From Escherichia coli (GTDB lineage Bacteria; Pseudomonadota; Gammaproteobacteria; Enterobacterales; Enterobacteriaceae), in assembly GCF_003334765.1 (NCBI RefSeq), contig NZ_QOWT01000002.1: a stretch of 64,000 nt of DNA. One strand, 5' to 3'. The notes beneath the pieces were generated by a model. That model was not told the origin of the DNA. It saw only the letters and a list, made by a program, of their open reading frames with translations, and did not search any database. The position numbers were made by a program, and so were the translations under genes. Every line of letters starts with the position of its first letter. Position 1 is the first letter of the stretch. Shown here piece by piece: positions 1-64,000 of the stretch.

Positions 1-43
1 CGAAACTTTGGATAAAAAAGTGGTCGAACCGCGGAGTTACTTT

Positions 44-703
44 TTATTTTGCGGCGCGTGCCGCAGCGCGTTTGTGACGGATTATTTCGATGACGCCCGG
101 CAAAATAGAAACCACAATAATCCCGACGATCAGCAGCTTAAGGTTATCCTGAACCATCGGGATTGTACCGAAGAAATAGCCTGCGTAGGTAAAAAGCAGT
201 ACCCACAACAGTGCGCCGATCACGTTATAAGCGGCGAAATGACGGTACGACATGTGGCCCATTCCCGCAACAAACGGGGCGAACGTTCTGACGATCGGCA
301 CAAAACGGGCGAGAATAATCGTTTTGCCGCCATGTTTCTCATAAAACTGATGGGTTTTGTCGAGATAACTGCGACGGAAAATTTTCGAATTGGGATTACT
401 GAACAACTTTTCACCGAACAACCGCCCGATAGTGTAATTGACCGCGTCACCCACAATCGCGGCGATCAGCATCAGCACCACCATCATATGGACGTTGAGA
501 TCGTTGGTTTCCAGTGATGCCAACGCTCCGGCAACAAACAGCAATGAATCACCCGGTAAAAACGGCGTTACCACCAGACCGGTTTCACAGAACAAAATTA
601 AGAACAAAATGGCATAAACCCAGACGCCGTACTCCGCGACCAGCTCTGCCAGATGCACGTCAATGTGCAGGATAAAATCGATGAGGAAATAAATCAGGTC
701 CAT
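44..703 (-). CDS. dedA: DedA-family inner membrane protein
   Basis: 219 aa ORF, multi-TM, DedA/SNARE-associated signature (FLPGDSLLF); synteny upstream of truA. Confidence 0.85.
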
Positions 704-785
704 ATTTGCCTATGCCTTGTACTCGTCATCTTTCAGGCTGTAACTACGTTGGCTACAGCCTGAAATGTTCCGAGCATTATTCTCG

Positions 786-1598
786 TTAGTCCGCCAGAAA
801 TAGCGGGCCCATTGGCGGTTTTGGAAGATCATACCGGTCAGGGTAATCCACCGCGACCAGATACAGCCCTTCCGCTTTTGCCGTTGCTGCCGCCAGCGTT
901 CTGTCCTTTGCCGCCAGCAACTCTGCTATCCAGCTCTCCGGCTGGTTGTGGGCACCGACTTCCATCAGGCTGCCGACAATATTCCTGACCATATGATGTA
1001 CAAAAGCATTCGCTTTAATATCTACCACCACATAAGGACCGTGACGCGTGACATTAATATGCATAACGTTGCGCCACGGGGTTCGGGACTGGCACTGCAC
1101 CGCACGGAACGAGGTGAAATCATTCTCGCCCAGCAAGCATTGCGCAGCCCGATGCATCCGTTCAGCGTCCAGCGGTTCGTAAAAATGGGTTACCCCTTTA
1201 CTCAGTACCGCCGGGCGCAGCCGATGATTGTAGATGATGTAGCGATAACGGCGAGCCGTGGCGCTAAATCGGGCATGAAAATCATCAGGTACAGCTTTAA
1301 CCCAACGCACAGCGATGTCACCAGGTAAATTCGCATTTACGCCCAAGGTCCACGCCGCGTCTTTGCGCAGCGCGGTTGTTTCGAAATGCACAACCTGCCC
1401 GGTACCGTGTACCCCTGCGTCAGTACGCCCGGCGCAGAAGACGGTGATGGGTTCGTTCGCCACCTGGGAGAGCGCCTTTTCCAGCTTCTCCTGCACACTG
1501 CGGACTTCGTTCTGCCGTTGCCAGCCGTAATACTTACTGCCGTCGTACTCAATGCCCAGCGCAATTTTATAAACTGGCGGTTGTTGCTGGTCGGACAT
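786..1598 (-). CDS. truA: tRNA pseudouridine(38-40) synthase
   Basis: 270 aa, GRTDAGVHG motif; position between dedA and usg. Confidence 0.9.
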
Positions 1599-2611
1599 TA
1601 GTACAGATACTCCTGCACCAGTTTCTCGGCGATTTTTACTGCCATCAGCGCGCCGCCAAAGCGAACGTTATCGGCCACCGACCAGAACTGGACTTGCTCC
1701 GGCATACCGTAGTCATTACGCACGCAGCCAACAGAAAGATGCGGCGTACCCGAAGCATCACCTACCTGAGTTGGGAATTCGTTCTCTTCAGAGAGCACAA
1801 TATCTTCGCCTTGAACAAACGCATCACGCGCTTCTTCTGCTGCCAGTGGACGCAGAGCTTCAAAGTTGACCATCTGGGCATGACCGTAGAATACCGGTGC
1901 CTGGACGACGCTAGCCGAAATCATCAGCCCTTCGTCCTGCAGGATTTTGCGTACTTCGTCAACGATACGACGTTCTTCACGCACGCTACCTTCGCTATCC
2001 GGCAGTAACGGCAGCATGTTGAACGCCAGCTGACGCCCGAAGAAATCTTCTTCGTCAATCGGAATGCCGTTGAGCAATTTCGCACTCTGCCCCGCTAACG
2101 CATCGACCGCTTTTTTGCCCTGGGCGGAGGCTGAAATCAGGCTGGTAACGCTGATACGTGATAAACCGCCCTGATCGATTAACGGTTTCAGTGCCGCCAG
2201 CAGCTGGCTGGTCAGACTGTCTGGTACGGCGATGACATTCCGGTTCCGGTAATCTGTCAGTACAAACGGGTTTACTTCCGGCACCACCAGCGGTACGTCG
2301 GGTTCGAGAGCAAACAATCCACTGCTGTCGATCACCAGGCAACCTGAGTTGGTCGCTTCTTCAACCCAGGCAGCGGTAGCTTCTTTGCCTGCGACAAAAA
2401 ATGCCAGCTGCGCCTGCGTCCAGTCGAATTCAGCGGCATCCTGCACGGTGATTGTCTTACCACCAAAGCGCAGTTGTTCGCCTGCGCTTTCGTTACGTGC
2501 CAGTGCATAAATTTCCCCAACCGGGAACTGACGTTCAGCCAGCGTTTCAAGCAGGGCTTCGCCCACAGCGCCAGTTGCGCCCAGGACGGCAATGTTCCAG
2601 CCTTCAGACAT
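1598..2611 (-). CDS. usg: USG-1 protein, aspartate-semialdehyde dehydrogenase homolog
   Basis: 337 aa, N-terminal NAD-binding GATGAVG motif; truA-usg-pdxB synteny. Confidence 0.85.
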
Positions 2612-2676
2612 GGTGGTTTACTCCAGAAATAGCAAAGCTCCCTGCCAATGTTACAGCAGAGAGCATGAAGAAGAGA

Positions 2677-3813
2677 TTAACGTGCCGGATGATGAACGGC
2701 GTTAAAACCCAGTTTACACAGCAATGATGCCGCACTGGCGTCATCACAAATTACATACAGAGATGACCATTCACGGCGCTCAAGATAGTTTTTGCGCAGT
2801 TTATCGAACTCACCCGGTATCCCGGCGACTTTACGCAGCGGTGCGTCATCGCGGCGCACATCATACACCAAATGCACCAGCCTTTTCAGCGTCGGTTGAT
2901 CGAGCGGGCCATGCAGCGTAATGCGACCAAACTCTGGCGCAGGCAGTAATGTATCCAGCGCAACGTGCTGTTCATGCCCAATAAACTTGCTATAAGCTTC
3001 AAACACTTGCGTAGTACCGCGTGCTTTACCTTCCAGGGTATAGCCTGCGATATGCGGCGTGCCGATATCCACTTTTTTCAGCAGCTCGACGTTGAGTTCC
3101 GGTTCGCCTTCCCAGACATCCAGCACTACGCTTAACTTCTGGCCTTCATTCAGGCAGGTCAGCAACGCAGTATTATCGACGACTGCGCCACGGCAGGCGT
3201 TAATCAGAATCGCTCCGGGCTTCAGGCTACGGATCAGTTTTTCATCCGCCAGATGTAGCGTTTTGTACGGACCATCTTTAAAGAGTGGCGTATGGAAAGT
3301 CAGAATATCCGCGCGCTGGACTAACTCATCCAGCGAGCGGAAATCACCCTCATCCCCACGGTCGGCGCGAGGCGGATCGCAAAGTAAGGTTTTAATCCCT
3401 AACGCTTCCAGTCGCGCCTGCAATCGACGTCCAACGTTACCAACGCCCACGATCCCCACCGTACGGTCGTACAGTGAAAATCCATCGCGTTCGGCAAGCA
3501 TCAGCAGGGAGGAGAAAACATATTCCACCACCGCAATCGCATTACAGCCAGGTGCAGCGGAAAAACCAATTCCCGCCTGCTTCAACCATGCTTCATCGAC
3601 ATGGTCGGTCCCCGCAGTGGCAGTGCCAACAAATTTAATGGGTTTTCCTGCCAGCAAAGATTCATTCACTTTCGTGACCGAACGCACCATCAGCGCATCC
3701 GCGTCTGCCAGTTGAGCGACGGGGATTGGACGCCCGGGAACCGCGGTCACCTCACCCAAACGGCTAAATAAGTCGCGGGCATAAGGCATATTTTCATCAA
3801 CAAGGATTTTCAC
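2677..3813 (-). CDS. pdxB: erythronate-4-phosphate dehydrogenase
   Basis: 378 aa D-2-hydroxyacid dehydrogenase fold ([12 protein letters not shown]). Confidence 0.9.
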
Positions 3814-3911
3814 GTTTGTGTTACCTGTATGAGACGAGAGTTAACCGGACAAGTGTGCCATAATCTCGCGGCCAGGCATACTTGCGAAGATTTCAGGTAT
3901 AAGGATACGTA

Positions 3912-6085
<2,174 letters not shown>

Positions 6086-6243
6086 TTACTCCAGAATGCA
6101 GCGCAAGGCGAGGAGTATCCCCGTCTCATCTCTCTGGTTTCAGGGTTACGGTGCGTTGGCAGGATTTAACGCGTACGTCTTTTCAGAAGGAAATCGACAA
6201 AGCGGGAAGTTTGCCTGGAACTGGCGGCGATTGTCAATGATGT

Positions 6244-6272
6244 GAAAAAGGGAACCATCAGGTTCCCTTTTG
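6244..6272 (-). terminator. rho-independent terminator downstream of fabB
   Basis: GC hairpin agggaacc-atca-ggttccct flanked by A-run and T-run. Confidence 0.6.
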
Positions 6273-6277
6273 CGTTA

Positions 6278-6340
6278 GTGCCGGAGGCCGCATTGGCGCG
6301 TAACGTCGGATGCGACGCTGGCGCGTCTACTCCGACCTAC
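6278..6340. repeat. REP-like palindromic element
   Basis: gccggaggccgc...gatgcgacgctggcgcgtctactccgacctac resembles REP consensus. Confidence 0.5.
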
Positions 6341-6346
6341 TGCGAA

Positions 6347-7567
6347 TTAATCTTTCAGCTTGCGCATTACCAGCGTGGCGTTGGTGCCGCCGAAGCCGAA
6401 GCTGTTAGACATAACGGTGGTCAGTTCGCGATCGGTCGTTTCGGTCACGATGTTCAGACCCGCAGCCTGCTCGTCCAGCTCTTCAATGTTGATGCTCGGG
6501 GCGATAAAGCCGTGTTCCAGCATCAGCAGAGAGTAGATAGCTTCCTGTACGCCAGCAGCGCCCAGAGAGTGACCGGTCATGGCTTTGGTTGCAGAAATCG
6601 CCGGGCTCTTATCGCCGAACACTTCACGGATAGCTGCCAGCTCTTTCACGTCGCCAACCGGAGTCGAAGTACCGTGGGAGTTCAGGTAATCGATTGGGGT
6701 ATCAACGCCATGCATCGCCATCTTCATGCAGCGTACTGCGCCTTCGCCAGACGGAGCAACCATGTCTGCACCATCAGAGGTTGCGCCGTAGCCAACGATT
6801 TCAGCATAGATGTGAGCACCACGCGCCAGCGCGTGTTCCAGCTCTTCAACCACTACCATACCGCCGCCGCCAGCGATAACGAAACCGTCACGGTGAGCGT
6901 CGTAAGTACGGGAGGCTTTTTCCGGGGTGTCGTTGTATTTAGTAGACAGCGCACCCATTGCGTCGAATTCGCAAGCCATTTCCCAGCACAGCTCTTCGCC
7001 GCCGCCAGCAAACACGATGTCCTGTTTGCCCAGTTGGATCTGCTCTACTGCGTTACCGATACAGTGTGCGGAAGTCGCACACGCGGAGCTGATGGAGTAG
7101 TTAACGCCATGAATTTTAAACGGGGTGGCGAGGCAGGCAGAAACGCCGGATGCCATCGCTTTGGTGACCACATACGGGCCAACCGCTTTCAGGCCGCGCG
7201 GGCCGCGCATTGCGTCAGCGCCGAACACCTGGAAACGCGGGGAGCCGCCGCCGGAACCTGCAATCAGGCCAACGCGCGGGTTATTCTGGTAAGCTTCCGG
7301 AGAGAGGCCCGCATCAGCGATTGCCTGCTCCATAGAAAGGAATGCATAAATGGATGCGTCGCTCATAAAACGCACAACTTTGCGGTCAATGAGGCCAGTG
7401 GTATCCAGTTTTACGTTGCCCCAGACGTGGCTACGCATGCCGGAATCCTTCAGCTCCTGAGAGAAAGTGATCCCTGAACGTCCTTCACGCAGAGATGCCA
7501 GGACTTCCTGCTGGTTATTACCGATGCTGGAAACAATGCCCAGGCCAGTAATCACTGCACGTTTCAT
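6347..7567 (-). CDS. fabB: 3-oxoacyl-ACP synthase I
   Basis: 406 aa, condensing enzyme with active-site Cys in [12 protein letters not shown] context. Confidence 0.95.
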
Positions 7568-7614
7568 TCAATACCTCTGTAAGTCGCACATAGAGTAAGT
7601 TTCGAATGCACAAT

Positions 7615-7631
7615 AGCGTACACTTGTACGC
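7615..7631. promoter_or_regulatory. FabR operator palindrome in fabB promoter
   Basis: agcgtacacttgtacgc near-perfect palindrome 50-110 bp upstream of fabB start. Confidence 0.6.
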
Positions 7632-7659
7632 CGAACAAGTCCGATCAGCCATTTAATAG

Positions 7660-9732
<2,073 letters not shown>

Positions 9733-9750
9733 TCTGCTCTCGCAGTGTTT

Positions 9751-9833
<83 letters not shown>

Positions 9834-9852
9834 CTGCTCCAGACGCCGCAAC

Positions 9853-10131
9853 TTACTGCTGTGACGCCTGCTGAAACAGGTTTTCCCACATATCGGTCAC
9901 CAGCGCCTGGTCACGCGGCGACAATTCACCAGCACCAATGGCTTTTTCCAGACTCTGGCTAACGGTCGTATGCACCGCCTGAGCGGAGTGGTCATCACCA
10001 CTTTCCAGTTCTGCGATGGCTAATGTCAGGTGGCCACGCAAATACCCACTGGCAAACAACTCATCATCACTGGCATGGTCAACCATACCGTCGATTAATG
10101 CCAGAATGCGTGATTCAAACTCCGCGATCAT
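9853..10131 (-). CDS. yfcL: YfcL family protein
   Basis: 92 aa acidic protein, conserved position. Confidence 0.75.
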
Positions 10132-10164
10132 CTTCTTTCCTCATTGTAAAACGTGGCGCTGGCT

Positions 10165-10713
10165 TCAGTTGAGCGCTTCCGGCCACGGGAACTGTTCCGC
10201 CGTAAGTTCCGGCGTGTGATAATAATTTTGTAGTGCTTTAATGAAGCGTGCCGGACGTTCCGGAATGCCATTTGTCAGATAATCCATCACCTGCGCATGT
10301 ACTCGCCGTTGAAACACCACACGATCCGGTTCGAAATCCCCTTCCAGATTGTCGCAACTGACGTTAAACGGATATCCCGCCGCCACACAGAACAACCAGT
10401 CGAGCGCCTGCGGCTTCACTTCAACATCTTCAAACTGGCTTTGCGTTTGGGCATCGCGTCCGTCCGGGCAATACCAGTAGCCGAAATCAACCAGCTCACG
10501 GCGCGCTTTCCCGGCAATACACCAGTGCGAAATCTCATGAATTGCGCTGGCATAAAAGCCATGAGCAAAGACGATTCGGTTATACGGTACTTCCGCATCA
10601 GCAGGAAGATAGATCGGTTCGTCGTCGCCTTTAATCAGACGGGTATTAAAATCATCGGCAAAGCAGCTATTAAAAATTTCAATCAACTGCTCGTAGTGGT
10701 GTGTACTGTTCAT
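10165..10713 (-). CDS. epmC: EF-P lysyl hydroxylase
   Basis: ORF open to 10899 but conserved start MNSTHHYEQ at 10713; 1-nt overlap with yfcA stop. Confidence 0.8.
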   Translation of the reverse strand: MNSTHHYEQLIEIFNSCFADDFNTRLIKGDDEPIYLPADAEVPYNRIVFAHGFYASAIHEISHWCIAGKARRELVDFGYWYCPDGRDAQTQSQFEDVEVKPQALDWLFCVAAGYPFNVSCDNLEGDFEPDRVVFQRRVHAQVMDYLTNGIPERPARFIKALQNYYHTPELTAEQFPWPEALN

Positions 10714-11522
10714 TAGTTCATCCCCAACCAGTGGAGGATCTCCTGTCCGTGGCTGTCGTAAAGTAATTTGGCACTCATCACCGCCGAGACGATAACAATC
10801 ATCGGGCGGATCAGCTTTTGTCCTTTGCTCAACACCAGTCGTGAACCCATGCGCGCGCCGAGGAACTGCCCCACCAGCATGACAAAGCCCGTCGCCCAAA
10901 TCACTTTGCCGCCGAGAATAAACAGCAGTAAACCGCCGATGTTTGACGTTGCGTTGAGTAATTTGGCGTGAGCCGTGGCTTTGGCGAGGTTAAATCCGCA
11001 CAGCGTAACGAAGGCCAGCGCGTAAAACGACCCGGCAGCCGGGCCAAAGAATCCATCATAAAAACCGACGCAGCCACCGGCTATTAACGCGAAGGGTAAA
11101 CCGTACATCCGGCGCTGGCGGTCTTCTTCACCTAGCTTTGGCATCAGCAAGAAATAGAGGCCGATACAAATTACCAGAATGGGCAAAATCTGCCGTAAGA
11201 CATCAGCCTGAACGTATTGCACCAGCAGTGCGCCGCTCATTGAGCCGACAAAGGTCATGGCGATATTGAGTTTCTGATCGCTTAAACTAACCACTTTGCG
11301 GCGAATAAAGTAGATAGTAGCGGAAATAGAGCCGCCGCAGGCTTGCAGTTTATTGGTTGCCAGCGCATTAGCGGGAGACATCCCCGCTGCCATCAATGCC
11401 GGAATGGTGAGTAACCCACCGCCACCGGCAATCGAGTCGATAAATCCCGCCAGCATGGCGACAAAAAAGAGAACTCCCAGCAACAGCGGGGAAACCATAA
11501 ACAGGCTATTAAACGTTTCCAT
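10713..11522 (-). CDS. yfcA: TauE/SafE family membrane protein
   Basis: 269 aa multi-TM with Gly-rich motifs. Confidence 0.85.
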   Translation of the reverse strand: METFNSLFMVSPLLLGVLFFVAMLAGFIDSIAGGGGLLTIPALMAAGMSPANALATNKLQACGGSISATIYFIRRKVVSLSDQKLNIAMTFVGSMSGALLVQYVQADVLRQILPILVICIGLYFLLMPKLGEEDRQRRMYGLPFALIAGGCVGFYDGFFGPAAGSFYALAFVTLCGFNLAKATAHAKLLNATSNIGGLLLFILGGKVIWATGFVMLVGQFLGARMGSRLVLSKGQKLIRPMIVIVSAVMSAKLLYDSHGQEILHWLGMN

Positions 11523-12346
11523 TAGATCACGTGCTCATCCAGTAGCGCCTGGCAGGAAGGCGGCAACGGAGGCGGTGTCTTCTTCTCAGGCTTTGTTGTT
11601 CCCGGTTTTGGAGGTTCAAACCAGCTTTGCAGTTCTGCCCCGCAACCATCGCCTGATGGCGGTAAAGGTTGATCTTCACACTCCAGACTATCGGCAGGGC
11701 AACGTAATCGTACATGCATATGCGCGCGATGCTGGAACCAGGGTCGCACTTTGCGCAACCAGTCGCGATCGGTGCCCGCATCAAGGCAAAGTTGTTGTTT
11801 AATCGCCGGATTAACAAAAATGCGCGTGACGTCTTTGTCCTGGGCGGCGAGTTTGATCAAGCTGAAAATTTCTGGCTTCCACAGCGTGGAGACAACGTGT
11901 TTACCGTCGCGGGAAACTAAGTCCAGTGCTTGCGGGCGCAAGAGCTGCGCGGAGGTCCAGCGAGTTTTCGGCAGTTGCAGAAAGATATCGACATCCAGTC
12001 CGGTCTGGTGGCTGGCATGACCGCCGTTGAAACGCCCACCAGCGGGCATCCCCATATCGCCAATCAGCACCGTACCCATGCCCAGATTGCTCACCTGGCT
12101 ACTCAGACGCTGGATAAACATCACCAGATCCGGGTGACCGAAATAGCGACGCTGATCGGTACGCATGACCTGATAATGTTCGGACTGTATCGGCAGCGTG
12201 TCAGCGCCGACAATACAGCCATTAGAAAAACTGCCTATCGATTGTGCGCTACCCGGCACAGGTTGGGTTATTTTTTGCCACGGCGTCGCTGCCAGGCTGG
12301 CGCTACTGGCAAGCAGAGCCAGCAGCGCAATCGCGGTTTTATTCAT
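11522..12346 (-). CDS. mepA: penicillin-insensitive murein endopeptidase
   Basis: 274 aa with signal peptide; conserved His/Asp metal-site context. Confidence 0.9.
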
Positions 12347-12349
12347 TTT

Positions 12350-13435
12350 TTACCAGCGTGGAATATCAGTCTTCACATCGGCATTTTGCGCCCGTTGCCG
12401 TAACAGGTGATCCATTAAAACGATCGCCAGCATCGCTTCTGCGATCGGCACTGCGCGGATCCCGACACAGGGATCGTGACGGCCTTTGGTGATCATCTCA
12501 ACTTCTTCGCCAAAGCGGTTAATGGTACGACCCGGCACGGTAATGCTGGAGGTCGGTTTCAGCGCCATATGGGCAATGATTTGCTGCCCGCTGCTGATAC
12601 CGCCGAGAATGCCGCCCGCATGGTTGCTCTGGAAACCGTCTTTGGTGATTTCATCGCGGTTCTGGCTGCCGCGCAGCGCCACCACGTCAAAGCCGTCGCC
12701 AATTTCCACGCCTTTCACCGCGTTGATGCTCATCAGCGCATGGGCGATGTCAGCATCCAGGCGGTCAAAGACCGGCTCGCCAAGTCCGGCAGGAACGCCA
12801 CTGGCAACAACGGTGACTTTAGCGCCGATGGAGTCGCCCTCTTTTTTCAGCGCACGCATCAACTCGTCTAACGCGTCGATTTTGTCGGGGTCCGGGCAAA
12901 AAAACGGATTTTGCTCGACCTGCGACCAGTCTTTGATATCCAGCGGAATGTCGCCCATCTGGGTCAGGCAGCCACGGATTTCAATACCAAATTTCTCGGC
13001 GAGATATTTTTTGGCAATAGCTCCTGCCGCCACGCGCATGGCGGTTTCGCGGGCGGAAGAACGTCCACCGCCGCGATAATCGCGCAGACCGTATTTTTGT
13101 TCGTAGGTGTAATCGGCATGGCCTGGACGGAAAACGTCCTTAATCGCACTGTAATCCTGAGAGCGCTGGTCAGTGTTTTCGATCAACAAGCCAATGCTGG
13201 TGCCGGTAGTAACGCCTTCAAAAACACCGGAGAGAATTTTGACCTGATCCGGCTCGCGGCGCTGGGTGGTATAGCGCGATGTCCCAGGGCGACGACGGTC
13301 GAGGTCATGTTGCAGGTCCGCTTCCGTCAGCGGAATGCCTGGCGGAACACCATCGACGATGCAGCCGAGCGCCAGCCCGTGCGATTCGCCGAAGGTGGTT
13401 ACGCGAAAGAGTTGTCCAATTGTGTTTCCAGCCAT
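12350..13435 (-). CDS. aroC: chorismate synthase
   Basis: TTFGESHG motif; start taken at second Met (MAGNTIGQ). Confidence 0.95.
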
Positions 13436-13469
13436 CACGGCTCCGTTATTGTTGTGTTTGCGTGTTTAC

Positions 13470-14402
13470 TTAATCTTTATAAATCGCGAAATGTTCTCGT
13501 GCGGCAATAAGCTGCTCTTTGGTGAGCATAAACACACCATCGCCGCCGTTATCAAACTCCAGCCAGGTGAACGGAACATCCGGATATTGTTCCATAAGAT
13601 GTACCATGCTGTTGCCGACTTCACAAATCAACACGCCATCATCAGCAAGGTAATCTGCCGCGTTACCGAGAATGCGACGCGTCAGTTTCAGGCCGTCAGT
13701 GCCAGATGCCAGGCCCAGTTCCGGCTCGTGGCGGTATTCGTTTGGCAGGTCGGACATATCTTCCGCATCGACATACGGCGGGTTAGTGACAATCAGGTCG
13801 TACTGCACTTTCGGCAAGTCGCGGAACAGATCGGAACGAATCGGAATGACGTTGTGGATCAGACCGTGTTCTTCGATGTTCTGTTCAGCAACCGCCAGCG
13901 CGTCTGGAGAGATATCCACCGCGTCGACTTCTGCATCCGGGAAGGCATAAGCACAGGCAATGGCGATGCAGCCGCTACCAGTACACATATCTAAAATATG
14001 CTGCGGTTGCTTGCTGATAAGTCCGGCAAATTTATTGTTGATCAGTTCACCAATCGGCGAGCGCGGCACCAGCACGCGTTCATCGACGTAAAATTCATGG
14101 CCGCAGAACCACGCTTTGTTGGTCAGGTAAGCCACCGGAATGCGTTCATTGACGCGGCGGATCACGCGTTCAACAATACGGTGTTTTTCGCTGGAGGTCA
14201 GACGCGCGGTGCGCATATCTTCCGGAATATCCAGCGGCAGGTAGAGCGAAGGCAACACCAGCTGTACGGCTTCATCCCACGGGTTATCGGTACCGTGACC
14301 GTACCAGATATTTGCCGCGCTGAAGCGGCTCACCGACCAGCGCAACATGTCCTGAATGGTTTGCAGCTCATTTACTGCTTCATCAACGAAAATTTTATCC
14401 AC
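13470..14402 (-). CDS. prmB: ribosomal protein uL3 glutamine methyltransferase
   Basis: ORF open to 14735; likely GTG start at 14402 ([10 protein letters not shown]) giving 310 aa; NPPY motif. Confidence 0.85.
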
Positions 14403-14567
14403 GTATTCCTCCAGGGCATGATCGCAATAATTTCGGCGGCTAGTTTGCCATGAAGATGACGATAAATCAGCATTCACGCGCGGTGAGTGAGGAAAAATAC
14501 GTTTAAAACGATCGATTGCGCTACGAGTCGGGTAAACTGTAGGAAAATTAGAAATAGAGACAGATAA

Positions 14568-15119
14568 ATGAAAAAGAAAACAACACTTAGCGAGGAGGAC
14601 CAGGCTCTGTTTCGCCAGTTGATGGCGGGGACTCGCAAGATTAAGCAGGACACGATTGTCCACCGACCGCAGCGTAAAAAAATCAGCGAAGTGCCGGTGA
14701 AACGCTTGATCCAGGAGCAGGCTGATGCCAGCCATTATTTCTCCGATGAGTTTCAGCCGTTATTAAATACCGAAGGTCCGGTGAAATATGTTCGCCCGGA
14801 TGTCAGCCATTTTGAGGCGAAGAAACTGCGCCGTGGCGATTATTCGCCGGAGTTGTTTTTGGATTTACACGGTCTGACGCAGCTGCAGGCCAAGCAGGAA
14901 CTGGGGGCGTTGATTGCCGCCTGCCGCCGTGAACATGTGTTTTGCGCCTGCGTGATGCATGGGCACGGGAAGCATATTTTGAAGCAACAAACACCGCTGT
15001 GGCTGGCACAACATCCGCATGTGATGGCCTTTCATCAGGCACCAAAAGAGTATGGCGGTGATGCGGCGTTGTTGGTGTTGATTGAAGTCGAAGAGTGGCT
15101 GCCGCCGGAGTTGCCCTGA
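14568..15119 (+). CDS. smrB: Smr-domain ribosome rescue endonuclease
   Basis: 183 aa, C-terminal Smr domain (LDLHGLTQ). Confidence 0.85.
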
Positions 15120-15189
15120 GGAGTTGAGCGCGTTGCGCCAGGTACGGGTAATGGCAGGGGCGAATGCCCCTGCCTGGTGTATCTAAGGG

Positions 15190-16026
15190 CTACAACTCAT
15201 TCAGTATGTACTGGAACCGGCAAGTAGAATCGATTGGCTGCATACTGCTGGTATCAACACGCACGACCATATCGTGTAACTGTTTGTCCGTTATAGGGTG
15301 TCGATTTGGCGTGACCGAGACTTCCGCCTTGTCACATCCCGACGCGGTAAAAGTTATCATCTGTGCAACCCAGCGGCAGTAACCACCTGTTTCATTCATC
15401 TGCGTACTGTCGCACAACTTCCCATCTTTCATCAAATACGTTGAAAGCGTTTTCTCAACCACACCGCCCGTCGACTGCAGGGTGAGCAGTTTTGACTTAC
15501 TGACATAATTCTCATTCCATGAAACGTCATAAGGTTGAACAGAAACGGATGGACAAATCGTGTCGTGACTATCAGGCCCCTGATACGTCACGCCCCCTGG
15601 AGAGGCTTCAGAGTCATTCATAATAACCAACCATGGACAAGAAAAGTAAGATTCAATCTCTGCAGAGACAATAACCTCAAATGTATAATACCCGCAGTTC
15701 CACCCAGACGGTAATCCAGGACAACTTGCTTTGTTGATATTTTGATGGTAGCCAATCAGCTTAACCGAAGGGGCAGGAGGAGGACCACTCCAGCTCACAT
15801 TTTGCAATATTTCCCCAGTCATGAGCCATTGACTACTTTTATATTCACCAACGTACACTGCGGATGGCATCATTATTTTTAAATTAAAAGTCGCAATATT
15901 ACGCGAATCACCGTTGTAACCGTAGTAAACGTCAACGCTATGCCCGGCAGCCATAGCTTCTGTAGTAGCAATAAGCATGACCAGAGCGAACAACCATCGT
16001 AGTATTTTCATTTTAAATATACTCAA
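15190..16026 (-). CDS. yfcO: fimbrial-operon-associated secreted protein
   Basis: 278 aa with signal peptide; distal gene of yfc operon. Confidence 0.7.
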   Translation of the reverse strand: MSIFKMKILRWLFALVMLIATTEAMAAGHSVDVYYGYNGDSRNIATFNLKIMMPSAVYVGEYKSSQWLMTGEILQNVSWSGPPPAPSVKLIGYHQNINKASCPGLPSGWNCGYYTFEVIVSAEIESYFSCPWLVIMNDSEASPGGVTYQGPDSHDTICPSVSVQPYDVSWNENYVSKSKLLTLQSTGGVVEKTLSTYLMKDGKLCDSTQMNETGGYCRWVAQMITFTASGCDKAEVSVTPNRHPITDKQLHDMVVRVDTSSMQPIDSTCRFQYILNEL

Positions 16027-16552
16027 ATGTCGCAGTTAAAGAGGCGGTAAATTCACCGATCGTCACATCACGGCCGCTTTTCGCCTGTAGCCAGGCTCTG
16101 AAATTGATATCGTTATTGCCATTGGTTAGCGCAAAGGTCGCCCCATTTGTATTGTTGATGGCAACCTGCATTCCGTCGGTTTTTTCCATGCCAATTCCCA
16201 CTCCCTGAGCGGTTGATGACGTATCCAGTGCCAGAAAACCGGGTTGTTCGCTGTCTTCTACCCCCGTGAGCGTGACTTTTACGTTGTATCCCGCCGGCCC
16301 TTTGCAATCTTTCAGCTTAAAGACTACGGGTACACGAGCGGACTGGCCTGCAACGTTCAAATCCTGACGACTGACCGTGGGAAAGCGCACCTCTGCCAGA
16401 TATTGGCCATCCACCACCAGCGCACAGGATTTACTTAATAAATTACCGGAGAAATGCAGATTATTATCTGCCGCGAATAACGTGCTACTCATTGCCAATA
16501 TCAGCCCCGCTAACAGGACGTAACCACCGGACTGAATCATTGATTTATTCAT
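16013..16552 (-). CDS. yfcP: fimbrial subunit-like protein
   Basis: 179 aa, signal peptide, C-terminal donor-strand-like segment. Confidence 0.75.
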   Translation of the reverse strand: MNKSMIQSGGYVLLAGLILAMSSTLFAADNNLHFSGNLLSKSCALVVDGQYLAEVRFPTVSRQDLNVAGQSARVPVVFKLKDCKGPAGYNVKVTLTGVEDSEQPGFLALDTSSTAQGVGIGMEKTDGMQVAINNTNGATFALTNGNNDINFRAWLQAKSGRDVTIGEFTASLTATFEYI

Positions 16553-17037
16553 TGATAATCCACCCGTAATGTTGCGTAAGCCGAAAAATTCGTATCGCTT
16601 AACACAGCATCACTCGCTTTTACCGGTACGGCCTCCAGCTTCGGCTTTTGCGTAAAATCAGTGGCGTTGATAGCAAGCGGAGTATTGAGTTTAAAACGCT
16701 GACCATCGTGCTGAAGCTCGATACCAAAACCGGGTACATCAGTTTCAATTGCTGCATCATTAAAACTGGTTTGTGTACCAGTCCAGGTGAGGGTCATCTC
16801 CCAATCTGGATGACGGGTCGTCGAGTCACAAGTGAGTTCATATGGCACCTCTTTACGACCATAGTTGCCGTTGATGTCGTCGATAATGAGATCGCGAAAT
16901 TCGACTTCAATGGTTTTACCACCGCTGATGCTACAGGTTGGCGGTGACAATAATGTCCCGTGAAAGGTGATGTCTTCATCAGCAGCATGAGCTATGGCGC
17001 TACTGACACAAAGCAGGGTTAAGAAAGTCTTTCTCAT
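16549..17037 (-). CDS. yfcQ: fimbrial subunit-like protein
   Basis: 162 aa, signal peptide, C-terminal LRVDYQ donor-strand motif. Confidence 0.75.
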   Translation of the reverse strand: MRKTFLTLLCVSSAIAHAADEDITFHGTLLSPPTCSISGGKTIEVEFRDLIIDDINGNYGRKEVPYELTCDSTTRHPDWEMTLTWTGTQTSFNDAAIETDVPGFGIELQHDGQRFKLNTPLAINATDFTQKPKLEAVPVKASDAVLSDTNFSAYATLRVDYQ

Positions 17038-17546
17038 TGATAGTCCACCACCATGGTCAAACTGGCGTTAAACTCGCCCGCAGCAAGTTGCGCCCCGCTT
17101 GCCTTCACAGGTACAGCCTTCAACTGTGGCTGGTTATTGATATTAAATGGCGTCCAGCTATTTTCACCGACGGCAAACAATGAGTTATCGGCGCTATTTT
17201 CTATCCGAATGCCCAGCCCGGTGATATTGGTACTGAGTACCGTTTCGCCGTTAATCGTTGAGGTATTGCCCTTAAGTTGCATCCGCAAGTCGTTAGCAAG
17301 ACTGTTTGTGCAGTTCAACGTGTATTTCGCATCTTGCCGATAATTGGTGCCATCAACGTTATCAGCAATCATATTGCCGAACTCTACCTGGCTGCCCTTG
17401 ATTGAACAGGGTGGCGGAGCATCGACCAACACGCGCAGAATTAAATCCACGGGTTTACTACCAGCCATAGCAGATAAACTACAGACACTGCATACCAGCA
17501 GCCCTGCGCCCACTACAAACTTTTGACTCATAACTCCCCCCGTCAT
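17034..17546 (-). CDS. yfcR: fimbrial subunit-like protein
   Basis: 170 aa, signal peptide, C-terminal MVVDYQ. Confidence 0.75.
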   Translation of the reverse strand: MTGGVMSQKFVVGAGLLVCSVCSLSAMAGSKPVDLILRVLVDAPPPCSIKGSQVEFGNMIADNVDGTNYRQDAKYTLNCTNSLANDLRMQLKGNTSTINGETVLSTNITGLGIRIENSADNSLFAVGENSWTPFNINNQPQLKAVPVKASGAQLAAGEFNASLTMVVDYQ

Positions 17547-18298
17547 CAGCCTTTGCGGCTCTGCTCTTCATCCACCTGGCAGCTGTTGCCATTGCACTGG
17601 AAGAACAGCGGCATCCGTGCGCCAAAGTCGTTGACGTAAGTCAGCACCGGTACGCTATCCATTTTCACATTCAGCGGTACCGTGGTTTTCGGCTCAATGA
17701 CCAGAGGCGAGAACCCTGCAGCTGGATTACCGTTTTTCTGCGCACTGGCGTTGCTGATAATCACGTAGTACGGCGTTGGGTTATTGACGGTAAATGCCTG
17801 ACCGCTGCGGGTGAGCGTCACCTTGTGCTGCCACGGACTTTTCATACTGACCTTTTCCAGCGCCTTTGGTCGCCAGAACAACTTGATACGCGTTTGCAGC
17901 GCGATTTGCAGGGTATTGGGTTTGTTTGATTTTGGCGGGATCTCGCGCACGTTAAAGTAGAACATGCTTTCACGATCGGCTGGCAATTTGTTGATATCCG
18001 GCATTCCCTGCACTTTTACCTGCCCGTTCATCATTGAATCGATGCGTTGCACTGGCGGCAGCACAGTTAACGGCGAGGTGATCTTGTTACCCTTTTCATC
18101 TTCAATCCAGCTTTGAGCCAGATAAGGGAGTTTCGGATCGTTATTACGCAGCGTCACGCTGATTGATTTGTCGCTTTCATTAAATATCAAACGGGTACGA
18201 TCTGGCGTTACAGACGCCAGGGCAGACAAACTGGTAGCGCTAAGCAGTAACGCCAGCGTCATAGCACCCAATTTGGCAGAGCAAAGTAAATCAGACAT
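17546..18298 (-). CDS. yfcS: periplasmic pilus chaperone
   Basis: 250 aa PapD-like chaperone. Confidence 0.85.
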   Translation of the reverse strand: MSDLLCSAKLGAMTLALLLSATSLSALASVTPDRTRLIFNESDKSISVTLRNNDPKLPYLAQSWIEDEKGNKITSPLTVLPPVQRIDSMMNGQVKVQGMPDINKLPADRESMFYFNVREIPPKSNKPNTLQIALQTRIKLFWRPKALEKVSMKSPWQHKVTLTRSGQAFTVNNPTPYYVIISNASAQKNGNPAAGFSPLVIEPKTTVPLNVKMDSVPVLTYVNDFGARMPLFFQCNGNSCQVDEEQSRKG

Positions 18299-18317
18299 GG
18301 ATCATTCCTTAATCACG

Positions 18318-20963
18318 TTATTGGTTAGCTGAAACAGAAACAGGGGGATCGGTGGGTGTCACCTGTTGCGTCTGCTCCTGAATGACAGGCTTTATGTCAT
18401 CAGGAACAACCGGCGCGACGTTGCCTTTATGCTGGCATGGCAGTAACAAGCCGTTAAACAGATCGGCAGGCAGCGGGTCCGGCAGGTTGATATCGCAATG
18501 CGCAACACCACTCCAGAACACACTCATATGTTCGCCAGGTTTCACCCCAGCCAGATAGACACTACCGTCATCATCGACAAGGCCCACTGTCTGCTCGTTA
18601 TCATTTTTTACTTCTGCGCCAAACGGTGGATGGCTGCCATCTTGTAAACGCAGCACCGCCATCGCTTTTTGACCACTGATGACGGCAAATTTGCGGTAGC
18701 CAATGGCTCCTTCAGTTAGCGTGGCTTGCACCACCGACTGGGTTGCTTCGGCGTTTTCCGGCAATTTGTTGAGGTCGATATACGCCTGATTGCGATAATA
18801 ATTGTTAACGTCAGAAACGACGGCTTTACCAAACATATTGGTATAAACAGCAGCCCCGTTACCTTCCACCGGAACATCGGCAACGCCATCGGCATCAATC
18901 AGCAGGCGTGTCCCGCCCATATTCTGGGTACGGTGAAGTGCGCCGCCGTGGGTAGTAAGCGTTGCGCCGCCCTGTAACGACAAGCCCGCAGAGGTGTATT
19001 GCCCTTCATGGTAGTTCGCACTGAGGTCAACCTGCGCCAGCGAACCATCATGGCTGTAGTAGCCATCAACGCTGGTGTGTTTGTCACTGGTGCCGATGTT
19101 CAACTGATAGTGAGTCGCGTCATCGACACGGCTAAAATAACCGACCTGGCTGCTGTCCGTCCCACTGCCATAGTTGCCGTTATAGCTAACGGTACTGTTG
19201 TCGCCCCACGGCATACTGAGCGAAATGTACATGCCCTTATCCGCCCGGTTGTCATACTCGTAGCGGTAGCCAGTCAGGGAAACGCTCATATTACGAATGC
19301 TGCCCATATTGAAATAGTGGGAGAGCATGATGTTGTAGTTTGTCTGCTCCTCACGATCCCAGTAGGTATGGCGGGTATAGTTGAGATAAACCGAAACACC
19401 CGCATCGCGGAAGTTCTGGTTATAAGTGGCGGTGTACATCTCTTTGTCGTTGCCCGTACGGACCATTTCGCTGTCACTGGCATCCAGATACTCGCTCATG
19501 GTCATAAAGTTCTCTTCCGAGAAGCGATATCCAGCGAAAGTGACGCGGCTGTTGAGCTGGTCAAAGTCTTTGGAATAACTCACACGGAAGGAGTTACCGT
19601 CCAGCGAACCTTTGCCATAAGCGGTGTCTTTATCCAGTTTGGTATGCGAATGAGTAACATCAAACGCGACCGCGCCGAAGGTAGACAAATCGCGACCGAC
19701 GCCCAGCGCCGCAGACTGATAGTTTTCATCACCCAGCGCACCGCCATATAACGACCAGCCGTTAGCGATGCCCCAGGAGGCTTCAGCACCAGAGAAAAAT
19801 CCCCCCTCGACATGGTGGCCCCACTCTTGCGGACGTCCCATCATGATCTTATAGCGAACCTGGCCTGGGCGAGTGAGGTATGGCATCGAGGCGGTGCTGA
19901 TGTCATATTCCTGCACCTGGCCGTTCTGTTCTTCAATGCGAATATGCAACGTACCGGAGACGGAATCACCAAGATCCTGAATACGAAACGGTCCAGCCGG
20001 AACCTGCGTTTCGTAAATCACACGCCCCATCTGGCTGACGGTCACTTTTGCTGTGGTGTGTGCCACGCCGGAAATGTCTGGCGCGTAGCCGCGCAGATTG
20101 GGAGGCAACATTTGATCGTCAGTGCTGACACTGCCACCAACATAATTAAAACCGTCGAAAATATCGGAATTGAGGTAATCTTCGCCCAGCGCCAGTTTGG
20201 CTTTTAATGACGGTAACGCCCGCCAGGCATAATAGCGACTCCACTCCCATTTTTTTTGTGTGTCATCGCCGCCAAATTCATCGTCATCATCATTACTGCG
20301 CGTATGTTGATAGTTGGTCTGCCAGTCAGCGCGCATACGCCATGGCCCCAGGTTAACCCCGACCGTCCCGTTGCCGCTGATCTCGTTACTGTCATCGCCG
20401 CCATTTTCTTCGTGTCGTGTTTGCGCAGTGATGCTGTAGTCCGCAATGATCCCGGAGATGCCATCATCCCAACGAGAAGGTGGATCCCAGTCGGGCCAGG
20501 TATATTCGAGGTAAGCCTGCGGTAGTGAAATGACTAATGCGGACTGGCTTAAATCAGCCTTAATTTCCACGCCTTCCAGTTGACCGGGCTTCAGGCATTT
20601 ACCATCGTGGCTCCATTGCAGATTTTTCGCCACGTCTTCTTTTAAACCAAACTGCGCCACCAGTTCCGGTGTCAGACAAGCATAGCTTTTGCTAACGTCA
20701 TCTTCACCAGCATACCAGTAAATATCGTACTCTTCCGCCAATGGCTGTTTATTTAGTTGAACCTGTAAATTGTATTTTCCGGGCTCAACATACCCCTGGC
20801 TGGAAAAACGCTTCAGATCAATTTTTGTGTCGCCTTTTAATTCCAGAAAACGGGAATCAAACTGAATGTCGTCTTCAGCCCAGACACTGCTATAACTCCC
20901 TGACATTGCCAGCGCAATGCACCACGGAAGAATCCGTAATCGAAAAAGAGAATGGTCAGGCAT
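18318..20963 (-). CDS. yfcU: fimbrial outer-membrane usher (intact)
   Basis: 881 aa uninterrupted ORF with usher features. Confidence 0.85.
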   Translation of the reverse strand: MPDHSLFRLRILPWCIALAMSGSYSSVWAEDDIQFDSRFLELKGDTKIDLKRFSSQGYVEPGKYNLQVQLNKQPLAEEYDIYWYAGEDDVSKSYACLTPELVAQFGLKEDVAKNLQWSHDGKCLKPGQLEGVEIKADLSQSALVISLPQAYLEYTWPDWDPPSRWDDGISGIIADYSITAQTRHEENGGDDSNEISGNGTVGVNLGPWRMRADWQTNYQHTRSNDDDDEFGGDDTQKKWEWSRYYAWRALPSLKAKLALGEDYLNSDIFDGFNYVGGSVSTDDQMLPPNLRGYAPDISGVAHTTAKVTVSQMGRVIYETQVPAGPFRIQDLGDSVSGTLHIRIEEQNGQVQEYDISTASMPYLTRPGQVRYKIMMGRPQEWGHHVEGGFFSGAEASWGIANGWSLYGGALGDENYQSAALGVGRDLSTFGAVAFDVTHSHTKLDKDTAYGKGSLDGNSFRVSYSKDFDQLNSRVTFAGYRFSEENFMTMSEYLDASDSEMVRTGNDKEMYTATYNQNFRDAGVSVYLNYTRHTYWDREEQTNYNIMLSHYFNMGSIRNMSVSLTGYRYEYDNRADKGMYISLSMPWGDNSTVSYNGNYGSGTDSSQVGYFSRVDDATHYQLNIGTSDKHTSVDGYYSHDGSLAQVDLSANYHEGQYTSAGLSLQGGATLTTHGGALHRTQNMGGTRLLIDADGVADVPVEGNGAAVYTNMFGKAVVSDVNNYYRNQAYIDLNKLPENAEATQSVVQATLTEGAIGYRKFAVISGQKAMAVLRLQDGSHPPFGAEVKNDNEQTVGLVDDDGSVYLAGVKPGEHMSVFWSGVAHCDINLPDPLPADLFNGLLLPCQHKGNVAPVVPDDIKPVIQEQTQQVTPTDPPVSVSANQ

Positions 20964-21044
20964 ACACGTTTTTATCCGTTTTTATTCTTGTTCGGTCAAA
21001 ATCCATTTAAATACCCCATAGCAGTGTCGCTATGGGGGTATGCC

Positions 21045-21608
21045 TTACAGGTAAGTAATCTGGAAGGTGGTATTTGCTTCGAAATTACCCAGATCTGGCG
21101 CATCAGCTGCGCCGACCAGCCAGGCTTTAAAGTTCAGAGTCTGCTTCGCTTTGCCTTTATTAGTGGCAGTATCTTTCACGATTTTCTGGTCAATACCCAT
21201 GCCGCTTTTGTAAGAGGTACCCAGAGAGTCACCGATCGCCAGGCTAACATTGTTAAATGCCGCACCGGTATCGGTATTGAAAATGGTGTAATAATTGCCG
21301 CTATTTGCAGAAGAAACGGTACCAGTAAAGGTAGTGGTCATTGTTTCCTGAGTATCAAATACGCAATCTTGCAGGCGAATCTGGAAATTTTTCGGCGTGG
21401 TGGTGCCGTTATTTTTCAGTTTTTCGGCACCGATATCACCCATATCAACTTCCAGTTTGTGATCGTCCGGAACGATAGAACACACTGAGTCTTCAATGGT
21501 GCCGTAAAAACGTGCAGTACCGTTGTTACCCGCAGCGATTGTTGCCGTAGAGGTGAACGCGCCCATCACCATTGCCGCAGCAATAGCTGTTTTAACAAAC
21601 TTACTCAT
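21045..21608 (-). CDS. yfcV: major fimbrial subunit
   Basis: 187 aa, signal peptide, first gene of operon. Confidence 0.8.
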   Translation of the reverse strand: MSKFVKTAIAAAMVMGAFTSTATIAAGNNGTARFYGTIEDSVCSIVPDDHKLEVDMGDIGAEKLKNNGTTTPKNFQIRLQDCVFDTQETMTTTFTGTVSSANSGNYYTIFNTDTGAAFNNVSLAIGDSLGTSYKSGMGIDQKIVKDTATNKGKAKQTLNFKAWLVGAADAPDLGNFEANTTFQITYL

Positions 21609-22288
21609 TATTTGTCCTTAAACTATAAATAATTAAAATATAAACATTGCAATACATTGATTCAGTCAATAGCCAATGTTTATACCCAGCCATTGAATAC
21701 GGCATGCGATCCAAAAAAACAGGTCGTAAAAAATGTATTCGTTGGTGTGGGGTCGAATAGTGATGTTTTCACTCCCCTGATTCAATTTAATTTTACTAAT
21801 GAGTAAATGTAGATTTAATTAATATATTGATAGGGGAAAGATTATCTTAAGGATCTTCTAAAAAAACACGAAATATATATTTAGAAAAAACAGGAAGCAT
21901 ATCAACAATGAATGCCAATAGCTTAAAAAACAAACAATGAACATATAATGCGATTGGCATTAACCCGCTTTTGTCGATATAATATATAAACACTATAGCC
22001 AGAATTTAATCAAGTTTCAATTACGTCCTGCCTGATTATTCAACTCTATTTTCTCCATTATCTGTATTAATAAATGATAATGAGTGTCAAACAGACATTA
22101 TTCATTTCAACATGTAACTTTGGGCAAAATCAAGATACGCGCAGAAGAATACTTTCCGAATGAAAGTTAAAGGTGTTTTATTTATAGATGGGGAGAGTCT
22201 TCGATAGTAGTGAGGTTGACAGATATCCGCTGCCTGATGAGCAATTATGCCCAATGAATCTACCTCATTGGGCATAATTTGGAACTCA

Positions 22289-22774
22289 TCAGATAGCTTT
22301 TGCCATCTTCAGATTACACGGGCTCATCTGCCAGTTGAATGTGCCGTTTCCGCTTTCATCAAGCGTTACGCTGGCAATGGCCGAGGTGGTAAACATAGGC
22401 GGCGTTTCGCCCGGACATAACTCGGCAACCAGATACCCGACTAACGGTAAGTGAGAGATCACCAGTACCGAAGCAACACCTTCATTGGTCAACGCCTGCA
22501 AATAGGCACTGACCAGACCAACATCGCCGCAGGGCGTTAACTCCGGCAGAACTTCTGCACTGGAAGGCAGGTTCAGACAATCCCCTACTTCTTCCAGTGT
22601 TTGCTCGGCTCGCAGGAACGGGCTCACCAGAACGCGTTCGATTTCCACTTTTTGACCTTTCAGCCAGTTCGCCATCAGGCGAGATTCGTCACAACCATTA
22701 GTGGTCAGAGGACGAACGGAATCACTGGCGGCATCGAGGGCTGCGTCGCCGTGACGCATGATAAAAACTTGCAT
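22289..22774 (-). CDS. sixA: phosphohistidine phosphatase
   Basis: 161 aa, RHG catalytic motif (MRHGDA). Confidence 0.9.
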   Translation of the reverse strand: MQVFIMRHGDAALDAASDSVRPLTTNGCDESRLMANWLKGQKVEIERVLVSPFLRAEQTLEEVGDCLNLPSSAEVLPELTPCGDVGLVSAYLQALTNEGVASVLVISHLPLVGYLVAELCPGETPPMFTTSAIASVTLDESGNGTFNWQMSPCNLKMAKAI

Positions 22775-22976
22775 ATTGCACCGCTTTTGTTAACCAGATT
22801 CGCCCGTTTTCTTTCATCTGAAACCAGAGAAAGAAAACGGTGGCCGGCATTGTGCCTTATCCATTCACCGAATGAAACGCTGTTTTTTACCTCAATGGCG
22901 TAAGTATAGTCAATATGCGTTTACATTTTGACCAACACTCCGCCATTCAGCGCGGATTCATATAGCTTTGACCTTC

Positions 22977-25121
22977 TTATTGCAGGTCAGTTGCAGTTGT
23001 TTTCCAAAAACTTTCCCCACGCGCGCCCATCTCGACCAAACGCTCGCAAGGGGTAAAACGGGAACCATACTGCGTGGCAAGTCGTTGCATTATTGCAACC
23101 ACTTCGCCCGCGCCGAGAGAATCGATATAGCGGAACGGTCCACCGAGAAATGGCGGAAAACCAATGCCAAATACCGCGCCAATATCCCCGTCACGCACGC
23201 TACGGATAACCTGCTCATCAACACAACGTACTGCTTCATTCAGCATCAACATCACACACCGTTCAGCAACCTGCGGTGCGGAGATTCGCCCCTGCCCTTG
23301 TGTGCCAATCAGCGGGTAAATGGCGGGATCGACCTGTTTTTTGCTTTTACGCCCTTTCTGACCATAAAGATAGAAACCCCGGCCATTTTTTCTGCCTTTG
23401 CGATCGTCGTTCAAAATTGAAGAAACAACATTTGCAGGCGCGCTAAAACGTTCTCCATAAGCGGCTTCCAGTACAGGAATAATTTTAGTCCCGGTGTCGA
23501 TTCCTACCTCATCCAAAAGTTGGATTGGGCCTACCGGAAAACCAAATTTCACTAGCGCGGCATCAATGTGCTCTACCCGTTCACCTTGGGTCAACATGCG
23601 GATAGCTTCATTAATGTAAGGCGCTAAGATGCGATTGACGTAAAAACCGGCTTTGTCACGCACGACAATTGGCGTTTTACCCTGTTTTTTCGCCAGTTTT
23701 ACTGTGGTAGCGATGGTTTGCGCCGATGTCCCCGCATGAGGAATAATCTCCACCAGCGGCATTTTTTCCACCGGACTGAAGAAATGCAGGCCGATAACTT
23801 GCTCAGGTCGCGTGGCGTGAGCGGCGATATCACCAATCGGTAAAGATGACGTATTCGAAGCAAAGATGGTATGAGCGGCGCAATTTTGCTCAACTTCCGC
23901 CACCATCTGTTGTTTCAATTCGAGATTTTCAAACACCGCTTCAATAATCAGATCGCGATGGGCAAAGCCGCGATAGTCCGTCGTTCCGGAGATTAATGCC
24001 AGCTGTTTGTCACGTTCGCTGGCTTTGAGATGACGACGGCGAACTTTGCCCTCCAGCTGATCCCAACTGTACTTCAGCGCATGATTTATGCCCTGCGGGT
24101 TGATATCTTTAATTCTGACCGGAATCCCCGCTTTACAAGCAGTGACATAAGCAATACCGCCGCCCATCAAGCCACCACCTAAAATCCCCACGCTGTTTAA
24201 TGGCGCAGGCGGCGCATCACTGCCGGGATCTTTCGTCACGTCCGTACTGGCAAAAAAGATACTACGCAGCGCCTGCGATTGTGGCGTCATCGCCAGTTCG
24301 CCAAACGCCCGAGCTTCGGCGTCATAACCGCTGCTGGTGCCCTGCGCTAATCCCGTTTCAACAACCTCCAGGATGCGTTCTGTCGCCGGATAATTGCCTT
24401 GAGTTTTGTGTTCTGTTTTCTTGCCGACCATTTTGAACAGCAGCGCACGACCTAACGGCCCCGCCAGAATACGCTCGCGTACAGGTAGAGGGCGGGAAGA
24501 TGGGCGCTCCTTCTTTGCCAGCTCAACAGCGGCTTCCAGCAGAATGGAGTGCGGAACAACGTCATCCACCAGCCCCAGCTTTAATGCCTGTTTCGCCCGA
24601 AGTTGTTTTCCGGTGAGGATCATCTCTAATGCTGTGCTGACGCCTATCAGACGCGGTAAACGCTGGGTGCCGCCTGAACCGGGTAACAATCCAAGTTGTA
24701 CTTCAGGCAAACCGAGCACCGTTTTAGGATCGTCAGTACAAACGCGACCGTGGCACGCCAGCGCCAACTCCAGCCCACCACCCAGGCAAGCGCCATGAAT
24801 AGCCGCGATAACCTGAATGGGCAAAGCATGAATCTCCGCCATCAACTGTTGGCCCTGCCGCGCCAGAGCTTCCGCTTCTTGCGCCGTTTTGCAGTTGCCG
24901 ATCATGTTGATGTCTGCGCCAGCAATGAAGTTGTCCGGTTTAGCGGAGACAAACACCACGCCTCGCAACTCTTTGTTTTCACGGAGTTGCTTAATAATGG
25001 CGCGCACCTGCGAGGCAAACTCCGCCTTCAGGGTATTCATTTTCTCACCCGGTACGTCGATGGTGATAACGGCAATGTTGTCCAGACGAACATTAAGGGT
25101 AAACGCTGATGTCATTTCCAT
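22977..25121 (-). CDS. fadJ: anaerobic fatty-acid oxidation complex alpha subunit
   Basis: 714 aa enoyl-CoA hydratase plus 3-hydroxyacyl-CoA dehydrogenase domains. Confidence 0.95.
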
Positions 25122-26431
25122 TATTCCGCCTCCAGAACCATTGCCGCGCCAAGCCCACCGGCAGCACAGGCGGTAACTAAACCAAATCCACCGCCGCGAC
25201 GGCGAAGTTCATGCAATGTCTGGGTAATCATCCGCGCGCCGGTCGCCGCGAAGGGATGCCCGTAAGCAATCGAACCGCCAAGCACGTTAAATTTGCTATC
25301 GTCCACTTCGCCAGTGGCATGTGCACGCCCCAGTGCTTCACGAGCAAAACGTTCACTACCCAGCAACTGAATATTCGCCAGCGTCTGAGCTGCAAAGGCT
25401 TCGTGCATATCGATCAATGTCAGATCGCTCATCGTCAAACCGGCACGCTCCAGCGCCAGCGGTGTTGACCAGGCTGGACCGAGCAACATGTCCTGCCAGA
25501 CATCAATCGCAGTAAATGCGTAGCTGCGCAGATACCCCAGCGGCACCAGCCCTAATTCTTTCGCCCGGGATTCAGTCATCAGGATCACCGCTGCCGCGCC
25601 ATCGGTCAGCGGCGTACTGTTTGCCGCCGTTACCGTTCCGTGTTTGCGATCAAACGCCGGGCGCAGCTTTGCGTAATCGGCAAGCGAGGAATTACCGCGA
25701 ATATTGTTGTCTTCGACAAGCGGTTGTTTATAAGGAGGGATAAAGGCAGTCATCACCTCTTCTTTGAGTTTTCCGTCTGACCATGCCTGAGCGGCACGCT
25801 GATGCGAACGGTGCGCTAATGCATCTTGCTGTTCTCGGGTGATGCCGTAGGTTTTCGCCATTTGCTCTGCGGTGTCGCCCATCCGCAAGCCGGTAGAATA
25901 TTCTGCTACCGCAGGTGGTACGGGCATTAAGTCGCGCAAACGCAGGCGAGAGAAGAGTTTCAGTCGCTGGCTCATGGTACGAGCTTTGTTGACATCAACC
26001 AGCACGCGCGCCAGTTTTTTACTGACGCCAATTGGCAATACCGAAGAGGAATCTGCCCCACCGGCAATCCCCGCTCGAATAGTTCCCGCCATCAGGCTTT
26101 CTGCGACGTTTGCAACTGCCTGGAAACTGGTAGCGCAAGCGCGGCTGACGCTGTAAGCATCGGTATGTACATTCATTCCCGTACCGAGAACAATTTCACG
26201 CGCAATGTTGGGGGCTTCAGGCATTTGTACGACCTGACCAAAGACCAGTTGTTCAATCACTTCGGCGGGGATCTCGCTGCGTGCCAGCAGTTCGCCTACC
26301 ACCATCTTCCCTAAATCAACCGCGGGAATGCCATGAAAAGCCGTCGCCTGACGGGCAAAAGGCGTACGTAAACCGCTAACAATGGCGATACGATCGCCCT
26401 GGCGGGTAACCAGCGGTAAAACCTGACCCAT
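25121..26431 (-). CDS. fadI: 3-ketoacyl-CoA thiolase
   Basis: 436 aa thiolase; overlaps fadJ start. Confidence 0.95.
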
Positions 26432-26457
26432 AACACTCCCCTGTAAAAAAATAAATA

Positions 26458-26474
26458 AAGTGGTCTGACCTGAT
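26458..26474. promoter_or_regulatory. FadR operator upstream of fadIJ
   Basis: aaagtggtctgacctga matches FadR box core TGGTC-N-GACC. Confidence 0.6.
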
Positions 26475-26560
26475 CATAGTCTTAACCATTTTTTTACATT
26501 TAGCCAAGTGGAGAAAAGGGAAAGTGGGAGCTATGACACAGAGAGAAAAGAAGAAGAGAA

Positions 26561-26594
26561 AAGAAAACGCCCCTGCCAGCAACTGACAGGGGCG
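26561..26594 (-). terminator. rho-independent terminator after yfcZ
   Basis: hairpin cgcccctg...caggggcg followed by T-run on minus strand. Confidence 0.6.
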
Positions 26595-26611
26595 TACGTA
26601 CCCGAGAGGAA

Positions 26612-26896
26612 TTAACGCAGACCCAGCTGGAAAATCAGCATTTCAGCTTCGCAGGCAAAAGTGAAATCGATATCCAGGCGCACACCGTCAGACTCTTCAG
26701 TGAAAGTCGGGGTGATTTTGCAAGGTTCAGATTCCACGCTACGGGCTTTTTCAGTCAGCGCCGCCAGCGTTTGCTCTGCTTCTGCGCGGTTTGCAAACAC
26801 GCGGCTGTAAGACGCGGTGCAGTCGGAGTTGTCCATAATGGTGCCAACATCCATACAGCAGCAAACCGGGGTTTCATCAGCACTACATTTACTCAT
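26612..26896 (-). CDS. yfcZ: YfcZ/YiiS family protein
   Basis: 94 aa from MSKCSADETPV; CCC motif. Confidence 0.8.
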   Translation of the reverse strand: MSKCSADETPVCCCMDVGTIMDNSDCTASYSRVFANRAEAEQTLAALTEKARSVESEPCKITPTFTEESDGVRLDIDFTFACEAEMLIFQLGLR

Positions 26897-27141
26897 CGTT
26901 GATTTCCTCTGTATGTGCACCCAAGGTGCCAGATAAACGTTGTGGATATTTTACGCTTCCGGAAAGTGCTGCTCCAGTTGTTAATTCTGCAAAATCGGAT
27001 AAGTGACCGAAATCACACTTAAAAATGATCTAAAACAAAATTCACCCGAATCCATGAGTGCGCCACCTCCAAATTTTGCCAGCTGGATCGCGTTTCTTAG
27101 ATCATATTTGAAAAAAGATAGAAACATACTTGCAACATTCC

Positions 27142-27183
27142 AGCTGGTCCGACCTATACTCTCGCCACTGGTCTGATTTCTAA
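27142..27183. promoter_or_regulatory. two FadR operators in fadL promoter
   Basis: agctggtccgacctata (consensus-like) and cactggtctgatttcta. Confidence 0.7.
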
Positions 27184-27267
27184 GATGTACCTCAGACCCT
27201 ACACTTCGCGCTCCTGTTACAGCACGTAACATAGTTTGTATAAAAATAAATCATTGAGGTTATGGTC

Positions 27268-28608
27268 ATGAGCCAGAAAACCCTGTTTACAAAGTCTGCT
27301 CTCGCAGTCGCAGTGGCACTTATCTCCACCCAGGCCTGGTCGGCAGGCTTTCAGTTAAACGAATTTTCTTCCTCTGGCCTGGGCCGGGCTTATTCAGGGG
27401 AAGGCGCAATTGCCGATGATGCAGGTAACGTCAGCCGTAACCCCGCATTGATTACTATGTTTGACCGCCCGACATTTTCTGCGGGTGCGGTTTATATTGA
27501 CCCGGATGTAAATATCAGCGGAACGTCTCCATCTGGTCGTAGCCTGAAAGCCGATAACATCGCGCCTACGGCATGGGTTCCGAACATGCACTTTGTTGCA
27601 CCGATTAACGACCAATTTGGTTGGGGCGCTTCTATTACCTCTAACTATGGTCTGGCTACAGAGTTTAACGATACTTATGCAGGCGGCTCTGTCGGGGGTA
27701 CAACCGACCTTGAAACCATGAACCTGAACTTAAGCGGTGCGTATCGCTTAAATAATGCATGGAGCTTTGGTCTTGGTTTCAACGCCGTCTACGCTCGCGC
27801 GAAAATTGAACGTTTCGCAGGCGATCTGGGGCAGTTGGTTGCTGGCCAAATTATGCAATCTCCTGCTGGCCAAACTCAGCAAGGGCAAGCATTGGCAGCT
27901 ACCGCCAACGGTATTGACAGTAATACCAAAATCGCTCATCTGAACGGTAACCAGTGGGGCTTTGGCTGGAACGCCGGAATCCTGTATGAACTGGATAAAA
28001 ATAACCGCTATGCACTGACCTACCGTTCTGAAGTGAAAATTGACTTCAAAGGTAACTACAGCAGCGATCTTAATCGTGCGTTTAATAACTACGGTTTGCC
28101 AATTCCTACCGCGACAGGTGGCGCAACGCAATCGGGTTATCTGACGCTGAACCTGCCTGAAATGTGGGAAGTGTCAGGTTATAACCGTGTTGATCCACAG
28201 TGGGCGATTCACTATAGCCTGGCTTACACCAGCTGGAGTCAGTTCCAGCAGCTGAAAGCGACCTCAACCAGTGGCGACACGCTGTTCCAGAAACATGAAG
28301 GCTTTAAAGATGCTTACCGCATCGCGTTGGGTACCACTTATTACTACGATGATAACTGGACCTTCCGTACCGGTATCGCCTTTGATGACAGCCCAGTTCC
28401 TGCACAGAATCGTTCTATCTCCATTCCGGACCAGGACCGTTTCTGGCTGAGTGCAGGTACGACTTACGCATTTAATAAAGATGCTTCAGTCGACGTTGGT
28501 GTTTCTTATATGCACGGTCAGAGCGTGAAAATTAACGAAGGCCCATACCAGTTCGAGTCTGAAGGTAAAGCCTGGCTGTTCGGTACTAACTTTAACTACG
28601 CGTTCTGA
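27268..28608 (+). CDS. fadL: long-chain fatty acid outer-membrane transporter
   Basis: signal peptide then beta-barrel, C-terminal aromatic residue; ORF open from 27262. Confidence 0.95.
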
Positions 28609-28973
28609 TAACGCGTTCGCCTGGATAAAGTCACCTGCATAGCAGGTGACTTTAACTCCCCCACTTCACCGAAAGTAGTGTCCTCATTGCTTACCTCCTG
28701 AGTTTTGCAAACAGCCTGTTGGCAGCTTGCCCTTTCAAATCAATAAGCGGTATCCACAGACAAACCTGAAGGGAAAGGCATATTTTCAGGCGTTCTGCTC
28801 GTCCTTCTCAAAGAGTTTACTTTTCTGCATTTCCAGGATACTCCCCCCCCCTGGCTATTGTGCGCTCATACACTCAAATTAAAGATAGGTTCTAAATAAA
28901 TGAGCGTTTTTTGATAGTCTATTTCATTAGGTAATATATATTTGTAACAAATCAATCAAAATGGAATAAAATC

Positions 28974-39229: not shown

Positions 39230-41071
39230 TTACTGCTGTGTTGCCTCAGTAGCAAGCAGCGGCCTGATGGCATTTGCAGCGTTACTCAACGCTCTTTCAT
39301 AGGCTGGCGTTCCAGCTTTAGTGTTTGCCAGACGTAAGAGAGCATTCCTTGCTGCTTTGGACTCATACAAACGCATCATTGCACCAAAGCCAGCCTCAAG
39401 CCCCATTGATACACCAAGAGTCGCAGTTGCGCCAATCGTCCTTATCCTGTTGGCTTGTGATTGCCCCGTCTGAGTTACTACATTTGCGGTGTCTGACCTT
39501 GCTGTTTGCTGTAGAACTTCATGAAGAGCATCAAGCTCTTTCATGTGCTTTCCAGAAAAAATAGTGTTGTAAATTTCACCGCCTGACTGAGATTTCAGCT
39601 TATTAACTTCAGTGATGAACTTGGCTGGAGAGTCACCGGCCTTTTCCGCTATTTTGCTGACGTAAGCTGCACGCATAGCATCTTTCCCTTTATCATCCAG
39701 GGCGCTCCATATTCGTTTCACGTCAGATGGTTTTCTGCTTAATACAACGGTATTTATAAGTTCAGGACTGGCTTCACTGCTTGCCTTGTTGAGCTTGTTA
39801 GCAATGTTTTTATTAAGCACCTTATTATAAACGTTTGCATAATCAGAATTTGCTTTAAGGTATTTTGCTGCGTCTGATGCACCGAGGTTTTTAGCAACTG
39901 CGTTACGAAGGTCTTTTGACATTGCATTCTCTACCATATTGGTAGCTGCTTTTGCCTGGTTGGGGAAGACCATAGCATCTCCCTGAACATTAGATCTAAA
40001 TGCTGTTCTGTGCTGACGCAAGAGATCAAACGTAACATCCAAATCAGTTGCAGGGTTTGCTAATTCTTCACGTAGGTTACGCAAGGATGTAAGCAGGCTT
40101 TGATTGGCAGACGTCCCAAGCCGTTCCTGTCTTGCGATCGCTGTATTCAGAGCATTCATGGTATTTGTGGTATCAACTGCGGCATTACCCATTTTATTGG
40201 TGACGTCATTGATAACAGCGCCAGCGGCATCCTTCCGCCCCCTTAACGTGGTGGTAAGAGATTTCACCACATCATCAGGGTTGTACTCACCAAAACGGTC
40301 AAAATAATTACTTACCAGCTTACTACGCGTTGCATATTGCTCCGCTCGCTTTGAGCCTGTCCCGAGCAAAGCCCCCTCGGCATCCTGAGTTAGGCCGCGA
40401 GTGAAAGCATTTTTCGGCGGGATAACATCAGATGTCATTGGTGTCACGCCCATCGATTCTGATGTGGCAATTTTCTTCGCCACTTCTGGCGCAATATCAC
40501 CTTTTATAGCCGTTATTCCACGCCCTATTCCCTTTGCTGCTGCGGAAAGAACACCCTGAGTGGCAAGGTTAACTCCGGCATTTTTAGCTGCATTTTGTGC
40601 GAAATCGCCTTTCTGATTTGCGGCCTCTGCCAGTGATCCAATAGCCATGCTTCCTGCCGTTCCAACTCCTGGAACTAAATACCCACCAATTGTTTCACCG
40701 GCTTGCGCGTAGGGGTCTGTCGGTCTGTCTACTGGACGATAAACATCATCCAAAACCTTGGGTCCACCAAGCCCCTGACTGATTGCATTAATCAGACTTG
40801 CGCCGCCCTGCAATACGTCAAATGGTATGTTTACCAGACCACGACCAGCCTGTTCTGCAATTTGCCCTGCACTTTGACCACCAGTGAGCCAATCGCCAGC
40901 TTGTTGCATCAATGATGGTTCTTCCCGTGTTGGTGCATTATTGGCCTGATTAACTGTTTGTTGCTGAACAGCCTGACCAGCAAAATACTCATCAATGGCG
41001 GTGCCAATATCTTCGGTGCTCGTACCATCAGGAAAGGTAAATGTCTTACCGTTTGCAGTTACTTTCATCAT
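39230..41071 (-). CDS. P22 gp16-like DNA ejection protein
   Basis: 613 aa, size and position next to immI as in P22; Ala/Gly-rich. Confidence 0.6.
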
Positions 41072-41337
41072 TCCACCGTAAATTGAATGCCTGATTTTGA
41101 GGTATATGATCCAACCTGATTCCGTGGTTCTCCTGAAGGTGTCGAATCTTGTGCTGGCGCTGCGTCAGTATTCATTGACATATACCGCTTAACGGCACTC
41201 CCCAATGATTCACCTTTTTTAACATCCAACCCCAATATCTGACCGCCATTACGCGATTGTCCAGGGTTGCCATTCGCGCTCATCCACTCGGCTTTAAACT
41301 CATTAAACTGCGCGTTTCGTCGCTCAAGGTTTGCCAT
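41068..41337 (-). CDS. small ORF overlapping upstream gene (possible frameshift remnant)
   Basis: 89 aa, overlaps 41280-42197 ORF by 58 nt in another frame; 4-nt overlap with gp16-like start. Confidence 0.3.
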
Positions 41338-42197
41338 TGCATCAAGCCATCTTGCGACCGTCTCAGGGTTTCCATGTTTACTGACAGCTTAGGTGCTTCG
41401 CTAATCAACTGCTGAGCCTTTTCCTGCGCTTGCTGCATCTTAAACCCGAACTCTTGCTGATCCAGAGCCAAGCGTTGTGCTGCGATATTGTGCCCAGTCA
41501 TTGCTGACTGATAGGAAAGGTTTTGCCCTCTCGCCTGAAGTGCTTCACCAGCCTGATTGCTGCGGATTGTCTCTGCCAGCCTGCCTCGGTCAATCTCACG
41601 ACCAGCCATCTTGTCCTGAACAGCAAACGCCTTTTCTGGTCCAAGCGCACCGAGAGACATAGTAGTCAGCATGTGTGATAGCTGCTCTGGATTCTGGATA
41701 CCTGTCTGAATCATCCAGTCAGCATTAGCACCAACGCGATTTAACCTGTCCTTGTTGTCAGTAATGAATTTACTGTAGGCTTCCGGTCCCTGAGAAAGAG
41801 CGACGTTAGCCCTCATGGCTAAATCGCCCATATCGTTGCGTTGCTGATCATTAAGACCGGAAAACGCCTGTTGTGCCTGTGCAACAAACGCTGGATTTTC
41901 CTGGGCAAACTTAAATAGTCCCGATGGATCACCAGAAGCCCATGCATCAGCGTGAACCTTATTGAACGCACTAATAGCTTTCTGTTGCTGTTCCTGATTG
42001 TAAATATCAGCAACTCCAGCCAGACCACGTAACGCGGTCAGGCCAACGTTATTTGCACCTGAGCGAGCCAGTTCATTGTTTTCGCGGATCAGACCAAGCG
42101 TTGCGTTAATGTCGCTTGCCTTTGGCGCATTCTCATTTTGCGTACCGATGCCAGCCAGAAAACCACCAGAATTAATACCCTGTTGCCACGTAGCCAT
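41280..42197 (-). CDS. P22 gp20-like ejection protein (possibly truncated)
   Basis: 305 aa, Gln/Ala-rich; positioned between gp7-like and gp16-like genes. Confidence 0.5.
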
Positions 42198-42207
42198 TGA
42201 TTACCCC

Positions 42208-42903
42208 TTAATAAAGCAGTGAACCAAGCAGACCGATACCAGCACCGATACCAGCACCCCACGGAGTTGATGAACCAATTAATTTCGCAAGTCCAGCCCC
42301 AGCAATAGCACCAGACGCACCTCCGCCAATAGCAGATTGCATTGCTGATGGTCTGTTGGCATTTGCCGCTGCAAGAGCCGCACTTTGCTGCGAAATCTGA
42401 CTCATGTTGTTGGCATATGTCTGCCCGGCGTTTGCCTGACCTTGCAGTGCGCCAAGACCAATATTTGCCAGATTCTGGTAGTTGTTCATCTGACCAGATA
42501 GCCATTGCTGACCAAGCGTTGGTGCGATTGTTGCTAACTGATTACCGGTTGCAGTGGAACCCAATCCACCTGTTGCTTCCGCTGCCGCCAGACTCTGATA
42601 GCGAGCCTGACCAGCAAGATCTTTGTACTGCTGAGAGTTGTAATACTGGTTAAGTGCCTGACCTTGCCCTTCCAGAGACGATAAGTTCTCGAGGCTGCCG
42701 ACATACTTATCAGCCAGAGGAGTAAACGGCTTCAGGTTGTTCATGATGGTGTTGAACTGCTGATTTTGCAGGTCTGCGGCATACTTCTGAGCTTCTGCTG
42801 CATACTTTGCGCTTTTATCAGAACTGCCACCTTTCCCGCCTTTTTCAGGGCAATAAGGTTCCTCGCCGCGCAGTTTTCTGCCCAGCTTAAATGCATATAA
42901 CAT
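42208..42903 (-). CDS. P22 gp7-like ejection protein
   Basis: 231 aa from internal Met (MLYAFKLGRK) of a 460-aa ORF; Gly-rich hydrophobic C-terminus. Confidence 0.5.
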   Translation of the reverse strand: MLYAFKLGRKLRGEEPYCPEKGGKGGSSDKSAKYAAEAQKYAADLQNQQFNTIMNNLKPFTPLADKYVGSLENLSSLEGQGQALNQYYNSQQYKDLAGQARYQSLAAAEATGGLGSTATGNQLATIAPTLGQQWLSGQMNNYQNLANIGLGALQGQANAGQTYANNMSQISQQSAALAAANANRPSAMQSAIGGGASGAIAGAGLAKLIGSSTPWGAGIGAGIGLLGSLLY

Positions 42904-43590
42904 GGCTAACGCCGAGATGCCGTATTGCGCATAGCTCATACAATCAATTTCGCCTTCGCAAAGTACAACCGCCCTCACGCCAGCGTCCAGAGCCTGCCAT
43001 CCGAACAGACAAGGTTCGCAATCACCTTCTGCCATAATGACTTTCTTCCCGTCCGGGCGCTCAGTGCTGATTCGCTTGACCTGCAACAACTCACCATCGC
43101 GTTTGTACGGAATCACCAGAGCATCCAGTTCTCGCTCTCCATTCCACACCTTGCCGCTGACAACCTCGTAGCGCTTTACGATTTCTGGCGATATGCCACG
43201 CGATTGCAGGTACTCAAGATGGGATTCTGTTCTGGTAACGTAGCGGGCGATTTTCTTGCGATCAGGTCTGGAGAATTTCTTCTCACGTCTGGCATCGAAA
43301 TGGTGATCGTCATCCTTGATACCGAGAAATGCTTTCGCTTCCTGCATAGCCTGATGCAGGTTAATTCCACGACATGCCATCCACAAATCAAGCATGTCAC
43401 CGCCGTCTCCCTCAGCGAAATCAGCCCATTTTTTCTTGCCGCTAAGGTTGACCTTAAGGCTGTTTCCCTTGTCACCGTTGACGTTACCGGCAACCCACTC
43501 ATGCCCCTCTTTCTTGCCGTTTGGCAACAGGTGCGGAGCCACCCTGTCAACCTGCGCCCAAAGCAGGTCGCTAAGTTCACTTGGCGTCAT
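42904..43590 (-). pseudogene. truncated DNA primase fragment (toprim), reads in frame into gp7-like gene
   Basis: 229 aa ending VVLCEGEIDCMSYAQYGIS (DnaG-like toprim EGxxD...AQYGI), no helicase/C-terminal part. Confidence 0.55.
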
Positions 43591-43697
43591 GATTCCCTCA
43601 GATTGAGATTTTTAAACCAGAAATCGACAAACGAAATACTTAACCAGCCGTGGTTATAACCAGCGACCAGTAGCGATTTGATTTTTGATTTCATGGT

Positions 43698-44558
43698 TCA
43701 CCTGTCGAAAAACACGTAGCCAGTTTTCGATACGGTGATTGCGGATGATGGTTTGGATTGTGGTTGAATGGTTTCTGGCTTTTCGTCGTTCCAGCGCTGA
43801 CCGTTCAGGTAGCTCGATGGTAACAACCTGTCGAATCCGAACTGCTTACCATTCCTGCATGCGATGTCTTCTGCCAGCATCGTGGCAAACTCGCTTGCCG
43901 TACCCCTGGTAGTTTTACGCCATTCCCTGAACTGTGTTCTGAATGCCGAAGCTGCGTTTTTCTTCCCGGCTTTCCGCATGCCTGCACACCAGAATATTTC
44001 CTCGAATGCCTTGTCGGTTTCTTCGTGACGGTCAGGTGATTTTTCACACTCCGTCCGAACACTTTCGGACATAGTGTTTTTATTATTTCTTTTTTCTTTT
44101 GTAATAGTTTCTTTTGTGTGTCCCTGTTTTGGTGACAGCGCTGTCACCGTTTTGGTGACACTTTTTGTCACCAATGCGGTGACATTATCACCAGAGTAGT
44201 GACACCCTTCGATTTGCCATTCCTCGATGTTCTTGTTAGGCCCGATTTGCTGGCCTTCGCGAAGGATAACCTTCATCGCGATAAGCTCATTCTTGGCCTT
44301 GTTTACCTTCTGTCTTGGCAGCCTGGTAATTTGAGCTAACTGACTATCAGAGATGCGATCCATCTTTTTACCGTAGCCGTATGTTTTACGGCATATGGCG
44401 TGGGCAACCTTGCTCTGATTTTTCGTTAAATCTGCGCCGATAAGCTCTTCATACAGGGCATTTGCAAGACGGGTATAACCATCTTCAACTTCTGCCACAC
44501 GACGCTCCACAGGCCGTTGTGAAGGCCTTAAATGTGTTACGGTTGCAAGATTACTCAT
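43698..44558 (-). CDS. replication initiation protein, lambda O-like N-terminal domain
   Basis: 286 aa; N-terminal domain typical of phage O proteins. Confidence 0.65.
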
Positions 44559-44697
44559 GACCTTTCTCCTTCTGCATCAGCTTCACTTTTTCCAACTCAG
44601 CCCGGAATCGACCAGGCTGCTTGAAGCTGGACAGGAAGCGATCACGTAGTATGTGTTTGTGAATTTTGTCCTGGTAAGGACTGAGTTGTTTTGTCAT
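44551..44697 (-). CDS. small hypothetical protein
   Basis: 48 aa with AGGAG RBS; stop overlaps O-like start. Confidence 0.35.
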
Positions 44698-44731
44698 AAT
44701 GACTCCTGTGGATTGATCCAGTCTTTCTACA

Positions 44732-45010
44732 TCAGGCCTCGAAGAATTCGCCGTTCTTCGGGGCTTTTTCTTTTGTCAGCATTCTGGCTACTTGCTTAGC
44801 CAGTTCCGCCAACTCCTCGTCTTCAACACCCCATTCAAGAACAGCAAGAAGCATTCCCATTTTGGGGATGAAGCTGTCTTTCCATCGCGAAATTTGCGAT
44901 TCATTAATCCCTAACGCGTCGGCAACCTTTCGCTGACCACGTACAGCAATTCGATTCAGGATGTTGCTTGTAATTGCATTCGCTTTCTTGCGAGTACTTG
45001 TAAGTTGCAT
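44732..45010 (-). CDS. cII: CII-like transcriptional activator
   Basis: 92 aa; [25 protein letters not shown] closely parallels lambda CII. Confidence 0.85.
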
Positions 45011-45068
45011 ATGTAAGTATTTCCTTAACTAATAAGAAGTTATGCGCATCAACTTATGCGCGTTGTAT

Positions 45069-45112
45069 TCCCGCATTTCGGCGGGAATGAGGACCATGAC
45101 TGTTAAAGAGCG
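45069..45112 (-). promoter_or_regulatory. nutR (boxA plus boxB hairpin)
   Basis: minus-strand cgctctttaa (boxA) then tcccgc-cgaaat-gcggga hairpin, between cro and cII. Confidence 0.7.
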
Positions 45113-45118
45113 GTGTTA

Positions 45119-45319
45119 CTATTTGTTTTTCTTGTTGCTTGGGAAAGGACGAACTTCCTCTCCAATCACACTGCCATCAGGCTTTACCGTAACCATAATG
45201 TTACGGCCTGCCAGAATGGCCTTGCTGATAGCGCACTGGATTACACCAAAGTCACTGGCTGCTTTAGCCTGTCCATGGATTTTGGCGTAATCGGCAAGTG
45301 TCATTCGAATCATATGCAC
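45119..45319 (-). CDS. cro: Cro repressor
   Basis: 66 aa; C-terminus [11 protein letters not shown] matches lambda Cro. Confidence 0.85.
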
Positions 45320-45343
45320 TCTCCGTTATTAACCATGAACAAA

Positions 45344-45408
45344 GAATACTACAGGTATTCAAAGCAATCAATACTCAGGGTATTTTTAGTTTAAGTACCT
45401 TAGCTATT
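45344..45408. promoter_or_regulatory. OR1-OR2-OR3 operators with PR/PRM
   Basis: gaatactacaggtattc, caatactcagggtattt, taagtaccttagctatt; centres about 24 bp apart between divergent cro and cI. Confidence 0.7.
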
Positions 45409-45419
45409 AGAATTAAGCT

Positions 45420-46136
45420 ATGGAAAATAAAAAATCACTGACGACAGAACAGCTCGAAGACGCTAAGCGGCTTAAGGCTTTGTATGAGTCAAAAAAGAAA
45501 GAATTGGGAATAACCCAATACTCAATCGCTGATGAACTGGGTATCACCCAAGGAGCGGTAGGGCATTATCTTAATGGCAGAAACGCGCTAAACGTTGAGG
45601 TCGCATCTGGTTTTGCACGTTTGTTGCAAGTCTCAATTGCTGATTTTAGCCAGTCAATTGCTGCCAAGGTTGCAGAACAGGCAGAAAGCCTTAAGAGCGA
45701 TGCCAACGTAAGGTATGCAGGGGAATACAGAGCAGGAAAGAGGTATCCGGTGTTAAGCAGTATCCAGGCTGGCTCGTGGTGTGAAGCATGCGAACCATAC
45801 ACCATTAAAGACATAGATGTTTGGCTTGAGTCTGACGCGCATATTCAAGGTAATGCGTTCTGGCTTAAAGTGGAAGGTGATTCAATGACGGCACCGGTTG
45901 GGTTAAGCATTCCAGAGGGAACATTCGTTCTTTTCGATACCGGAAGGGAGGCGATCAACGGCAGCTTGGTCATAGCAAAACTTTCTGACTCTAACGAAGC
46001 AACATTCAAGAAGCTGATAATCGACGGCGGAAATAAATACCTCAAGGGACTTAACCCTGCATGGCCTCTCGTGCCAATCAATGGAAACTGCAAGATTATA
46101 GGCGTTGCAATTGAGACAAAACTAAGGCTGGTTTGA
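45420..46136 (+). CDS. cI: CI-like repressor (HTH plus S24 autopeptidase)
   Basis: 238 aa; N-terminal LTTEQLEDAKRLKALYESKKKELG; C-terminal GDSM...FKKL Ser/Lys dyad; Ala-Gly site. Confidence 0.9.
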   Translation: MENKKSLTTEQLEDAKRLKALYESKKKELGITQYSIADELGITQGAVGHYLNGRNALNVEVASGFARLLQVSIADFSQSIAAKVAEQAESLKSDANVRYAGEYRAGKRYPVLSSIQAGSWCEACEPYTIKDIDVWLESDAHIQGNAFWLKVEGDSMTAPVGLSIPEGTFVLFDTGREAINGSLVIAKLSDSNEATFKKLIIDGGNKYLKGLNPAWPLVPINGNCKIIGVAIETKLRLV

Positions 46137-46155
46137 TCACGCAAGGGGGGCGCTT

Positions 46156-46524
46156 ATGGTTGGAACCGCTATAGCAAGCTTTTTGGGGATGTTGGCAATC
46201 TCAACAATTTACGGCTTAGCGCATGCTTTTATTGCGAAATCTCTATCAGAAAAAATAAGCCAGGCTTGGGCGCATAGATCAGCTCGTTTCATGATTCTAG
46301 TGGTCATAGCAATACAAGGGATATCTGCATTTATCCTCTATGGATCAAGCTTATACCTGTTGTATCAAGGAGCGACATTTACGCCTTACACCAGTGATTA
46401 CGGAACTCTATACGATGGTAGTGAAGACATCTCTATGGCTTGGATCGTCTTTGGTTTATCTATGGCCGTGTCTGTTGTAGCAGACATCATTAAGGTAATT
46501 CTCGTCTTAACCTTCGCTGACTAA
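46156..46524 (+). CDS. small 4-TM membrane protein in rexB-equivalent position
   Basis: 122 aa, four hydrophobic segments, RBS aagggggg, starts 20 bp after cI stop. Confidence 0.55.
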   Translation: MVGTAIASFLGMLAISTIYGLAHAFIAKSLSEKISQAWAHRSARFMILVVIAIQGISAFILYGSSLYLLYQGATFTPYTSDYGTLYDGSEDISMAWIVFGLSMAVSVVADIIKVILVLTFAD

Positions 46525-46654
46525 CCCATAATCCCGGCAGCAATAGCTATCGGGATCCACTTCACATATCCCGCATAAAAAGCACTGAACAAGCAGATAC
46601 CGAAAAAATAAATATCCTTTGTATTCATTTGTTTATCATTATTTCATCAAAAAT

Positions 46655-46696
46655 AAATACCTTGGGTATTTACACAATAAAATACCTACAGTATTC
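46655..46696. promoter_or_regulatory. OL operators/PL
   Basis: aaataccttgggtattt and aaatacctacagtattc share the OR half-sites. Confidence 0.6.
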
Positions 46697-46743
46697 TTTA
46701 GCCATCAGCAGGACGCTGGAAGCCAAACGGAACAGATTGGCAG

Positions 46744-46784
46744 GCTCTTTAACATTGATGGGATTGTCCCGCCGAAATGCGGGA
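46744..46784 (+). promoter_or_regulatory. nutL (boxA plus boxB hairpin)
   Basis: gctctttaa then tcccgc-cgaaat-gcggga, identical boxB to nutR. Confidence 0.7.
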
Positions 46785-46891
46785 ACCAAAGAGTAGTTGG
46801 CTTTGGGGTGACGTGAAGTGCAGCTGCACGACGGCAACCGGAAGATAAGCACCCGGCGCGTCACCGCCAAAGCCAATCATCGGAGGTCAAC

Positions 46892-47188
46892 ATGATAATC
46901 GTTACTTATCTGGCTGATGATAACACCAGAAATCGCCGCAGAGCACGCAGACAGGCTCAACGTGAACAGGCAATGCAAGAACAGCGACTTGCGCGAAAAA
47001 TTGCGCTAAAGCTCTCTGGTTGCGTCAGAGCAGATAAAGCAGCATCACTCGGAAGCCTTCGCTGCAAGAAGGCAGAAGAAGTCGAGCGTAAACAGAACCG
47101 TATTTACTACCGCAAGCCACGCAGTGAAATGGGTGTGACTTGTGTTGGTCGCCAGAAAATGAAATTAGGCAGCAAACCACTTATTTGA
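46892..47188 (+). CDS. N: N-like antiterminator
   Basis: 98 aa; Arg-rich motif TRNRRRARRQAQREQ; C-terminus GVTCVGRQKMKLGSKPLI parallels lambda N. Confidence 0.85.
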   Translation: MIIVTYLADDNTRNRRRARRQAQREQAMQEQRLARKIALKLSGCVRADKAASLGSLRCKKAEEVERKQNRIYYRKPRSEMGVTCVGRQKMKLGSKPLI

Positions 47189-47196
47189 GGTGAGAT

Positions 47197-47667
47197 ATGA
47201 CAAAATCATGGAGCGTACCTTTTCCTGAATCAGAAACTGAACATGATGGAATGCCTGTTTTCTGGAGATTCCAAGCGACAGTTGAAGAAGATGGAATCAA
47301 AATATTCGCACTTCAATATATAGCTTTTCATCAGACAGAGCATTATGCATGGTTGGTTCCTGCGCATTGGATTGTTGATTTTAAACCAGCACCAAATCAG
47401 TGGTTACAGGAATGGAAACAAAAGAGAAATAGATATGCAATTAAGAAAGTAGCAAAAAATGCAGAAAGATCTTTTGCATTCCCAACGAAGAAACTTGCCA
47501 TTGAAAGTTTATTGCGCCGGAAGAAATACCATTTAATGAGAATAAAACAAGATTTGGCTGTTGTATCAACTCTTGTTGATGGGATGAAAAATATTGATAC
47601 ATCAACACCAGATATTGAATATAACTTTGGACACAACCAAGAAACAGAAAATTGGGTATTTTATTAG
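47197..47667 (+). CDS. hypothetical protein (moron after N)
   Basis: 156 aa soluble, AT-rich, good RBS. Confidence 0.5.
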   Translation: MTKSWSVPFPESETEHDGMPVFWRFQATVEEDGIKIFALQYIAFHQTEHYAWLVPAHWIVDFKPAPNQWLQEWKQKRNRYAIKKVAKNAERSFAFPTKKLAIESLLRRKKYHLMRIKQDLAVVSTLVDGMKNIDTSTPDIEYNFGHNQETENWVFY

Positions 47668-47771
47668 TACGAATAAGCACTGTGTATTCATTCCAACGAG
47701 TGAATACACGGAGCAATGTCGCTCGTAACTAAACAGGAGCCGACTTGTTCTGATTATTGGAAGTCTTCTTT

Positions 47772-47795
47772 GCCCTCCGATGTGAGGGCTTTTTT
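47772..47795 (+). terminator. rho-independent terminator (tL-like)
   Basis: gccctc-cgatgt-gagggc followed by T6. Confidence 0.7.
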
Positions 47796-47864
47796 ATATG
47801 CATACCAATAACGCTTCACGAGAGGTGTTTATTCATGAGCGTAAACGCTGATTAATGAACGCAG

Positions 47865-48392
47865 TTGATAGGATATAAAATGGCATTTATAAAGATTCTT
47901 GAATTAATTTCCCTAAGTGAGATTAATAATGTTGTCAAATATAACCCTATTTCTGGTGAGTTCACATGGCTAAAATCTTATGGAGCAAGAAAGATAGGTG
48001 GAACTGCCGGAACAATAACAACAAGCGGCTACTTAAGGATTTTCATTAACGGAAGACACTATGCTGCACATAGACTTGCATGGATTATCACTTTCGGTGT
48101 TGAGCCTGAAGGTATTATCGACCATATAAATGGCATAAAGACAGATAACAGAATTTGCAATCTGAGGCTTGCAACTTACTCACAGAATTCAATGAATAGT
48201 AAAATAAATACCCTCAACAAATCAGGTTGCAAAGGAGTCACATGGAAGAAGGAAAGTAGAAAGTGGGCTGCCTATGGGAAATTAAACGGGAAGAAAAAAC
48301 ATCTAGGGTACTTTAATGAATTAGAAGATGCCAAAAAAGCTTACTGCGACTTTGCCAGAAAGCATCACGGCGAATTCTACAGGAGCAAATAA
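47865..48392 (+). CDS. HNH endonuclease with AP2-like DNA-binding domain
   Basis: 175 aa; IDHINGIKTDNRICNLRLAT HNH motif; GVTWKK...YGK..GKKKHLGYF AP2-like. Confidence 0.75.
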   Translation: MIGYKMAFIKILELISLSEINNVVKYNPISGEFTWLKSYGARKIGGTAGTITTSGYLRIFINGRHYAAHRLAWIITFGVEPEGIIDHINGIKTDNRICNLRLATYSQNSMNSKINTLNKSGCKGVTWKKESRKWAAYGKLNGKKKHLGYFNELEDAKKAYCDFARKHHGEFYRSK

Positions 48393-48526
48393 TGAATGAA
48401 TATATTTTAGCGGGTAGCGGCGTCATGTCCGCTTTCTACCCGCACGAATCTGAATTATCACGCCGAGTTAAACAATTAATCAGAGCAGCAAAGAAACAAC
48501 TGGAGGCGTTATGCGCAATGAAATAG
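48392..48526 (+). CDS. cIII: CIII-like protein
   Basis: 44 aa; YILAGSGVMSAFYPHESELSRRVKQL parallels lambda CIII core. Confidence 0.6.
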   Translation: MNEYILAGSGVMSAFYPHESELSRRVKQLIRAAKKQLEALCAMK

Positions 48527-48663
48527 CCATTAATCACCAGATGCTTCGTGCTGCACAGAACAAAGCAGTAATAGCCAGATTTATTGGTGATTCCAAAATG
48601 TGGCTTGAAGCAAATAAAGCGATGAAATCAGCTATCAACCTTCCGTGGTATCGCAGGAAATGA
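48511..48663 (+). CDS. Kil-like small protein (tentative)
   Basis: 50 aa; IARFIGDSKMW resembles lambda Kil; follows cIII as in lambda. Confidence 0.4.
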   Translation: MRNEIAINHQMLRAAQNKAVIARFIGDSKMWLEANKAMKSAINLPWYRRK

Positions 48664-48744
48664 GTTTTACAGATAACTGGTCAGACGAAGAATTCATTCG
48701 TCAGATGAACAAAATGCTCAATCAGCACAAAGAACAGGAGAAAG

Positions 48745-49056
48745 ATGATGATTCTGACTCTGAATGATAAGCGTGAAATATCGCAAATAATCGCAAGTTT
48801 TACTGATGAAGATTACGAGCGAATCAACAGTGAAGTTGATCGCCTCTGCAAACGTTGCGACCCAATAAGCGAAATGCTTCGCTCATATAAACCAGATGAA
48901 CACACTAAGGACGCTATCGACTGGCTGGAAGATGATGACTGTAACTATCAGGAAAAAGCCGCTGAATGGTTCTGGGATGCAATAACCGAAAGAGTTAAGG
49001 CTGAATATGCCTTCGCAATATTTAAACGCAGACACATTTTTGGAGAAGCTGCATGA
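48745..49056 (+). CDS. hypothetical protein (gam/abc-equivalent position)
   Basis: 103 aa acidic, immediately upstream of recT. Confidence 0.4.
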   Translation: MMILTLNDKREISQIIASFTDEDYERINSEVDRLCKRCDPISEMLRSYKPDEHTKDAIDWLEDDDCNYQEKAAEWFWDAITERVKAEYAFAIFKRRHIFGEAA

Positions 49057-49955
49057 GCAATATCGTTGAATTCGTTAAACAGCAAGAGCAGTTATTCTGC
49101 GGAGCATTGACTGAACAGACGGTGACATGGGCTAAGGAAAGCCAGTTTGCAATTCAGTATTTCCAGAAAAACGATTACCTGGCTAAAACAGCACTGGCAA
49201 ATCCAACCAGCGCACAGAACGCCATCATCAATGTTGCGGCGATCGGCATCACCTTAAACCCGGCCAGCAAACTGGCTTATCTGGTTCCTCGCGACGGCAT
49301 GGTGTGCCTTGATATCAGTTACATGGGATTACTTCACCTTGCACAGTCGACAGGATCAATTAAGTGGGGGCAATGCAAACTGGTGTACTCAAACGACACC
49401 TATGAATCAAACGGCCTTGATTCAGCACCAACCCACAAATACAACGCATTTGGTAAGCGAGGCTCTATTGTTGGTGGTTATTGTACGGTTAAAACAGCAG
49501 ATGGTGACTACCTCACTGAAGAAATGAGTCTGGCAGAAATTAAAGCTGTGGAAGCAACGAGCAAGGCAAAGAATGGACCGTGGAAGACATTCTGGGAAGA
49601 GATGGCGCGTAAAACAATAGTTAAACGCGCCAGCAAATACTGGCCTAAAGCCCAGCGACTGGATAATGCCATTCACCTGCTTAACGAAGATGAAGGTATG
49701 CATCAGGAACCAGTTATGCCGCACAAATCAGAGGAAGATATCCGCGAAGATGAACGGAAACGCCAGCAGGAAATTATGGAAAAAGCACAACTTCTTTGTG
49801 ATGAAATGGCTCAGGCAGAAAACATGGATGATTTGAAGCGATATTTTGCAGAAGCATATCGCCTGACATCTGGAATGAAATTGCAGCAGAACGTACAAGC
49901 CATTTACATAGAATGCAAAGCGAAACTGGAGGTTGCCAGTGAGCAAACTGTATGA
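49053..49955 (+). CDS. recT: RecT-family single-strand annealing protein
   Basis: 300 aa; SKAKNGPWKTFWEEMARKTIVKRASKYWP matches RecT signature region. Confidence 0.8.
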   Translation: MSNIVEFVKQQEQLFCGALTEQTVTWAKESQFAIQYFQKNDYLAKTALANPTSAQNAIINVAAIGITLNPASKLAYLVPRDGMVCLDISYMGLLHLAQSTGSIKWGQCKLVYSNDTYESNGLDSAPTHKYNAFGKRGSIVGGYCTVKTADGDYLTEEMSLAEIKAVEATSKAKNGPWKTFWEEMARKTIVKRASKYWPKAQRLDNAIHLLNEDEGMHQEPVMPHKSEEDIREDERKRQQEIMEKAQLLCDEMAQAENMDDLKRYFAEAYRLTSGMKLQQNVQAIYIECKAKLEVASEQTV

Positions 49956-50421
49956 AATTGCCAATGAATACGCAAAATTGATGGATTCAGATTTAGAACC
50001 AGAGATGATTGCTGACACAATAGAAGGCATGGAAGGAGAATTTACCGATAAAATAGAGCAACTTCTTTCCGTCATTAAAAATGAATCTGGTTATGCTGAA
50101 CGCCTCAAGGAAGAGGCAAAGTCACTGAATGAGCGAGCCGCAGTAATTCAAAATAAGATTGACAGCATCAAATCATATATAGCGTCATCGCTTGAAATGG
50201 TTGGCAAGAAAAATATTCGAGCAGGTATTCACCAGGTAACAATCCGCAAACCGTCAGAAACTGTAGAAATCATCGACTCAAGCGCCCTTCCTCCTGAATA
50301 CCTTGAGTTTGAAACGACAATTAAAGCCGACAAACTGGCAATCAAGCACCAACTAAAAGCAGGAATAAATATTCCCGGTGCTCAACTCAAGGTTGGGAAA
50401 CCTTCACTTCTTATCAAATAA
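49933..50421 (+). CDS. Gp157-like protein
   Basis: 162 aa coiled-coil-rich, downstream of recT. Confidence 0.45.
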   Translation: MPVSKLYEIANEYAKLMDSDLEPEMIADTIEGMEGEFTDKIEQLLSVIKNESGYAERLKEEAKSLNERAAVIQNKIDSIKSYIASSLEMVGKKNIRAGIHQVTIRKPSETVEIIDSSALPPEYLEFETTIKADKLAIKHQLKAGINIPGAQLKVGKPSLLIK

Positions 50422-50432
50422 CGGTATCGCCT

Positions 50433-50747
50433 ATGAAAAAGACTCCATGGGAGAAATGGGAAGTCGATTTCTTGCGCGAAGTAGCGGCGACAATGCCAGT
50501 TGAAGTTATCGCTGAAAAACTGGAAAGGACTGAAAAAGCAGTAATGGCAAAAGCAACAAGGATTGGCGCTGACATTGTTAGCCGACTTCGTGGAAGACGA
50601 TGGACAAGAGCCGAAGTATCACTTTTCGGTAAGTTCTCCGCAGAAGAAATAGCAATTGCAACCTGCCGATCAATTTATTCAGTAAGAGCTATGCGATACA
50701 AGCTAAAAAAACTCGATGAAGAAAGAGCAGGCATACGAATAAATTAA
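50433..50747 (+). CDS. hypothetical protein
   Basis: 104 aa basic protein. Confidence 0.4.
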
Positions 50748-50927
50748 CAAAGAGGAATTAATCATGAGAGGGCTTGCATACAATCCCGGCATTCTTCCGG
50801 CAGAAATGATTATTCGCCAACGCGTAAAGCCAATGCCATCGAGAGAGGAATTGCTTAAGAGAAATAGTTTCGGTTCTGTTAATGACAACAAATATCTGAA
50901 TGCGATGTTGCGTAAAGGAGGCAAGCA

Positions 50928-51227
50928 GTGAGTGTATGTCTTATTGATAAACGTCGACGTGGGCAACAAATACCATCTGTTGGAATGCCGAATCACACAT
51001 GGTTTTGCGTACTTGATATCGATGGTATGGATGCGTTGGTTGACACTCGTCATTACTGCGATACCGCAACAGCTACTCCGGCGAAAGCAAAGAAAATGGC
51101 TGCTCTGATAGAAAACTGGACTCCACCTGATGGTTGGTGCAATGGGAATGATCGAGATTGGCACGAAAAAATGAAGGGCTATATCTGCGATTTTTTACGT
51201 AAATGCAACGGCTTCAGGGTGATGTGA
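50928..51227 (+). CDS. hypothetical protein
   Basis: 99 aa, GTG start preceded by aaaggagg RBS. Confidence 0.4.
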
Positions 51228-51228
51228 T

Positions 51229-51636
51229 ATGAACAAGATTGACTATCAGGCACTGCGTGAAGCGGCAGAGAAAGCCGGTGAAGATAAGTGGCAGGCTAAA
51301 AAAATAAATGGTGATTTTTTCGTTATTCGTCACGGTAGTTATACAAGACAGCATGGCTACACATCGTATCAACCCATTGCGGAGATTGATTGTAAGCAAG
51401 TCCGGGATTTTGTTGCCAAGGCTAATCCGGCTACCGTGCTGGAATTACTGGATGAACTGGAAGCAGCAAAAAAGCGCATTGCAGAACTGAAAGCGCGGGA
51501 AATACTGCTCCCGGAACGTAGCAGCATGCTTCATCGAACAGATTTTCACGATGATTACCAAACGGTAATGGCATACAAAGTTTCTGAAGTCATCGATGCA
51601 ATCCGCGCTACTGGCATTCGCATCAAAGGAGAGTGA
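51229..51636 (+). CDS. Ead/Ea22-like protein
   Basis: 135 aa, N-terminus MNKIDYQALREAAEKA. Confidence 0.5.
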   Translation: MNKIDYQALREAAEKAGEDKWQAKKINGDFFVIRHGSYTRQHGYTSYQPIAEIDCKQVRDFVAKANPATVLELLDELEAAKKRIAELKAREILLPERSSMLHRTDFHDDYQTVMAYKVSEVIDAIRATGIRIKGE

Positions 51637-51637
51637 T

Positions 51638-52267
51638 ATGAGCGCTATAACCAAAGAACGTATCAAATTATTCATTAAAAATCCGCTTGATAACGGACTT
51701 ACTCGTGGCGAACAAATGGAACTGGCACGAATTGCACTGGCATCACTGGAACGCGAACAGATTCGCCACGAGCATGCCAAATGGTCTGACTCCACATTTG
51801 GCTGCGTTGGCCCCATTGGTCCACTGAAACACCTCTCAAAAGAGGCACTGGAAGCCGCAGCCGAACCTGACGATCTCAGCGAGTGGGCTGATATGCAGTT
51901 CCTGTTGTGGGATGCACAGCGCCGTGCTGGTATCAGTGATGCTGAAATTACCGCTGCTATGGAAAATAAATTGAAGATCAACATGGAGCGCCAGTGGCCT
52001 GAGCCAAAAGATGGTGAGCCTCGCTTGCACATTAAAGAACCCGGCAACTCTCCGGTAACTCCGGATGGTTGGATAAGCTGTAGTGATCGAATGCCGGAAG
52101 ACACCAAAATGTTACTGGCATTTAGTCAAGGTAAAATCGTGGCCGCATATTGGAACTGGGTTATAAATCCAATTGATTACAAAAAATATAGAGCTTTCAC
52201 GTATTTATCAGGATATATCTTGGATGACGTAACTCACTGGATGCCGCTACCAGAGCCTCCACTTTGA
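51638..52267 (+). CDS. DUF550/DUF551-type phage protein
   Basis: starts MSAITKERIK with RBS aggagag; C-terminal THWMPLPEPP motif. Confidence 0.5.
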   Translation: MSAITKERIKLFIKNPLDNGLTRGEQMELARIALASLEREQIRHEHAKWSDSTFGCVGPIGPLKHLSKEALEAAAEPDDLSEWADMQFLLWDAQRRAGISDAEITAAMENKLKINMERQWPEPKDGEPRLHIKEPGNSPVTPDGWISCSDRMPEDTKMLLAFSQGKIVAAYWNWVINPIDYKKYRAFTYLSGYILDDVTHWMPLPEPPL

Positions 52268-52363
52268 AAGCGAAGCTTATACATATCTTTTACATCAGCA
52301 ATCTATTGTTAATCTCCAATCAATGTTACGTTGTCATCTCACTCATGCTTTGGAGGTAGTGAT

Positions 52364-52543
52364 ATGTCTTGTCCAAAATGCGGTTCTGGAAATATTGCAA
52401 AAGAAAAAACAATGCGTGGATGGTCTGGTGATTATGTGTGCTGCGATTGCGGATACAACGACTCTAAAGACGCATTTGGAGAGCGTGGTAAAAACGAGTT
52501 TGTTAAAATTAATAAAGAACGCGAAGGCAACGAAAAAAGCTAA
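52364..52543 (+). CDS. small zinc-ribbon protein
   Basis: MSCPKCGSG...CCDCG two CxxC pairs; RBS ggaggt. Confidence 0.5.
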   Translation: MSCPKCGSGNIAKEKTMRGWSGDYVCCDCGYNDSKDAFGERGKNEFVKINKEREGNEKS

Positions 52544-52608
52544 TTTATTTATTCATATATGAAAACAATGTAACCAATATTCGAATTGAAGAACTGAAAG
52601 AACACCAA

Positions 52609-52630
52609 GCCGCCTGATGGCGGTTTTTTA
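52609..52630 (+). terminator. rho-independent terminator
   Basis: ccgcc-tgat-ggcgg followed by T6. Confidence 0.7.
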
Positions 52631-52674
52631 TTACCTGATTTGCAGGTTCGATTCCCTATTCGGAGATAGCACTC

Positions 52675-52875
52675 ATGCAACACGAACTACAGCCTGATTC
52701 ACTGGTTGATTTGAAATTCATCATGGCCGATACTGGCTTCGGTAAAACCTTCATCTATGACCGGATTAAGTCCGGCGACCTGCCAAAAGCCAAAGTTATC
52801 CACGGGCGAGCAAGATGGTTATATCGTGACCATTGTGAATTCAAAAATAAGCTCTTAAGCCGCGCCAATGGGTAA
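52675..52875 (+). CDS. torI: excisionase / tor operon inhibitor TorI
   Basis: 66 aa Xis-like winged helix at prophage end adjacent to dsdC. Confidence 0.85.
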   Translation: MQHELQPDSLVDLKFIMADTGFGKTFIYDRIKSGDLPKAKVIHGRARWLYRDHCEFKNKLLSRANG

Positions 52876-52948
52876 AATAGCGGGTAAAATATTTCTCACA
52901 TCTAAAAAACACCATTCCAATCAATCCCCTGCCGCTTCAAGTAGATGT

Positions 52949-52964
52949 CTGCAGGGGACACCAT
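52949..52964. other. attR core
   Basis: ctgcaggggacaccat, direct repeat of argW 3' end. Confidence 0.8.
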
Positions 52965-53058
52965 CCTTGTGTTTATCCCTAAAACCACATAAAAACCGTA
53001 AATTAAATTCGAACTAGCAGGCCGAATAAGGCACACCAGGAACTCGTGGTTTTATTCA

Positions 53059-54000
53059 TTATGAAGTGGTTTTTACCTGTTCTCTTAGCCAGATAATAAA
53101 CGCTTCAATTTTTGGCCACTGCCTGCCCGGTAATGTGGTGATGTAATAATGCTGATGGCATTTCACCGTCATATCGCCAAACGGCGCGACGAGCTCACCA
53201 CTGGCAAGCCTTTTTTGTACCAGGCGTTTTCTTCCCATCGCCACCCCAATATGATTCATCGCGGCAATAACAGCTAAATCAGAACGATCAAAGCCAATTC
53301 CAGAAGATGTCGGCAAATTAACCGCATAATGTTGCGCCCAACTATGCCATTCATCCGTACCGGAGTCGTTGCTCCATGCCTGTCTGTCATGGAGCAACGT
53401 ACAGTGACACAGGTTAATTACCGTGTTGGTTAAAGCATGTCTTTGAGCGTATTCCGGGCTACATACTGGCAGGATTTCTTCATCCATCAGAAAGTGATGA
53501 GTGAGTTGCGCTGACGGCGCATCATCAAAGTAGATCGCCAAATCGATTCCGGCACGTTGCAGATTGACGTTGTCATTACCAGTGAGCACGGTGAGCGAAA
53601 TAGACGGATACCGGCGTGTAAAGTCACCTAATGCGGGCACCAACCAGCATTGGGCGATAGAGGGCCGGGAATACAGAGTTAACGTTCCCGATAACTCCTG
53701 ATTTTTGATATCAAGAATTTCCTGGTTCAGGGTATCCAGCGACGATTTTAGCGCCCAATAAACACGTTTCCCCTCGTGCGTTAATTCCACTTTGCGATGG
53801 GAACGAACAAACAACTGAATGCCCAATTCTTCTTCCAGCTGATTGATACGGTGACTTACCGCACTGGGGCTCAGCGACAATTCCTCTGCCGCCAGGGCGA
53901 AGGACTGATGCCTGGCAGCCACTTCAAAAGTATGCATTTTTGATAATTGCCAGCCGTTAAGCAGCCGATTTCTTATTTCACGAAGGGGTTCCATAATCAC
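53059..54000 (-). CDS. dsdC: LysR-type regulator of D-serine utilisation
   Basis: 313 aa LysR HTH plus substrate domain, divergent from dsdX. Confidence 0.85.
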   Translation of the reverse strand: MIMEPLREIRNRLLNGWQLSKMHTFEVAARHQSFALAAEELSLSPSAVSHRINQLEEELGIQLFVRSHRKVELTHEGKRVYWALKSSLDTLNQEILDIKNQELSGTLTLYSRPSIAQCWLVPALGDFTRRYPSISLTVLTGNDNVNLQRAGIDLAIYFDDAPSAQLTHHFLMDEEILPVCSPEYAQRHALTNTVINLCHCTLLHDRQAWSNDSGTDEWHSWAQHYAVNLPTSSGIGFDRSDLAVIAAMNHIGVAMGRKRLVQKRLASGELVAPFGDMTVKCHQHYYITTLPGRQWPKIEAFIIWLREQVKTTS

Positions 54001-54211
54001 CTCATTTTTCGCTTAAGTGTAAAAAAATAGCGGCAAAATTTCAGCTATGAGATGAGCTAAAGTAAACCATATCTCAATTCACCTTCATTTTTAGATGTAA
54101 ATCACTCCATTGATGCAATTTACCTCATGTGAAAGGCAAATTTTATCGTTTGTCAGCCTGCGTTGTTTTTTTGTCCAATATCATCAGGTTAATCACAGGG
54201 GAAGGTGAGAT

Positions 54212-55549
54212 ATGCACTCTCAAATCTGGGTTGTGAGCACGCTGCTTATCAGCATCGTGTTAATTGTACTGACCATCGTGAAGTTCAAATTCCACCCGTT
54301 TCTGGCGCTGTTGCTGGCCAGCTTCTTCGTGGGAACGATGATGGGCATGGGGCCACTGGATATGGTAAATGCTATTGAAAGTGGAATTGGCGGAACGCTG
54401 GGGTTCCTCGCAGCGGTTATCGGCCTTGGCACGATACTGGGAAAAATGATGGAAGTATCCGGGGCCGCAGAAAGAATTGGTCTGACACTTCAACGCTGCC
54501 GCTGGCTTTCAGTTGATGTCATTATGGTGCTGGTTGGCCTGATTTGTGGCATCACGCTGTTTGTTGAAGTGGGCGTCGTGCTATTGATTCCTCTGGCTTT
54601 TTCAATTGCCAAAAAAACCAATACCTCATTATTAAAGCTTGCCATTCCGCTATGTACCGCATTGATGGCAGTGCACTGCGTGGTTCCTCCACATCCGGCT
54701 GCTTTATATGTTGCCAATAAGCTGGGCGCAGATATCGGTTCGGTGATCGTCTACGGTTTGCTGGTTGGGCTGATGGCATCACTGATCGGTGGCCCACTTT
54801 TCCTTAAATTTCTGGGTCAACGACTGCCCTTTAAACCTGTACCCACAGAGTTTGCAGATCTCAAAGTTCGCGATGAAAAAACACTACCGTCATTAGGCGC
54901 AACGTTATTCACCATACTGCTACCCATTGCGCTGATGTTGGTTAAAACGATTGCCGAATTGAATATGGCGCGTGAGAGTGGTTTGTATATCTTGGTTGAG
55001 TTTATTGGCAACCCTATCACTGCCATGTTTATCGCCGTGTTTGTCGCCTATTATGTGTTGGGTATACGCCAGCATATGAGCATGGGGACGATGCTCACAC
55101 ATACGGAAAATGGCTTCGGTTCTATTGCTAATATTTTGCTGATTATCGGGGCCGGAGGCGCATTCAACGCCATTTTAAAAAGCAGCAGTCTCGCTGATAC
55201 GCTGGCAGTTATTCTCTCCAATATGCATATGCACCCGATTCTTCTGGCCTGGTTAGTGGCTCTTATTCTGCATGCGGCAGTGGGCTCCGCTACCGTGGCA
55301 ATGATGGGGGCAACGGCAATTGTTGCACCCATGCTGCCGCTGTATCCCGACATCAGCCCGGAAATTATTGCGATTGCTATCGGTTCAGGTGCAATTGGCT
55401 GCACTATCGTTACGGACTCGCTTTTCTGGCTAGTGAAGCAATATTGCGGCGCTACGCTCAATGAAACATTTAAATACTATACGACAGCGACATTTATCGC
55501 TTCAGTCGTCGCTCTGGCGGGCACATTCCTGCTGTCATTTATCATCTAA
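54212..55549 (+). CDS. dsdX: D-serine transporter (GntP family)
   Basis: 445 aa polytopic GntP-like. Confidence 0.9.
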
Positions 55550-55566
55550 GCGCAAAGAGACGTACT

Positions 55567-56895
55567 ATGGAAAACGCTAAAATGAACTCGCTCATCGCCC
55601 AGTATCCGTTGGTAAAGGATCTGGTTGCTCTTAAAGAAACCACCTGGTTTAATCCTGGCACGACCTCATTGGCTGAAGGTTTACCTTATGTTGGCCTGAC
55701 CGAACAGGATGTTCAGGACGCCCATGCGCGCTTATCCCGTTTTGCACCCTATCTGGCAAAAGCATTTCCTGAAACTGCTGCCACTGGGGGGATTATTGAA
55801 TCAGAACTGGTTGCCATTCCAGCTATGCAAAAACGGCTGGAAAAAGAATATCAGCAACCGATCAGCGGGCAACTGTTACTGAAAAAAGATAGCCATTTGC
55901 CCATTTCCGGCTCCATAAAAGCACGCGGCGGGATTTATGAAGTCCTGGCACACGCAGAAAAACTGGCTCTGGAAGCGGGGTTGCTGACGCTTGATGATGA
56001 CTACAGCAAACTGCTTTCTCCGGAGTTTAAACAGTTCTTTAGCCAATACAGCATTGCTGTGGGCTCAACCGGAAATCTGGGGTTATCAATCGGCATTATG
56101 AGCGCCCGCATTGGCTTTAAGGTGACAGTTCATATGTCTGCTGATGCCCGGGCATGGAAAAAAGCGAAACTGCGCAGCCATGGCGTTACGGTCGTGGAAT
56201 ATGAGCAAGATTATGGTGTTGCCGTCGAGGAAGGACGTAAAGCAGCGCAGTCTGACCCGAACTGTTTCTTTATTGATGACGAAAATTCCCGCACGTTGTT
56301 CCTTGGGTATTCCGTCGCTGGCCAGCGTCTTAAAGCGCAATTTGCCCAGCAAGGCCGTATCGTCGATGCTGATAACCCTCTGTTTGTCTATCTGCCGTGT
56401 GGTGTTGGCGGTGGTCCTGGTGGCGTCGCATTCGGGCTTAAACTGGCGTTTGGCGATCATGTTCACTGCTTTTTTGCCGAACCAACGCACTCCCCTTGTA
56501 TGTTGTTAGGCGTCCATACAGGATTACACGATCAGATTTCTGTTCAGGATATTGGTATCGACAACCTTACCGCAGCGGATGGCCTTGCAGTTGGTCGCGC
56601 ATCAGGCTTTGTCGGGCGGGCAATGGAGCGTCTGCTGGATGGCTTCTATACCCTTAGCGATCAAACCATGTATGACATGCTTGGCTGGCTGGCGCAGGAA
56701 GAAGGTATTCGTCTTGAACCTTCGGCACTGGCGGGTATGGCCGGACCTCAGCGCGTGTGTGCATCAGTAAGTTACCAACAGATGCACGGTTTCAGCGCAG
56801 AACAACTGCGTAATACCACTCATCTGGTGTGGGCGACGGGAGGTGGAATGGTGCCGGAAGAAGAGATGAATCAATATCTGGCAAAAGGCCGTTAA
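55567..56895 (+). CDS. dsdA: D-serine dehydratase
   Basis: 442 aa PLP enzyme, Lys in SGSIKARGG. Confidence 0.95.
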
Positions 56896-57002
56896 TAACG
56901 TTTCAACGCAGCATCGCAATCCTTTCCCTGGGTGAGCGATGCTGCCGATGGCGCAGACTTAAGATCCCCGGTCTTACCCGCTATAACCCCCTCCTTTTAT
57001 CA

Positions 57003-58541
57003 TCACCCAACGCCTTTCGCTGTAAACGGCGGTTTCGCAAACCAAACCAAAACCGTAAGTAAGATAAAAGCAATAGCCGCCATACGGAAAATCTCATTTG
57101 CAGAAATAGAAAGTGACTGCTGGGTTATTTCATTATTAATTTCATTAAGAACTCCTGAAAGCGAACCATAATATTTATCCATAATTTGTGACGATGAATT
57201 AAACACGGGGTTAAATTGATCGATGGTTGCTGTCAACTGACTATGGTGTAACGATTCGCGTCGTCCCCACAGCGTCATTGTCAACGACGTACCAACTGAT
57301 CCTGACAAGGTACGAAAAAAATTACTCATACTCGAGGCATTGGCAAATTTATTATCTGGCAAGCCTGAAAACGAAATCGTTGTTAAGGGTAAAAAGAAAC
57401 AGGCAACGGCGAATCCCTGAAAAAACTGCGGCAAAATGATGCCTGTAAAATCAATCGTTGGCATAAATGTCACAGAACGCCAGTAATAGCAAACCGCATA
57501 CATCAAAAAACTAAATGTCACTAACAACCGCATGTCTATTTTGTTGCCATAACGTCCTATCAAAGGTGAAATTAATAGTGGCATGATGCCGATGGGCGCA
57601 TAAGCAAGTCCGGCCCATATCGCATTATACCCCATCGTTTCCTGGAGTAACTGCGGCATAAGGACGATCGCTCCAGAGTAAAATAAATACGCGCATGTGA
57701 TACTCACAATACCAATGGTGAAGTTACGGGACTTAAACAAACTGAGATCAAGAATCGGGTTCTCTGAGGTCGACTCCCAAATGACTAAAGAGATCAGAGA
57801 AATAACTGATACTACTGTTAATATTATTATTGTACTCGAGTTGAACCAATCCAGATCGCGCCCTTTATCAAGCATAATTTGCAAGCCACCAACACCGAGC
57901 ACTAACAGGGTCAGTCCTGGTAGATTCATTTTGACCGGTGAAGTCTCAGTTTCTCTTCCTTTAAGTAAGGTTAAGCATAATGTCAGGACGATAATCCCCA
58001 TAGGGACATTGATTAAAAATATCCAACCCCAGCTAAAGTTATCACAAATATAACCGCCCAATATCGGCCCACATATCGGAGCGATAATCACGGTCATTGA
58101 CCATAATGCCAGAGCAAATGTTCTTTTTTCTGGCGGATAATTCCTTAATAATAAACTCTGTGACAGTGGAATTAACGGCCCCGCCATTAACCCCTGAACG
58201 ACTCTAAAAAATATCAGCACATCAAGATTGGTCGATAGGCTACACATTAATGAAGACAGCGAAAAAAAAGTGACTGAAAGTAAAAATAATCTTAATTCGC
58301 CTATTCTTTGTGCCAACCTGCCAGTAACAGGGATCGCAATGGCATTTGCTACACCAAACGAGGTGATAACCCAGGTGCCTTCGTCTGTTGATGCTCCCAG
58401 AAAGCCAGATATTGTCGGTATTGCGACGTTAGAAATAGTGGAATCCAACATTTGCATAAATGTCGCTAATGACAATGCAATAGTGACGCACCATAACGTC
58501 CCACCGGTTAATGGTGCCGGAGTTGATTTAGTGATTGCCAT
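57003..58541 (-). CDS. emrY: MFS multidrug efflux pump
   Basis: 512 aa, 14-TM DHA2-like. Confidence 0.9.
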   Translation of the reverse strand: MAITKSTPAPLTGGTLWCVTIALSLATFMQMLDSTISNVAIPTISGFLGASTDEGTWVITSFGVANAIAIPVTGRLAQRIGELRLFLLSVTFFSLSSLMCSLSTNLDVLIFFRVVQGLMAGPLIPLSQSLLLRNYPPEKRTFALALWSMTVIIAPICGPILGGYICDNFSWGWIFLINVPMGIIVLTLCLTLLKGRETETSPVKMNLPGLTLLVLGVGGLQIMLDKGRDLDWFNSSTIIILTVVSVISLISLVIWESTSENPILDLSLFKSRNFTIGIVSITCAYLFYSGAIVLMPQLLQETMGYNAIWAGLAYAPIGIMPLLISPLIGRYGNKIDMRLLVTFSFLMYAVCYYWRSVTFMPTIDFTGIILPQFFQGFAVACFFLPLTTISFSGLPDNKFANASSMSNFFRTLSGSVGTSLTMTLWGRRESLHHSQLTATIDQFNPVFNSSSQIMDKYYGSLSGVLNEINNEITQQSLSISANEIFRMAAIAFILLTVLVWFAKPPFTAKGVG

Positions 58542-59704
58542 TAAAGTTGTCCATTATGCGAAATAATGTTGCTAATTTCTTTTTCTATCGGACTGGTATC
58601 GATAACTAAAGCCTTACTGGTATAAGCCGGCATGGAGGTCACGGTTGAAGCCAGCTCAGGCATCTCGGCAATGTCTTCGTTCTTCGTATCAATAGTTGCT
58701 GTCATCGATAAACCAATACGCAAGGGGTGTTCCATGAGTTCTTTTGGATCAAGAGAAACTTCAACCGGTACACGCTGAACGATTTTGATCCAGTTCCCTG
58801 TCGCATTTTGTGCAGGTAATAAGGAGAACGCATTGCCGGTTCCCATATTGATCCCTGTCACCCGACCATGAAACACAACATTTTCACCATAAAGATCGCT
58901 GATAATATTGACCGATTGACCAATCCGTACATCCGTGAGTTGTGTTTCTTTAAAGTTGGCATTAACCCACATTTGACGTGCCGGTACGACAGCCATTAAC
59001 GATTGTCCGGGGCTCACTGTTTCGCCGACCTGAACACTTCTCTGGGCAATATAGCCGGTAACCGGACTCTTAATATCCGTACGTTTAAGCGCCAACCAGG
59101 CTTCTTTAGTTGCATCCGCCGCTTCAACGACTTGTGGCTGACGGTTTAATGGTGTGTTCATTACTAAAGCTTTATTCGCTTTATAAGCCTGGATAGCGGC
59201 ATTCAATGCCGCTTTGCTACTTATTAACGTATCTTTGGTATGCTCCAGCGTTTCTTTTGAAATAACCCCCTGCTTCGCTAACGGCACTCGACGGTTATAA
59301 TCTTCTAAAGATTGTTGATACTGAATACGTGCTGAAGCGACTTCGGCACTGTATTGTTTATCCTGTAAGTATAGTTTATTCGTTTGCCGAACAATATTTG
59401 CCAGATTATTTTTAGCTTTATTGAGTGCGATAGTGGCATCAGTTTTATCCAGTGAAACTAAAATGTCACCTTGTCGAACGTAGTTCGTATCTTTATGATT
59501 AACGACAGTGACACTACCTGAGACTTGTGCAGAAATTGGATCTGCATTCCCCGTGACATAGGCGTCATCTGTACTAATCATGTCTTCTAATTCCATTGAC
59601 CAATAGGCATAGGCACCTGAAAACGCAATAAATAAAACTACCGCCAATAAAGAAAAGTATTTTCTTCTGTTAGAATGTTTTTTATTTGAATTAATCTGTT
59701 CCAC
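58541..59704 (-). CDS. emrK: membrane fusion protein of EmrKY efflux
   Basis: 387 aa HlyD-like, N-terminal TM anchor. Confidence 0.9.
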   Translation of the reverse strand: MEQINSNKKHSNRRKYFSLLAVVLFIAFSGAYAYWSMELEDMISTDDAYVTGNADPISAQVSGSVTVVNHKDTNYVRQGDILVSLDKTDATIALNKAKNNLANIVRQTNKLYLQDKQYSAEVASARIQYQQSLEDYNRRVPLAKQGVISKETLEHTKDTLISSKAALNAAIQAYKANKALVMNTPLNRQPQVVEAADATKEAWLALKRTDIKSPVTGYIAQRSVQVGETVSPGQSLMAVVPARQMWVNANFKETQLTDVRIGQSVNIISDLYGENVVFHGRVTGINMGTGNAFSLLPAQNATGNWIKIVQRVPVEVSLDPKELMEHPLRIGLSMTATIDTKNEDIAEMPELASTVTSMPAYTSKALVIDTSPIEKEISNIISHNGQL

Positions 59705-59877
59705 TATTATCTCTCATTTCTCATAGATGAAATTTATGAATTGAATGAAAAGAGCATTCATTCTTCATATCAAACACAGTGCATGTGTTGCACATTATCC
59801 CAGGAACGTTGGAGGCCTAATTTAAATGAGGTGCAAAAAAAACAACAGAGGACTAAACCGTGGCTTTTGCAATACAA

Positions 59878-59904
59878 TTCTTACGCCTGTAGGATTAGTA
59901 AGAA
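59878..59904. promoter_or_regulatory. EvgA-box inverted repeat in emrK-evgA intergenic region
   Basis: ttcttac-N13-gtaagaa. Confidence 0.6.

Positions 59905-64000: not shown

Follow-up and report, generated by a model that had tools for sequence, protein, structure and literature searches.

What are the six small genes that lie between the recombination module and torI of an Escherichia coli prophage, and do they act together? We addressed this question in a window of 64,000 nucleotides (assembly GCF_003334765.1, contig NZ_QOWT01000002.1), the whole stretch of DNA that was analysed. An initial annotation had described the genes as accessory cargo in a position where host-takeover or defence genes are found. 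Very probably, the segment is accessory, non-essential and farthest from the promoter in the PL operon of a defective HK620/Sf6/P22-like prophage at argW; in P22 such a segment goes by the name of "ea" region, and its λ equivalent is the exo-xis region. The structure of the genes, the families to which they belong, their synteny and mosaicism and the conservation of catalytic residues were observed here, whereas transcription from PL and all biochemical or physiological roles are predictions. In order of falling support, the likely activities would be those of a pyrophosphohydrolase (ORF5), an Ea22-type protein (ORF4), a helix-turn-helix protein (ORF1), a Lar-like protein (ORF6) and an inhibitor (ORF3).

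Gene layout and predicted expression

Six co-directional plus-strand ORFs fill exactly positions 50,433-52,543 of the window (Table 1), flanked by RecT and a Gp157/Gam-like gene upstream and by torI downstream, in agreement with the recombination module and torI of the initial annotation. The plus-strand order is cI, N, HNH, cIII, kil, RecT, Gp157, ORF1-6, torI, with the genes upstream of ORF1 named from PHROG matches; N, cIII and kil share their strand with the segment, which sits between recombination genes and xis. The Gp157 stop codon is followed 11 nt later by the start of ORF1, ORF2 and ORF3 have a 4-nt overlap (GTGA), and gaps of 1 nt separate ORF3 from ORF4 and ORF4 from ORF5. Strong Shine-Dalgarno sequences precede ORF2 (AGAGGA), ORF3 (AAGGAGG), ORF5 (AAGGAG) and ORF6 (GGAGG), with weak ones at ORF1 and ORF4. 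The tight or overlapping junctions and good ribosome-binding sites that had been noted for several of the genes are therefore real. Domain searches, suggested earlier as a check, placed all six ORFs in phage protein families with scores far above chance level and bore out the identities proposed for ORF4 (Ea22-like), ORF5 (DUF550/DUF551) and ORF6 (CxxC zinc ribbon). RefSeq likewise annotates the same six CDS in related genomes, its proteins having at least 95% identity to each of the six genes. The classical identity of the genes with P22 orf56, eaD, eaA and eaG and HK620 hkaI, hkaG, hkaE and hkaD had escaped the initial annotation.

Upstream, a promoter-like site (TTTACA-17-TATTCT, 46,669-46,697) overlaps inverted repeats at 46,654-46,672 and 46,680-46,695 and lies between cI (45,420-46,136) and N; we infer that it is PL/OL. 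The boxA-like GCTCTTTAACA of the nutL-like site that follows was compared with what we take to be the lambdoid boxA consensus, CGCTCTTTAACA. A promoter scan found no promoter-like site within 50,433-52,543, and the sole plus-strand terminator-like hairpin after the region is the one at 52,607. In a lysogen, PL would be repressed by cI. Upon derepression, N-modified RNA polymerase would travel from PL through nutL, the HNH gene, cIII, kil, RecT and Gp157, and, judging from the layout, the same transcript would continue through ORF1-ORF6 into torI. Because they lie downstream of PL/OL, nutL and N, the six genes should be transcribed only after derepression, and because of read-through from PL their products would be made early in induction, alongside those for recombination and excision.

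Table 1. Coordinates of the six genes, their parts and their surroundings in the window
Feature	Coordinates	Strand	Basis
Probable PL promoter with OL operator palindromes, putative early-left driver	46654..46697	+	Promoter-like site, inverted repeats, location
nutL-like site	46744..46784	+	boxA-like GCTCTTTAACA, then boxB-like hairpin CCCGC-CGAAAT-GCGGG; read from sequence
N-like antiterminator gene	46892..47188	+	phrog_271, anti-termination protein N-like, E 4.7e-35
RecT recombinase gene, recombination module	49053..49955	+	ET151 homologue is recombinase RecT in RefSeq
Siphovirus Gp157 / Mu Gam-like gene	49933..50421	+	phrog_253, E 5e-54; RefSeq name
ORF1, 104 aa, basic, pI 10.0	50433..50747	+	phrog_11492 and phrog_323 matches
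ORF2, 55 aa, DUF2737 (P22 orf56, HK620 hkaI)	50764..50931	+	PF10930, E 1.7e-31
ORF3, 99 aa, GTG start, DUF7739	50928..51227	+	PF24881, E 8.3e-21
ORF4, 135 aa, short Ead/Ea22-like	51229..51636	+	Ead_Ea22 PF13935, E 1e-17, residues 3-108
ORF5, 209 aa, short form of P22 EaA	51638..52267	+	Pfam matches; 56% identity to P22 EaA
ORF5 leader and IALASLE linker	51638-51760	+	
ORF5 DUF550, MazZ-like NTP pyrophosphohydrolase domain	51761-52048	+	PF04447
ORF5 DUF551	52067-52261	+	PF04448
ORF5-ORF6 spacer, 96 nt	52268..52363		95/96 identical to P22
ORF6, 59 aa, EaG/HkaD four-Cys zinc ribbon	52364..52543	+	95% identity to P22 EaG, 98% to HkaD
Terminator-like GC hairpin, then T-run, after ORF6	52607..52626	+	Sequence scan
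torI, excisionase / TorR inhibitor, final gene before attR	52675..52875	+	100% identity to K-12 TorI and HK620 HkaC
att core CTGCAGGGGACACCAT	52949..52964	+	Repeat of argW 3' end (32331-32346)

A mosaic segment in a defective prophage

The element that carries the six genes is a defective, deletion-scarred HK620/Sf6/P22-like prophage at the argW tRNA gene, the 3' end of which is repeated at the att core; K-12 annotation gives the same 15-bp att sequence as pawZ. An in-frame fusion of primase and ejection-protein sequences (42,208-43,590) marks the place from which the genes for lysis and the head and the late genes were lost. In spite of these losses the six genes of the segment are all intact, and because the prophage is defective they may be without a current selective role in this strain.

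One existing IMG/VR contig is 100% identical throughout 49,933-52,875. Parts of the segment match 3,743 of 5,426 complete E. coli genomes (69%), with at least 80% of it found in one place in only five, as fits a mosaic of independent cassettes. ORF2-ORF6 recur together, as one block of 99.1% identity, next to erf/abc2 in a λ-att prophage, and strain ET151 has RecT-Gp157-ORF1 with a different Ea22 gene. Among 80 loci in IMG/VR that contain EaG, the family of ORF6, we found ORF2 in 52, an ORF5-like gene in 34, ORF4 in 14, ORF1 in 10 and ORF3 in six. Homologues of λ orf60a/61/63 occur in 10-14 of these 80 contigs, so the λ exo-xis and P22-type ea regions draw on one gene pool. The six genes are very probably independent mosaic cassettes and not one system. 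They are already known in kind, as freely shuffled accessory ("ea" / exo-xis) genes, ordinary and not new; being mosaic, co-directional, tightly packed homologues of named ea and hka genes, they agree with the earlier description of accessory cargo in an early region.

Predicted activities of the individual products

The initial annotation had stated that none of the genes has a known role. This stands for these exact proteins but not for their families, given characterised DUF550 enzymes, a pro-lysogenic λ Ea22 and a weak Lar match for EaG.

ORF5 provides the clearest case. We prefer its start at 51,638 over an upstream in-frame ATG at 51,596 because of the AAGGAG Shine-Dalgarno sequence and the match to the P22 EaA N-terminus. 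DUF550 (dATP-dGTP_PPHyd) is matched at residues 42-137 (E 5.2e-42, model positions 1-96 of 97) and DUF551 at the C-terminus (residues 144-208, E 7.9e-21). E69, E72, E82 and D85 align with the metal ligands E35, E38, E50 and D53 of MazZ (7ODY), K111, N115, R118 and W120 with MazZ K76, N80, R83 and W85, and D92 with D60; residue roles are those given for MazZ (PMC8342488), and the pairwise ORF5-MazZ alignment is weak (E 0.39) with a consistent motif register. DUF550 relatives are characterised dATP/dGTP pyrophosphohydrolases (PMC8342488, PMC12884076). These alignments suggest that ORF5 acts on nucleotide pools as a MazZ/DUF550-type pyrophosphohydrolase that needs Mg/Mn and has purine (d)NTPs as substrates.

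ORF4 shares an N-terminal motif (I-x-x-Q-A-L-R-E-A-A-E) and a C-terminal ...GI(R/K)(I/V)KGE with λ Ea22, P22 EaD and HK620 HkaG, and its C-terminal 66 aa are 83% identical to HkaG. BLASTP aligns it with λ Ea22 over residues 1-84 only (31% identity, E 4e-4), the ...GIRIKGE end also being common to both; by this alignment the λ-type dimeric alpha-beta C-terminal domain, a structure determined by NMR (PMC10834534), is absent from ORF4, and a search of the PDB gave no match. Ea22 of λ and Stx phages favours lysogeny (PMC7093339, PMC10834534), and a tetrameric coiled coil is a further trait of the family. By analogy ORF4 may be an oligomeric protein of the Ea22 type that shifts the choice between lysis and lysogeny or the result of induction.

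ORF1 matches phrog_11492 (E 5e-23) and phrog_323 ("transcriptional regulator, D5-like", E 3e-20) and no Pfam family at E<0.001. Many of its 532 relatives (E<=1e-3) carry 3-10 copies of the same ~45-aa unit. ORF1 shows the repeat signature W-x(3)-E-x(2)-[FL]-L ... I-[AS]-E-x-L-x-R-[ST], and both its halves align with consecutive repeats of these multi-repeat proteins; relatives of 150 aa have a precomputed PF08281 match. An AF2 model (pLDDT 84) consists of two three-helix bundles, for which the top Foldseek matches in the PDB are bipartite helix-turn-helix proteins (Pax6, Mos1), all weak (E>=0.097). ORF1 is thus probably a tandem Myb/SANT-like helix-turn-helix protein and a DNA-binding regulator, a functional assignment at the level of weak or fold-level similarity.

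ORF2 is 91% identical to HkaI and 77% to P22 orf56 (BLASTP). In the 52 of 80 EaG-bearing viral contigs that have it, it stands as a conserved left-hand "bookend" of the variable region.

ORF3 is modelled as a small alpha/beta protein with an immunity-protein-like fold. In fold it is similar to CdiI, to DMP12 and to a member of the SMI1/KNR4 family at only 7-10% identity, a likeness that does not prove homology. Weak, fold-level similarity of this kind hints that ORF3 may be a small protein-binding inhibitor. A DNA mimic like DMP12 is ruled out by its pI of 8.25, which is not acidic.

ORF6 (EaG) carries CPKC...CCDC, with ribbon cysteines C3, C6, C26/C27 and C29, and its third codon positions are the most variable (12 versus 4-5 columns across 81 loci).

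Host takeover, toxin-antitoxin and defence

Could these predicted activities add up to an anti-defence or host-takeover island? EaG would then alleviate type I restriction, ORF3 would inhibit a nuclease or toxin of the host in the manner of SUKH/CdiI proteins, and ORF5 would reshape dNTP pools, shutting down host replication or blunting nucleotide-dependent immunity. King and Murray reportedly described Lar/RalR of the Rac prophage as a restriction alleviation function in 1995. The top Pfam match of EaG is Lar_restr_allev (PF14354, i-E 7.6e-5, 23.3 bits), which is also a precomputed match of many EaG clusters; BLASTP aligns EaG with K-12 RalR/Lar at 30% identity over 54 aa (E 0.001) with both Cys pairs in register; and in Rac (recT-ralR-rcbA-xisR-intR) ralR occupies the same slot as eaG. 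However, the link is marginal: hhalign gives a probability of 17.8%, reciprocal PHROG cross-matches reach only E 0.2-0.35, and after the ribbon EaG has I-N-K-E where RalR has W-N-K-R, as seen against the K-12 RalR sequence itself rather than a family profile. On this sequence evidence EaG is possibly a small, Lar-like zinc-ribbon modulator of type I restriction. The structural likenesses of ORF3 favour the same reading, although its pI and the low identities weigh against it. Further points in favour are the presence of abc2 and ral in the same operon of related prophages and the behaviour of K-12 yfdQRST, genes at the same position whose overexpression inhibits DnaA-dependent replication initiation, with YfdR binding DnaA (PMC4776307); against this, BLASTP of ORF1-6 with YfdP-T gave no match below E 0.8. 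We regard the joint reading as unlikely, and it sharpens the accessory-region explanation without excluding it.

A bolder form, in which part of the cassette string is a counter-defence toolkit, we consider quite improbable. If true, ORF3 would be a SUKH/CdiI-like inhibitor directed against a nuclease-type immunity protein of the host, and EaG a divergent Lar-type modulator of type I restriction found in thousands of E. coli and Salmonella prophages. Proteins of the EaA family, built from a leader, an IALASLE linker, an exchangeable cargo and DUF551, would serve as modular scaffolds for delivery, with DUF551 bringing different enzymes to a single target in the host, for instance the replisome or DnaA. 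The idea echoes the effect of K-12 YfdR/YfdS on DnaA, the cargo here being a MazZ-like dGTP/dATP pyrophosphohydrolase.

The likeness of EaG to RalR, its closest named relative and a reported DNase toxin with an sRNA antitoxin (PMC4041452), also raises the prospect of a type I toxin-antitoxin pair, with EaG as the DNase toxin and the flanking invariant DNA (spacer or downstream block) encoding an RNA antitoxin or a hydrophobic peptide. The spacer before eaG is exactly 96 nt long in 78/78 loci, with 95/96 identity between E. coli prophages and Salmonella phage P22, and is filled by an unproven 31-codon hydrophobic TTG ORF (52,264-52,359) that is open in 78/78 loci. Yet the spacer is not specially conserved: variable columns make up 10.4% of it, against 11.7% of eaG and 8.2% of the downstream DNA, and it is part of a conserved stretch of ~400 nt, reaching from the 3' end of DUF551 as far as the terminator, that as a whole is simply young or homogenised. 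The gene upstream of eaG ends ...PEPPL in 78/78 loci. The spacer matches no Rfam family and has no promoter-like site on either strand, the TTG ORF lacks a Shine-Dalgarno sequence and matches nothing in PHROG, and the EaG-RalR homology is itself marginal. A toxin-antitoxin pair is therefore very doubtful.

Prophage accessory regions often hold defence genes, and the intactness of all six genes in a defective prophage would suit anti-phage cargo expressed in the lysogen for host protection, one form of the defence genes mentioned in the initial annotation. PADLOC-DB v2 did not bear this out: five of the six ORFs had no match, EaG gave only zinc-ribbon noise against Cas12 (E 0.03-0.09), and among nine neighbouring proteins only the HNH gene product matched, as a homing endonuclease. 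Because the early-lytic PL operon would be repressed in a lysogen, and with no promoter-like site inside the segment, the genes are poorly placed to protect the host, and the same genes hold the same operon position in plaque-forming P22 and HK620. We consider a defence function extremely improbable.

S-2L-like and SH-Ab 15497-like phages use DUF550/MazZ in 2-aminoadenine (Z-genome) or other DNA modification. A comparable role for ORF5 would draw on the shared Pfam family and the conserved catalytic residues, including the D60 equivalent (PMC8342488, PMC12884076), but is effectively refuted by the absence of purZ: PHROG searches of the larger prophage ORFs and operon genes gave no homologue of purZ, datZ or dpoZ, and the DUF550 cassette is optional, being present in 25 of 78 EaG-linked loci. 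P22 and HK620 DNA, moreover, is ordinary.

As it stands the finding matters little, the segment being a textbook example of mosaic accessory DNA in a lambdoid prophage. What value is left lies in the lesson that prophage genes can be very common, in families found in thousands of genomes, and yet be without tested functions.

Comparison with known systems

MazZ and DUF550 enzymes (S-2L MazZ, PDB 7ODY; SH-Ab 15497 DUF550) share PF04447, the metal ligands and the K/N/R/W pocket with ORF5. The ORF5 domain differs in being joined to a leader and DUF551, not DUF5664, and in belonging to a temperate lambdoid phage whose DNA is ordinary and in which purZ/datZ partners were not found. Rac Lar/RalR is, like EaG, a small four-Cys zinc ribbon (64 versus 59 aa) encoded between recombination genes and xis; EaG has neither the W-N-K-R stretch nor an rcbA/ralA-like neighbour, and the similarity is marginal.

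K-12 CPS-53/KplE1 has yfdP-yfdQ-yfdR-yfdS-yfdT at the same argW-dsdC site, in the position upstream of torI. Only the int and torI/att ends are held in common, with intS and torI/att at 97% and 99% nucleotide identity, whereas the prophage interior is unrelated. YfdS carries DUF551 and YfdT an EaA-type leader, but the HD-domain nucleotidase YfdR takes the place of the MazG-like DUF550 found here.

The exo-xis region of λ and Stx phages (orf60a, orf63, orf61, ea22, ea8.5) fills the same PL-operon slot between recombination genes and xis and includes an Ea22 member, but orf60a, orf61, orf63 and ea8.5 are all absent from the segment. The λ exo-xis early genes are non-essential (PMC10695390) and influence lysogenisation and induction (PMC3824215, PMC7093339).

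In P22, the ea region (orf56, eaE, eaF, eaD, eaI, eaA, eaG, eaC) lies in the order abc2-orf56-eaE-...-eaD-eaI-eaA-eaG-eaC-xis. Orf56 corresponds to ORF2 and EaG to ORF6, EaD is the founder of the Ead/Ea22 family, EaA matches ORF5 across leader and DUF550, and additionally in DUF551, and the eaA-eaG spacer is the near-identical one described above. However, EaA has 317 aa with two extra inserts against the 209 aa of ORF5, eaC intervenes between eaG and xis, the int/att module differs, and ORF1 and ORF3 have no homologue.

Also among the closest known systems is that of HK620 hkaI-hkaD, with which we group Shigella phage Sf6 genes 19-23; both occupy the slot after recombination or anti-RecBCD genes and ahead of xis(TorI)-attP-intS. 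HK620 (NC_002730, annotation of Clark et al. 2001) lacks ORF1, has hkaH and hkaF in place of ORF3 (DUF7739) and Sak4/SSB/Abc2 in place of RecT/Gp157, and is a complete phage, whereas the argW prophage has lost its late genes. Its HkaE belongs to the ORF5 family (38% identity, leader and DUF551 in common) without the DUF550 cassette. In its order abc2-hkaI-hkaH-hkaG-hkaF-hkaE-hkaD-xis(TorI)-attP-int it nonetheless presents a segment of the same architecture, with the same attachment module, an identical TorI, and HkaI, the C-terminal part of HkaG and HkaD as counterparts of ORF2, ORF4 and ORF6.

Gene layout of the segment

The initial annotation described six co-directional small genes at 50433-52543, and this observation was accurate, since the range runs exactly from the ORF1 start to the ORF6 stop. 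The tight or overlapping junctions that it reported are likewise present (ORF2/ORF3, ORF3/ORF4 and ORF4/ORF5), and the good ribosome-binding sites hold for ORF2, ORF3, ORF5 and ORF6, which have strong Shine-Dalgarno sequences, and not for ORF1 and ORF4, where these are weak. In domain searches, the check proposed there, each of the six ORFs gave a match to a family of phage proteins well outside the range of chance (PHROG profile search, E 5e-23 to 3e-55). Pfam assigned ORF2 to DUF2737 (E 1.7e-31), ORF3 to DUF7739 (E 8e-21), ORF4 to Ead_Ea22 (E 1e-17) and ORF5 to dATP-dGTP_PPHyd (former DUF550; E 5e-42) plus DUF551 (E 8e-21), while an NCBIfam search returned no curated family for ORF1-5 and only sub-threshold zinc-ribbon matches for ORF6. 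All six also carry CDS annotations in the RefSeq records of related E. coli genomes. Variation in eaG (ORF6) across 81 related loci is concentrated at third codon positions, with 12 variable columns there, 4 at first positions and 5 at second. On sequence grounds, we consider the six ORFs to be real genes. The long antisense ORFs on the - strand (51445-52107 and 50703-51164) lack a persuasive family match (best E 0.0013), and we regard them as shadows of the + strand genes.

The intact DUF550-DUF551 ORF (51638-52267 in the window; 4510-5139 and 3887-4516 in the RefSeq genome loci L001 and L002) appears in the RefSeq/PGAP annotation as two features, a "DUF550, incomplete" pseudogene and a "dATP/dGTP pyrophosphohydrolase domain-containing protein" that begins at an ATT codon inside the ORF. 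Even so, all 209 codons stay in one open frame, and the split is probably an artefact of annotation, with the mosaic N-terminal leader as its cause; the PK8217 copy is identical to that of the window. Several entries among the database proteins P0002, P0056, P0059 and P0060 are read-through or frameshift fusions of adjoining cassettes (ORF1 with DUF2737; DUF2737 with DUF7739), and artefacts of sequencing or assembly account for part of the family diversity that these small genes seem to show.

Features of the six-gene segment and the surrounding prophage
Feature	Coordinates	Strand	Details
argW, tRNA-Arg CCU	32271-32345		followed by intS-like integrase gene
Primase/ejection-protein fusion ORF	42208-43590	-	460 aa; PHROG matches
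Promoter-like site over two operator-like palindromes	46654-46697		upstream of N
boxA-like GCTCTTTAACA, then boxB-like hairpin	46744-46784		upstream of N
ORF1	50433-50747	+	104 aa; start 11 nt past Gp157 stop
ORF2 (DUF2737)	50764-50931	+	55 aa
ORF3 (DUF7739)	50928-51227	+	99 aa; GTG start; overlaps ORF2 by 4 nt (GTGA)
ORF4 (Ead/Ea22-like)	51229-51636	+	135 aa; 1 nt after ORF3
ORF5 (short EaA-type)	51638-52267	+	209 aa; 1 nt after ORF4
31-codon ORF (M)KAKLIHIFYISNLLLISNQCYVVISLMLWR	52264-52359	+	TTG start overlaps ORF5 stop (TTGA); ends 4 nt before eaG ATG
ORF6 (EaG/HkaD)	52364-52543	+	59 aa; preceded by 96-nt spacer
Terminator-like hairpin	52607-52626	+	only one on + strand past the region
att core CTGCAGGGGACACCAT	recurs at 52949-52964		dsdC-dsdX-dsdA beyond

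Operon context and the question of defence

Taken together, the signals around the six genes suggest that they form the distal part of the early-left (PL) operon, just upstream of torI, because a promoter-like site with operators, boxA and boxB lie upstream, no promoter-like site was found inside 50433-52543, and a terminator-like hairpin follows the region.

The segment had been called typical accessory cargo, of a kind where host-takeover or defence genes are found. Accessory cargo is borne out, in that the segment is the "ea" region of P22 and consists of known gene families; defence found no support. The accompanying statement that none of the genes has a known role was too strong, given that DUF550 relatives hydrolyse dATP/dGTP and Ea22 favours lysogeny. 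That ORF1-6 form a defence island expressed in the lysogen is unlikely, because PADLOC gave no real match for the six ORFs or nine neighbouring proteins, the genes sit in a repressed early operon, and lytic-competent P22 and HK620 carry the same genes.

In lambdoid phages, the slot downstream of cI and upstream of PL holds lysogen-expressed exclusion genes, such as rex and sieB. In this prophage the slot is occupied by a 122-aa gene (46156-46524, +; phrog_6534, E 2e-78; no PADLOC match) that follows cI directly; as a candidate for defence encoded by the prophage, this gene ranks above ORF1-6. The PL operon also has an insertion between its N-proximal genes and cIII, an HNH (homing-type) endonuclease gene (47865-48392, +; phrog_99, E 1e-68; PADLOC "HEase", E 5e-5). 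Adjoining intS is a 223-aa ORF (33857-34528, +; phrog_16087; no PADLOC match), in the position that the gtrABC-type O-antigen modification genes occupy in K-12 CPS-53 and P22.

EaG and its conserved surroundings

The best Pfam match of EaG is the Lar restriction-alleviation family (i-E 7.6e-5), a match also precomputed on many EaG clusters. EaG aligns with K-12 RalR/Lar at 30% identity (E 0.001) with both Cys pairs in register, and in the Rac prophage ralR lies between recT and xisR, the same slot as EaG. Profile-profile comparison with Lar gave a probability of 18%, and reciprocal PHROG cross-matches had E 0.2-0.35. We regard this possible kinship to Lar as a lead, not as family membership. 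A deeper EaG profile gained nothing because the "distant" homologues were mostly frameshifted copies.

A block of ~400 nt (52236-52640) begins ~30 nt before the end of the DUF551 gene, takes in the 96-nt spacer and eaG, and extends to the terminator; it is ~97% identical between E. coli prophages (L008-L087, from IMG/VR) and Salmonella phage P22 (L007). On its left, by contrast, the genes have diverged strongly or been exchanged, and the block may serve as a "bookend" for recombination. The ORF5-ORF6 spacer is exactly 96 nt in 78/78 loci. We rejected it as a non-coding RNA or regulatory element: it has no Rfam match or promoter-like site and is conserved no more than eaG or the downstream DNA, so the apparent ultra-conservation belongs to the whole block. 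The spacer also holds a very hydrophobic 31-codon ORF, open in all 78 loci and in P22, with no Shine-Dalgarno sequence and no PHROG match; as a coding gene it is unproven, since the loci vary too little for a coding test. We found no support for a type I toxin-antitoxin module built around EaG, as the invariant spacer is no better conserved than its flanks, Rfam and promoter searches gave no signal, and the 31-codon ORF is too uniform for that test.

ORF5 and the EaA/DUF551 family

In all 78 loci, the gene upstream of eaG carries a DUF551 C-terminal end (...HWMPLPEPPL) exactly 96 nt before eaG, and these genes encode 62 distinct EaA/HkaE-family proteins of 53-449 aa. Most combine one of a few alternative N-terminal leaders, one of them common to K-12 YfdT, with exchangeable middle cassettes. 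The IALASLE linker (...ARIALASLE(A/R)E...) recurs in 50 of the 62 proteins and a DUF550 cassette in 25/78 EaG-linked loci; there are several DUF551 variants, all with the PEPPL end. DUF551 is also found in K-12 YfdS and an Stx-phage Ea22 variant (PMC4776307, PMC10834534).

ORF5 matches DUF550 over its full length (Pfam). Its alignment with MazZ of cyanophage S-2L (PDB 7ODY) has E 0.39, yet the motif register is consistent: ORF5 E69, E72, E82 and D85 align with the MazZ metal ligands E35, E38, E50 and D53, D92 with D60, which reads the guanine 2-amino group (PMC8342488), and K111, N115, R118 and W120 with K76, N80, R83 and W85. For DUF550 of Acinetobacter phage SH-Ab 15497, hydrolysis of dATP and dGTP is cited in PMC8342488 and PMC12884076. 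Because of the full-length domain, this residue alignment and the activity of the SH-Ab 15497 relative, we predict that ORF5 is an active purine (d)NTP pyrophosphohydrolase. Neither purZ nor datZ was found among the PHROG matches of the larger prophage ORFs and the operon genes, and with no purZ among them we exclude a role for DUF550 of ORF5 in a Z-genome pathway.

ORF1 to ORF4

ORF1 is basic (pI 10.0) and has two Myb/SANT-like units of ~45 aa. Many of its 532 relatives at E<=1e-3 have 3-10 such units, one of 807 aa has a large non-repeat N-terminal region, and those of 150 aa have sigma-70 region 4 among their precomputed matches. The repeat is visible only through multi-repeat relatives; BLASTP of the ORF1 halves against each other gave no alignment. 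The AF2 model (pLDDT 84) has two three-helix bundles, and Foldseek against PDB returned no significant match, bipartite HTH domains such as those of Pax6 and Mos1 ranking top. ORF1 is thus likely, by sequence and model, a DNA-binding regulator. PDB sequence searches with ORF1 and ORF4 gave nothing meaningful.

For ORF2, its family (DUF2737) was the sole clue obtained on role. The ORF3 model (pLDDT 86, pTM 0.77) has AFDB matches outside its own family to an SMI1/KNR4 family protein (E 9e-5), a barstar-domain protein and an Imm70 protein. The modelled fold resembles the immunity or inhibitor type, and on that basis ORF3 may plausibly be an inhibitor that binds another protein; its charge (pI 8.25) ruled out an acidic mimic of DNA such as DMP12. 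ORF4 is a minimal Ea22 relative, in which the C-terminal domain of λ Ea22 is absent. The λ and Stx Ea22 proteins are tetrameric and favour lysogeny (PMC7093339, PMC10834534).

Mosaicism and the argW prophage

Of 5426 complete E. coli genomes, 3743 have matches to parts of a 2.4-kb query, and in only 5 is at least 80% of the query found in one place. ORF2-ORF6 occur as a single block, 99.1% identical, beside erf/abc2 in a λ att site prophage, while strain ET151 has RecT-Gp157-ORF1 together with a longer Ea22 gene. Among the 80 IMG/VR loci, which were chosen for the presence of EaG, ORF2 occurs in 52, an ORF5-like gene in 34, torI in 33, ORF4 in 14, ORF1 in 10 and ORF3 in 6. The 17.7-kb contig IMGVR_UViG_2562617151_000007 is 100% identical across 49933-52875 and probably carries the same prophage as the window. 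With known gene families and an identical copy in public collections, the region is already known in kind, and novelty is limited to the functions of very widespread cassettes: a possibly Lar-like EaG, a DUF7739 protein that may be an inhibitor, and the EaA/DUF551 scaffold with its modular build.

The prophage, of about 20.6 kb, lies at the CPS-53/KplE1 site of E. coli K-12, and its PHROG matches indicate a P22/Sf6/HK620 (Lederbergvirus-like) type. These run on the + strand in the order cI, unknown gene, N, unknown gene, HNH endonuclease, cIII, kil, RecT and Gp157/Gam-like; on the - strand are tailspike, Ant, ejection proteins, an O-like replication initiator and cII. In the fusion ORF, DNA primase/helicase families match the N-terminal ~227 aa, and a P22-type DNA-ejection protein (phrog_598) the C-terminal ~230 aa. 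The ORF has the look of a scar left by an in-frame deletion of the remaining replication genes and of the nin, lysis, terminase, portal and coat genes. The PHROG search found no lysis, terminase, portal or coat genes in the prophage. We interpret the element, from this scar, as a defective deletion derivative.

A second copy of 16 nt of argW, TTGCAGGTTCGATTCC, lies at 52640-52655, just upstream of torI and ~300 nt inside the prophage counted from the att core at 52949-52964; its source is inside argW (32316-32331), just upstream of the att core. Homology to K-12 CPS-53 starts at about 52625, so this copy is probably common to CPS-53.

Comparison with K-12, HK620, P22 and λ

K-12 CPS-53 has only its two ends in common with the window prophage, the argW-intS end at 97% identity and the torI-attR-dsdC end at 99% (TorI 100%), and its interior is unrelated. 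We rejected homology of ORF1-6 with their positional counterparts in K-12, since BLASTP against YfdP/Q/R/S/T gave nothing below E 0.8. We also rejected a recurrent "nucleotide hydrolase + DUF551" slot: a YfdR-like HD protein occurs in 0 of the 80 EaG loci, and the K-12 parallel therefore stays anecdotal.

HK620 has the order abc2-hkaI-hkaH-hkaG-hkaF-hkaE-hkaD-xis(TorI)-attP-int, and P22 the order abc2-orf56-eaE-orf45-eaF-eaD-eaI-eaA-eaG-eaC-xis-int. By BLASTP, ORF2 is 91% identical to HkaI and 77% to P22 orf56, ORF4 83% to HkaG across its last 66 aa, and ORF6 95% to P22 EaG and 98% to HkaD; ORF5 is a shortened version of P22 EaA, 56% identical across leader and DUF550, plus DUF551. No counterparts of ORF1 and ORF3 were found in P22, HK620, λ or K-12 CPS-53 (BLASTP). 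ORF4 has an N-terminal motif and the terminal GIRIKGE in common with λ Ea22. Because of these gene orders and identities, we assign 50433-52543 to the P22 "ea" region, which is positionally and in part genetically equivalent to the λ exo-xis region, and in line with this equivalence, homologues of λ orf60a/61/63 occur in 10-14 of the 80 EaG-bearing viral contigs.
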